A stretch of DNA of 64,000 bases from Pelomyxa schiedti (lineage: Eukaryota; Protista; Evosea): the NCBI GenBank assembly GCA_020536535.1, contig JAHLWZ010000165.1, forward strand, positions 28,361 to 92,360, read 5' to 3'. The stretch's first letter is position 1. Each line of letters begins with the position of its first letter. Positions 1 to 64,000 of the stretch are shown here, one piece after another. The translations under genes and the position numbers were made by a program. The notes below the pieces were generated by a model. It was given only the letters and a program-made list of their open reading frames with translations, had not been told where the DNA came from and made no database searches.

Positions 1-726
1 ACAATCATTGCTTACCTAAGGATGTGCACAAGGGATGCCAAAAGCCCCCAAATGTTCAAGGACGCTGTGGACGTGTGCTTAGTCAGGGACAGCATCTGCC
101 CGCTTGCAAAGTACTTTTCGGAACTCTGCATGTGCACGCACCAACTGGCCCACAATCAATTCATTGGTCTAAGAGCGACGTGCAGCAGGGAGACTGCAGA
201 GAGCGTGAACGCTATGTGCAAATGCAGAGCCTTCTTGAGGCAGCTTATTCACCTTTGTGGCAAGATGCTGTGTGATTTTCAGATGAACACTACCTTGTGT
301 CTGGCTTCGCAGGCAGGATGCCTACCAGTCGTTGAGGTTCTTGTGAACAACCTCCATGTGAATCCAGCAATTAATCGCGCTACATCAGAGCTGTCTCCAT
401 TGCAAGGGCACCCAACTAACCAGCAAAGAAACCTCCATCTTGGATGCGTTAGTTGGGTGCCCTTGCAATGGAGACAGCTCTGATGTAGCGCGATTCCTGG
501 TGGAAAATGGCGGATTGGATATGCTGTATTACGGGCAAATCCATTTTTTCCCCTTTCTCCTTTTCCTACAATTTTTTTGATTGTTGTTTGTGATCATTCT
601 TTTCTCCCGAGAGATCAAGCAAAGGAACAACGACGTTCATTTGTGATGGCCATTCACTGGAGGACTGGCCGTAACAGCCCTGTTCACGCTTTTGGCCTAC
701 GTGCACGCGCCACGCTGCAACATTGA
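1..726 (+). pseudogene. 3' part of an ankyrin-repeat protein with C-terminal H-x-R-x-G-x-x-SP motif (paralog of 52290-54008); gene or pseudogene, 5' end outside window
   Basis: ORF 22-483 has ankyrin-like MNTTLCLASQAGCLPVVEVLV. Frame changes near 402-423 to ETSILDALVG...VARFLVENGG. Last exon reads FVMAIHWRTGRNSPVH, collinear with the 52-54 kb copy (MNTTLALTCRLGKL...IGIHLRAGQRSPVH). Confidence 0.55.
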
Positions 727-1149
727 ATGGTTACCTCCTGCTGCCCCCACAGCCCCAATCCTCACCCTATAACTCACTCGCAACTCAAATGAATGAATTT
801 CCAAAAAAAAAAATTGCACTCTTCTATATGTTTTTTTTCCTACAGAAGCAACAACAATTTAAAAAAAACCAACACAACAAACGTAGTTGCCTGCCGTCAT
901 GGCTCTTCAAGAATCAGAATGAATACGATTTCACTCTGAATACGATACGTACTTGTTTACAACTACTGCCCCAGCTCTTTTCTTCCTTGAAACAGAACAC
1001 AAAGTGAATGGCATAATAATAGCAACACTGAAAAAGCACTCATACTCCTATCCCCAAGAAATTGGCAAGTTCCACAGAAAGATAAGGCCATTGCAGATTG
1101 CAGGTATCTGCCTCTTTTTTCCCAGAACTCCTCTTTGTCTTTGCAGTAG

Positions 1150-1322
1150 ATACTATTGAATCAGTCGGCAACAGTACACCATTCCTCACTGGAAAGGAAA
1201 CCCCATGTGCCGCAGTGCAGGTAGCTTCTGCTTCAAAAGTCAATGGCAGTGAACACATACATGGGTACACCGCTGCTCCTGGCAGGCCAAGCTGGGGCAA
1301 GGCTTCATCACCTGGCACCAGC
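1150..1322 (+). pseudogene. Frameshifted fragment of the C-terminal ankyrin region of the BTB-ankyrin gene family
   Basis: gtcggcaacag...gcttctgctt...aaagtcaatggcagtgaacacatacatgggtacaccgctgctcctggcaggccaagctgggg aligns with the reverse complement of about 47755-47895 (LLLHGSKVNAVNAYMDTPLHLAAKLG) with several small indels. Confidence 0.7.
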
Positions 1323-3442
1323 ATTTCTTATTTGTAGGCTTGCTCTGTTATTGTCTCTTACAGCCCTCGCTCTCTCCCTCTAGTAAGTGCATGCAGCATA
1401 GGATTCCCCCTTGGCTCGATTATGAAACATGTTTATGCTATGCCGAACTGGTTCCAAACAGTCTTGGGGATGATTATTTTACCGATGACTTGAAAGTGAA
1501 AGCAAAGGAAGAGTAGCACTTCCTCGATTTTGAATAATTCAAGTCACCTAAACAGCTTGCTGGTATCTGTCTCTTTTTCTAGAATACGAATCAAGTAACC
1601 ATCACATCAAGATGTATGAGGCCAGCAGATAGGGTTTTCTACCAGATTCTCGAGGTAAGTATAGAATTCTTACCCCCTACAGTAACTGTTCTGATGATAT
1701 CTGGCAGAGCTCTGTTTATTACCCTTTCCCCGAAATTCTGCTTTCATTTGTTAACCACACTCGAGGGTGGTTGTAGAGGCTATGCTCGTTCCACTAGACC
1801 ATCCCCCCCCCAAAAGTCTGGGGGCTTTGCTTGAAGCCCAATATATCAACAGTTACTCTTCTGGCCGCTTCTCGATCTCTTCTTTCTTGGGAATCTAAGT
1901 TTGTTCATCCCCACAATCTTCAATTACATCTCTGGCCCCGAACTTTCTAATTTCCGAGCACATTCCTCGGAGTCGTGTCGTGCTTTCCTGGTCCCCTTTC
2001 CTGTTCTAATCTCCATATCATTCCCCCTTTGTACGAGAGTTCTTGATCCAATTGGCTTCCTACGGCACACTATCAGATAGATGTAAGAGGAGGTAAGCCA
2101 TAAGCAACGTGCAGAGTGGGTGAGGGAGTTTGTTTGCCACGTGCATACGAGAAGAGGAAGTATACACTAGCTATAACCCACATACTATTACATTCAAGAC
2201 TAAGGGAGCTGGAGCACCAAGAGGACTACTGGAAGTTCGAGCCTGTCCAGTCAGTATTATAAGAGAGAACCTGAGGCCCATGGATCACACAAGCTTATCC
2301 AGCGTCACAATTGCCACTTCTTTGGTAAAGTCAATGGAAAGACAGTGACACTGCTGATAGATAGCTGTTCGTCTACCTAGTATTCCGCGGCGAAGATGCT
2401 CCTCGAGCCAAACGCGGAAGTAACAGAAATACCGACACAGTTTATGACACACATCAGTTGGGGAAAAGAAAAATTGACCTGCAAGGCAACCCATGCAGTA
2501 AAGTTCACAGTCAATAGAGAGAGGACTGAATAATATCGTGGTACCGATGCTCTAACCCATTACAAAGGAGACATTTTGGCACTCCTGCAATGGCTTTTAG
2601 ATGGCAAAATGAGAAGAAGAAGAAGGTCAGTTTACTTGGCCAAGAGTGGGCAGGAAAAACAAGTATATATCGTGGCACAGGCTCAAGATGTGACCGTACC
2701 GTGATGGTCTACTGCTGCCAGTGGGTGTCACACTGCCGATAGGACTACACGTAAGAAAAGACTAATCTGATTGGTATAAAGGCAAAGAAGCGCTGTCGAT
2801 CGGAACGGAATACGCACGTAGTGAGCTCCCTTTGAACTTGTTCTTAAGACCAGGAATATTGAGATGTTCAATCCAAATTGCTAATACTTCGTGAGAAGCC
2901 GATAAGGAGCTTCAAAGGACAAACAGTTGCTAGAACTGGTAGTGCCCAAGATATGTAGCACCACTACCTACTACACTGGGAAGCAAAGTTAGAGCGCTAC
3001 AGTGGTAAAGCCAGGAAACGTGCCTAACTTTTTCACATTCACAGTTGAAGTTGAAAGTCATGAAAGCCAGTGGAATTACTCACGCAAGCACCGATTACTG
3101 ACCGGAAAGAAGTTGGAGAACACATTTAATATATCAATGGAAAGAAGAGGTAATATCAGAGGTCGTATCTCTACTACTGAAACAAGAATCGGAAAGTATT
3201 CGTTCGCATGTGCGGAAGAACTTTGAGAGCTCGAAATGGGCCATTGTACAATAATATTATGGGCTGGAGCCACTCTCAAATTCCAATTTCCACCCCTTTC
3301 TTCGAGACATAGTTGATTCAGGGGGTCAGCAACGCAGGAATGTTTTTCTGATAATATCCAAATCATCAGATCATGACCCAGTTTTGTGCCTTCCATGTGA
3401 TCTTTTCTTAACAAAATTACACACCCTGTTTTCTGGGGAAAT

Positions 3443-4723
3443 TTATTGTTTTGAAAAGAAGAAAGAATCTACATCCAAGTGCACGATGAAGTCCCCAACG
3501 TGGAATCCAGTGACACAGTCATGCACCTGGAAGCTTATTTCAGTGACATTAGAATCACTCTCCTGGTGTGATGTAGATGCAACGAGGCCTGATTGTTTGC
3601 TGGCCCGTGCCCATGTGCATGGAAAGCACTGTTCTGGTCTGGAAAGGTTGCCAGTATGATAAACCTCAAATGCTTTGGGGTTGAATAGGAAACAAACAAC
3701 TGCGTGACTCCTGCCAATTGGTGTAACTTCATAGAACCGTGGGAATGAGTAATGTCGGTGCCCAGTGGTGCACTCCACAAGGTGAAATGGTTCTGGATTT
3801 TCGTGATGCAGAGTGCACATGGAGCCATCTGGCTTCCACAACACACCAAGTGGACGTGGCTCTGAGCATGTAATTCTCAGGGTGAACACGATATCCTGTA
3901 TTTTGAAGCTTTCAGCCAAATCAACAAATTTGACAGTAGCTGCTGTGGTTTTTGAACCGCGGGTCAGTATTATCAGAATATCATCACACAAAGGGGAGAA
4001 ATCAATCATTCCTACTTCAATCCCATCTTCAAAGTAGACCTCTGGCTTGCATGGAACCCCGCCAACAACTTTCCAAACACGAAGCACAACAGATCTGGTG
4101 TCAAGTGCAACAATCCAATTTCCACTGCACTTCACAGTAGTACCATATTCCGAAGTGAATATTCCAACGGAATTTTCAGCTGAATGCGGGTACTCACTGA
4201 CATCCATATCGAAGTACTCATACAGGCAAGAATCCTGCCACCTGGTGGCTTGAAAGAACCTCTTGCACAATACCCTGTCCATGCCCAAGCATCCAACCAC
4301 AAAAGTGTAGCTTCTTGCATCACCACAGGTGTAACAGCTGTATCCCACAATTCCCAGCGTATGGGACACACATACGTGCAAATGGTGCTGCACCCTCTTG
4401 GTTTTCTCGTTGTCCTTGATGCCCTCGATTGGCAGCACAAAATCGGCGGCACAGGCAGGCCTGAGGACCCAGTCTTCAGCCCACTCCCTGAACAAAGACG
4501 GGGACTGGGCCCAAAGGACCATCGAGGGGCAGCAATGAGTGCCGGACCACCTCACGATCCCTGCGCAACGCACAGCCATTGCTTGCGACTTGGCGGTAGT
4601 TACAGTGGCATGTGCAAGGGGTTGTCGTTCTTCGGTCCGTGGTTGCTGTTGGGGGAGGGGACCGTGGTTTGTGGGAGTTGGTCGGTACAGGGAAGGCTGT
4701 GGTTTTGTGTCACTGGCACCCAT
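3443..4723 (-). CDS. Intronless hypothetical protein (~426 aa), lineage-specific family, beta-rich C-terminus
   Basis: Long uninterrupted ORF; likely start MGASDT at 4723 (Gly2, possible myristoylation). No recognised domain. Confidence 0.7.
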   Translation of the reverse strand: MGASDTKPQPSLYRPTPTNHGPLPQQQPRTEERQPLAHATVTTAKSQAMAVRCAGIVRWSGTHCCPSMVLWAQSPSLFREWAEDWVLRPACAADFVLPIEGIKDNEKTKRVQHHLHVCVSHTLGIVGYSCYTCGDARSYTFVVGCLGMDRVLCKRFFQATRWQDSCLYEYFDMDVSEYPHSAENSVGIFTSEYGTTVKCSGNWIVALDTRSVVLRVWKVVGGVPCKPEVYFEDGIEVGMIDFSPLCDDILIILTRGSKTTAATVKFVDLAESFKIQDIVFTLRITCSEPRPLGVLWKPDGSMCTLHHENPEPFHLVECTTGHRHYSFPRFYEVTPIGRSHAVVCFLFNPKAFEVYHTGNLSRPEQCFPCTWARASKQSGLVASTSHQESDSNVTEISFQVHDCVTGFHVGDFIVHLDVDSFFFSKQ

Positions 4724-4902
4724 TTTCACAACAGAAAGAGAGTACAAAGCACCTTACAGTCTCCCAAGGTTCTGAGGAGTGAGCATTCCAAGCAGTGGTT
4801 GACTGGGATCAAATCAGGGTGAACCCGATCCAATCAGCGTTCGGGTTCTCCGAAAGGACACAAGGAAAACAAAAAAAAAAAAGAAGCCAAGAGACACGAG
4901 AG

Positions 4903-5507
4903 ATGTTGGTAGGGAGTTCATTAATCACCGCACCGTACTTATATTTTGTTGTGCACAGTACAAGGTAAAGGGATGCCTCGGTGCGCAGGTCAAGACCATC
5001 GATGTCGAGCAGGGCACTCCGTTTTCTGAAGTTAAACGGATGCTCGAAACGAAGTTCCACGTTCCTCTCACTATTTCGTGGCGTAGCACCTCTGTCTATC
5101 AGGTTTCAATTCTATTACTTTTCCTCCTTTAAATTACGTTATGCAATCTGTTTTTGTCAAATTTATCTTTATTCCCTACTGTTTCGTTACCAAACTATTT
5201 ACTCTTTCCCAGGATCAACAATACGACCTGGTTCTCAAAGACGCCGTTGTTAGTAAAGCTAAATTCGTGAAGCTTGACCTTGTTGCCCCAACCATGGGTT
5301 CACAACCATCAACGAGAGCAGAACCGGCAGTTGTGTCATCACCAAAGACAACACAGAGGCAACCTGTCAGTAGTACAAGTATGAAATTCACTCTAATTAA
5401 TTAAAGTAACCATGTCCATAGAGGATGCCTTTGTATTCTGCTCCAACTGTGGCAACAAGTTGCCAGCAACAGCCAAGTTCTGTGGTAGCTGCGGAAACAG
5501 AATGTAA
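4903..5507 (+). CDS. Small protein with PB1/ubiquitin-like N-domain and C-terminal zinc ribbon
   Basis: Spliced ML|YKVKGCLGAQVKTIDVEQGTPFSEVKRMLETKF...; last exon FCSNCGNKLPATAKFCGSCGNRM* (CxxC-x10-CxxC). GT-AG introns. Confidence 0.65.
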
Positions 5508-5933
5508 TCACAAAACCGGAACAGAAAAAAATAGCCAATTCTATTCTATTACTTTCTTGTCTATTCCGGAATAAACAAGAAATCTTTGCGTGACTGCTGA
5601 TGGGTTTCCACACATTACATTGGCTGAGACTGTGGGGTTTCTTTGTATTGGATGTCCTTGCCGGTAGCGCTCAGTTGATCTTTCCCATTCTGAGTCTGTT
5701 AACCACCCCACCAACAGCACAAAAAAAAGTTCCCTACTTGGGAGTGATCAGGCGCAGTTGCTCTGGAAGAAACCAAGTTGAGCATCTTTTTTGACATGGA
5801 GGTCGCTACTAGCTTTTGGGGCGTTATAAGCCTCAACCAACGAGAAATGACAAAACAGATAAAAAAAAACCCAAGCAGCGAAAGCCCAACACGACACAAA
5901 CAAAACGATACGACAAAAAACAAAACAAAAACA

Positions 5934-7508
5934 ATGACAAAAAAACGCAAGGCAGGGGGCATTTCTTGTGTTACCGACAACGATTCTCCGTCGCAACAAC
6001 AAGCTCGGTGCTGTGCACCCAAACGACGGGCCACAAATAGCAGAAGGAGGGCATGTTCCACACCCCCAAAGCGAGTGTCAATCGGCCCCTCCGTTACTCT
6101 CCCCGGGTCTCCTGGCGCTTCCACTGTTGGTTCTCCACTTACGCCTTCCTCTCCATCCTCTGCTGAGAGCCCTACCCCGTCTCCCTCTGGTTCTGCTTCT
6201 TCTTCTGGTTCTGCTTCGGCGTCGGCGTCTGTTTCACGAACACAGAGACCGATGAGGCTGAAGAAGGTGCTGGGATACTTTGGTGGAACGCAGAAGAGAT
6301 TACCTGTGACTAATGCAATCAAGCAAGCCAGGGCCAGCAGGCACCGACCTGGGGGTGTAATGGAATTGGGGATCAGCATAAGCGCTGAGGTGGGTGACAA
6401 CAGAGCAAGCCGCTCTGTGTTTATTCCTGACCCGCAGGTGTTTGGCGCTGATGGGAGGTTTCTCATCAGGCACACACAGAAGGAGATCCATGATTTGCAA
6501 CGGGCCAGTAATGATGCAGAAAAGGAACCGAAAACTGACTACAACCGTTGGACAATAATTCCATGCCACGGAAATCTGTGGATTGGTGTTGTCAGTATGT
6601 ACCCCAAAACATATAGTTTCTTCTCAAGTTGAATTTATACTCATTCATACCATAGGGCAAAATACTGGAACCGGCGTTCTTCCCTACGTCTACATCGAGA
6701 ATGTAGACCCCAAAATCAGCGCTGGTGAAATGAGACTCACAGTTTCCACAAAGAACAATGATGACACTTGGGAGCAGTCCAGCATCGGTACCTTTCCCCT
6801 TTTTCTTTATCCCGTAACACTGACCCAACTTTAGCTATTCCGCCACTGATGATACATGAAGGCAAGATCTGGCCCATTCTTGGTGGAGATGCCGTACAGT
6901 CCCACGAACCTTCACCAACTCCCACAATCACAACTGATACCACACAAGAAACCCAAGAGCCACCGCAACAAAACCAACATCCCCCACTATCAACACCGCA
7001 GCAAATTGTAAACGAGAACAATTTCACTCCCCTGCCATTGCAATCTATGTTCGCGCCTAACTCCTATGAATACTATAACACTACAATCACAACAACTCCG
7101 CAACAACCTCCCAGCACTACTACCTCTACCTCTACCTCTACCTCCACCACACCTACTCCTATACCTACGACTACTACAACTCCCGGCCCCCAGGAGCCGA
7201 CATGGGGGCCCCCATCACAATCACAAGAGGAGCCATCACGGAACGACTACCTGAGCATGAGCGGCCAGGAAGCCTCTGAAACCGAGGGAACCATCTGGGG
7301 TCTCCCAAGCTTCACTGGGAGTGAATTGTCGTTGCAATCCGTGGCGGCAGCTGACGGGGCATTCAGCGACCCCATGTTTTCACCTCTTCCGCTTGTGCCA
7401 CAAGCGGATTGGTTCCAAGATTTCCCTTTCCCACAGCCCTACTTCGATGTAGTTCCCAGACCACCAAGTCCGATTGGGCTTGATGAGTCACACCCCTTTC
7501 TGGACTGA
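5934..7508 (+). CDS. Hypothetical protein: basic N-terminus, globular middle, Pro/Thr/acidic tail
   Basis: ORFs 5778-6632, 6583-6834 and 6768-7508 are joinable by short GT-AG introns; KKRK and PKRR basic motifs. Confidence 0.6.
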
Positions 7509-7697
7509 GGGACCCACGGCTAAACTGGAATTGTAATCTTGTAAAAAATAAACTCTATTTATTTTTCCATCTGTCCTGTTTACAGGTGCCGGTTCGTGGA
7601 TCTTATTTCGAGTTGGAAATACGGCCTGTTACTAATCTAATTAGTAGGGTATTGGTCCAGTTCCACTTTTGACAACAAGTCGAAGTGCCGCGGTGAA

Positions 7698-8531
7698 ATG
7701 GGTGATGCCGAGAAGGACATTGTGGAGAGTGCGAGGGTAAGTGTAGAAAGTGTTTTGGAAGTATTCTGGTGGCTTTCGGGGTGCACTGACTTGCTTCAGT
7801 TCTCCCCTGAGGTTCTTGCAATGTACACGGATCACGACCCTCAGCTAGCAAGGGAAGTTGCTCAGGTGTTCATTGAGGAAGCAACTGAAAAGCATCTACC
7901 TGCTCTTGAAGAAGCGATTAAAGATAAGGATGCCAAGAAGTATGCATACAAACATGGTTTTTGCATGTTACAAACAACTGGTTTGACTTTGTGGTGTATT
8001 TAGGTGCTTCTATCATGCGCATACACTGAAGGTAATAATCTGATGCTTCTTTCACAGTGATATGTAGGGAGCAGGAGAAAAATATATCAATTGGTGTAAA
8101 AGGGGATAAACTAAATACACAAAAATATCTAGTAGCATAAGCAGTAACAGAGACCTATACAGGGAAGTAGTGGGTACGTTGGAGCTGAAGGAGTGCAGTG
8201 GATAGCAGCCAGAATTGTGTATTATTCAGGGAAGGGACAAATGGAACAACTGCCTCCACTCATTGACAACCTCAAATCAGAGTTGACAGCCACAGTAAAG
8301 GCTCTCAATCACTACTACTTTTGCCCCCAAACACTACAACAACAAAACCAACAAACTCAGATAGCACCAATATCCCTATCCCAATCCTCCTCATTAACGG
8401 AAACCAAGAGTGCTCGCTTTCCAACGCCGGCGGAACCCATAATTCCACAACAAGGAGCGACAGAGCCAGCAACATTATCGCAGGCGTCGCAACAGCAACA
8501 ACGCGAACAAGCCCCCAAGGATCAACGTTGA
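7698..8531 (+). CDS. Histidine phosphotransfer (HPt) protein, YPD1/RdeA-like
   Basis: Spliced exons give LAREVAQVFIEE...LEEAIKDKDAKK|CFYHAHTLK|GSSGYVGA, the canonical H-x-L-K-G-S-S phospho-His motif. Confidence 0.85.
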
Positions 8532-8666
8532 CACCTTTGCATCTTCAACGAAAATATAAGAAACAAATAAACGACGAAAGTCTCATGTCAGGAATTCCAT
8601 TTTTTTCTCCTTCCTCATCAAACTCACCAAACAAACCAACACCAAACACAAACAACGAGAAGTAAA

Positions 8667-11600
8667 ATGAACCAAAGCCACACCAACAAGCCCAGCGGCG
8701 GCCCCGACGACAGCAGCGGCGTTGGCGTTGTTGGTGGCAGCAGCGGCGCCATCAAGATGAGCCGCATCGCAGTCGCCGACCGCGCCGACGGAGCCGGGTC
8801 GCCGAAGCGACGCCGCAAAGGGGGCGAGGGCGACGCTACCAAACAAAGCCAGGACGACGAAGACGATGACGACGACGAGGACGCCGACTGCGATGGAGCC
8901 ACTGGCAGTAATAACAACAATACAACCGCATGTAAAAATAGCAATAGCAACAGCAACAACAGCGGCAACAACAACGGCAACGTCAGCGTCAGCCGCAGCA
9001 ATAGCAACGACAGCAACGACGGCGAAAAGAAACCAACAACAACTACTACTACTACCACTACCACCACAACTACGAGTGCGTGTAGTAGTGAGAGCAGCTC
9101 TAAGAGCGAAATCGGCGCTGGTGTCGGTGCAAGTTTAAATGCAAATGCAAATGGAAATGGAGGTGACAAAAGTGATAATGGTGATGGGAGAAATGCCCAG
9201 CACACACACAAACAGGAAGAGGAGCAGGGGGAGGGGAAAGAAAACGGGGAGAAGGAAGGGGGTGACCTTCCAAAGGCCAAATTCAAAACAAAGAGCAGCC
9301 TTTTGAGGGACAAAATCCACAAAGTAAAATTGCGTCACATAACAGTGACGAAAGTGCAACCTGCCTTGAGACTGAGGAACCTGAAAACTGACAAACTTGT
9401 TGGTGAAGTAGAAAAAGAAGCGAAACCAGTCAAGATAACTGTAACTTCCCCTGCTCATCTTAACTCTTCTCATTAAACTTTCTCAAGAAGGCCAATACCT
9501 CCACTAAGCATGATCAGCACCACCACGCATTGCATTCTGTAGTCATTCACAAAACTTCCAAAACACGCACAGATGATCCTTTTATCCGAAATATTCCCAC
9601 ATCTGGTTTTGGTTTTTGGATTAAGGTTCTATTATCCCTTATAATGCCAACATCTCAATTCAACAGATGGGGGTGCTTCTTGCAGGTGTATTACTAGCAG
9701 CTTGGGTCCTTCAACTTTTATGTCTTGGTCTTGATAAAGCCTCAAGTGGGTGGACACCATACAAACTCTCCTCGGAAATGGTCCAACACTATGACTACAG
9801 CCTGAAGGCATTCTTCTATACTTTATTCAATCCGTCACCAGCTCAATGTATTATCCTCATACTAGTATTAATAGTGATTATCAACAGCTCGAGCATTACT
9901 TCAGTCTGTTACTAATGCTATGGCTTTTGTCTTTGGTTTAATGATTACCATTATTGGTATTACCTTACAATTTGCCTCTGATAAGTCAACTTCACATGTT
10001 TCTTCACTGGTATTTCTTTTCTTTTTCTTACTCTTTTGTTCTCAAGTACTGCCTTCAGTTTTTCAAAGACAAAGTCATACTTGGACTTATGACTTTTGTG
10101 TTGATCACCTGCGCCTTGATTTCTTGGGTTTTTTTGGAAGTTGGTGACTTCCACTCCCCTAGATTAAGTGTTGGTGTGTCACACTTTTCCCTCTCTTATC
10201 TTAAAATGTTAAAGTGATCAGTGTTGCCTGTACGACTTTTCAGCTTGTACTACTGATACCATTCCTTGCCTACTTGTTTATGTTTCTTGATACGGAGAAA
10301 GTGGATGCCAATATAGTTGAACGAGGAATCAATGGAGTTATCAGGGGTATAAATGGGACTGGACAAAACGCGGCAAATCAAGTAGGTTTTTTTTTTTTTC
10401 CCCTTTTTCTGGTATAATTTTTTTACTCAAAAACCTATTTAGGCTTTAGTAGCCACTACAGTGGAATTTCTGATGGATGGTGCCTTTACTGCTATAAAAA
10501 AGAAGCACCAAGCAATTGCATCAGAGACTGTTGATGCTATGTGCTCCTTTTGCATGCATTATCTGGAATTGAAACCAAAAGTTTGGATGAGACAGTCATA
10601 TGGTTTTTTTCACTTTTCTCATAGACAAAACCCCAGTGGTTTGATTTGTCAAGTGATGTTCTCCGAAATGCAGATTTCTTCTTGCTGTGTGCTTTTTTCC
10701 TCCCATTTAATGTCACGACTCACAAAGAGTTCGTAAATAGAAATCCATCTACCCTGGAGGAGGTTCGTCCAATGTGGGTTGAATGGAAAGTATTGCGTCA
10801 GTATCAAGTACTTTTCTTGGAGGTAGTTATTATCCCTTCTGTCCTAAACTAATTAGGAAAGGCCCTTAGATGGCTTAAAGAAATGTGCTATCACATTTGC
10901 ATTAACACAAGACTAATTGCGGAATCATCCGCTATTACTGACAACCTGGAAGTCTTGGACATGAGCATCAAATTTTTCAATACCTACCTCAGAGCTGCAA
11001 TAAACTGTAATGATGTGAAAGTTATATATAATACCCTGTTTCAGTACAGGCAACTAGCCGAGGTACTTGTGGACTCGACTAGAGGTTCATCACTCCTTTT
11101 ATGATTCAATTCTCATTTCAACAGGTGTGGCCAACAGGGATGCCTCCCGTCGTGCCTTGAAAATAGCAAAATTTCAGCTTTATTACTGCTCTGTCATGTT
11201 TGATAAAGCAAAGGCCCCGGGTTTTGGCTATTTTCTGTTTCTTGTGGAAACAATTGCTCAAGATCTAAGGGTTCTATGTGAGGTTGCCACACGAAGCTTA
11301 GCATCTCTTGCCGTACATTTCCACCTTCTTCACTCAATCCCGTCTCGGCTCAATTCTACTTAGGGTGAGAGCAATAAAGAGCTTTCTTTTTTCAAGGAAC
11401 TCCACAAAAAGCTACTTGAGGTAAAATCGAGTATTAAACCCCTATCTCTTAAAGCAACACCACACCAGGTGTTCCTGAGCATCAGTGATTTTGCCAAAAA
11501 TAATCGTGGTGTCATCCGTGCCCAAGTTATTTTAGCGGCATTTTATCTCTCCCAGATACAAGTTCCTGGTTATATTGGGTACGCAAGAAGAATTAAGGCC

Positions 11601-12056
11601 CAGCTCGACAGGTTACTTTTTACACCACCCAAAATCTCCTTAAACAAGGTAGGGAGCCTCAAAAAGATCTTCTTCTATCGGTCAAAGATGAACTACAAAA
11701 CGCCGCAACCAGAGAATTCTGGGAAGTGAGTGAGAGAGGAACCAACTTTAAGTACCTGGAACCACACTTGCGGCCTTTCCTGCAAACTTTCTACGAATAT
11801 TTTGATTGGCATGTGAACCATGAAGAGATGAGAGCCAAGTTTATGAGTACCAAATGTGTGTTGAAAGAGAAACTCTCCAACCTGTAATCTAACAACAAAC
11901 ACAGCCGGTATTGACCTGCGTGTGCAGCAGGACTTAGAGAACTTTGAGTCCGAATTCCGCACACAACCAGATACCAAGTATGAAACAGATGAGGACCAAC
12001 CTCCAGAAGAGGAGCTTCTTGAAGAAGGAGCTTTCAGTGATGGAGAGGACCTGTAA
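8667..12056 (+). CDS. Multi-pass membrane protein, DUF2254-like, with low-complexity N-terminus
   Basis: About four TM segments (9667-10290) including ITIIGITLQFASDKSTSHV...FFKD. Helical tail has WVEWKVLRQY, KFFNTYLRAAIN, ETIAQDL, RGVIRAQVILAAFYL, FWEVSERGTNF. More than ten short introns. Confidence 0.65.
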
Positions 12057-12187
12057 TTACTTTACCACTGTAATTACTCTATCAACACACACCTCCCAAG
12101 CAAAGCCACAACACACAAACGATTTTGTAAAAACAAGTTGTCCTAAGTTTTTATTTCTAATTTCTATCTATTCTTTTCATCGTGGAG

Positions 12188-12754
12188 ATGGCGCGGAACT
12201 CGGAGAAAAACCTATGCGAGTTGAATAGGTTGTGGTTACAACAACAAGGCATGTCATTTGTTCCTTCAACAAAGTTAGTGCTTGCTTTTGTCTATTTGCA
12301 AAGACTAACTTGAGAAAATGGTTTCATTGTCAGATAGAGGAGAGCCAACAACACCCACAACGACCAAAATTGGTTGATGCTTTTTACTCTACAATTTATT
12401 TTTTTTTTTAACCCAGCCCAGAGTTCATTGCATAGTGCTTCGGCAGTGAGGAGATGGATTCCATCTATCAAAGCAGAAATTTCCTTTTGCGTTGATCAGC
12501 TCTCTGGGATACGACCTTACCCGCAGTATAAAATAGACGAGTTCGAGGGTTTGTGTTGTTATGTTTGAGTGACTTAATAATGTGCAAATAGAACGACTAG
12601 CACATCTAGAGGGGGAGTACAAACGATTCGTCTCCAAAGTAATTTGATATGTTACCTTTAAGCTTAATATTCCCAGGCCGGTGCCCTGGACCCCACTGCT
12701 CCATACCTACCCGGTGCACCACATGCATATGTTAGAAAGAGAACCTTAAAGTAA
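12188..12754 (+). CDS. Short Isy1-like protein
   Basis: MARNSEKNLCELNRLW matches the Isy1 MARNxEK start; spliced AVRRWIPSIKAEI...LEGEYKRF. First intron appears GC-AG. Confidence 0.65.
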
Positions 12755-13247
12755 TACTTTGACAATTCCGCACAAGTACCATAAACTAACGAAAACAATA
12801 ACAAAAAAGTAAGGAAAACCCTTCAGGCACTGTTGAATGCTCCGCTCCAATTGATTCGGACTTGCACCAACAAGCTGCAGTCCCCATGTATTCCAGTTCT
12901 TTTAACAATCTAGCAACATCCCCCCAACCACCCGAAATTCTCACACACCAGGACCCACTCCCCAATGTCCATGACAATCCCAATCCCAACACAATCACAA
13001 TCAGCACCACCACCGAGAGCAGTGGTACTACACCTAGCCCCTCTGTGACATTGGACACAAGCCCCACCACCACTACCCACATTGCATCCCAATGCCTTTC
13101 ATCACTGTCTGGCTACACCTCCGACTGATTCCCTTCTGTGAAACTTCCCAGAAACCTGTTCCAAATTTCTTCGTTTGTTCTCTGTTGCGGGGACGACCAA
13201 AAAAAAAAAAAAAACCACGCCGAGAGGTGCCGGCTGTTGTTTACGGG

Positions 13248-15213
13248 ATGGACTCGCTGCTTTCATCGATGGAGACTTTGGTTCCGATCGACGTTGGTCG
13301 TATGATTGTACGACTGGCTGGTTTCAGCTACTGGTCCGATGTACACCACCACTAAACCCAAATCTCTCCCTCACTCCGTGGGTGGCATCAACTGAAATGA
13401 AATGAAATGAAATGCACACCAGGTGTTTGTCAAGTACAATGAACTGAGGAAGAAGCAAACCCAGTGGGGAAAAACCTACTCTGCACCCGCTTCGAGGGCG
13501 GCGGCACAGTGGAGGACAGCCAGCGCAGGTATGGTCGGCGAGGCTGCGCCCAGTTTGGATTACATTCTGAGCAGCCTGACTTCCAATCCTGGAGACACTG
13601 AGCATAGGAGGCAACTTTTTTCGCACGCGCGCAGGCCGTACACTGTTATGCTGCAGGAGTGCGCTCTCGTTGAGGTGGCCCTATTTATGTGTTACTTTCT
13701 TTATCAAATGATTTATAGAACGCAAGTTATTGCATAGGAAATAATAGACTATTCTTGTAAGACTAAAAAACCTTGCTAGAGTGGTAATAGCCCGTGTTTC
13801 AACTTCGATTTGCCTTCACCTTTGGGAAAACGTGCCACTGAGATTTTTGTTATCTCTGACTTCAGTGGGGAACTTGACGTGAGATGCGCTGATGGCTCTT
13901 CAGGCTCTCTAATACTGCCGGATGTGAAGCCTCATCCTGTCTCAGTGACTCGCATCAAATGTTACAAGTTTTCATATGGCCCGAAAAGAACAAATGCACC
14001 CCCAGATCATATTACTCTCCAGTTCACGAAGTGTATTTCTTCCTATGTCCCTCACTCTTCGTTTGTTGCAGGTTTTCTACCCTTTTCACTCATCTTTTTT
14101 TGTTTTTTTTTCCCCAACACCTCTTCTGTAACAGTTGTTGCTGCTGATGTAGAGGCTGTAGAGCAAATCAAAAAAGTGTTTACGAGACGCAAACTGCTAA
14201 AATTCTTACCGCATGTTTGTTATTCACAGAATGCTCTGTCAATAACCCCCAGAAAATTTCAAATAGGTTAAGAAATCTATTGAGGCTGCCCCACTAGAAA
14301 TGGTCATGGAATGCAAGCTGCAGTGTCTGAGTGATTTACCACTCTTTATCTACAACAAAATACTTGAAGAGTATGAAAAAGCTTTACCAAACCTCTCGAG
14401 CCTTGTAAGGAATAAAGTTTCCTTCTCTCAGACACAGTCATCACCTGCTCTACCTTTTAGCAACCAGTTTCTCAGCAGCACCAAAACTGAGCGCATTTTC
14501 CAATCTCCCCCTACCGAAATTCAATTATTCACTGTTAACGGTACAATTTCTCCCCTTGGTATGCTTTTTTTTTAACAAAAAACCTTATATAGACTCCTAC
14601 GCTGTCACTCTGAGAGCAGATGGCACCTGCAGAATAGGACATACTACTACCAAAGCTTTCAAATATGTAAGAGATTAATGTGGTATACCACTTAAAGTAA
14701 GATCTCCTAGACCCTTATTAGTCAGGACATCAATGAAGGCACATGGAGATCACTCCCCCCCCTTACCAATTCCACGCTTGAAATAGACATGAGGTTCATT
14801 GCACTCCTAACTGCCGAGGGTGGCATACGGTTTGTAATACAAACCCCCAAAAACTTTCAATCCCTCTCAACAAGTAACAAAACACCAGATTCTCCAAGAT
14901 TGCTGATGGTGCCGATGTTACCATAAATAATAAGCAAGTGGTCAATACGCTGAGGGCGCTAATCACCGCCATCCCCGCGACTCCTCCAAAAACAGATAAT
15001 AGATTCACCTACTCACTGGCTTTCCAGCCTTCATCAGTTCCAGTGACTTTGCCGGAGGTTCCCAGGGCGGAATTGACGAATCCAACCTGGCCTGTGAGTT
15101 CCAAGAAACCACCTACCACTACAACAACAATTGTTGCAAGTGTGAATGTGGCTGACATGTTGAAAACCCTTCTGGAACCAACCACTTGGATTGCTCCTTT
15201 CTTCATGGTGTAA
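13248..15213 (+). CDS. Hypothetical multi-exon protein
   Basis: Chain of + strand ORFs (13092, 13423, 13810, 14300, 14938) separated by GT-AG introns; no recognised domain. Confidence 0.55.
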
Positions 15214-15303
15214 ACTACGCACAATGATAAATTTTAAACATTCTTCTTTTTCCTTGTCAAGTTTTACAATAACATTACCTCATAAACAGAGGTCTTGTGT
15301 TCC

Positions 15304-17311
15304 TTAGAAGGCAATGATAAAAGTCATGAAGCACAGGAGTGCAAGCTGAACGTGGGGGAGAGAAGAAACAGCCATACTAGTGGAGGGTGTGTGGGAGGTA
15401 CTGTCACTTGGGCTTGGGGGAACCCAGCCGGAAGCTGAATGTAAGCCTTCCTATTGGGTGAATGGGTCCCTAATCAAAAACGCATTGGGGGAAAAACTTA
15501 CTACAACAGGGTCACTGCATTCGGCAAGGCTGGGGCGTGTAGGAGAAAGAATGAGTTCGATATCTGCACGGTGTTTTGGTGGGAATAAGTATTATTGTCA
15601 GTTGGGGTGAAAAAACCGTCCAACCAGAGTTCCACGGTATTGCCGGAATTCTACTTGTTTTGGTTTTTCTTAGTGTTCATTTTATTGGGTTTAGTGTAAC
15701 CTGAAAATAGACAGTATTTATGAAGTCTGGACAATTAATGACTGTCAAGTTGAGTTCAAAAAGTTGCCAAGAACTGGTGAGAGTTGTAAACAACGCTGTG
15801 TCACTGATTATGGAATCTAGATTATCATGCAGAGTCACCATCAGTGACTCAAACGACCCCGTCACTCGCGCCCAGAATTGAAGTGTATCAAATTGGTTCC
15901 TTGATTACTTAAGATAAGTGCTTTAAAGGGTTTGCTCACCTTGTGGCAGGGATATTGGTACCAATGTTAATTCCGTCCCAGGCGTCGAAGTTGAGGTCCA
16001 GAGAAGATGTTCCGGAATGCTTTGTTGAAGTGTCAATCGACCCAAGACTGCCCCATTTTTCCCAGGGCCCTGGTGGTCGGTAAAGAGTAGACAAGTATTG
16101 AATTTCTATGTACCTTCAAAGTCGTCATCAAACAGAATTCCGAAGTTGTTTGGCGGTTCACAGCACTCTGGAGAGCTTCCCCCAAACCCGTAGGGTACTT
16201 GATCAAACTGACTGGGACCATCCACAACAGCACCGCCAATCACCTCATTTACAATCACAGTGATTTGTTGGCCTGTCAGTGAGGTGACACGAACGTGAAG
16301 TGGAGTTGTAGTATTGAATCCATCTCCGTTTGGGTGAACTTCAAATTCATTCCATTCCTTTTTTTCAGAGTAAAAAGATGGAAAAACCCCAGAAAAGGAG
16401 ACAAAGAGGGCATAATTAAAGGCAAACCTGACGAGGTATTGTTTCCCAAGCATCTGTTCCTCCATGTTGAGAAACCTCCAGAGAAAGGACTCCGACACGA
16501 TGATTAACAACTGTGAACGCAGTATAGTACTCAGAGGAATCCTACTTTCGCGATAAGAAGGGAAATTCCAGAAAAGGAAAAGAAACCTCTTTAATGAGAA
16601 GTTTAATGGGCCCATCAACATCACAGGAGATCATTCTGTAAGTGACATTTTCACTTCCCATTCCTGTCCTGGGGTCCTGCCAAAGAATGAGAGGAACTGA
16701 AGCTCCAAAGTAACTTGCATACCATCAGTACATCAAATGCCTGCGGACTTAGATCAAAGTGTGCATAAGGCTCGCTACAATCCGGGCAGCTGTCAGTTAC
16801 CTGAGAAGGGGGGTTTTTATTTGCATTTATTTATCCAGCTGGAAATACCATTAATCGGACTGCACTGATAGGTCCAACCAATTCATAGCATATTCCACAC
16901 GCAATAACATCCTGTGTGATGTAAACTAAATTCACGGTTATCTTCGGTAGGCTTACATCTCCATACTGCGGCATGAAGTATATGACATTACTGGGTGCTG
17001 CTGTGAAATTATAGCCCGGTCCAGAAGGTCCGTTGGTAGGTCCAAACTGAATTTATGTAACTGTGGTTTCCCTTCCCCAGTATCCTTAGTAACCTGGCAT
17101 TTTCCCGAGGTCTGTGTCAAGTCCACACTTGTTTTTTTAGTTTTTTTTGAAGTTTTGATCAATAGTGGTGCTAATTAGATGACAAGACAACATACTCATA
17201 GTGTGTGATCATCCCCTCAGTGCAAGGTTCCATTGGACGAGAGGGTTCTCGCACCGCGCCCACAAACGCGCCTCCCATAATAACAACCATCGACCACAGT
17301 AGAGGCGACAT
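15304..17311 (-). CDS. Secreted expansin-like protein with extra carbohydrate-binding-like domain and hydrophobic C-terminus
   Basis: Signal peptide MSPLLWSMVVIMGGAFVGA. Expansin motifs ITHYE, ACGICYEL, VTDSCPDC, HFDLSPQAF, YRMISC, PLHVRVTSLTGQ. Then LFDDDFE...LQFWAR...WQLFEL, a Ser/Pro linker and LALLCFMTFIIAF*. Confidence 0.8.
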
Positions 17312-17670
17312 GTCCACAAAAAGCCGAACGGCTGAAACGATAGAAGAAAATCGCGGAATGACGCCGAACTGTTCTATCTGCCGGGCACGGTCACTCCCGG
17401 GCAAATCAGACCAGAATCAGGGTCACTTGCGTTGGTGGTCACTGGTGTTGTGGGCTAGAGGCCCCGCCAGCACCAGACCCAAATGGCACACCTTTTGGAG
17501 AAATAATGAAAATCAGATTGTTCCCCGAAAATACCAAATGCGGCACCCCAAAATCCAAGGAAGAACAACAAACAAACAAACAAAAACCAAACCGCGATAG
17601 CCCACGAACTGGCCCCGCGAGCGACACCAGGAGATCTGATCTGATCTGCGGGATTACCATCACGTTTACT

Positions 17671-19137
17671 ATGACGATGACAACGACTCCACAACACGCG
17701 GGAAGCGTGACGTGCGCTGGTGGTGCCGTGGTTACGGTAGACATTGGGCCGCTCATCGTACTTTCGCCGGTGATTCGCGCCCAAATAAAGAACTCGTGGC
17801 CGCACAGAGACGTCGCCGTTGGTGTTGCGTTGCCAGAAGTCAGTGACGTAGTGTTGTTGAAGGTTGGTTTTCGTTTCCTTCTTTTCCCCTCCCTTGCGAT
17901 AAGGAAATCTTTGTTCTTATACTTGCAGATTTTAGGATTCTGTGCGGATTTTCTCAGGCTAGGAGCTGCTGTTACTTCAAAGTGGGAGGCTGATTTTTCA
18001 TCAATGGAGACCTCTACTTTATGTGAAATTGCATCTGTATGATTTTTTTTTTCTTTTTAGAGGTTTTCCAATGAAAGTCCATGCAGGCTTCTCATCATCT
18101 GCAACTCTCTTCTTTGATCGATGCCAGTTGCAAGGCCATAGCTGCTCTTATTAAGGGGAAAACACCTGCCGAAATTCGTGCTACTTTCAACATTCCTTAC
18201 GATTTTGAACCTGGTTCCGACAGTGTGCCACTTTAGAAAGCACTTTATTTTTTTAACATTTGCCAGTGCCACCTCCCACCATGAGGGACAAACTTCGCAA
18301 CAAATTGATCTTTCGCGCCAGGAGCCAAACCTTAAAGAAGCTCTCAAAACCAGCTGTGAAACCGCATCCAGAACAACCTAATACCACTTTCAGTTCAACA
18401 AAACTTCCCAAACAGCATTTCCAACCTTCACATAAACAATGCAACTCCCAGCTCGTTGGCTCTGCAGTTGAGGAGACAATAAAGAAGACACCAAACAAAG
18501 ACCCCGAAGTAAACCCAACAGAGCCTTCACATACTCTTTGTGACACTATTCTTCATTTACCCTTGACACCAGAACGGAACAACAATTCCCCGAATTGTAA
18601 TGACCAGTCATCTCCACCCCCATCCCCAACTTCCCACACAAGCAACACACTCACGAATGAACCCCATATATTTTTCTACCCATCTCAGTGCACAACGCCA
18701 TCCTCAGACCCTTCCGCACCTTCTCCAAAAGCCAGCTCCCCCATGGTTGACACTTGTTCCTCTCAGTTGAACCACAGTGATACCGATTCTGATTTGGGAC
18801 AGCCACTTGAAAGCTCCTCTGCCAAGGAACATCTCTGTGATATGAGTACCCCCCAGACAAGCTGTTGCGCTGGTGACACTCAGGACAGTGACGAAGAATT
18901 TGATATTCAACTAGAGGAATTTCGCAAGAAGCTTGAGTGGCCTCCACCCACTGTTGTAAGTCCCCTTCTTTAATGTTGTGTCACACCAAACTGCAAAAGA
19001 AAAAGAGCCTCTCTCCCCAGCTGCGGACCGCACTGCTGTCAAACCTGAAGGCGTTTTCTTCTATGCCTAACATTTCGGGGCCCCAGAGCAGCCCCTTGCC
19101 GGTGGGCTTCACTCCCAGCCCCACTCCGGCCATGTGA
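17671..19137 (+). CDS. SKP1-like protein with long C-terminal extension (type II, ASK20/21-like)
   Basis: LPEVSDVVLLK|ILGFC, KWEADF, ASHHLQLSSLIDASCKAIAALIKGKTPAEIRATFNIPYDF match SKP1; tail has RDKLRNKL and EFDIQLEEFRKKLEW. Confidence 0.8.
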
Positions 19138-19522
19138 CGACACAGTGAGGCCAGCACCATCCCGGGATATGGATTTCCCTGAACACAAACACCACTTGGT
19201 CCCTCAGTCCCTCACCTGGACAGTTCGATTTCGAGTGTGTGGATGACTGGTTCTTGATGCTGGTGCTCACCCCCGAACATACCACTCTTTTCTCCAAATT
19301 ACGTACACCACAATACTCTCAAATTGCACCCATACACCCTCTTTCTCCTAGTGCACATGCTTACCTGCATTCAGTCTGTGTGGAAGGTGGCAGTTGCACC
19401 AAAGGGAAATAAATTTCATACTACTTGCGTACTTTTTGAAGAAGAAAACAGTTTTTTCTGTTTAAGCAATGAATTTCCTTTAAGGCACCAAAAAACTTGT
19501 GTGCACAGGGAACAATATTTTA

Positions 19523-22181
19523 TTATTCCCACAAAACACATACAGCTTTATCAGACGAAGCCACTTGGTGGCCAAGAGGGTTCCAATTAATTGCACAACC
19601 AGCCGACCTGAGAGATAGTTAAGGTGGAAAATCTTGAAAGGAGAATACTCACGTGGGTGTTCTGGGTGGTAGTATTTTTTCTAGTGCCTTGGTGCCGATG
19701 TTCCATACAAAAATGGCTCCGTTTGTTGATGCGGAAGCTACGTACTTACCATCTGGGCTGTTTGTTTTGGAGGTTATAATGTGTTTTATTGTTATTATTA
19801 GTTATTGTGCTCTTTTGACCTGAAGCAAGCCTTTGTTGCCACGCCAGCATAGAAGTCATCGTGCCTAGAAGTTGTTACGCTTTGGGTATGAGGATTGGAA
19901 GAGGAAACCTGAACGTAGCGACCTTGGCAAATGTACCGATATCCACTAGGTTAATTACATTGTCTCGCCCACATGATAAAGAGTACTTGGCATCTTGTAA
20001 ACAGTTAGATTAGGGATTATGTGCGAGGCTCACCAGGCGAAAGACAAACGGAGAGTATGTGATTTTGATGTAGGCCATCAATGATGTGCTCAAGTTGACC
20101 TGTATGGATTAGTGATGTGTCAACAGAAGAAAAACAGGGGACAAACCATTTCTCACATCCCAAAATCTCAAGCCTTTATCAATGTGGGCAGAAATGACCA
20201 TTCCAGAAGAACAAAGGCACAAGTCGTTACAACTACTAAAACACATTATCGTTCGTACACAGTAACCCTTGACAAGATCCCAAACTTTTAATGTGCGGTC
20301 ATAACCGCCAGTTATCTATCATTCTCAGTGTAGGGTAAATAGGAGAAAGAACTATACCACTTGCCGGGAGTTCTCTGCAAATGTTCCACAGTAGACTTTC
20401 CCTGTGTGGCCTGTCAAAGTGTGCTGTATGTTGTAAGAATGTTCTCAAGGTTATTTGGGAGAAACCCGTAATTTTCCGTTATTCACAGTCCAAACTCTAG
20501 CGATGTTGTCGTTTGAACAGCCCAATACCAATTCATCATTCGCAGAGATATTGACACTGTTGATACCTTGCATGGATCCTCCAAGAACGGACTTGGAAAC
20601 ACCTATCCAGTTTAGTCAGAATATTAATCCAAAAGAGAATGAAAACCAGTTGCGACATCCCAGACTCGAATAAATTTATCGGTAGAACCTGTTACAAGGA
20701 GTGTTCCAGTTAGGTTATACAACACTGAATTGATGTCTGCTTGATGCCCTTCCTTTAAATCTGTCACAATAAAACGGGAATTAATTTCGATACCAGCAGT
20801 TTTCTTGCTGCAGTCGGAATTTTAACATGGGTTGCATCAAACCTCCTAGGAAAAGTCAACTTAGGGGTGTTTTAAAAAGCAGTACATATTCGCATCAAGT
20901 GCAGAAGCTGATCTAAGGAATACAGCAGCCTTAGGCTCTGGAGTTGGTGAAACAGGAGGCTTAGCAGACTAGAGTCCTGATAAGCCCAAAAACGAAAAAG
21001 GTAATAGAAAACCTCTTGTCTGGCTTGAAAAGTGATGTTTTCTTCATTCATTCTACTAGCTATCTCACTTTTCCGTCTCAATTCTCGGTCTACAAGCTAA
21101 TGGAAAGCACTTCAGAACCAGAAATCCAAAAAAGGTTCTATACCACAGAGTTCTCTGCTCTCAGTTGTTTTGCTTTTTCTTCTTGTTTTATATAGTCTAT
21201 CTGGGGAAAATTAATACCTCACAAAATCAAGAAAGGTACCTGAAGGCTGTGTAATTCGCTCCTGAGAATTGACATGGTCGTTTCTTTTTCCCGTAGATCA
21301 CTTTCCAATTTTTTACGTGCCATTTCATCCTCAGAAAATTGAGACCGTAAGTCAGAAAGTCTTTTATAGTAAGAAATGACCCCATAGTGGGAGATTACTC
21401 TTTTTCTTTTGCAGCGATCTTGGCAGTTAATTGCTTGTTTTCTTCTGTGAGTTGGTATATTGTCTTCCCGTACTCCGAATTCCGTTTAAGTGTGTCAGTT
21501 AATTCGTTGGTTAGCTTGGTGACCATCTGTTGATAAGATGAAGCACTGTTCAAAGTAAGCTGTGCTAAGGATACGGTATTTACTTCTCATTGGTTGTAGG
21601 AACGGTTTTTGCTCGCCGGAAGTTGGCATTTTCAATACGCAGTTGACCAACCTCTTGGTCAAGTGTGTGGTTTTGTGAAACCAAAACAGCTTCGTGCTGC
21701 AGAAGCTCGGTGTCTAGTAAGAATGTGAAAACAAAGAAGACCGAGTAGTAGGGCGTTTACTCCGTTCTATAAGTTGGGTCACGTCCGACGATTTAATCAT
21801 GTCACGCGCCATTAACAGATTGAAAATGCACTGCTTGACCAAGGGAGGGCACTCTATCGTAGCACCAACAACGGGAGTCATGCCAGGCTGTGCTGGCGGC
21901 GTAACGCTTGCGAAAACAGGGGCCACCGTAGGCGACGGCGGCGTCGGCAGTGCACTCAATGCCGGTTGAAGTGATGCCATCTGCGACGACGCGGTAACAT
22001 AAGAAACAGGTTGTATAGGTGGGCTCAGTGGTGCAACAACAGTGACAGCAGCCGAAGCGGCGACGACAGACGTTCCGGTGGTATCAACATCCGTTGGCGG
22101 TCCCGTGACATAAGGCGGTTGCACTGGAGTGGTTGGGATCTCGTTGTTTGCCGTAACACCACCTTCCACATACGACGCCAT
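19523..22181 (-). CDS. ATG16: Autophagy protein ATG16L (coiled coil plus WD40)
   Basis: N-helix IFNLLMARD, long coiled coil ending LRAEN..LVDRELRRKSEIASRMNEEN, WD40 repeats (GHQADINSV, TLTGHTGKV, TGGYDRTLKVWDLVKGYCVRT). Confidence 0.88.
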
Positions 22182-22399
22182 CCACTACTACCTTCGTTTT
22201 TTTTTTTTTTTTGTGTTGTTTTTGTTGCCGTTTCAAGATCTAAACACTGGGAAAACCCCGATTCTCCTCGACTTGCTGGTAGATCGACCTCAGTTCCAAG
22301 CACGGGTAGATCCATGACCATGAAGTACCACAAGAGAGAGGAGACAAATGCATGTTCATCACATTCTGATGATCATTGCACTTCCAAGAAATATAATTG

Positions 22400-25300
22400 A
22401 TGGCGAGTGCGGACCGTGGTGAAGAGGCTCTTGTACGGGGAACAGGCACAGGACTCGTGGCGTGGCCGTACGTGGTGTACACGCTGAGGACCGGGGGGGG
22501 CAGGGAGGACGCCAAGCTGGAAGCCCTGGCCCTCGCCGCCCGGCTGCTGCGCTCCCGGTCTCCGGAGGACGACGCCCCCGCGACCTACTTCCACACCCTC
22601 TACCCCTGCCTCGCGGGGGAATTCGTCGGCGTACCCCCCTCCGCCGCCGCGGCCCCCGCTCGGGCAGCGCCGCCCCCTGCCTCGCCAGCGACGGCGGTGC
22701 TCCTGCGGGCGCCAGGCGGGGGAAGCAGCGGGGGGAAGTACACGGGGGAGAGCGGGATACGGGCGGCGAGGAGGAGCGAGGAGGTGCGGGTGGGGGCGCT
22801 GGCGGCCCTGGAGGCCCTGCTGGACAAGTACGGCGGCCGCGTGGACGCGACCGCGGACCGGTATATGCAGGGGGTGTCGACCTCGCTCGTGGCTTCTTTT
22901 TTGGATGACGTCAGGGACAGCGGGAATAGGTGGGCTCCGTCCCCTTGTCGCCTGCCATTTTGAATGCTTCCTAACTTGCTTTTTTTCTTCTTTGCATTTT
23001 CTCCTTCCTTCTCTTGCTGGGCACTCTTTGGGATGCAGAGAATTGAGACTGCTATGCATTAAATGCCTGGAGAAGCTTCTTGTGAATGTGAAAAGGAACA
23101 ACCCGGCATTTCTAAGGGGGCTTCTACCTGGAGTTGCCTCTACTATGTTCAAAGTCGCAACTGGTGACTCCTTTTCCGTCACTGTCTTCCCTTAATTCAG
23201 TTAGGTGACTACAAGGCAGGTGGCTACATTATCAGCAATGCAATCCGGGTAAAATATTGATAGCATTACCAAAGCTGACTAATGTCTAGGTTCTAGCCAT
23301 TACATTCCACAATACCCTTTCCACATCTACTGATGCTGAAGGAGCTTGGCGAAGTGAAGTAGCCACAAAGTTTCGTGTAATTGTATCTGCACTCTTTGGA
23401 TCTTCTCTACCACATGAAATTCAATCAAAATGGCGTGTGCGCTTGGCCTTGGTAGAAGGTGCTTCAGTATTACTGAATGTGGCAAAATTGGTTGAGACCT
23501 GGGAAACCACAGTAAATGAGGAACAGGGTACATATCAACATCTGGTTAATTGTCTTGTATTCCATTGTTACGATGAAATTGATCAGGTGAGAAGTGAAGG
23601 ATTGCAAAATTAATCTAATGCAAATTAGGTGGCCATAGCCAGCCGAAAGTACTTGCTGGCTTTATCAAATCAGCTTCAACAAACTGTGCAGCTGCCTGGT
23701 AGACCTATCTTCCATAAACAAAAAACTCACCAAACATCATTAAGACTCAGCTGCTTCTGAAGGTCTGGTGGAAGAAGCTCTCAGGTCTATTCAAGCTACA
23801 TTCCACAGTTCCAACCTCCCACCAACCCCGGCACATTTTTCTGTGAATGATATGTTTGCCAAGCACTTATCTCAACTGATTGGCACCCTTGGGTCTCCCA
23901 CATCAAAGACGGACCAAGTATTGTTTTCTAGGCCAGTGATGCACTCACTTAACTGGTTACCTCAAGATTACTTTTGAATTAAGAGGCATAACTGGGTATC
24001 TAATACTGTTGGGAACCTTGACAGAGCCAGTTCTGCAGACTTGTGCACAATCCTTCATAGAGAAACTAATCCAGTTGTGTGAATTTGATCTATTTGATGT
24101 AGTTGCAGAGACTCCATTTCTCAACTCTTCTCGTGGTATGTGCTTAAGGGCATACAGAGATGTCTTATAGTTGTAGTAAGCACTACATTAAGGCTGGAAG
24201 ACGTTACCGATTTTCATACAGCTCAGCCTTTGTCACTTCCAACAGATTACCCTAGAAAAATACTGAAACATTTTCAGTATGGAGTTTGACTCATTTTTTT
24301 TTTTTCATCCATTACAGTGACGAAAAAGTATACAATGCCATCACTGAGTTATGTACCACTTTGGGAAGCCTCCCCTCACGTACTTTGTTTGTCGATATTA
24401 TGTGCTCAATGCTTCATGATGAAAAGTACACACTATCATTTCCTCAGGTGAGACAGTTTCAGGTGTAACACCACTAAAAGTGTCTACCAGATTTGTTTCC
24501 TTCTTACAGGGATTCTCTCAGTAAAGAATCGTAAAATAGTTTCGCACTTCAGCCTTGTTGAGAATCACCCAATATTGCCACTGGACTCAGCAATTAGCAG
24601 TCTTATTCTTGATGCGTGTATCCCTCTGACGGTATGTACTTTTTTATTGTGTACCCACTCAGCGGCCTTTTTGCTAATCAGAGCTGGGAATCTTCAGACA
24701 CACCTCTCAAAGGAAAGCAGAAGAAAAGTTGTGTTCTTGCAGCAAGTCTGGCTGTTGAATGTATTGGCACACTTTCCAGAGCAATGGGTCAAGCCTTTTC
24801 CTCTCATTTGTTGACGTCATTGTATCCTATCTTGCAAACTTTGGGGTATGACTTGAGCTTTTTTGTTGCGCAATGAAGAGATTGACATAACTGAGTGAGC
24901 CAAGTAGTTTCTTCATTGCACAACAGAGCCATGCAAAGAGTGACAGAGTGGAGATTAGCCTTACATATTATCTCATTTAGTGTTATTGCAGAGATTACGA
25001 ACCAGCTGTGGTTGAATCTTCGTGGATGTGTCTCTCTGATTTTGCCAATGCCTGTGAGCTTAAAGATGTACCCTCCTTGATAGCTCAAAACGTGGATTAC
25101 ATATTGAATAATATCCAGTACCACATTCACCACATTGGTAAGTAATAACTCGGCAAAGTAGTGCCTTAACAAAGAGCAGACAGCTACCCGAACACCACTT
25201 TAGTCTTCCGAGGGATTTTAAATTTTGCTGGCGCTGGATTCCTTCCTTTGCTTGAAGACACTCTGGATTCAATTCTCAAAATGTTGGAAGAAAAATCCAG

Positions 25301-26607
25301 GTCATATTATATCTCATAGAGGAGAAATCTAATTCGTTATCAAAGTTTATATACAGAATCTTTCTTCCGGATATTACATAGCGTCACCTCAGTTATTGCA
25401 TCTGAAGCAAAAAAGAATTCTCCAGCTCCCTGTTCTGCTCAGGATGAGTACCCTTTGGATAATTTACCCTCCACAAGTGACAATAGTACTGCACGTGACT
25501 CCAGCAGTACCGTTGATCCTGATGTTGCACGAAACTTTTTTGAAGAGCATTTGAGAAAACAGCAGGAACCCTCTGTCGACGATTGTGCACCGGTACCATT
25601 TCCAATCAACTTCTGTTAATGAGCAGAAGGCCTATGAAATGGAATCGGAAAAATCTTCAAGAGACCCTGCACAGAGGCAACGGATAGACTATATAGGGAA
25701 AATATTGGAGAGGTGCCAGCACTATCTCGATTTTCGCGTGCCTGCTGTTCGGATACTCGTTTTGGAGATAATAGCGAAGGTAAAGCAACTTCAGTGATAG
25801 TAAATACTTAGAACAATCACAGGGTATACAAGCACTTGTCAATGACCGAGCACCAGAAACATGTTTGGCTACTTCAAAAGAAGTTGCAATATGGCCGCTA
25901 CTACATGTTCTCTGGGACCCCCTTGTTTCGAGGCTATTTGACTCTGAAAGAGTGTGCTAATACCTTTTGTTACCTTTTCTTACTCTTTAAAGCCTGTCAT
26001 AGTAAAAACCATTGGAGTTTTTTCGGTTATTTCCACTCTGTGTCAGAGTGTATTGGCTAGTAGATTCAGTCAGACTGTGTGGCCTTCATTAAGCAATAGA
26101 ATTGTCCCTTTCTTAAAAACGCTTCCCGTGGACAGAACTATCAGCCAGGTTTTTTTGTGTTCACCCCTCAGGAGTTTCTTACTTTCCTTTCTCAGTTTGA
26201 TTGGAATTTCAAAGAGATGTCCGCTATAACGGATTGCTTAGCAACTATTTCACAGAACATAACAATTTCCCGCAAGACAGTTTTGGATATATGTCACACG
26301 TTTCTGCCTCTACTCTCTCAATCATGCCCAGAACCGCTTCAACAACGGTACCACTTTCACTCAATTCCCCACCCCTTATAATTATTACAGAGCAATAGAA
26401 TTGTTTCTCGCCCTGGGTGTACACAACGGGGAGAAAGTGTGGTCATTTGTCTCGCCTATGGCCGGCACAACAGCCGCACTCGGCCCAGTACCAACCCCCC
26501 TTGTGGGTTTTGTATGTCCCCCTCCACAATGGTTCTTTTCCACATCCAGAGATAACAACCAGTATCATCCAGCATGTTCTCGTCTTGCACGCAAATTAGC
26601 AGCATAG
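22400..26607 (+). CDS. TTI1: TELO2-interacting protein 1 (TTT complex HEAT protein)
   Basis: LLPGVASTMFKVAT|GDYKAG, KWRVRLAL, AVECIGTLSRAMG..LYPILQ, DYILNNI, WPLLHVLWDPLVSRL; many introns. Confidence 0.8.
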
Positions 26608-26910
26608 AGACGAAACACCACAAAAAAAAAAGTGTCAGTTGCATCCCAGAGGTGCTATAAACATTATTTGTTCTTTAAAAACTCTTTTTAACATCACTCT
26701 CTCCTTTCTATCCCGTTGTGGACGTGCTTGGCACAATTTTTACAAAAAGCAAATTGTGGGCTCCGGCTTTCGTGCGTGGTAAAAAAAAAAGGCATTCCTA
26801 AGAAAATGAACACTCAACAAAGGATTTTACATTCAAACGCAAAATTTAGCCCACCTTGTGGGCTGCTATAAACACGAAAACGTAGATAGAGCATGCCTCC
26901 ACCCCCATTA

Positions 26911-29900
26911 CTAGGAGGCTCTGTCAGCAGCACAAGGGGTGGCTGTAGCGCCCGAGGTTCTCAGCGGTGTGTTGGTTGCGGTGCACGAGGTCCGCAGTGG
27001 GGTGTTTGTTGTAGTTCCCGAGTTTTGCAGTGGAGTGGTGGCGGTTGTGGTTGCGGCGGTCGCGGTGGAATGTGGGCCCGAGGCCCTAAGGTGACCGTTG
27101 GAGGGGGTGGACTGTGGGCCCGAGGCCCGCAGGTGGCCGGTGGCGGGCGGCGACGTGCGCGGCGACGAGGAGAGCTGCTGCTGCCACGATGAAATGTTCA
27201 TCTTGGCGTTGGATATGAGCTCGGACACCTCTGGCATGACACCGGCAAGAGGGTCAAGGAGTGGCATCATCACAAACTGAATGAATGTAGACTGCATTTT
27301 AGCTTGGTTGGTGTTGTGTCTATCCATGAATGGGGAAACATCCATTTTCAAGGATTTCTCCTTGTCTCCTTGGCCAAAAAGTTCTGTCCAATGGTGTAAA
27401 CAGAAATCTGGGTGTGTTGGAAGATACCTGCAACAACTTTATTTGCCCAAACTGATGCAATTTTCCATGGCCTGGACACATTTGATATGTCTGCGACCTT
27501 CAACACAACTCTTTCAAGGGCAAGGCGGTGTTGAGAATTTCCGGAATCAAAGTGGGATACTTTTAGGATGGAGTTGAATTCTCCAATAACTTCGAGATGC
27601 TTGGCCATATCTAAAATAACTCAGGACACAGCGTTATACTTTAATTATTGTACCAGTTGAGAGTATCAGAGTTATCACCGACTTACGGAAAAGGCGAAAC
27701 TGGTCAATTGACAAATGCTTTAGGAAGTTCAAATTCTCCTGCTTCAGGAGTTGGAAGAGTCTCGCTGCATGCATACTCTCTAAGACTGATTGGTCATTAT
27801 ACTGGATGGCCAAGGGATCCATTGAAGATACTAAGAAGTTATTATTTACACCTACGAAAGTCAGAAATGAGGGTGATGACAGGTAAATAACCAGGATGAC
27901 AAAGGTCGTGAGCTAGGGCAGCAATGAGTAAAGCAAGCTTTTCTAAAGGCGGTATATTACATAGAAGCTCTGTACACATAAGCCAATGTACAGCTTGCAT
28001 TACATCGGCTGCGTGGAGACTAAGACAAGGAGGTTAAATACGATAACCCTCAGTTTTTTGTTCGAACCTTGTGTGATAAGGATTCGTATCCACGTAGTTC
28101 TGCTCTGCTACTATAGCAAATCTGATGAATTACGTTACAAGTGAAGAATTTAGAGAGGCCTTATTACGCCATAAAGGTGGCTTCGTCGATTTCAAACTCT
28201 TCAATAAGACCATGGTGTCTAAGCAATAAACAGGCGATGGTACTGAGGGTATGCGCTTCAGCTGTTTGTGTGTACTATAATTTGCTTACTGAACGCAACA
28301 TTAAAGGTTTCCTACCTCAAAGAGATCAAAGCTCCACTTGTTTATTCGATGTTCGGTTACCTTTACACCACACTTAACCACGCCAAAGTTTGAATTGGAG
28401 GGAGTCACAGTCCTGGCAGGAGTACAAAAGGAACCCTACTAACATTAAAGAAATCGGGAAAAACGGGCTGATACTTCAAGTTTCGGAACTAGCTGATCTA
28501 AGAGGAAAGCTTTTGCTTCTGACTCAACGCACATTAGTTGTTGTTCATCAAACTGATACCTACTTAGGTGAGATTTTATTGTTATTCAGAATCGTACAGC
28601 TTCTTCTCTGCAATGAGGTGCTTGATCAATTCTAAGTTCCTAGAACCGTGTGAGTGCCATTTAATTGATCGCGAGTCCAACCTCAATTCATTTGCCTTTA
28701 AATGAGAATTTCCTTGTAATTCCTCTAGCATTTGAATTACGGATTCGGCTTGAGAGGAAAACCCGATGTCCCCTCGCATTTGAATCATTACAGAGAGCTA
28801 TGAAAGATAAGCTACGCTAAGCACAATAGAAAGATACTTGTCTCTGCAGTGCGTCATTGGACTTCTGCAGTTTTCTTCGCTGATGTATCAATAATGCCAT
28901 ACCAACCAAAGATATTCCAAATAGTGCTGCTACACTACACACAATTGCTGGAACTAGAACTTCGGCACTAGGACCCCCATTGGATCTTGCCGGTATCCAT
29001 GTTGCCCATGTCTACAAATTATTAGTTGTATGGCCTCAAAGACTTTCTTACAGCTGTATGATTCTGTAGCCAGAGGCAACTAGCTTCCTCATAAGTGAAT
29101 CCTCTTTCTGCAACGTCATCTGCAAACCAACTTAGTAATCTTCGAAGCTGAGAGAACGCCTACACATAATATCCATTTGGTCCTCATTGGTCAGGGACAA
29201 TTGCTTGAGGAGAGAGAATTCATGAGGAAATTCTGTTGGAAACACAGGCCACAATGCCTTATATAAAACTTCCTCAGGATAGTCACAGAAAACATCAGAA
29301 GAATGCTCATAGCAAGAATCAGTGTAATATGGCAGGGTGACCCGACTAAGAGCATGCTTGAGAAGGTAATGGTGAGGGTCCCACAAATAAAACACTATGC
29401 ACTGGTGCAATTCAAATGCTTCATCAATCTTTGCAAGTAATACAGATTCATCAGTCGGTACTACCGCGAGATTCCACCCATTGCTTCGGCAAATTTGTTC
29501 ATCAAAAGTGGCCCACGGTGAAGACCATAAAGTATGATTAACAGCTGTAAAGAATTCCTCCCTCTCAGAGGGACTCATCCCGACAAAATTATCTGTAACC
29601 AATATTAGTGCATTAAGAGGGAAGAAAGAAAGCACGTACCTGCCCGCGGGTACCTCTCAAGGCAAAATGTAGGGATGTACCAACCATTTCTTCCAATTAC
29701 TCCCAGGGGTCCCCCATTAATAACTTGCCCACTCCCAATGTAAGCTTCTTTATCTTGCTCCTCTCCTGAGGTCCAAACTTCCAAAGCAATATGCCCTGTG
29801 CCCTCTCTTAGAAGCTCCCATTTTTCGTGATTATCTACAACTGTTGTCTGTTGAGTGTCAGTGTAGAATATCCAAAGGTTAAGTAAAAAAAAACTCACAG

Positions 29901-30102
29901 TAACAGCAGTGCCCAACTTTTCCTGTAGCAAAATTGTGGCTAGTGCCAAATTGACGTCGCTGGCCATCCAGTAGCCGCCCACAATTGCGACGGAGCGGCT
30001 CCCGTCCGGAGTGTACCGATCTTGGAAACAAACACTCGACGCCACCGGCAGGCCTAACGCACACACAAGTAAGAAAAGAAGGCCCCCGTTGTAGTTGCTC
30101 AT
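26911..30102 (-). CDS. Single-pass membrane class I cyclic-nucleotide phosphodiesterase with extracellular ABC-type (OpuAC/glycine-betaine-like) substrate-binding domain
   Basis: Signal peptide MSNYNGGLLFLLVCALGLPVASS. Ectodomain LEVW, GPLGVIGRNGWYIP, VFYLWDPH, CDYPEEVLYK. TM VLVPAIVCSVAALFGISLVGMALLI-HQRRK. PDE motifs PYHTSLHAADV, HDLCHPG, YNDQSVLESMH, TDMAKH, ADISN, QSTFI. Confidence 0.88.
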
Positions 30103-30506
30103 CCTGAAGATCCCGCAGGTCGCACCCCTAGGACCTACTTTTTCCTTTTCTCGTCGTACCGCGAAGTGATGTTTGCTTGCAAAGAAAAATGCATTTTTCT
30201 CGGATGAGCTCATTGAAGTAGGTTCGAGTTAATCAAGATCCACCAGAATCAATCGGGAAACGGCTCTTTTCGTTGCTTTGTCATTGTCTTTTTCCACGCG
30301 GGTCAAATCAGGAGGCTTCGAAGAGACGGGGGGGAGTCTTGTTCAGTTGAGTCGGGGAGACCCAGACAACACCAGACAACACACAGGTGTGATGTGGTTC
30401 ACAGAGCAGGTCTGCTTATGACAGCGACTCCTGGCAAATTACTCAAAAGGAAAAAATAAGCTTGTTTTCATCACTTTCAAGGAAGGTGCCAAGAGCCAAT
30501 CAAACA

Positions 30507-31786
30507 ATGGAGGTTCGGGCGGTCGTTATCGATAGTGGCACTGGAACCTGCAAGGCCGGTTTCGCTGGCGATGCTGCACCTCGTGCCATAATTCCCGTGA
30601 GTGATTTCTCACCACGCTACTCCACGCGGCGGGGGTGCTATGGGGATTTTTTTCCCCCCTGACCCCTGAGACTCATCCCCCCCTTCCCTCCAAGAGCGTC
30701 GTCGGTCGGCACAACCTCAGCAGCGCCGAGGTCCAGGAGCGGGAGATCAACGCCGTCTGCCCCTACGTCGGCAACGAGGTCCACAGCACCGGCTGGCGCC
30801 ACATCCTGAGCCTCAAGCACCCCATCGAGCGCGGCGTAATTACCAGCTGGGGAGACATGGAGGCCGTGTGGCACCACGCGTTCCACTCGCAGCTCCGCGT
30901 CTTCCCAGAGGAGCAAAACGTCCTGGTCACCGAGGCCCCGCAGGCCAGCCCCAGGCCCAGCCGCGAGAAGGTGGCCCAGATCATGTTCGAGTGCTTCGCG
31001 GTCCCGGGCCTGTGCGTGGCGGCCCAGGCGCCCCTGGCCCTGCACGCCTCGGGCCGGGCCACGGGGCTGGTGCTGGACTCGGGCGAGGGGGTCACGCACA
31101 CGGTCCCCGTCTGCGAGGAGGGCTGCGCGGCCGCCCCCGGCGCCGCCCTCAGGCTCGACCTCGCCGGGGGCGATCTCACGGCCTACATGGAGAGAATCCT
31201 CGCCGACCGCGGGCACTCGCTCCAGAAGGAGCCCCCCGTGGCCAGGGACATCAAGGAGAAGCTGGGATATGTGGCTATTGACTTTGATGCTGAAGTGATG
31301 CACCACACAACGCCGTCACCATCACCATCACCATCACCATCTTCGGCTTCGGCTACTGCTGCTTCGTTTGAGAAGAGATATGAGCTTCCTGATGGACAGG
31401 CAATCATGATTGGGAACGAGAGTTTCATGTGCCCAGAGGCCCTGTTCCGGCCCTCGCTGATTGGCATGGAGGCTGTGGGTATCCACGAGACTTGCTACAG
31501 CTCCATATCCAAGTGTGACGTCGAGATCAGGGGCAGAATGTACGGCAACATCCTGCTATCTGGTGGCACGACAATGTTCCCAGGACTTCCTGCAAGACTT
31601 CACAAGGAAATGACAGCCCTTGCCCCGCCAGGCACAAGGGTCAATGTAATAGCACCACCGGGTAGGCAGAACTACGCGTGGGTCGGTGGATCGAACCTAG
31701 CATCACTCAGCACTTCGCAGATATGGATTACAAAGGAGGATTATGACAATTCCGGCCCTTCTGTTGTACACAGTAAGTGCTACTAG
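30507..31786 (+). CDS. Divergent actin / actin-like protein
   Basis: [61 protein letters not shown]; one intron at about 30597-30693. Confidence 0.92.
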
Positions 31787-31952
31787 ATTGAGTCCACTAA
31801 TGAACGTTTTCACGACTGCCTCTGAGCTCCAAACACAAAACATTCCTTGCAATTACCTTGAATTCCGAGACCGCTACTGTTGTTCCTAAGTCGGTGGCTA
31901 GCAGTCATCAATTAAAAGAATTGCGTTTCCCTTTTTTTTTCCTTTCTCTGAA

Positions 31953-34017
31953 TTACATGTGTGGGGTGCCACTGTCGGGATCAACCACGCAAAGCAGAGA
32001 GTAGTGCATTTTTGTGGGTTGTTCCTCTGGTGCTGCTAGAACCACAGAGTAGCTGTTTATTCCACCACAAGAATTACTCCGGTTATGTGGTTGTGTTGAC
32101 CAGGCCACCACACTATCAGGGAATCCCCAGGTAGATAGAACCGCCCATTGTCCTGGTTCTAACACGGCTCTGTCGTAGGCATTAAAATGGGAGTTTTGGT
32201 AAAAGTTTTCTGACCTTATAGCAGACAAGCACTGAGACACAAAAGCGGAAGGTAGTAGGCCTTTGCATCTTAGTGACCAGCCACTGCTTTTAGCGTAAGC
32301 AACCAGTGCGAAACTCGAGCTTAGTTGCACTTCCGGAGAAAGAGCGGGTGATTTCCAGGAATGGAGCCCAATCCACTCTTGCAAATCTTGCTGCAGATCC
32401 CCGTCCTCTTCCCGTTTATCTTGAGTGGCATTAGGTTCAAAAACTATTTCCTCATACTGTACTTTTGGCTGGAGTGGTTGTACTTCTAATCACTGCCATG
32501 ATGTCGTTGTAGCTTGGGGCAAATATGGCAGGTGCGTACTCGTGCATTGATGCTAATTCGTGCTTGCCAACAACACAATCGGGGGGAAATTCCACAGGGC
32601 AGGGGAGTCCATCTACAGTGTTGATGAGTGTTGTACAGATACGGGAAATCTTCAACTTTCTGTATAGGACACAAGCATGGATAATGATTCGACTCGGTGG
32701 TTTGCCAAACACCATTGAATTCTATCATAGGAAGGCGCTCCAGGGTGGTACCGCTCTTCTGCTAGGTTGATAACAACCACTATCGAGGATACTCATTAAA
32801 CGGTAGGAAACGTCTTACAGATACATACAGTAGCTTGAAGGTTTTTTTTCCTTAGGTCGCTTTATCGGAGACCCAACCAGCCCAAATGATTGGTAAGTGT
32901 CTCTTTCCAGCCGCAAAACAAGATGCCCTATATTTGGATGAGCACGGTAAAAAAGTATAAGTTAGGACATTACCAGATGGAAGGATGGCACACGAATTGC
33001 CTGTGTCTAATACTGTACCAACACTCAGTGCAATAAAACTTCCTAAAAAGTAGTGGGTTCTTTTGATGGTGGAAAAACCATGACAATAACAAAACAAAAA
33101 ATCTCAATAAAAAATAAGGGATATGTTGCTCAGATTCTCAGCCAAATACATCATGGCCATTTGGTGCAATTGTTCAAGTTGCATTTAAATAGCTAAGGAA
33201 AATAACCTTCTTCGATATTTTCATCATAGCAACCCCTCATTTTGGGAAAAAAGAAAAAAGAAGTAATGCAAAAGGAGTTGTACCTGTCTTATTGCAGACA
33301 TATCTATCAACAAAAGTTTTCTCAACAAGGGACCACAAAGTACAATTGACTGTATAAAACCACTGGGCAGAGGCAGCAGCATGTAAAGATTCCACGAGTT
33401 GTTTTGCACATGGACAGTTCGTAAATACTTCCATCTGAGTGCGTTTCAGGAAGGGAAACAAGTCACATAACGTTTCCAAAAAAAAAAAAAAAAAAGGTAT
33501 CAGGAGGAGGGGATAGAATTGAGAGGGACCATCAAACCGCGTGGTTGAACGGATGTGACATGATGAAATTGTACACGAAATCGAGCCCATCAACATTCCT
33601 TGCCTCTTTCTTAATTTTCTTCACACGAGAATGCGGCACTTTGGTGCTAGCCCGAGTACTAGCACTGGCACTAGCATTAGAACTAGAGCCAGAGCCAGAG
33701 TCAGAGATAGCACCGACGGAAGCAGTTGCAGACGACGAAGGAGACGCATTGGCCCCAATAGTAGTAGTTGCTGTTGTTGACGTGACGGGAGTAGCCGTAG
33801 TGGCCAGGAGGGAGGAGGAGGCGGCGGCTTGTCGTTCTGTCGCGGTGGCATTCGCTCCCTCGGCGGTACCAGTAAGGGGCATTGGCACGTCGGCGTCGGG
33901 CTTGCTCGCAGCAGCACTTGGCGGGGGGTGGCGCGGCACTAGGCACGTGCGGACGTGCAGCTTCGCGGCGATGGCCCGGTTGCATCGCACGTCGTTTATC
34001 GCGAAGCAGCTGGCCAT
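31953..34017 (-). CDS. Hypothetical multi-exon protein
   Basis: Chain of - strand ORFs (33532, 33237, 32852, 32452, 31953) separated by introns; head-to-head with ARPC5. Confidence 0.55.
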
Positions 34018-34213
34018 TTCCAACTGTGAATCTGGGGGGTGCGCGTGGAGCCTTCCCCAGTACTGCGGGAGTGCAACACACGTACACAAAGGGGAACAGA
34101 GAATGTGCATCCTCTCGCACTTCAGTGTTGGACCTCAGGTGCCTCTTCAATTCCCAAATTGACTGCGTCGACCATCAAAGCGGAAAAAAAAAAAAACCAA
34201 AAACAACCACACG

Positions 34214-35104
34214 ATGTCAGACGACGAAGCGGCACCCGCGGCCAAGGTTGGCGACGACGCCGAGTTCCTGCGATACACGGCCGCTATGACCAAGTACCAC
34301 GCCAAGGCACAGGAGTACTTCCAGCAGAGGCAGGCGGAGGTCCAGGCCGTGGGCGAGGTAGTCGCCGCAGCCCGATCGTCGCCCGCTAAGCTCACCGCCG
34401 CGCTGGCTACCGCAATGTCCACCCCTCCCCCTCTCTTCTGGTCTTTCAATGATAAACAGGTTCTTCGGGGTTTTTTTTTTTTTTTTTTTTTTTTTAACAT
34501 GGTCCGGTCCATTCATCTACGCGTTCCTTTCTTCCCTTTTAGTTAGTATTGGTGTTGTACAGCTTCAGCGTTTACTTTTGTATTTTTTTTTTTTCCTCCA
34601 CTTATGTCTATTGCGTGTTTTTGAGGCGGAAATTTAACTAACACTCCCTTGTAGTATGAAGACAAGGTCACACAATTGGAACTTGTTGTCAAGATGAACA
34701 AACTCAAAGAAGCTCGCGGGGAGGAACTTAAAGCGCAAATGGCTGCAGCTGTTGAGCCAATAAAGGAAGGTCTACCGCGAATGGCAGAGCTTGTTCAACA
34801 GGCAACTGCTCAGGTCTTGACTCTACTGGGACTATTCGAATCCAAGCCGCCAACGCCAATTGAGCCAGCCGTAATGGCCCTCAACCAAGAACAAGCAGAT
34901 GCTCTTATGAAATATCTTTACCGACTCCTTTCCACCGGCGATAATGCCAATCTCCTACTCAAGTGGCATGAAGCTGCATTCAAGAGGGGAGGCCACGGTT
35001 CAATTGTGTGTATTCTCTGCCAATTCGATTTCGCCTCGCTCATACAATCATAACAATAGGTCCGAGTCTTCACCGACAAGACGGAGCTCACACCAAATGC
35101 CTAA
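34214..35104 (+). CDS. ARPC5: Arp2/3 complex subunit 5 (p16-Arc) with internal insertion
   Basis: DALMKYLYR...LLLKWHEAAFKRGGHGSIV|RVFTD matches the p16-Arc C-terminus. Confidence 0.85.
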
Positions 35105-35165
35105 GTCCTCCTCTTGTAAAAGATTCTTTTTCTCTTTACGATGATGAGAATTACCTTCTTTGAAA

Positions 35166-35756
35166 ATGTTTTTGGTGCGTAGTGCCACGCTGGATGACGT
35201 CGATGCTATTCAGCAGTTGTACAAGTGCGTGGCCAGAACGACAAAAGGGGGAATTGCCAGAGAGGAGGACGAAATACCCCGCGAGTACGTCCTCAACAAC
35301 GTGACGTCGGCACTCACGAGGGGAGGCCTGTGCCTTGTGGCTACCAGAGCCCCATCAGCAACCACAACTGGAGTCTCGGTTGCGCAACCAATGACAGCAG
35401 AGTCCACCGCGGATCCCGGTTGGATTGTGGGAGAGATACACTGCTACCGGGCAGTGCCCCGCGTATTCAGCCACGTACTCGGCGACCTGACTGTTGTTGT
35501 GCACCCTGAGTGTCAGGGACATGGGCTTGGCAGGCTGTTGTTCGACCAAGTCCTGGGCCGAGTGAGATCAGGAATGCCGGACGTGATGAGGGTGGAACTG
35601 ATCGCCAGGGAATCGAACCGGCGAGCCATCGGGCTGTATGAATCTCTTGGGTTCGTGAGGGAGGGGCGCTTGGAGCGCAGGATCAGGGACGTGGACGGTA
35701 CATTTTGTGCTGATATCCCAATGGCTTGGTTCAACCCGGCATTCAGTTGTCACTAG
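35166..35756 (+). CDS. GNAT acetyltransferase, intronless, bacterial-like
   Basis: VHPECQGHGLGRLL (acetyl-CoA motif A), SNRRAIGLYESLGF, GEIH, ADIPMAWFNP. Confidence 0.88.
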   Translation: MFLVRSATLDDVDAIQQLYKCVARTTKGGIAREEDEIPREYVLNNVTSALTRGGLCLVATRAPSATTTGVSVAQPMTAESTADPGWIVGEIHCYRAVPRVFSHVLGDLTVVVHPECQGHGLGRLLFDQVLGRVRSGMPDVMRVELIARESNRRAIGLYESLGFVREGRLERRIRDVDGTFCADIPMAWFNPAFSCH

Positions 35757-35923
35757 TGATGATGGGATTCTGATTGATTTTTATTGCCCTCGTTTGTCAC
35801 TTCACCTGTTGGGCGCTTGTGATTCCAAGATTCTAGGCAAACAGTGATGTTCCTTGAAAAAGCGAAACTTGAAATAAAAAAAACCAAAAGAGAAGAGGGT
35901 GCATCGTCGGGTTGCTTTGTGCT

Positions 35924-38378
35924 ATGGATCTACGCGACACGTATTGTGAGATTTGTTGCCAACCTACTTCGTGTTGCACGTGGTATGCATAATTTTTTTC
36001 TTTGGTACTTCATTCGTGTGTTTTAATGCCTCGAAAAGCGGTGCCCAAGGTGATAGAATTACCGAGAGGGAAATTGATGTAATGGTGGAGAGGTACTCTC
36101 TAGCGCAACTGAAGGAATCTTGCAGAACGAAAAATGTTAAGGTACGTTATTAAAAAAAACTTTGAAAAATGGGGTTGACTTGGGGGAAAAACAGGTTTCT
36201 GGAAATAAGAGAGATTTAGCTCTAAGAATTTTAGAGCAAGGAAGGCTTCAACAAAAGGTGGATGGTTTTACCTTTATATTTTAGAGGCTTGCCCAATTGT
36301 TTATTTGTTTTTGGGAACTGGGGAGTAACATTTCCTCGTAGAGTCACCTTATCAACAGGCAAGACAGCAATTCCAGCAAATACAAGCACAATTTTCTTCT
36401 TCCATCAAATCTGAGAACTCTATGGCTTCAATGACTGATAATGCACAAGCACCTCCACAATCACCCTCCAAACGGCGGCGAACTCATATTCCCTTGAACC
36501 AGGCAGAGTCTCAACAGGCCCTACAGGCTGTAAATCCTGTACAAACACACTGGCCTCAATGTACCCTCAACCCAGAGACTAGTGAGCCGCTGAGGGCCCA
36601 AGTGTGTATTTACCTGAGCGACAGCTTGTCCCTAACGTTGATAAAAGCGAAACGCGAATTTTCATTTTCTCATTTTATTATTTTAGAAATCACTATTCGC
36701 TCTCAGTAATGTCGATGTTGAATCACCTGGCCCATTTAAACCAGTATTGTTGACTGGTACCATACCGTACAGTAATTTCCTGCAGGATGAAGAACAGTCA
36801 GCGCCAGTAGAGTCACCAAGATTATTTCTGAGGAACCCGGTGGGAAGTACCACGGCCCTACCGCCAAGGAAATTTCACACTTCTGTTGTGCATTGCGGAA
36901 AAATGTTTGTGTTTGGTGGCGTAGAGATTGGAGTGAAACAGCACTTCTCCGCGGCCAGTATAGACTCGGCACCCACAACTGGGAACCTCTCTCAACTTTT
37001 TTCATCTTCATATTTGAAGTCTTTATCACCATCGTCTTCGCCACAGAAGGGCACACCTGTACCGTCTTCTCGTAGAACACCAACCATATCTCCGAATGCA
37101 TGTGTAGCATCAGTCATAGCATACGATTTTACCACAAACACATGGTCATCTGTTGAATGCAATGGGCAGCTACCTCCCCCACGTTCTAAGCACAGCGCAG
37201 TGTTACTTGACGGGATTATGTATATTTTTGGAGGAAAAGCTGGTGACAAGTCGGCTCTGAACGATGTGTATGCACTCAATCTTAACGGTCCACCGTATAC
37301 CTGGAGTTTGTTGCACCCTGGAGATCGACACCAACAAACAGATACGTTTATGGATGATGACGGAGTGGAGAAACCGGAGTCACAAGTTCCACTAGCAAGA
37401 TACAAGCACAGCATGTTTATCTGTCAGGGAAGCATGTTCATCTTTGGGGGCGCCTCTCCAGCGCACCTCAGTTGTAAAGATGCCAGTCTGTGGTGGTGTG
37501 GCAACAGCACCAAGCAATCGCCTATTATACATGGAGATATGTGGGAATTCCACATCGCTCGGAGTACATGGAGTCAAGTGCAACCTTCAACTTCACCCTC
37601 TCCCGTTCACCAACTTATGTCACCTCTACCACTGTCGCCAAATATAGAGCTTCACACCAAATCTAACGCGGTTTCAATCTGGCCACAGGAGCGCTATGCC
37701 CACGCCTGTGCTGGCAGCTCTGGCGAGTCGCGGTGGGTCATCTGCGGCGGGATTGGCCGTGATTTGGTCCATCTCAGTGATGTTTGGGAGTTTGATTGCT
37801 ATTACCGCATTTGGCGGTTACTGGCTTCACCCACAAGCGGCAACCCTTCAAGTTCAACCCCTCCCGTAATGCCGCATGCCGTAGCCTGTGTATGTGCACC
37901 GCCAACAGCTTTCCCTTCACCCTCCTCGGCCTCCTCTACCTCGACATCCTCTTCATTCTCGTCGCCTTCACCCACTGCACCCGCTCCGCCATTGTCCCCT
38001 TTTTCTCCCACCGCGAACATCAACATCACTGAATGCACAGCTACCACACCGCCTCCAACTCCAACTACAAACACCAATACAAGTACCAACACCAGTTACG
38101 TAGCCACCAGCCCTTCCGCACCGGAACAGCACGCCGCCGGCGATGTGATAGTAATCAACGACTACAACCAGCGCAGCTCACACACAGCCTATCACCTGGA
38201 CAAGGCCCGCACCGGCGACTGGTCCACCGAGGTGCCGGACATCTACTGGGGCTGTGCGCGGCACCTGTGCCTGCGCGGTGCCTCCGCTGTTGCATACGAG
38301 GGCACAGTGTGGATATGGGGACAATGGTGGGGCCAGGTCACATCCCCGCCTCTCATTGGATTGCGTGTGTGGTGTTGA
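35924..38378 (+). CDS. SAP-domain plus Kelch-repeat protein (start uncertain)
   Basis: YSLAQLKESCRTKNVK|VSGNKRDLALRI is SAP-like; ORF 36747-38378 has Kelch repeats (PPRSKHSAV..MYIFGG, ARYKHS..FIFGG). Confidence 0.7.
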
Positions 38379-38548
38379 TGGGTTCCGGCTGGGCTGATTG
38401 CATGATGGTGGGTGTGGGTGGTCTTGCTTTGTTATCTTGGCAAGAAACTCTTTTTTTTTGTGTGGTGCTGCTACCACCCACGTGTTGTTTACTTAGTGAA
38501 TGTACTTGTGTGTAAAAAAGACAGAAGTAATGAACAGTTACTGTTTTC

Positions 38549-41500
38549 TTAGATTCCTTGTGGGAAAGAACAATCACAGGATTCCACGGCTTCTCCGGTT
38601 GGTGTCTTGTACTCAAAACGCAATTTCATGAGGACGGGGCTCTGTAATAAGTGTTTGAGTGGTAGGTTGTACAACTGGTGAGATGTACCTGCCCGTGCTG
38701 GGAATTAATCAGACGAAGTAGTTGCGTGATGTTTCCTCCTGCAGGGATTGATGTATCACTGGCAGCGTTGAGCTGAAGCTTGAGCCACTAATTTGAGTAC
38801 AGTGAGTGCACATGTACACATGACTGAAAATTAAATGAAGTGGGTTGAAACGCACTTTGGGAACAGCGGCTTTTATCGTGAAGTCACTGAAAGGGATGGA
38901 AGTTGGATTGCGGTAGGACGCCATAATTGTGTATAACTGAGGCTGCCCTGGTGGATGGGAAACGGAGAAAACAACGTTAAGACCACGTGGGTTTGAAAGT
39001 ACGTCAAATGAAGTAGCATCCGCTGGGTCTATTTCATTGTTCAGTCAGTAGTTTTGGAAGTACAAAAAATACTAGAAACAGGTGGCGCAGGTCGCTGTTG
39101 GGCCGGGCTGTCAAGGAGTGACAGTTGAGAAGTTGCAGTTTGAATTTGTGCTACCGCAGACGTCTGTGGAGTTGGGGAGGGGCCAAAGAGATCAATGAGA
39201 ATGCTACTTGTGGAGGAGGGAGTTGAAGGAGTCGGGCTAGTTGTGGTAGTGGTTGCGTTTTGCAAGTCATCCAGGACAGACAATATCTAGATTCCCAATG
39301 ACATAACAATAGTGTATTAATCACATACCTGTTGTTTATGAGTCACCTGTGGAGAAGGTGTTGAAACTGGTGCGGGCTTAGCTACACCTTCCTCTTCTTT
39401 AGGAGGGACGTGTTGCAAAACGAGGTTCCTAGAAAACATGAGTTGAGAGAAAAGGGTTATCAGGTAGATATACTTTATGTTTTCCCATTTGGAAATGTTT
39501 ATGTACTCACAGGCACGCTGTTGTACCTCCAGGTACATATTTGTTAGATACTTCGAGACAAGGGCAAGAAGTTTTCTGTTGGAAGTAACGTACACTGCTG
39601 GGGGGAAAGTAACTTACGGAGAGTAAGTTGAAGGAAGTCTTGATGTCAACTTAATTGCTGCAGTAAGGGCAAACTGTTGGTTCAATTCCGAAAGGAATGG
39701 AATAGCAAAAATTTGTTCCATCAATTCAACAACTTGTGGAGCACTCACTTCCTAAAAAAGCCAAGTGGGTATCAGTTGAAAATACAACAAGGGTACCGCA
39801 ATTGGTTCCTCTTCAGCTGGGTCAGAAGCAGGGGCCGAGGAAATCAAGTAATCACCGTACTCACCAATGCACCACAACGCTACTTGCAGCAGATAAGGCT
39901 AGAAAGAATTCAGTTTGACAATGGTGGTTCCCACAAACCTGTGACATGTCCTTAAGTAGTGCCGCATATAGCTTATGCACAGCATAGGGATAAAGTTCTG
40001 GGGTCTGAACAACAAGAGTCACTATGCTTGAGGGCACTTCCTCAGGCACATAATTACCTGCCTGTTCAAGGGATTTTAGGGTGTTTTTTTTATTTTTTTA
40101 TTTTTACATACCACAGTGATAACTCTTAGAAAAGTGTCAAAATGCCATCGTTTAGAGGGTGCAAATCTGTGGGAGGTGGAGTTAACGATGGCAAGCTAAA
40201 ATGTTACCAACCTCGCTGTGACCCAACACAGTTTTTCTGCGATCTCCTGCTTGAACTGGATGTCCGCGATAACCAAGTAATTCAACAACTCTCGCACCAA
40301 GATTCTCACGTTGGATTCATTTACGAGGGTGTAAACAAGGTCTAGAGCACGTTTTCGGATAGATACATCTGGATCCTTCAAATATCTGTCAGTTTATGCC
40401 GAAAGTTATTGTTTAAATCTACTTTTAGGCAATCCAAAATTGTGTTCCTATGTCGTTGTACCCCCTGATTATCTGTGGCATCAACCACCTTGTACAGAGT
40501 ATTAAGTGCTACATATCTAAAAAAAAAGGAGGTTACAATAACATGGAAGGTAGTTACATTTTTACCTTATATTGTTGTCTTTGTTGGCAAGAAATCTTCC
40601 AAGAATGTTGACTGCTAGTACGCGTAAGCCCTTTTCCGATTTGATGGCCATGATGGTTTGTACACATTCATAAAGGATAGCATTGCCAACATTACGGACA
40701 CTTTCTGTGTTAGTGGCAACCTGAATACAACTAAGTTGTGGATGAGGATGTTTTTTAAAATACTTGAGCAAGTAGATCACCCATAGCCTCACTAGCTTTA
40801 TCGTCATCTTTCCCCAAAATGCGCAGTAATTTAAGAACTTTTACTTGCAAAAATGGATCTGTCACACCAGACACATCATGTTCTGGTGCATAGCCAGACG
40901 TGATTAAGCTTTTCAATATTCTCAGTAAATTTGGTACAAGCTAGAACTGTTATTGAACACCAGAAACAGGAAGACTTTACTTTGCGGAAACCAGGGATAT
41001 GCTCTGGGTTCATCTCACATACTTCTGTTATAAGAGTGATACTGGAGACCAATACACCATGGTTTTTCTCAGATAATAAATTGCGCATTTTTGGTAAGAA
41101 TGTTTCGACAACTTGGGGGCATTTACGAATACTTCGCAGTGCTGCAAGTGCAGCCTAATATAAAGGTGAGGTGCAAAGAGTCATGTTATGATCTACCTTC
41201 TTTCTAAGGTAAGGGTTTGTACTTGCGAGCAATTTATCCACATCAGGGGCACAGTCTTGAGCAATGCCCACCGAGGCAATGTTGGATAAGGAGCACAGAG
41301 CCAGACCCACAGTAAATTGATTTGGGTGGTTCAAATCACTGCATAATATTGAGAGTAAGCTACGAGGATAGGAAAAAACTTTTGGATGCAATTTGTGGCC
41401 AAGGTGAGCACCTCAGAGTTTTCATCCAACATAAGCATTAATGCCAGATAACCCAAACGTTTGTCGGCATAAAATGGAGAGGCAATCAACTTCAAACATT

Positions 41501-41894
41501 CCATTTGGCCAAACTGAGTGGGGTACCCAAGCATGTGGATGTACAACAGCTTGGCGACATTACGATGTTTGTTTGATCCTTCATCTAATTTTCCCCAACA
41601 CACTTAACTACAAATATAGAAAGGGAAAATTGAACACACCAGTAAAGGAATTTCTTATCACGGCACATTCTTTAGCAATGGTCTCTCTTTCTTCAGCTGC
41701 TGTTTTACAGGCACGAACCATTTTAATGAGGTCACGTAATTTTAAGCTTATGCCAGCTGCGTGACAGTTTAGAGAGGTTTTCCAGCTCACGGGAAAGAAA
41801 GAAAAAATAAAATAAACAAAGAAAAAAACCATTTCAAAAGTGCGAACATACCAGCAGACTGGGCCCTGATTACGATGTTCTCGATGGTATCCAT
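38549..41894 (-). CDS. AP1G1: AP-1 complex gamma adaptin
   Basis: [80 protein letters not shown]; ear domain KAAVPK|WLKLQL...SFPQGI*. Confidence 0.95.
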
Positions 41895-42159
41895 GTGCTC
41901 GGATCTACCCCCAATTACAAGCCCAAGCGATCACTACGAGTTTTTTTGTTTATGTTTTTCTTCCTTCTGGCAAAGGTGTTTCTTCTTTTTGAGATTTGGA
42001 TGCTTCGGCAGTCATTCTCAACGAATTCACTCTCGCCGCTCCTGATACTGCAGGAGTGGCCTGAGTGCCATCCAATGGGGACTCTCCTCAGTCTTCAACT
42101 GGGAAAGGAAAATGCATTGAGGGAAGGAACAAAAGAAAAAAAAATATCGTACAAGCATC

Positions 42160-43794
42160 ATGTCCGGGTATGCGACAGTACCGAAACATACGGCGCCGAT
42201 GACGCGGAGATCTTGTTACAGATCACCTTAACGCACAACGACAACAAACCCTACTACGTACTGCCACACTGATTTTTTTTCCCTCTTCCGAAACAACAGG
42301 CGAGGGAGATCGCGATCGCGTTCCGGTTCGCGAAGCAGCTCACGTAGTTCTTCACGCAGCTCATCTTCCTCTGGTTCTTCTTCTAGTTCGTCCTCCAGAT
42401 CACCTGCGCCTCGTCCCGCTGCAAGTGGGTACTCTACCGTCCCTCCCAAAACAAACCAAAAAACAAAACAAAAACAATCAAAATAAAGTAAATGGAGTGG
42501 AGTGCGTTGACGTGGCAATGTGAATTGCACAAAACTTACCCTGTGCATATTGTAGAAAAGTGGTTGATGAAAAGGAGAAACCTGCTGCTCCAGCAGCCCC
42601 AGCACCGTCTAATAAAGCATCCACGAAAAGAAGCAAATCACGCAGCAGGTCTATGTCAGATAGCCGTTCTCGCAGCAAATCTCCACGTGCAACTGGCACC
42701 TCTTCAGCAACAACCTCTGGTGCGAACGCCCCTGCCAGTAAAACTAGGGCAGATTCTACTAGCCGTTCACGCAGTCGCAGTAAGAACAAAGGACGAAGCC
42801 GTAGTAGGAGCAAGAGCAGAAGCAGCCGCAGCAGGAGTCGAAGCAAAAACAGGAGCAAAAGCAGGAGCCCTAGTCCTGTCCCTCCAACAGCCATCTTCAT
42901 CAACAAGTTATCCAGAAATGTGACCAAGGAGCACGTAAATGAGATTTTTAGCAACTATGGCAAGATCAAGACAATTGAATTTGGGTACGCACCTTTAACT
43001 CTTGTGTTATTTCCTTATGGTACACAGATGGGATCGCAAGGTTGGATTACCCAAAGGCTTTGCCCATGTTGAGTATGAAAAATCCGAGGAAGCCACTATG
43101 GCTGTAGATTACATGGACGGTGTATGTCAGAAGTAAAAGTCCTTATTTTTTCCCTTACGGATCTCTCAGGCTCAAATTGATGGCAATGAAGTCAAAGTAC
43201 AACTTGTTGTCCCAAGAAAGCAACCAAGGCGCCCTTCACCCCCAATTCGCCGGCCAAATGGTGTGCCTATTTTTCGCTTTAGAATTGAAACTAATGTCTG
43301 GCTCAGTTTCCTCCTGGAGACCACCTCCAAGGTCAGGTTACCGGCCAAGATCCCCTGGTATTAGGCACCGTTCTCCTTATAGAGGTTTCAATAGGTCTTC
43401 TGGGAGACCCTCTAGAAGGTATTTCATAGGAAACTTCATTCATCTGAACCATTGCAGGTCGCGATCTCCCAAAAGACACAGCCACTCTCCTGCTCGTAAA
43501 GATTCAAAGAAAGCCGAAAGCCCCAAGCGCGGCAGGAGCCCGTCTTCTAGTTCCAGTCCCTCACCAAAAAGGTATCCCCCATGTAATCACTACTATTTTA
43601 TAAACCAACACTCCGCAGGAACAAAAGCAGCTCACCCGTTTCTTCCCGATCACGGTCACCCAAGTATGCAGTTTCTTCCACTCTTTGTCCTTCCAACCTA
43701 GACTGATTCCCAAAACAGACCAAAAGCAACATCACCAACAAAGACCGAACCCGCACCTGCTACAGTAGCAGCCGAAGCTTCCAACAAGTCGTAA
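42160..43794 (+). CDS. RNPS1: RNPS1/SR45-like SR-rich RRM protein
   Basis: RS/Ser-rich N-terminus; RRM IFINKLSRNVTKEHVNEIFSNYG...PKGFAHVEY...MDG|AQIDG; R/P/S-rich tail. Confidence 0.88.
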
Positions 43795-44001
43795 CAGTAG
43801 ATTGACAACATTGGCAACACCCGTTAATGTGTTCTGGGCTATGGTGAATATTGAACCAAGTTTTTTTTTTTTTTACGGCAGCGTCTTTGTCGTTTTGTGC
43901 TTCGGCTCAGGCTCTTAATTTAGGGTGTCCAATTGCTTTTCGAATGGGCAAGATTCAAGAAAACAAACAAACAGAAAAATAAAAAGTCATCGTACACCGA
44001 G

Positions 44002-44835
44002 ATGCCGGTACGTTGTCGTTCGTAGCTACGCTTGACACACATGCGTACAGTCAAAACACAAGCATACACATTGTAGTTGTGTACGTTATGTGGGAACTAA
44101 CGCTTGCTCTTCCGTCTCGTTTTTTTTTTCTTTCCTTTCCCCCAAACCGCAACTGTGTGACATTGAAGGGTGCATATCACTCTACATTCGCGGAGGAGGG
44201 AGCTCGCGTTATTGGGGGTCTCCCAATGATGCCTCTGAAGACTACAGCCAAGGGTCCTGCTGCCCCTGCTCCTGCTGGTACTAACTCTTAATAACTTAAT
44301 ACTTGCTAAATTTCGGAATAGACAAGGATGATATCATCGATGAGTGCTTGAAGTTTTTCAAAGCCAACATGATGTTCCGGCAATTCGATCCCAAGACTCC
44401 TTGTGACAAGTTGTTGGTCTACATTACCCTTTATATCCACCAGTGCATCACAAAGGTAGTTACCCGTAAAAGTGTATATTGCCAGTTAAATAATTTCCCA
44501 CCCATTATAGATGCCACACAAAACAAAGGGGGACAGCGAGAGGCTTATGAACGCACTCGCCATTGAGAGTTTCCTCATACCTGGAGATAGAATGTTCCCC
44601 CTTGGTGGACATGTCTCTGCTCCGCCCTCACGAGGAGATGCAGGTAATAATCTTAACTTCAAAAACCTATAAAAAGTTAACTCGTGCCAAAGAGCTCCTC
44701 CGGTCTTATATGACTCAGCTCAGACAAGAAATTGGTAACCGCGTTGTTGCTAAAGTGTATGCACACAACCAAATGGAGCCAGATAAGTGGTGGATGCTGT
44801 TTACTAAGCGTAAATTCCTGAACAAGACTTTGTAA
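44002..44835 (+). CDS. ARPC3: Arp2/3 complex subunit 3 (p21-Arc)
   Basis: MP|GAYHS, KGPAAP, DIIDECLKFFKAN, DKLLVYITLYI, YMTQLRQEIG, KWWMLFTKRKFLNKTL*. Confidence 0.95.
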
Positions 44836-45171
44836 CCCCAAAACAAACAAAAAACAACTTGTTTTTTTTTTTCAGTGTTCCAGAAAGCAAAATTTTTTCG
44901 CAGGAAATAACGTATTATTTTAGAGATAGATTTCGGCTCTGGGTAGGGCTGTTTATCCAAACACTGAAGCCACTTTTTATGCCAATCGAAGGCAGCGAAA
45001 GGGAGTGGACTTGTTGGATCATGTACTTTGCTCAACCAAGTTTAAAGTCAAGGTTATTGAACAATGTGCGTACGAAGTGACAACAAGTGAAGATGCAGTG
45101 CGCACCAAACAAAGCGGTGCTGACGGTATTGCAAATTGATAAGAAGGAACACACAAATATCCGGATTGTAA

Positions 45172-45560
45172 ACTAAGTGACAACCCCAGCACAAAACTTC
45201 GTCTCCATCACAGAATCAGCAGCCGGGGTGTTACTACCCACAGCGGTGCCACAGTTGTGTCCACAGTGGTGGGTGCGCCCATGCCCACGTCAAGATGATA
45301 GAGCTTCTGCTGCAGCACAACGGAAGCACATCATGCCGAAGCAGAAGGAACGGAGATACCCCTCTGCACTGCGCCACTCGAGCCCACTGCGTGGTGGCCG
45401 TGTGGTTGCTTCTCAAGTGCTCCGTTGGAGATAAGCACCACCAATGGAGACATGGACACACCACTTCACACGGCGGTTCAGACTGACAATGGGGCACACC
45501 AAGGTGTGCAGAATTGTCGAATGACCCATTGTGGCTGCCAATGCAGGAATGCAAGTCACA
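45172..45560 (+). pseudogene. Inverted, internally deleted copy of the 3' exon of the BTB-ankyrin gene
   Basis: Matches the reverse complement of about 48241-48587 and 47610-47663. Has a ~30-nt deletion at GCACA, a ~580-nt deletion, a 2-nt frameshift and about ten CpG to TpG/CpA changes. Confidence 0.9.
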
Positions 45561-45636
45561 AAAAAAAAAAAAAAACAAACAAACAAACACACACAACAAA
45601 ACGACAACAGACACTCAAACAGTCATTACACAACTT

Positions 45637-46118
45637 ATGACTGCAAAGGAGGGCAGCCCAGCGGCTGCCCCAACAAACAACAACAGTGACAAAAGAGCCA
45701 GGATGAGCCCAGTGAGTGGTTGTTGTTGGTATTGCTGTTGCTGTTGATGGTCAAGATCATCCTGTTGTTTCATGGTTTCTGTACCACTGGTGGCAGTAGT
45801 ACAGCTGCCTGTCAGGAGGACACCACCTCACATTGGTCAAGGAGGCTGGCAACGACTTGGCGGTTGTTGGCACTGGGGGGTTGTGAGGAGGGTTGGCCAA
45901 GGCAGATGCCCACTGTGCCTGTGATGCCAGCTGGTGTGACAACACCAGCAGCAAATACTACTACTACAACAACAACAACAGCAACAGCAAAATCTGTCAA
46001 CCACACACTGGGCTTGGCCCCAAACTAAGTGGGCACCACTTCAGTGCTGACACAAGGTTCAAGGGATGTCACAGTGAGATTATGGTTGTGGTTGTGGTTG
46101 TGGTTGTGATGGTGACAG
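45637..46118 (+). pseudogene. Degenerate gene 5' fragment (MTAKEGSPAAAP...)
   Basis: A-rich leader then ATG and broken frames with triplet low-complexity runs; CpG-poor. Confidence 0.3.
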
Positions 46119-46454
46119 GATGCCAAAGGGGATGGGGTCACATTCTGGATGCATGGGGGTGAATTCCACAGCAAGGACAACCACCACCCCCCAAGGAATG
46201 GTTCTTTTGAATTTGAAGACACTGGAATTTGAGCTATCTAAAGTTGCCTCTGTGTGAACTATGGCAGATTTGAGGAGATGCAGGCCTCAATTTTCCTCAA
46301 ATCTGCCATAGTTTATATAGAGGCAACTTTAGATGGCTCAAATTCCAGTGTCTTCAGATTCAAGAGAACCATTTTATTCCTTGGGGGGTGGTGGTTGTCC
46401 TTGCTGTGGAATTCACCCCCATGCACCCAGAACGTGACCTCATCCCTTGGCATC
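46119..46454. repeat. Long fold-back inverted repeat (arms ~158/161 nt, 17-nt loop)
   Basis: 46119-46276 is the reverse complement of 46294-46454 with 9 transitions and short indels. Confidence 0.95.
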
Positions 46455-46637
46455 AAAAAGATGCCAAAGTGATGATGAAAATATTGAGAAGTCCAATTTC
46501 TTGTTTCCAGTCCTCACATAAGTGCCTCTATAAATTGCCCTATCCTTGATGTGTTGGTGGGATGCCCCTGCAACCAAAGATGTTGTCAAATTCCTTGTGA
46601 AACACAGTTTTCATTAAATCCATTGTTATCAAATAAG

Positions 46638-46827
46638 TGATGAAAAAGAATATGAAAAATGCAATATAAGCAACAAGTCTCTTCTATAATCATCACCGAA
46701 TAACTGAATTTGGAATTCACTTTTTTGGTGATGCACTCATTTGTTTGTTGAATTTAAATCAAGTTGCAGCAAAATGATCAGAAGAGACTTGTTGCTTACA
46801 CTGCATTTTTCACATCCTTCTTCATCA
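46638..46827. repeat. Second fold-back hairpin (48-bp stem, imperfect inner stem)
   Basis: 46638-46685 pairs with 46780-46827; perfect 19-bp core taagcaacaagtctcttct / agaagagacttgttgctta. Confidence 0.9.
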
Positions 46828-46969
46828 TTACCTAGTCCTCTTTCACCTCTAAAGTGAATCTGATAGTAACTTTGTGGGAGGTTGCTATGTCAGTCTCAAA
46901 GGATATCTCTGATACATGCATCCTATGCAACCTTAACATCAAAAAAAGAAATAAAAATGTTAGTTCCAC

Positions 46970-47386
46970 TCAAACTGCATGAAATGAACTGTGTGTGCAA
47001 CCAGTTTCTTTGGTCAAAATCCAGGTGGTGCAGCCCATGAGCACAGCTCTTCTTGTACTGTTCACACAGCTGACCTCCTGGTCACTACTGAGTGGTTTCT
47101 TCCTCTCACCATCCCCAACAGCATCAACGCCAACATCGACAGCATGACGATCATGACCAGCACCACCAACCGCACCACCGTAGCCAAAACCATCGTCCAC
47201 GTCCGCCAAGTACCATAGTCGTATGCATCCCACTCCTTGTAGTCTTGTGTGGTGGTGGCGGGCAGGGTTGGCAACGACCGGAACATGCAACGCCACATCA
47301 GCACCGGGAACAACAGCAGTCAGTGCCCCAAGTACAGCAATAGCAACAACAACAGCAACGTCGACGGGGGCAGGTTCGTCATCCAT
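46970..47386 (-). pseudogene. Interrupted membrane-protein 5' fragment, weakly like a lysophospholipid acyltransferase N-terminus
   Basis: Frame MTNLPP..LGH*LLL...YDYGTWRTWTMVLATVVRLVVLVMIVMLSMLALMLLG..AV*..GF* has three in-frame TGA codons. Confidence 0.3.
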
Positions 47387-47605
47387 TAGCCCCAGCTTTT
47401 TCTTTTCCATTACTATTTTTTTGCTCCCTTTGCTTCAGCCAATGAGAGTCCTCTCATGGTGGTTCTCTCCACCCACCCATAATTGACCGTTCCGAGGAAA
47501 TCCGCAGGGCTCAATCGCCTGAATACCAGCTTCGGGTGCTCCCTTTTTTTGGCATGTTCTTCTACACTTTTGGTTTTTCAGAAGAAAAGAACATACCGTT
47601 GTTGA

Positions 47606-50600
47606 TTATTGTGACTTGCATTCTTGTGATTCCAGAATTCGGCACACCTTGGTGTGCCCCATTGCTGCAGCCAGGCTCAGTGGTGTGTCTCCCAGCTGAT
47701 TTCCAGCTGTGGTGTCGGCACCATGTTTTAGCAGTAGCCTCACAACACTCGGATGTCCCAGCTTGGCTGCCAGGTGCAGCGGTGTATCCATGTATGCATT
47801 CACTGCATTCACTTTGCTGCCGTGGAGCAGAAGTTGCTGCACTATGGCGTGTTCTTTCCTCTCATCTGGTGATGAATGTTCTGTTGCCGACTCGATGTTA
47901 CAGCAGGTGCAATGGTGGTGAATAATTGTATCTGAAATTGCTGCTATTGATGGCGAAGTCGATGTGGGTATTGAAGTTGATGGTGGAATTGGCGTTGGCT
48001 CTGTTGTGGCTACTAAAGTACTGTTTAGGTACTTTGGCAGAGCTGTGGTAGTTGTGGTTTGCTGCTGTGTGCTGGTGCTGGTGGTTGTAAATGTCGGTGG
48101 TAATAGGCTTGTTGATGAGGAGGAATGCAGCGCTGTGGTGGTGGTGCATGTTGCTATGGGCGAGGGTGTGTTGAATGACAGGTTTTCAAATGTCTGCATG
48201 CACTGCGCACAGGAGCAACAGGGGCAGCAACCCCCACAAGCAGTCCGCACCGCAGCGTGAAGTGGCGTGTCCAGGTCTCCGTTGGTGGTGCTTATCTCCG
48301 CAACGGAACACTTGAGAAGCAACCGCACGGCCGCCACGCATCGGGCTCGTGCGGCGCAGTGCAACGGGGTATCGCCGTTCCTTCTGCTCCGGCATGATGT
48401 GCTTCCGTTGTGCTGAAGCAGAAGCTCTATCATCTTGACGTGAGCATGGGCGCACCCGCCGCTGTGGACACAACTGTGGCACCGCTGGGGGTAATGAGAC
48501 CCCGGCTGCTGATTCTGTGATGGAGATGAAGTTTTGTGCGGGTCTGGAGCTACTGGTTTTCGTGCTGTGCTGGGGTTGTCACTTAGTGATCTCTTGCGGG
48601 ATGTTGATCCTGACATGATGCAGGGCGCAACTGTGACTGGCTTCAGGGTGGAATTGCACTGGAGAGGAGGGGCATCTACTCGCCTCCATACCAGGTGCAA
48701 TGGAGCATCACCATTTCTGGTATATGCATTTGTATCGGCCCCGGCACCCACAAGTATAGTTGCAATTTCAACGTTTCCAGAGGAGACTGCAATGTGAAGT
48801 GCGTTAAGCCCTGAGATATCATCCATTGTATTGAAATTAACACCGTTCCGCAAAAGATATCTAAAGAGTAATCAGTGCTGAGGTACATGTGCATGGCTTT
48901 TGGGTACACATACTTCACAGCTTCAGGGCTCTCAGAATGTGTTGCCATATGCAACAATGTTTCACCATGTGGATCTCGGCAGTTAACATCAACTGCCTTG
49001 CACTCCTATAGTTGAAAGAAAGTTTGGAAAACAATAGGTAGAAGAGTTATTTCAGCAACACGTTCGAAGTGTGTTGTGGTACATTCCAGAAGGGCGCCAA
49101 CAAGATGGAAACATCGCCTGCTTGCTAACCAAAATAACAGGCGTTCACCAGCAGATGAAGATGGCGACGGAGTTTCACTTCGAATTGGCGAGGGACTAGT
49201 AATTCTTGAGTGCTAGGGTTTTTTGAGAGTAATTACACTGCAAAAGGCAACACAAACATTCATTTGGTCATCAGAATCTTCGTTGTCATCATCGTCAGAT
49301 GCCTGCTCATCTCCCTCATTGCAGTTGGCCCGTAAGGCAGTAGGAGTTCCTGTGTAGATTGTCAAGAGGCGGGCGGAATCTTGGTAATTAAAGTGAACCA
49401 TGCCATGCACGGAGTAGTTCCAGAAGAAATGGAACACCATGAGTGATGAGAGGGGCGAGGGGCTTTTGGTTCTGAAGATTTTTTGCCTCCAGATTTGTAT
49501 CGTTGTACTTTAGGAGAAGCTGTACAACTAAAGAGGATTATATTGGAAGGAGTGGGAGAGAAAGAGAACTGGTGAAAAATTTGCATTCCACGGCAATATG
49601 TAGCGGCGTGTTGCCACGTTTATCGGGGATGTTGGGATTAGCACCACTCTGCCAGCGAGATGTTAGATACTTGATGAGTGTGCATGGAAAAAGAAGATAA
49701 TAACCTGCAGAAGTAGTTGCACCAGCTCGAATCTATTATTTACAACTGCAATAACCAATGGTGTGGAACCTGATGATGCAACTCAGAATTCCAAAGCTGG
49801 AAGAAAGGTAATGGCATACCTGTTTCGTTTTTCCTGTCTACGTCAGGTCCGTTGGAAATAAGTACATCCAAGATTTGATATGCGGAAGGTAACCCTTTTG
49901 CACACACAATATGGAGTGCTGTATTTCCAAGTTGGTCATTGCTTAAGGTAATAATTAGCACTTTCCCAAAGTTAACGGAAGGTAAAATACGCATTAAGAG
50001 TTTTGCGAGGGTCGTAGGAATTTTCCAGCAGAAGTTGCACAAATTCGAGAGAGAACCCCTTTTCAATGCTAAGGAGAAACTCGTCACAATATAGTGCATG
50101 CCTATGATGCCACTTAGAGCCCAGTTTTCGTATTAGTAGCACAGCCACATCCTAGTTCAGATAATGAGATTTCATTCATTTCGTACACAAAAAAAAAAAA
50201 AAAAAAAGTACATGGTAGCCCTTTTGGATGGCAACAGAACAAGCCTGTTGATCGGCTGCTTGATCCAGTCCCATGTGCTGAAATTGAAATAGAACTGCTT
50301 CTTCCAATTGTGGAAGGCGATAAAAGAGACTGGCTTGGAGGATATCAATCATTCGTTCTGGGAAATGCTTAGAGTGGTTAAAGGTGTCTTCTTCTTTGAT
50401 TACCAACTGGTGTCTGTGGACTGATGCTTGCCAAAAGAAAAGAGAAGCAATCCATACTCAAATCGTTGATTTGAAGCAAGTCAGAGGCAGCAAGCAACTC
50501 GAGATCATTTTCTTCAGTTAAGAAACTGTGGCAATCTTTTTTTTTGTTTGTTTGTTTGTTTCTGCTTGTGAGATTTTTTGTTTGAAAACTGGGGGGAGAT

Positions 50601-51892
50601 TGGATATAACCTCTTTTCTCTGACTCCATGTATTGTAGCACTAATTTGAAAATATCATAGCGAATGTCATTGTGCAATTCAATTTCTCTTTGAGAACTTT
50701 CTTTCATTCCACTTGTCAGCATGGATCTTTTTGTGAGAATGAGAACACACAGGTTAGGGAAGGGTTTTTATACCTGAAATAGAAGTTACCCAGAATTTTT
50801 ACTTTGCTGACAGTGATTCTCTTGCCTTCTACAACAAAAACGACAGTACCGCTTTCACCTCTGGGGCTTAGCCCTGAGTAGCTGTTGCTGGTGCATAAAC
50901 CACCTGCCTCATTTCGATCCAGCCAAGCCGGTAGCTGATGACACACATCTCCAATGTCAGATGAATTCAGTGTGCCGGAGTATGAAGAAAGAGGGGCCCA
51001 GCCACTTTTTTTCAACTTGAGTATGTTATTCAATGTCGGGTTATTCCACTTCCAATGACATTCATACCTGTTTTTTATTTTTGTATGGCATCATACTTGC
51101 ACCCTTGTCTCTATCCACATGGATCCACAACCTGGAGCTGTGAACCCCAATGACCGTACCACTCCTCTTGCTCTTTGAATTGTACACCCTTGAGCCACAA
51201 GCAACCCCAAACAGGTGCACACAAGCACCCAAGTCAAACTGGACAACAGAACCACTGTTTGTTATATATCTCCCAACCATCTTCCCAGGACTCCCACCAC
51301 CACCACCACCACCACCACCACTTCCATTACTAGTGCAGTTGCTTCCGCCATTGGCAGTTGCACTTGCATTTACAGTTGCAGTTGCGTTTGCGTTTGCATT
51401 TACATTTAGATTTACATTTGCCGTCCCACAATTGGCTGTGCCGTTCCCGGTTGAGTGGTGGGAAATAGCGAGGCCAGTGACCAGGCCCGAGACGACGCCC
51501 GCGAGGCTGCTGTTGGCCCGGCGGTGGCCGTGGCCCGACGACGACCTCGACGAAGACGACGATGCGTGGTAGTGGTGCAAGCTGCTGCTGCTGCCGCCGC
51601 CGCCGTGCACGTGTCCCCCGGGAGGCGTGGGGCTCGGGCTGGGGCTTGGGCTGCTCCTCCCGTGCACGCCGTGCATGTGCATGTGCGCGTGCCCGCCGCT
51701 CCCACCTCCTCCGCCTGCGGGTTGAGCTCCGAAGGCCCCAGTTCCACTGGCCATGATTGCGGCGGCGTCGCTGGGGCTGGTAGGGGGAGGGGAGGCGCCG
51801 GAGACGGGGGGCTCGTGCTGCTCAAGGGACATGGGGGCTGGGGATCTGTGATGACACCCTCCCCCTCCGGTGGCGCTCGCTGTGTTGTTCAT
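47606..51892 (-). CDS. BTB/POZ plus ankyrin-repeat protein
   Basis: N-terminal low complexity and GTVIGVH..LWIHVD module; BTB (VVFVVEGKRI..MLTSGMKESSQREIEL..FKLVLQYM); ankyrins GNTALHI, GNTPLHI, GETLLHM, GDAPLHL, DTPLHLA. Exons are joinable by introns. Confidence 0.8.
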
Positions 51893-52289
51893 TATTATTT
51901 TCGGGTAACCGCCGATCACTTCTTTTGATTTGATGTGATGTTCTTGTTACAGGAGGAAACAATTACAGAGTGCCAACACATCCGTGAAGGATCCACTTGT
52001 ACAGCCAGTTTATACGCACCAAGGCGACCAACCAAAAAAAAAAAGCATTTCAATGACAAGGAGACGAATGAGAGACTGGCACCAAGCTGGTTTCACAGGA
52101 ACTTCGGCATTAAGGTCCTCCGTTAGCCATTATTCCCAGCCCCCCTCCCTTGGCTCCTTTGTCCAACCCGAAAATTCCTTCTTTTTCGTTTTTGTGTACC
52201 TCTCGGATTCTCTCCGACCGATCAATTATGGGTTCAAAAAAACTTTACGGACTCGTAGGCGAACCGCGCCACCCTGTAACAAATGCCAA

Positions 52290-54008
52290 CTACTGCGGCA
52301 CACTTTGGAACTTGTATTTTTCCTTCATCAACTGAGTATGAATCACCAAGGTAAAGGGGAGTCTCATTGGGCAACCAACGAAGTGGGTGTAAGCAACCCT
52401 GTTGAGAGGCTGGGGGATGGCATCATACAGCAGCTTGATGTAGTGCATGACGGCCAGAAATGGACTGGACTGCGCTGTCCAGCCCTCAGGTGAATGCCAA
52501 TTGTCAATGCTAAACACTGCCACTTGGTGACATTTTCTTTCTGTAGGAAGAAGGGGGCCACTCCCACTGGATTATAAGCCCGTGTATGATGAACACTACA
52601 CTAGCTCTCGCTTGCAGGCTTGGAAAGCTGCACAGTGCAGTATCTCGTGGATTCGCTTGGTGTGAGCCCAGCCACCAACTATCCAATATTCGACGCTCTG
52701 GCAAGCACAACTTCGGTGGTGTCACTCTGGCTTGCCAGAGTGTCGAATATTGGATAGTTGGTGGCTGGGCTCACACCAAGTGAATCCACAAGATACTGCA
52801 CGATGTGCAGCTTTCCAAGCCTGCAAGTGAGAGCTAGTGTAGTGTTCATCATAGGATCACAGAACTTCTTGCTGTGGTGCACACTGCTCTTCAGGGTGCT
52901 GGGCCAAGTAAGTCTGCACTCACACAGACTTGTATTGTTTGGAAAGCGGAAGAAGGTAGTTCCTTGACACACAGGCTGTGATTGTGTACTCGTGCATCCT
53001 TGCACTCTGTGCCACAGTGGCTGCCAAATTCAGCAAGGGAATGGCGCAGTTCTCTTCAAATGGTGTGGATTCGAGCCACTCTCCAACCCATCTTGTCAAG
53101 CATGTATCAACAGAAACACCACATGCATCTCTGAATTTGGAACTCATGGAGAGAGAATCATCACATCATGCCAACAATTGTTTCAACCAAGTTCTGTGCC
53201 ACAGTGCGCCCTGCGGCTGTGGTGATACTGATGAAGCGCTGTACAGATTCGCTGTGACCGTCAGAACAGGGCAGCAGGGCCAAAAGGAATTTCTGCACAA
53301 ACTCTTTGAAGTCATATCTCGAACGGATATACACCTCTTCGTCTTCATCCATCTCATAAGCTTGGTTGTCAGATATCCTGTGGCAGATGTCCTGCGCAAT
53401 GTCCAAGCAAGACAACATATCTTCGGCATCATCATCGAAAGTAGTAGGGTTCTCAGCTCCCTGTTGGGTTGGAAGAAACAGAGCAATGATGGTATTAGAA
53501 AAAGGCTATGTGTGACAAAATAATGAACAAAACAAAGCAAAATGACTCAAATAAATGAAGAAGGAGGCAAGCAAGTAATTGAGTAAGCAAGCAAGAAGCA
53601 CGGAATATAATGCCACATGCCTGCGGTTGTGTATACTCCACGAGGTGCCAAAGCTTCTTGACCCTCTGCAAGTCCCCCAAAGGCATGACAGCTGCCAATC
53701 TCTTTGGATCGAAATTCAAGTGTTTGATTTCACTGAGAATCGTTCTCTTTGTAGTCGGTATGTGGCACGCAAAATCCATGGGTTGCACGTGATCCGTGCT
53801 GTTCTTCTTGTTCTGTCTCTGACTCAATTTTACCAACTCCGTCGTCTTCACGCACCAAGGAGTCGTGCCGTTGCTGCTGCTGAGGCTGTGCCTGGGAGTA
53901 CTCGTGGTTGTACCCGACGACGCTCGACGGCGTTGGCGTGGTGGTTACTGCGATCGGGGCGGCCGTACCAGTTGACGTCGTAGATGCACCATCATTATCC
54001 CCTTCCAT
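52290..54008 (-). pseudogene. Ankyrin / HxRxG-family pseudogene (paralog of 1-726)
   Basis: Frameshifts near 53.8, 52.95 and 52.46 kb, in-frame TGA at 53161, and an inverted insertion at 52585-52706. Confidence 0.75.
52585..52853. repeat. Fold-back inverted duplication inside the pseudogene (122/124-nt arms, 23-nt loop)
   Basis: 52585-52706 equals the reverse complement of 52730-52853 except four substitutions and one 2-nt indel. Confidence 0.95.
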
Positions 54009-54369
54009 TGCCTTTCCCGCAGCACCAACACAGCCGGCCACAATGATGAAAAAAAAAAAAGGGTTAGAAAAGGAAAAGAGAAACAAGACTTAATGGCAGA
54101 CCATTAGATCTGTGGGATTGGTACCCTTGTCGCCCAGCAATGTAAACACAAGAATAGAAAGGGGAACAAGGTTAAGGTTTTATTTAACTCCTTTGTTATG
54201 TTGGTGGTTGGTGTAGTTATAGGCTGAGTCACACTCTGAGTATGTTTCCCAGAGATCCAAATCAGAAGACCTTCCGCGAACAATCAACGGTCCATTCTCA
54301 CAGATCCATATGGGTCAAGTGCTCCTCATCAGCCCAGGTTCGAATTTTGTTCTTTCAAATCAAACGACA

Positions 54370-55648
54370 ATGTCTGGGCACAATGATGCTGACGGGGACG
54401 ACCCACACGACAAAAGTAAGAGACCAAGAACCGGTCAACGCACACAAGCAGAGCCACCACCACAGCCGCGGCCACCAGCATCCGGGGAGGCCAAACCGCC
54501 GAGGCACCCACCGGGCAACGCGGGGGCGGCGCGCCCGCCTCGGACTACGGGCCGCCTGCGAGACCCCAGGACGACCGCGACGTTCCTCCGTGCGCGGTGG
54601 GGGGCCACGAGAGGTGCGGCTGGCGCAGGGCGACGGCCGACGACGCCGCGTCGCCGTTGCCCCCCCCCCCCCCCCCCCCCCCCCGACCCAAACGCCAACT
54701 TCGGACCCAGACCCAGAACGACGACTGCGACAACAACCATGATTCTTGTGATGCAACAACTATCAGCGGCGGACTCGCCGGCAACAATTATGGGTTGGCG
54801 GTGCGCCTCGTGTGGGAGTTCGCGAGTCTTCCGGGGACTGTGATGCTCTTCAGTGTGTCGGTCATGTCCGGGCCGAGGCAGTGGAAGCAACAGTCCAGTG
54901 CATTCACTTTTGGCGTTTCAATGCTGACCCTTGGCATCGTTTCAAGGCACGTCAAGTGTTGCTGGCTTGACTGCGGAATCGACGGTGCCTCTGCCCTGAT
55001 TGGTGGAAACCAGACACACTTCGTGGCAAGGGATTGGATCCCCGGCTCCGGAAGCATGGCCGCTCTGTTGAATGGAGACGTTGTGTTTCACAGTTGGAAG
55101 GCACCAGCCGAGTCTGGCATTTTCCCTCTCACCAACGTAAGCACCAGACTGAAGCGGAGGGGGCACCAGCTTTCGTTGTCAAGCTGGAGTGCAACGACGA
55201 TACAACAGACTTTATCCTGCAGTTCAGGGCATCATCGCCGTCATCTCCTCCCGGTGCTGCTGCTGCTGCTGAACCGACGAAACCCGTGGGAACAGCCAGG
55301 TTCGGCAGAGACGAAGAGAGGGTGGGCCAGATAAACGAGAGGTTGTATTGTGTGACCCACTTGCCAAACACGCTGACGATATGGGACTGCAACAACCCGG
55401 CACGCCCGATGAGGATCGTGGACCACGCTCCGTGCTGCGGGCTGGTGTTTGGTCACTCTGGATTCCTGTTCCACGTGAGAAGCAACAGCATCACTGTCAC
55501 TCCTGCTTATGATGATAATAAGGATGATGATTACCCTGGTGATGCCCTTCCTCCTCCTGACCGCGGCACCACCAAGATAGCGATTTTGCTGCCGTGTGGC
55601 CGACGCAACCACCACCGGATCACTTCACTCTTCTCCTTTCTCTTGTGA
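54370..55648 (+). pseudogene. Lineage-specific family gene (GHERCG motif) with frameshifts
   Basis: Coding-like text moves across ORFs 54310, 54597 and 55034 without evident introns; long poly-C run at about 54660-54684. Confidence 0.5.
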
Positions 55649-55856
55649 TTTGAGAGAGTCCACTTTGACATGCACCCAAAAAAACTGCTCCACCTGTGGC
55701 ACTCAGTCCAAACAAAACACATTTTCAAACCAAAAGGTTTTTCTTTTTGAATTCAGAGTGGAAGCCGGGCACTGTGACACCTGAATGCAACAATCCACCT
55801 TGGCCTACGAGTTTACCCTTCGTTATTCCCTGTTCCCCCGGTTTTTTTTCTGTGAA

Positions 55857-55912
55857 GGGCGTTTAGCTCAGTGGAAGAGTATCTGACTCCAGATCAACCC
55901 CCATAACGCTCG
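55857..55912 (+). tRNA. tRNA-Trp(CCA) with ~17-nt internal deletion (probable pseudogene)
   Basis: Acceptor GGGCGTT/AACGCTC, D-arm GCTC-AGTGGAA-GAGT, anticodon arm TCTGA-CTCCAGA-TCA joined directly to T-arm remnant ACC-CCCAT. Confidence 0.85.
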
Positions 55913-55915
55913 TAC

Positions 55916-55925
55916 TTTTTTTTTT
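55916..55925 (+). terminator. Pol III oligo-T terminator
   Basis: T10 run three nt after the tRNA discriminator base. Confidence 0.6.
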
Positions 55926-55935
55926 CTTTGTGTGT

Positions 55936-56798
55936 TCAGCCTTCTGGCAGCTGTTGGTAGTGAACGTTGTGATGATTCCAAAAGGTTTTCAGGTCCCGGA
56001 GGGATATTGTGGTTGTGGCACAGCATGTCATTGGGTGTACGTGCACGTACTCACAAGAAAGAAGTTTTGGGTCCAGTAGAAAGAACACTTGCCTGTAAGT
56101 GTCACATGCGATGCAAAACGGATTCAGTGAACCCTCTGCCACTTTGAGATGTTTCTGTGGGTTTTTTTTATTATGATTATTGTGTTGTTGTTTTTTTTGG
56201 TGCGCAGTTACTCTTTTGAAACAGGTGTGGGAACAACCAGATTATTGAAGGAAACCCACCTGTAAAAGCTCAGCAGAAGCAAACCGGAAGAAGTCTTTAT
56301 TCACCAAATGTAGTTGCCTCTGCACATTTTGCAAGCTCACCTACAACCAAACTATCAACCCAACACAAGGAAGGAGGCACCCACAATCCCAACACGCCAG
56401 CGTGTCCCGAGATTCATATTCACATCCACCCCCCGACACACACCAAGCACCCATAATCACAAAACCACCACAGGCACAGCCAGACCAGACCAGACCTGAG
56501 TGTCGACCAGCGCCGACACGAGCACCAGCGTCGCGGTCCTCTTGGAGCACAAAAACAGGTTCTTCACCCTGCCGACGCCGTCGTCGACCGGCAGGAACTT
56601 CGCGTGGTCGGCCACGGTCTTGGCGGCGTCGTGGGTGAAAGTGCGCGGAGCGTCGCGGTCGGCCCCGATCGCCGCGAGGTGCCTCTCGAATTCTGGCACG
56701 CTGCGCGCCCATAATGGCGCCTCGCTGTTGTCTGAGGTTGTTGTCGCCGGCTCGGCCGGGACGTCGACGACCGCTGGGTCCTCGGCGCTGGCGCTCAT
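55936..56798 (-). CDS. YbaK/ProX (PrdX, ProXp-ala-like) aminoacyl-tRNA deacylase
   Basis: VKNLFL (conserved Lys), RFASAELL, GSLNPF, LLDPKL, HPMTCCATTTIS..DL; two introns. Confidence 0.85.
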
Positions 56799-56856
56799 TT
56801 TCGTTGGCGAAACGCGAAGGGACAAGAACAAACAATGAGAACTTTTTTGTTGTTGA

Positions 56857-59800
56857 TCAACCAAGTTGGGTGGTGGTGATGAAAGGTGACAGGGACTGAA
56901 GGCAGGAGGAAATGGCGGCGTCGATCTCGTCTGGAGTTGCTAGGTGCGTGGCAAATAGAAATGTCGAACAGGCATAGAGCATGTTTTCAATCACAGTAAA
57001 TGGAGGTCTTTGGGATTCTGTGTTTTGTTTTTTTAGAGGGTGGAATCAGGAGTGCGGTTGGGGAGTTGTGCGATGGTTTCGTGGTTTTTTTGGTTTTTTT
57101 GTCTTTTTGTCTTTTTAGTACCAAGAATCGAAAGACAGGACTGATTGATGGTTTCAAGTATTTGACAACAGGTTTGCGGGAAAGCTGTGCCAAACTCGGA
57201 AAGGAAGGAGGCGGTTGCCTTGAGGCAAGCATTCTTCCTGTCCAGGCACTCCACAACTACAATATCACTGATTTCTCCGCAAAGACGTTCTATCTCTACA
57301 TTGGTGTGAGCAATTCCCTTGTGTGAGAAAAGAAAAAAGTGACAAGCGCACCAGCGGCTTCAATGGGCGTTGACTGCCTTTGCTGCTGATCGAGGAAGGA
57401 TATGATTTGAGTTGTTGTGCGGCGCACGTTAACGGCCGAATCAATTTTTCCTTGTATGGTTTCACTCAAGAGAATTCCAAACGCCCAGATATCTCCTGGA
57501 GAAGCCCTTTAGAGTGGGGATAGAAGAGTTTGCGAGAAGACCTTGAATGGAATAATACGGAGTGTGCATCTGGGGTGCCATGTAGAAAGGAGTTCCTGCT
57601 CCGCAAGTTTGGCCGCTGTCTCGCATGTGTGCAGGAGGAATTTGACATGCAATACCTGAATGGTAGTTCGTTTGGGTTGTTAAGTTCAGGGATCTTAACC
57701 AAAATCGGCAATCTTTGGGGTGCCAGTTGAGTCAAGGAGCACGTTGTTGCTGGACAGATCTCGGTGCATATAATTCTGTCTGGTTTTTGGTGGTTTTCAA
57801 GCTGCTGAAATTAATCTTTTGCTGTAATACCTGTGCAGTGCACTCATTCCCTTGGATATTCCCAAGGCAAGGGCAACGAATTCTTGAAAACACAATCGTT
57901 TCTTCAATTCGCATAAGATTGGGTTAGAATTATGGCGAAAAGAACCTTGGAAAGAAGTTGTCTTAAATTGCACTCCATAAGTTCGGACACAATCCACAAT
58001 GATCCTGAGCGAGTTTTACAGGTGCCGTAACAGCCAAGGATATTTGGGTGCCGAAACCCAGCAAGAATCTTTTTTTTTTCTCCTTGGTAAAAAGACATGC
58101 ATGGTTACTTGGAGAGTACCTTTGCTTCCTTCATAAACCGCGCCACATTGTACTGGGATGTTAGTACTTCATGCAGTGCCTTGACGGCAACAGGCTTCTG
58201 TATAGGAAGGTACATGCACTTGAAAACAACTCCGTATGATCCAGCCCCAAGGCTGGATATGAGTGGCAAATCAGACTCCTTGATCGTCAGCACTGGCTTG
58301 ATTGTCACTTTTAACAGAGGAATCTCATCCTCCAGGTACTGACTCAGCGTGAAGAAGGGAGATAGTGCTATCTCTTTGTTGTGTGTGACCATAAAGACTA
58401 TCTGCTCGTTTTCGTCCACTCCGAACCGTTTTTGAATTGTCATCTTCACCACCTTCCGGTTTGTTGGTTGGAATTGCATGATAGAATATACAACATAACC
58501 TTTTCTAGGGGGCATTCGCGGCAGACAACTTCAGTGAGTCTGCTGTCCTGTCCTTCCAGTATAATGCAAACAGAAGAGCGGGGACCACTTGAGAAATTGT
58601 CTTTCCAAATGCCTCCGTGTACGTGGTCCAATATATGGGTAACATCTATCGTTGCGTTACTGGAATATTTTGTTTGGGGGCGTTTTACTTACAGGTTGCC
58701 TGTTTCTCATCTTCCTGCCTTTGATGGTCTTCAACTGGAAAGAGATTAGCTTTTTTTTCCCCATTTTAGTGAGAGAACATACACATAACAAATTTTTGGA
58801 GATCTGGTTGGTTATAATTGTTAGTGAGAACTACATTCTTTCTCTGTGTAGTGTAGTGTTGTTACCTGCAGAAATTTCTGAGATTTTATTTGTAAGAACT
58901 TGCTGATGATCTCGCAAGACTTGATTTTCAATTTTTAATTGCTTAATGTTTGTTGTAAGGGAAGAAGAATTTTAATAACTGAAAGAGTACTAACCATTAG
59001 TTCGTATCTCATTTGCTTAACTACGTTTGGCTCTTCTTCACCTTCTTCACTGTTGAGAGCACTTTCTGGCTGAATGTTGGAGATTTGAATATGAAGACAA
59101 GGTAATGTGAGAATAAGGTGAGGTACTGATGAGGTGGTCACATGGATGTCTTGTGATGTACTTGTTATCTTTAAAGGTGAGGCCTCTGTATCCAGGAAGG
59201 CAAATAAATCGGAAACTGCGTGGGATTCAGCTAGGAGACCCTCAGGGAGAGGGTTCCCGGTCACTGGAAGAACAGTGTTAGTACAGAAACTAAAAAATAA
59301 CTTTGGATATACCTGAAATTGACGTCAATGAAGATAAGCAGGTCATAGACAAGGGCAGATTCAGCAAGAGATTGTTCCTAACTGATTGCAGGTAAAAATC
59401 TCAATGGATTCTTTTTGACAATTCTTACTGTCAAGGAATTTCAGACGCGTCAAGAGGGCGATTTGTTCTGGGAGAATTGATATCTGATTGAAGGCAACTA
59501 AAAAAAAAGTTATCTATAATACATAAGCACTGGAAAAAAACCATTTAACACTTCAAGGAACGGCAGGGAGCAAGTTTCAGTTGGGAAATGCCTTAAAAAA
59601 TTCCCTTGCACTGAAATACTGTTAATAGTCGAAACATAAGCCAACATCTACATACTGGAGAGGAAAGTAAGTGATGACAGTAAACTAATTTGACTGGGTA
59701 GTTCAACCAAGCCGTTGTCTCCAACTAAAAAAAAAGGGAGTAATTACATTGTAATCTTACAATGTACCATCGAGTTCAGTCAGTGATGTCAGACAAGAGA

Positions 59801-60960
59801 GTTCTATTGGCAAAGATGAAATACTGTTATGCTGCACTGATAGATGAAAAATGGGTGAGGCCAAGTAATCTTGAAAGAAAGGTGTGTACCGCAAAGACTT
59901 TGCAAAGATGAGAAGCCACCCAACGCTGGTAAGGCAGTGAACTTATTCCCCCAGCCTTAAATAAAATAAATAATCATCCAATAAAATAAGATGATGGCTT
60001 ACCAGATAAACTGAACAAATTTGATAAGCAGGAGACTTGCTGCGGTAAATCCATTAAAAGATTGTGATGAACTAGTTCACAGTGAAGAAGTTTAAAGTTA
60101 ATCTTGGAAAATACCTTTAAGCTCGATCAGAAGTACCAGTGAGCTTATTTGTGGTGGGATGGATACAAGTTGATTTCCCCAAACTGGAGTTTGTTTTTTA
60201 CTTTTGTTTGTTTAGCTTTTTTGTTAGTTAGTGGACGTTACCATCAAGGAAGTTCAGTGCTGCCAAGCAACTTATGCACTTTGGAATTTTTGTTAACTGG
60301 TTGCTCCCCACTGGAGACGCAAGACCATAATTATTAAGTTGGCTGCCGAAAACAGACGATGGTACCATTGAAAGAAGTCAATGCTGTCAAACAGCTTATT
60401 CCATGAGGAAGTGTGGTGATGATGTTCTGCTGAACTAATACTGAGTGATTTTTCATAAAAATGAAGTGGTTCTGTACTATCAAGGAATCTCAAAGACGTC
60501 AAGCAACTGATGCACTCAGGTAGTTCCCTCAATCTATTTCCCCCAACTTCTCATCAGTAAAAAAAAAAGACAGCTGTGTTATGCTTGGAAATTTACCACA
60601 AAGTGAAGTAAGAGACTTCAAACGCCCCAATTCGTGCGGCAGAGCACACAACTCGTTGTTCATCACTGCAAGTCAGCCGTGAATGAATCACCACATGAAG
60701 CAATTGGGATAAAACCAAGATCGAGACGAGAATACACACGATCTAACGCAGTAAGAGAGTTCAACTGTGATATTGATGGCGGGATCTCCACAATTCCTCT
60801 TCTCTGCCCTTTATGGTTTTTTTTTTTTTGTTAATTGCCATGGCCACAGCCAACCAATGCATTTTTGACAACATTGCAGAGCCGTTGACCCGTCCTTTTC
60901 TGCTATTCTCCTTTCAACTTCGGCATCAATCCCCAGCACTCCCTCCATCCCGTCCATCAT
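56857..60960 (-). CDS. LRR-containing TKL-type protein kinase
   Basis: LRRs (NELCALPHELGRLKSLTSL, NRLRELPECISCLTSLRFL); kinase GAGSYG, VAVK, HPNI, HRDLSSNN, DFG, GTPFYMAPQ, DIWAFG. Confidence 0.88.
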
Positions 60961-61271
60961 TTTGGCGTTTCGTCGACCAAGACTTGTTTCTCCCAGAAAA
61001 CCAGAAAGCGGGGAAATGCACCCCTTGTACGGAGACTAGGGATCATAGGAGACTGTCACGAAACCCTGAACCCCTCCATCACGAGACCCAAGGCAGGGTT
61101 CACCAACTTGATCTCTCTGCTTCTTTGAAGGGAAATGACCATTTCCAACCGCCGAAAACGATTGAAGATCGCGTCGGTTCCGCCAACAAACAACGCACCC
61201 CGGCGGCACACAACAACCATTCTCGGAGGGATGAGATCGGTTGTTACAACAGGCCACCTCTCAAAACCGAA

Positions 61272-63200
61272 ATGTACAACGCCACCAACAGCGCGGCGGC
61301 TACTTCGACTTCGGCTTCGACTTCATCATCGACAGCATCGAGCAGCAGTGTGGGTTCCTTTTCGTTGGTGGTGTTCCCCATCGGAGTCTCCGTGGGCGAG
61401 GTCTCACAACTCGCCTTTTTCGGCACCTCCGGCACTGTTATTGCCCTGTGCGAGCAGCCTCATGACAAGTTCGTTGGGGCATTGACGCGGAGTGACGGTG
61501 ATCCACGCTGCGCCGGGTCTTCTCCTGGAATCAGTTCAGATGCCCATGTTGGCTATAAGAATGCTTTTCAGTGTGTGTGGAAATTGGAACTGAAGGGTGT
61601 GTGGGCCTTCCATTTATAATGTACATAGTTAATAACTGCAAATTGAAACTTGGGAGTTATTTTACTCTTTGGGGGTGGCTCAAATGGAGACTTTCCTAGG
61701 GACAGGTTGTCGTGTTACAAGTGTTGCACTTCACAACAATGTTCTATTTGCTGGGACATACGGGCACCTTTTTGCCATCAATCCGGTTGTTGGAACAATT
61801 TTGTGGCATGTAAAACCAACAGGTCTGTCTGCCTTTTTTTCTCTATTTGATGGCTGGGAAGAAATACTGACTGACGCAGGCCATGCGCGCAGCTCAGGAA
61901 TGGCCATTGACTTCATGAGTGACAAATTGATTATAGGGAGCGAGGGCTATGTGTCTTGTATTTCTTGCATTGACGGACATGTTCTGCTACTCTAACCCAC
62001 AAAAAAAAAAGTTTCTTTTCTCACTTTTCTCCAAAGGAAGTCTGGACAACCAGCCTTCCAAGAACGAAGTACTCGGAGGTCAACATGATTCTTCAAGATG
62101 ATGCCATTTACGTGGGAAGCTTTTCTCGAGTTTTTGCGTTGAGGACAGATGGCTCAGTAATGTGGTCCACCGACTTGGGACTGTTTATACATAATTCTCC
62201 TGTACGATTTTAACCTCTTTATGGGACTTGCATATGGCTGACAATTTGAAAGGTAACCCTTTCTTCGGTGACTGGGAGTACTGAAGAGAATTCCCTATTA
62301 GTTGGTAAAATTGACCTGAAAAAAACCCTTCCAAAACCGTATAATAGGCTGCAATGGGTATCTCTACACCGTCAGACCGTCCACAGGAGAGGTTCGCCTC
62401 TCAATACTCTCCCGTAGGTTTTTATCGTCCTCAGATTCTAATGGAAACTTCTCTCCCAAATACTGGTTTCCACATTGTGACACTATTAGTTGCCGGGATT
62501 CCACAGTCACTGCACCATTCCGTTTACATAAGTAAGAAGAATTCTTGTGTGCGCTCTCTTAATTCAACAATCAAACAGGCACAAATGCTTCATTACTCCG
62601 GTGTGATGCGGTGACCCATGAAATTTTATGGCAAACACCACTCAGAATAAGAGGTGTTTTCCTCTCTGGTGAAGGGGATGGAATTTACTTATTCCTTTCA
62701 GACCGGTTGGATCAGATTCCTGAAGGGAGTTGTATCACATCGATTCCGAACCTACAAAATGGTGGTGGAAAAAGCATTGTTGTTGGAGTAAGTGGATGTG
62801 TTACGTGCGTGTGCCGCCACGGGGGTTGTTCCATGGTCAATAGGACTTCCCATCATACGGACTGGATTTGTCAATGTGAATTTTCAAATGGGCAAGTTGT
62901 TTGCTTCTTCTTGTGGAACAACCTTCACTCTTGATCCCCTCAATGGTAAATGGTGTTGATAAATGTACCCTTTTCACTTTGCCAAAACGCTACTTGACAG
63001 GTTGCGTTTTATCTGAGGATGTACTTGAGGATGCTGCTGGCATCAAGCCAGTATTTTTTTGCTCCGCAACTAACCCAGTTCCAAATTATTCAGCTTGCAC
63101 CATGATTCCCAACTGCAACCGTCCAGTATGCCCTTTTTTTTTCTTTTCTTGTTGCTTCCTCCCCCTCACACAACAAAAGAGGACACAGACCTTTTTTTGA
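61272..63200 (+). CDS. PQQ-like (BamB-type) beta-propeller protein; end uncertain
   Basis: Repeats such as LFAGTYGHLFAINPVVGTILW, IYVGSFSRVFALRTDGSVMW, LIIGSEGYVSCISCIDG..W. Confidence 0.7.
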
Positions 63201-63599
63201 CACAAAAGTGAAACACCCTTGTTGTTGCTGTTGTTTTCCAGCAGCCAGAACAGACAAAAAAAAAAGAAAAAATTATCTTCATTGGGCATTGATGTGACTG
63301 AGTCCACGGCAACTTAGGCATCCGCATCCTCCATCCTCCGTGACTCTCGTCACCCACAGTGCACTGGGTTTCCCTGCTGTTCGGGATACAGGATACAAAA
63401 AGGGAAATCTTCACAGTTTCTCGGTCTTTGTCAAGAACTATGCGCGATCCCTTCCTCTGTTTCGGCACACCTTTGTGTACTGTAGCTGCGGTTCCTGATC
63501 AGTCTTCCCTTCACCCCCAGAACCGCAGGTAACACCAACTTGGCCACACTTCAGCTTTCTGTTTATCGCCGTTTTGGGTACCTTACCGAAAGAGTGGAC

Positions 63600-64000
63600 A
63601 TGGCGGCAGCACCCCCACGCTACGTAGGCAGCGGCAGCAGCAGCGGCGGCGGCGGCAGGGGATTCCGGTCACACAACACGGAGGCCAACCCCGGCGCCCA
63701 CCCCGTGCCCACCACCAAGCTGTCCTCTGCCCTCTCCGCCCTCCTGGCCCCGCCCCCCCCTCCCGCTCCCCCCACCACCACCACCACCACTTCGTCCTCC
63801 TCCTCCACCACCACCACCAGCAGCAGCACCACGTCGTCGTCGTCGTCGTGCGGTAGTGGCGGCACGAGCAGGGGCGGGGGCAAGGGCAAAGGGACAAGGT
63901 GGCGGCTTGTGGTGCTGATGAGCTCAGGCTCATTTGCTCCTGGTTTGTGTTGCTGTTGCTGTGGACTCAGTCACATCAATGCCCAATGAAGATAATTTTT
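63600..64000 (+). CDS. 5' part of probable NMNAT-like nucleotidyltransferase
   Basis: RLVVLMSSGSFAP resembles NMNAT VVLLACGSFNP; followed by an apparent intron and cut by the window end. Confidence 0.5.

What the first reader, a model, noticed from the sequence alone, without database searches (positions are those of the whole stretch)
26911..30102. Receptor phosphodiesterase: extracellular solute-binding domain coupled to a class I PDE
Seen: signal peptide, ~300-aa ectodomain, a single TM helix with RRK stop-transfer, a helical linker and a PDE with intact metal and substrate motifs (YH..HAADV, HD..HPG, E..H, TD, ADISN, invariant Gln); no cyclase domain. Known: OpuAC/ProX-type binding proteins bind osmolytes for ABC transporters, and Venus-flytrap ectodomains drive receptor cyclases and class C GPCRs, while class I PDEs are normally regulated by cytosolic GAF, PAS, REC or CaM modules. 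Inference: an extracellular small molecule directly controls cyclic-nucleotide breakdown, the mirror image of a receptor cyclase. I do not know of a characterised example.
Basis: partly seen in the sequence, partly recalled or inferred. Interest (0 to 1): 0.82.

Follow-up and report, generated by a model that had tools for sequence, protein, structure and literature searches.

The report
Amoeba receptor phosphodiesterase with OpuAC sensor
The anaerobic amoeba Pelomyxa schiedti makes one membrane protein with a bacterial-type betaine/choline-style binding domain outside the cell and an intact cAMP/cGMP-destroying enzyme inside; I found no paper describing this design, and whether an outside chemical controls the enzyme is untested.

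Summary
Window 30102-26911 (minus strand) is one 15-exon gene of Pelomyxa schiedti with 38-51 nt introns. Its 862-aa product is already in GenBank under the automatic name "cAMP-specific PDE4".

- **Architecture:** signal peptide, full OpuAC domain (aa 45-299), one TM helix followed by HQRRK, a conserved helical linker of about 110 aa, and a class I PDE (aa 533-764) with all metal and substrate motifs. There is no cyclase domain.
- **One transcript:** one spliced contig from a cDNA-like run covers ectodomain, TM and PDE exons. Mastigella eilhardi Trinity transcripts encode the same fusion.
- **Ectodomain:** the model (pLDDT 93) matches the TMAO, DMSP, betaine and choline binding proteins. The four-tryptophan cage for quaternary-amine ligands is intact.
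- **Paralogues:** two more copies lie elsewhere in the genome. Ectodomain, linker and PDE are all under purifying selection.
- **Relatives:** the same ectodomain family is fused elsewhere to kinases, cyclases, class C GPCRs and RasGAP.

No paper describing an OpuAC-PDE was found. Ligand control of the PDE is inferred, not shown. The scan had already noted other receptor-like PDEs in this genome, one of them with a betaine-binding-like ectodomain on another piece.

The parts
26911..30102 (-). Whole coding region, ATG to TAG. 15 exons: 30102-29899, 29847-29640, 29592-29164, 29119-29052, 29011-28838, 28797-28682, 28639-28598, 28559-28475, 28435-28316, 28274-28168, 28121-28068, 28019-27892, 27851-27654, 27610-27428, 27383-26911. 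All 14 introns are 38-51 nt with GT..AG ends.
   Evidence: The product equals stored protein P0121, 862 aa.
30034..30102 (-). Signal peptide, aa 1 to about 23: hydrophobic core LLFLLVCALGLPVA followed by SS.
   Evidence: Hydropathy peak at aa 4-28. It is conserved as an N-terminal hydrophobic segment in paralogue P0001.
29064..29970 (-). OpuAC / ProX-type solute-binding ectodomain, aa 45-299, spread over exons 1-4. Aromatic cage W45, W93, W164, W208, plus Y206 and W124. Two NHT sequons and conserved cysteines.
   Evidence: Pfam, 53.2 bits; AF2 model, pLDDT 93.3; Foldseek against PDB; cage mapping; sequons and cysteines.
28886..28960 (-). Single transmembrane helix, about aa 321-345, followed by the stop-transfer sequence HQRRK (aa 346-350). 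All within exon 5.
   Evidence: Hydropathy windows 316-329 score above 1.6; motif positions.
28352..28797 (-). Juxtamembrane helical linker, aa 362 to about 470, exons 6-9. Conserved blocks AESxIxML (378-388), LELIKHLIAEKKLYQF (402-417) and EAKAFLLDQ (428-436). Residues 376-418 form the predicted homodimer contact.
   Evidence: Alignment A2 shows invariant residues across Pelomyxa and Mastigella. dN 0.11 against saturated dS. Dimer model interface.
27208..28078 (-). Class I cyclic-nucleotide phosphodiesterase catalytic domain, aa 533-764, exons 11-15.
   Evidence: Pfam PDEase_I, 260.2 bits. Collinear exon hits. PDB sequence matches to PDE4, PDE9 and PDE7 at about 1e-52 to 1e-56 with all catalytic residues aligned.
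26914..27175 (-). C-terminal low-complexity Ser/Thr/Pro/Ala tail, aa ~775-862, with two short imperfect repeats. Not conserved in the paralogue.
   Evidence: Sequence; alignment A2.
28640..28681 (-). 42-nt in-frame intron not visible from the reading frame. Its removal deletes 14 codons.
   Evidence: Joint in the X4 contig. It is absent from P0121.
27302..27333 (.). 32-nt stretch identical to the paralogue on contig C265. Every run's contigs break here, which is an assembly artefact and not a transcript end.

Best explanation
This is a single-pass, type I receptor enzyme of the free-living anaerobic amoeba Pelomyxa schiedti.

Shown here: a cleavable signal peptide puts a complete OpuAC-type two-lobed binding domain outside the cell. 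One TM helix and a conserved helical linker of about 110 aa connect it to a catalytically intact class I cAMP/cGMP phosphodiesterase in the cytosol. All of this is encoded by one spliced mRNA.

Inferred mechanism: the ectodomain binds a small cation with a trimethylammonium or dimethylsulfonium head, such as a betaine, choline, carnitine, TMAO or DMSP-like compound, in its four-tryptophan cage. Closure of the lobes changes the packing of a receptor homodimer. The change is passed through the TM helices and the conserved linker helices to the paired PDE domains, raising or lowering cyclic-nucleotide hydrolysis. The direction of regulation, the exact ligand and the substrate (cAMP, cGMP or both) are open.

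The protein belongs to an Archamoebae clade of OpuAC-ectodomain receptors in which the same sensor is wired either to a PDE or to a protein kinase.
For: - **One gene, one mRNA:** X4 contig record 9 (2395 nt) runs from 30138 to about 27304 and skips 10 GT..AG introns exactly at the model's junctions. A second X4 contig carries on to 26858. The break between them is a 32-mer shared with the paralogue. The product equals GenBank-derived P0121.
- **Independent species:** Mastigella eilhardi transcripts P0003 and P0112-P0114 have OpuAC plus PDEase_I.
- **Paralogues:** two copies have the same order of parts. C265 matches all exons of my original 14-exon model in the same order; C1006 is more divergent.
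- **Eukaryotic nuclear context:** spliceosomal introns lie inside the OpuAC region, and the neighbours are actin, Rpp40, GNAT and Kelch genes.
- **Sensor intact:** Pfam gives a full-length OpuAC match. The model has pLDDT 93.3. The top 50 Foldseek hits include no other fold, and the liganded entries among them hold quaternary-amine or sulfonium compounds. The DmpX pocket residues Trp35, Trp84, Trp152, Ala153, Tyr200 and Trp202 correspond to W45, W93, W164, A165, Y206 and W208. The TmoX four-Trp box aligns likewise. These positions are conserved in 28-36 of 36 family members.
- **Enzyme intact:** all metal-binding His/Asp/Glu residues and the invariant Gln align with PDE4 structures.
- **Selection since duplication:** pN is 0.17 (ectodomain), 0.10 (linker) and 0.12 (PDE), against pS of 0.73-0.88. 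Introns are about 50-60% identical, which is roughly background.
- **Linker:** invariant residues are shared by Pelomyxa and Mastigella.
- **Homodimer model:** ipSAE 0.80 against a best control of 0.00. That mark was reached by 21 of 30 proteins solved as pairs of one chain and 0 of 23 solved as single chains (microbes); on eukaryotes, by 17 of 29 and 0 of 30. The runs agree in at least 64% of contacts, and the partner's pLDDT is at least 77. The interface is linker residues 376-418 plus PDE residues 589-642.
- **Output swapping:** in the quick tree the four PDE-linked and two kinase-linked Archamoebae ectodomains form one clade (SH-aLRT 96).
Against: - No experiment shows ligand binding or regulation, and the direction of control is unknown.
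- Two polar ligand contacts of the nearest solved proteins are changed. DmpX Thr64 is N74 here. DmpX Glu113 / TmoX Glu131 is N122 here. TMAO and DMSP are therefore not simply predicted, and the ligand could be something else.
- The X4 contig retains four of the 14 introns (29012-29051, 28560-28597, 28122-28167, 27852-27891), each of which brings in stops. It also carries a 4-to-3 nt difference at 30046-30049 that would break the frame from the ATG. Contigs cannot prove that a fully spliced mRNA dominates.
- The dimer pass may come from memory of solved PDE dimers, and the tool's counts on eukaryotes are weaker.
- The linker has no detectable relative in PDB or elsewhere in this genome apart from the paralogue, so its role as transducer rests on position and conservation only.
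- AF2 on the cytosolic half was unreliable, pLDDT 48.7.
Confidence: 0.6

Rival explanations
1. A constitutively active, membrane-anchored PDE. The OpuAC ectodomain would do something other than gate the enzyme, such as localisation, adhesion, or capture of a nutrient or osmolyte at the surface. Cyclic-nucleotide breakdown would then be set by expression level or by cytosolic inputs.
For: No data link the two domains functionally. The C-terminal Ser/Thr-rich tail could carry cytosolic regulation by phosphorylation. Many PDEs are membrane-tethered without being receptors (general knowledge).
Against: The cage, the linker and the PDE are all under purifying selection in both paralogues. The fusion is kept in Mastigella. 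The same ectodomain clade is wired to kinases, and related ectodomains to cyclases and GPCRs, which are classic signalling outputs. The linker is more conserved than the TM exon, as expected for a transducer rather than a passive tether.
Confidence: 0.2
2. A true receptor PDE, but the ectodomain senses something other than an osmolyte-type quaternary amine. Candidates are another small cation, a peptide or protein partner, or ionic strength.
For: N74 and N122 replace the polar contacts of DmpX and TmoX. The other sub-lineage (C1006 and Mastigella) has Glu and Ile at those sites, so specificity differs within the family. Sequence identity to any solved SBP is only 9-24%.
Against: In solved proteins a four-Trp box is found in binders of trimethylammonium or dimethylsulfonium heads (PMC10030565, PMC8918994). 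It is intact here and in nearly all relatives.
Confidence: 0.13
3. The main product is not the fusion. Retention of the intron just before the TM exon (29012-29051) would yield a secreted, free OpuAC protein, and the PDE part would be silent or made separately.
For: The only RNA-derived contig retains that intron and three others, each giving stops.
Against: Ten introns are spliced in the same contig, including the junctions from the TM exon into the linker and across the PDE. The four retained gaps are conserved as gaps in the paralogue. The E11/E12 splice is required by Pfam collinearity. PDE exons show pN 0.12. Mastigella transcripts are fully joined. k-mer contigs of low-depth, amplified single-cell cDNA often carry unspliced paths.
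Confidence: 0.05
4. An artefact: an assembly chimera of a bacterial symbiont's SBP gene with an amoeba PDE gene, or two adjacent genes.
For: Pelomyxa carries bacterial and archaeal endosymbionts (PMC10579272), and the assembly comes from amplified single cells (PMC8887013).
Against: Spliceosomal introns interrupt the OpuAC region. Three loci in the genome show the same order of parts. Three DNA-like runs cover the locus without a break between the parts. The spliced contig joins them. A second genus has the same fusion.
Confidence: 0.02

Closest known systems
Rhodopsin phosphodiesterase (Rh-PDE) of choanoflagellates
   Same: It is the only characterised class I PDE whose regulator is a membrane sensor on the same chain. 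An N-terminal sensor is joined to a C-terminal PDE by a linker of about 76 residues, and it hydrolyses cAMP and cGMP on stimulation (10.1101/2020.04.14.040642; PMC12004702).
   Different: Its sensor is a multi-pass microbial rhodopsin gated by light. Here the sensor is a soluble-type extracellular binding domain on a single-pass chain, presumably gated by a chemical. No sequence likeness of the linkers could be shown: the linker finds nothing in PDB.
Single-pass receptor guanylyl/adenylyl cyclases, including OpuAC-ectodomain cyclases such as Capsaspora 'NPR2' XP_004364868.1 and Naegleria XP_002669895.1
   Same: Signal peptide, periplasmic-binding-type ectodomain, one TM and a cytosolic cyclic-nucleotide enzyme, working as dimers (general knowledge). 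Some use the very same Pfam ectodomain, OpuAC.
   Different: The output makes the messenger rather than destroying it. There is no kinase-homology or HNOBA module here. In the quick tree the cyclase-linked ectodomains form a separate clade from the Archamoebae PDE/kinase ectodomains. To my knowledge the OpuAC cyclases themselves are annotated but not characterised.
Class C (glutamate-type, 7tm_3) GPCRs with OpuAC N-termini in fungi and protists
   Same: This is a described use of the OpuAC domain as a eukaryotic extracellular sensor (PMC3251606, PMC3971589). Members turned up among the relatives here: Hondaea, Pyxidicula and MMETSP transcripts.
   Different: The output is a 7-TM G-protein coupler, not an enzyme on the same chain.
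Bacterial cluster-F solute-binding proteins: TmoX (4XZ6), DmpX (7YLE), OpuAC (3L6G/H), ChoX (2REG), ProX
   Same: Same fold (TM-scores 0.62-0.83) and the same four-Trp cage.
   Different: They are free or lipid-anchored partners of ABC importers. Here the domain is fused to a TM helix and a PDE, has extra conserved cysteines and N-glycosylation sequons, and differs at two polar ligand contacts (N74, N122).
PDE4 (the name given in GenBank)
   Same: The catalytic domain is most similar by sequence to PDE4 structures, at about 1e-55 to 1e-56. PDE9 and PDE7 follow closely at about 1e-52.
   Different: No UCR1/UCR2 module was found by Pfam. The Tyr that locks the invariant Gln for cAMP in PDE4 aligns with Ala (the role of that Tyr is from my own knowledge). 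'cAMP-specific PDE4' is therefore a best-hit label, not a supported assignment.

Membership tests
Class I 3',5'-cyclic nucleotide phosphodiesterase (Pfam PF00233) | Catalytic-domain profile match above the curated cut-off | tested here: met
   260.2 bits against a cut-off of 24.8, profile positions 1-237 of 238. Exon-wise hits are collinear.
Class I 3',5'-cyclic nucleotide phosphodiesterase (Pfam PF00233) | Metal-binding and catalytic residues (H..H, HD..H, E, D, D) and the invariant purine-scanning Gln | tested here: met
   YHTSLHAADV, HDLCHPG, LESMH, TDMAKH, ADISN and Q736 all align with PDE4 structures.
Class I 3',5'-cyclic nucleotide phosphodiesterase (Pfam PF00233) | Hydrolysis of cAMP and/or cGMP | not testable with these tools
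   Needs an enzyme assay.
OpuAC / ProX-type solute-binding domain (Pfam PF04069, cluster F SBPs) | Profile match over the whole domain | tested here: met
   53.2 bits against a cut-off of 21.2, profile positions 10-256 of 257. Paralogues and the Mastigella protein score 58-107 bits.
OpuAC / ProX-type solute-binding domain (Pfam PF04069, cluster F SBPs) | Two-lobed periplasmic-binding fold | tested here: met
   Model pLDDT 93.3, pTM 0.86. Foldseek: 4xz6 at E 3e-21 with TM 0.73/0.79, then 7yle, 3l6g and 2reg.
OpuAC / ProX-type solute-binding domain (Pfam PF04069, cluster F SBPs) | Aromatic box for a quaternary-amine or sulfonium head | tested here: met
   W45, W93, W164 and W208 (plus Y206) align with DmpX Trp35/84/152/202 (plus Tyr200) and with the TmoX Trp box.
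OpuAC / ProX-type solute-binding domain (Pfam PF04069, cluster F SBPs) | Works with an ABC importer (free SBP, or fused to a permease) | tested here: not met
   The domain is followed by one TM helix and a PDE. No permease or ATPase domain is in the protein, and none was seen among the neighbours tested.
PDE4 subfamily (GenBank name) | UCR1/UCR2 regulatory modules N-terminal to the catalytic domain | tested here: not met
   The Pfam scan at E up to 1 shows only OpuAC, PDEase_I and noise. The N-terminus is an ectodomain.
PDE4 subfamily (GenBank name) | Residue clamp that fixes the invariant Gln for cAMP (Tyr329 of PDE4D2, from my own knowledge) | tested here: not met
   The aligned position is Ala, in WKIASVW against LRLYRKW.
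Single-pass receptor enzyme (receptor-cyclase-like design) | Signal peptide, extracellular ligand-binding domain, exactly one TM, cytosolic catalytic domain | tested here: met
   Two hydrophobic segments only, with positive residues after the second, sequons and conserved Cys confined to the ectodomain. This rests on hydropathy only; no dedicated predictor was available.
Single-pass receptor enzyme (receptor-cyclase-like design) | Dimer through juxtamembrane helices and catalytic domains | tested here: inconclusive
   Homodimer model scores 0.80 against a best control of 0.00, with the interface in linker 376-418 and PDE 589-642. The pass may be from memory of solved PDE dimers.
Rhodopsin phosphodiesterase | Microbial rhodopsin domain N-terminal to the PDE | tested here: not met
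   No rhodopsin family in Pfam and only one TM helix after the signal peptide.

The most novel reading that the evidence does not exclude
This would be the first chemoreceptor-type class I phosphodiesterase. An extracellular quaternary-amine (betaine/choline-like) ligand would bind a Venus-flytrap-like OpuAC domain and directly switch cAMP/cGMP hydrolysis across the membrane. It would be one member of a wider, undescribed repertoire of receptor PDEs in Archamoebae, and a natural template for a small-molecule-gated PDE tool.
Probability: 0.45. Interest if true: 0.8.

Novelty: new variant of a known kind. Interest (0 to 1): 0.62.

Why it matters
Cells are known to make cyclic nucleotides in response to outside ligands through receptor cyclases. 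Direct receptor control of their breakdown is known only for light, in Rh-PDE.

A ligand-gated PDE would show that protists also regulate the 'off' arm of cAMP/cGMP signalling at the cell surface. That fits the large PDE and cyclase expansions in free-living Archamoebae (PMC8136499).

Because OpuAC domains bind simple, cheap, cell-impermeant compounds and have already been engineered into sensors (PDB entries for iAChSnFR and iNicSnFR precursors), a working OpuAC-PDE could become a chemogenetic partner to the optogenetic Rh-PDE.

It is also a clear example of sensor-output shuffling: one ectodomain family sits on PDE, kinase, cyclase, GPCR and RasGAP outputs.

On the practical side, the GenBank names for the three Pelomyxa genes ('cAMP-specific PDE4', 'glycine/betaine ABC transporter substrate-binding protein') are misleading.

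Tried and rejected
- **Exon 6/7 donor:** my first guess was wrong (one search printed a non-GT intron). It was fixed by hand and then confirmed by P0121. The RNA joints revealed an extra 42-nt intron I had missed.
- **Exon 1 and the short linker exons:** no Pfam hit on their own. One call failed on wrong coordinates.
- **Word-indexed search:** The search for homologous proteins on the ectodomain of P0001 returned only the two Pelomyxa proteins. That is a sensitivity limit, not evidence of absence.
- **ESM Atlas:** no usable hit.
- **AF2 on TM, linker and PDE:** with a 6-row alignment it gave pLDDT 48.7. I did not use it beyond noting that the linker is drawn as helices.
- **Linker searches:** nothing in PDB at E up to 10. 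In the own genome it finds only the C265 paralogue.
- **Earlier notes of dCache-PDE receptors:** I tried to check them by co-location of dCache_1 and PDE hits in the genome. The three weak dCache hits lie on contigs without PDE hits, so this is neither confirmed nor refuted at that sensitivity.
- **Tree:** the careful search did not finish in the time allowed. Only the quick SH-aLRT tree is reported. Kinase rows have long branches, and the PDE rows are not resolved as a single group apart from the kinases.
- **dS:** it is saturated between the paralogues, so I give pN and pS rather than a dN/dS ratio.
- The window gene was searched exon by exon by reference. The full-length analyses used the stored database protein P0121, which happens to equal the spliced product.
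- Read laying was given 3,501 letters.
Full report
**What is there.** The window is G000:C165:28361-92360 of a 52.4-Mb eukaryotic assembly in 5,337 contigs. GenBank names on the matching proteins identify the organism as Pelomyxa schiedti (Archamoebae, Amoebozoa). Three-frame translation of the minus strand from 30300 to 26700 shows a coding frame that hops between frames across very short GT..AG gaps. I set exon borders by hand. Pfam on the in-frame exon pieces, each given by reference, put PDEase_I on four successive exons at profile positions 9-48, 49-113, 116-177 and 179-237. It put OpuAC on exon 3 (25.8 bits, positions 142-235) and weakly on exon 2 (positions 43-99). That collinearity would not arise by chance, and it fixes the splice phases.

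**One transcript.** Four public runs of one sample hold the locus.
- In three runs the contigs are colinear with the genome.
- In the fourth and smallest run (X4), one 2,395-nt contig runs from 30138 to about 27304. It skips ten introns, all with GT..AG ends on the minus strand. Nine are exactly my predicted introns. The tenth is a 42-nt in-frame intron (28640-28681) that I had read through.
- The contig stops at 27304-27331, and a second X4 contig continues to 26858. All runs break there because 27302-27333 is identical to the paralogue on C265. It is a k-mer graph branch, not a transcript end.
- Four introns are retained in the X4 contig (29012-29051, 28560-28597, 28122-28167, 27852-27891), and each would introduce stops. 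All four are conserved as gaps in the paralogue. The last one is required for the PDE profile to run on.
- I read the retention as unspliced paths in low-depth amplified cDNA, but contigs cannot settle this.

The corrected 15-exon model sums to 2,589 nt, or 862 codons. It is identical to stored protein P0121, which the word-indexed search returned from the 92,360-nt contig under the NCBI name 'cAMP-specific 3',5'-cAMP phosphodiesterase 4 [Pelomyxa schiedti]'. Full-length analyses used P0121.

**Anatomy of the protein.**
- Pfam on P0121 gives OpuAC at aa 45-299 (53.2 bits, nearly the whole profile) and PDEase_I at aa 533-764 (260.2 bits). Nothing else is above cut-off, so there is no cyclase, GAF, PAS, REC or PDE4 UCR module.
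- Hydropathy finds only an N-terminal segment (aa ~4-28) and one TM (aa ~318-347), the latter followed by HQRRK.
- The ectodomain carries two NHT sequons and a set of cysteines conserved in the paralogue, and partly in Mastigella and the wider family. That fits an extracellular location.
- If translation started at the upstream in-frame ATG (30213), the first hydrophobic segment would act as a signal anchor and the topology would be the same.
- The PDE domain aligns with PDE4, PDE9 and PDE7 structures at about 1e-52 to 1e-56, with every metal-binding and catalytic residue and the invariant Gln in place.
- The Tyr that fixes that Gln for cAMP in PDE4 (its role is from my own knowledge) aligns with Ala. 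Substrate preference is therefore open, and the GenBank name is only a best-hit label.

**The sensor.** An AlphaFold2 model of aa 20-340, built on a 36-row alignment of relatives, has mean pLDDT 93.3 and pTM 0.86. Foldseek against PDB ranks TmoX with TMAO (4XZ6; TM 0.73/0.79), DmpX with DMSP (7YLE), lactococcal OpuAC with betaine, and ChoX with choline. The top 50 include no other fold. By sequence, too, the best solved relatives are 7YLE and 4XZ6. The published DmpX pocket is Trp35, Thr64, Trp84, Glu113, Trp152, Ala153, Tyr200 and Trp202 (PMC10030565). It maps onto W45, N74, W93, N122, W164, A165, Y206 and W208. The TmoX box of Trp55/102/177/222 with Glu131 (PMC8918994) maps the same way. The four-Trp cage is thus intact, and it is conserved in 28-36 of 36 relatives. 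Two polar contacts differ: they are Asn/Asn in the window gene and its close paralogue, and Glu/Ile in the C1006 and Mastigella type. That points to a cationic trimethylammonium- or dimethylsulfonium-headed ligand, with different specificities in the two sub-lineages. It does not name the compound.

**Relatives and origin.** A full HMMER scan of 1.84 billion representatives with exon 3 found 110 proteins.
- Three carry OpuAC plus PDEase_I: P0001 (Pelomyxa, C265), P0005 (Pelomyxa, C1006, with the PDE truncated in the annotation) and P0003 (Mastigella eilhardi Trinity transcripts).
- Six-frame Pfam searches of the genome find OpuAC at exactly three loci. Each has PDE exons 1-2 kb downstream on the same strand.
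- The C265 copy matches all exons of my original 14-exon model in the same order, at 30-92% identity.
- Between the two copies, pN is 0.17 (ectodomain), 0.10 (linker), 0.12 (PDE) and 0.32 (TM exon), against pS of 0.62-0.88. Introns are at background identity. All three functional parts have therefore been kept by selection.
- The other long relatives show the same ectodomain on other outputs. These are protein kinases (Mastigamoeba, Pelomyxa), class III cyclases (Naegleria, Capsaspora 'NPR2' with kinase-homology and HNOBA, and several metagenomic proteins), 7tm_3 GPCRs (Hondaea, Pyxidicula, MMETSP), RasGAP, and Ephrin_rec_like/TRP-like proteins.
- In a quick ML tree the four PDE-linked and two kinase-linked Archamoebae ectodomains form one clade (SH-aLRT 96). 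Its sister is an amoebozoan GPCR plus a RasGAP protein. The cyclase-linked domains form another clade, and the free SBPs of about 330 aa form a third; the two of these that carry source names are from Chloroflexota MAGs.
- This is a quick tree with long kinase branches, so I take from it only that outputs were swapped on a shared sensor within the lineage.

**Linker and dimer.** Between the TM and the PDE lie conserved blocks (AESxIxML; L-E-x-I-x-x-I-A-x-K/R-K-L/I-Y-x-F; E-x-x-V/A-K-x-F/Y-L-F/L-D), with residues invariant across Pelomyxa and Mastigella. This linker has no relative in PDB. Elsewhere in the genome it finds only the paralogue. A two-copy model of aa 330-795 scored 0.80 against a best control of 0.00. 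The tool's mark was reached by 21 of 30 proteins solved as pairs of one chain and 0 of 23 solved as single chains (microbes); on eukaryotes, by 17 of 29 and 0 of 30. The runs agree in at least 64% of contacts, and the partner's pLDDT is at least 77. The confident interface is linker 376-418 plus PDE 589-642. PDE dimers have been solved, so the pass may reflect memory. It shows likeness to dimeric PDEs, not binding.

**How it most likely works.** Three things are shown: one mRNA, the topology by hydropathy, and an intact sensor pocket and catalytic site. The rest is inferred: a quaternary-amine-type ligand closes the OpuAC lobes, a dimer rearranges, the conserved linker helices pass this on, and PDE activity changes. 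The genome has many PDE exon matches (145) and many cyclase loci. The Mastigamoeba genome paper reports an expansion of guanylate cyclases and PDEs in free-living Archamoebae (PMC8136499). A surface-controlled 'off' enzyme would fit such a network, for instance in chemotaxis towards decaying matter or prey, or in osmotic sensing. That last step is speculation.

**Known or new.** OpuAC N-termini on glutamate-type GPCRs are described (PMC3251606, PMC3971589). Reviews of solute-binding proteins in signalling cover prokaryotes only (PMC8050422). The only sensor-PDE fusion described in the papers my searches returned is the light-gated Rh-PDE. Searches combining OpuAC, periplasmic binding protein, Archamoebae, Mastigamoeba, or receptor-type and membrane-bound PDE with phosphodiesterase found no description of this architecture. 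The library lacks most subscription journals, so absence is not proven. The protein and both of its Pfam domains are already in public databases, unremarked.

Earlier notes of this scan list several other receptor-like PDEs in the same genome. Their ectodomains are Venus-flytrap plus Cache, dCache, CUB/EGF, and one betaine-binding-like domain on another piece. I did not verify those beyond finding the two OpuAC paralogues.

I rate this a new variant of a known kind: a single-pass receptor enzyme with a new sensor-output pairing. Interest is moderate to high, held back by the lack of any functional evidence.

Noticed in passing
window 29012-29051, 28560-28597, 28122-28167, 27852-27891: Four of the 14 introns are retained in the only RNA-derived contig (X4, record 9), while ten are spliced. 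Each retention introduces stop codons. Retention of 29012-29051 would end the protein just before the TM exon, giving a secreted ectodomain. This may be unspliced pre-mRNA in amplified single-cell cDNA, or regulated intron retention.
   Followed up: partly
window 30046-30049: The X4 contig reads three letters where the genome has four (one base missing plus three substitutions), inside codons 18-19 of the signal peptide. This would break the frame from the ATG at 30102. The DNA-like runs X1-X3 agree with the window here. It could be an amplification or assembly error, or a defective allele. Unexplained.
   Followed up: partly
G000:C1006:22385-25119 (L002) and G000:C265:15033-17367 (L001): Two further OpuAC-PDE genes. 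The GenBank model of the C1006 copy (P0005) is named 'glycine/betaine ABC transporter substrate-binding protein' and stops at PDE profile position 104, although PDE exons continue in the genome to position 237. The names of all three genes are misleading.
   Followed up: partly
window 30462-31786 (+): A divergently transcribed actin gene (Pfam Actin, 291 bits) starts about 360 nt upstream of the PDE gene's ATG. Its product carries an unusual Pro/Ser-rich insertion ([11 protein letters not shown]...) inside the actin fold.
   Followed up: no
window 27302-27333 and L001 2628-2659: An exact 32-nt match between the two paralogues, the only shared stretch of 25 nt or more. It makes the contigs of all four runs break at this point.
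   Followed up: yes
relatives P0012, P0051, P0045, P0076, P0035, P0073, P0063, P0015: The OpuAC ectodomain is a widely reused eukaryotic sensor. It is fused to Tyr/Ser-Thr kinases (Mastigamoeba, Pelomyxa), cyclases (Naegleria, and a Capsaspora 'NPR2' with kinase-homology and HNOBA), 7tm_3 GPCRs (Hondaea, Pyxidicula), RasGAP, and Ephrin_rec_like/TRP-like proteins. Only the GPCR case seems to be described in papers.
   Followed up: partly
G000, many contigs, e.g. C463:14936-23794 (three PDE copies in a row): 145 PDEase_I exon matches and at least 15 cyclase loci in a 52-Mb genome: a very large cyclic-nucleotide toolkit for an anaerobic amoeba.
   Followed up: no
window 26914-27175: The C-terminal tail holds two short imperfect repeats (GHLRASGP.. 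twice; T.NTPLRTS.. twice) in a Ser/Thr/Pro/Ala-rich stretch that is absent from the paralogue. The GC content is locally higher there.
   Followed up: no
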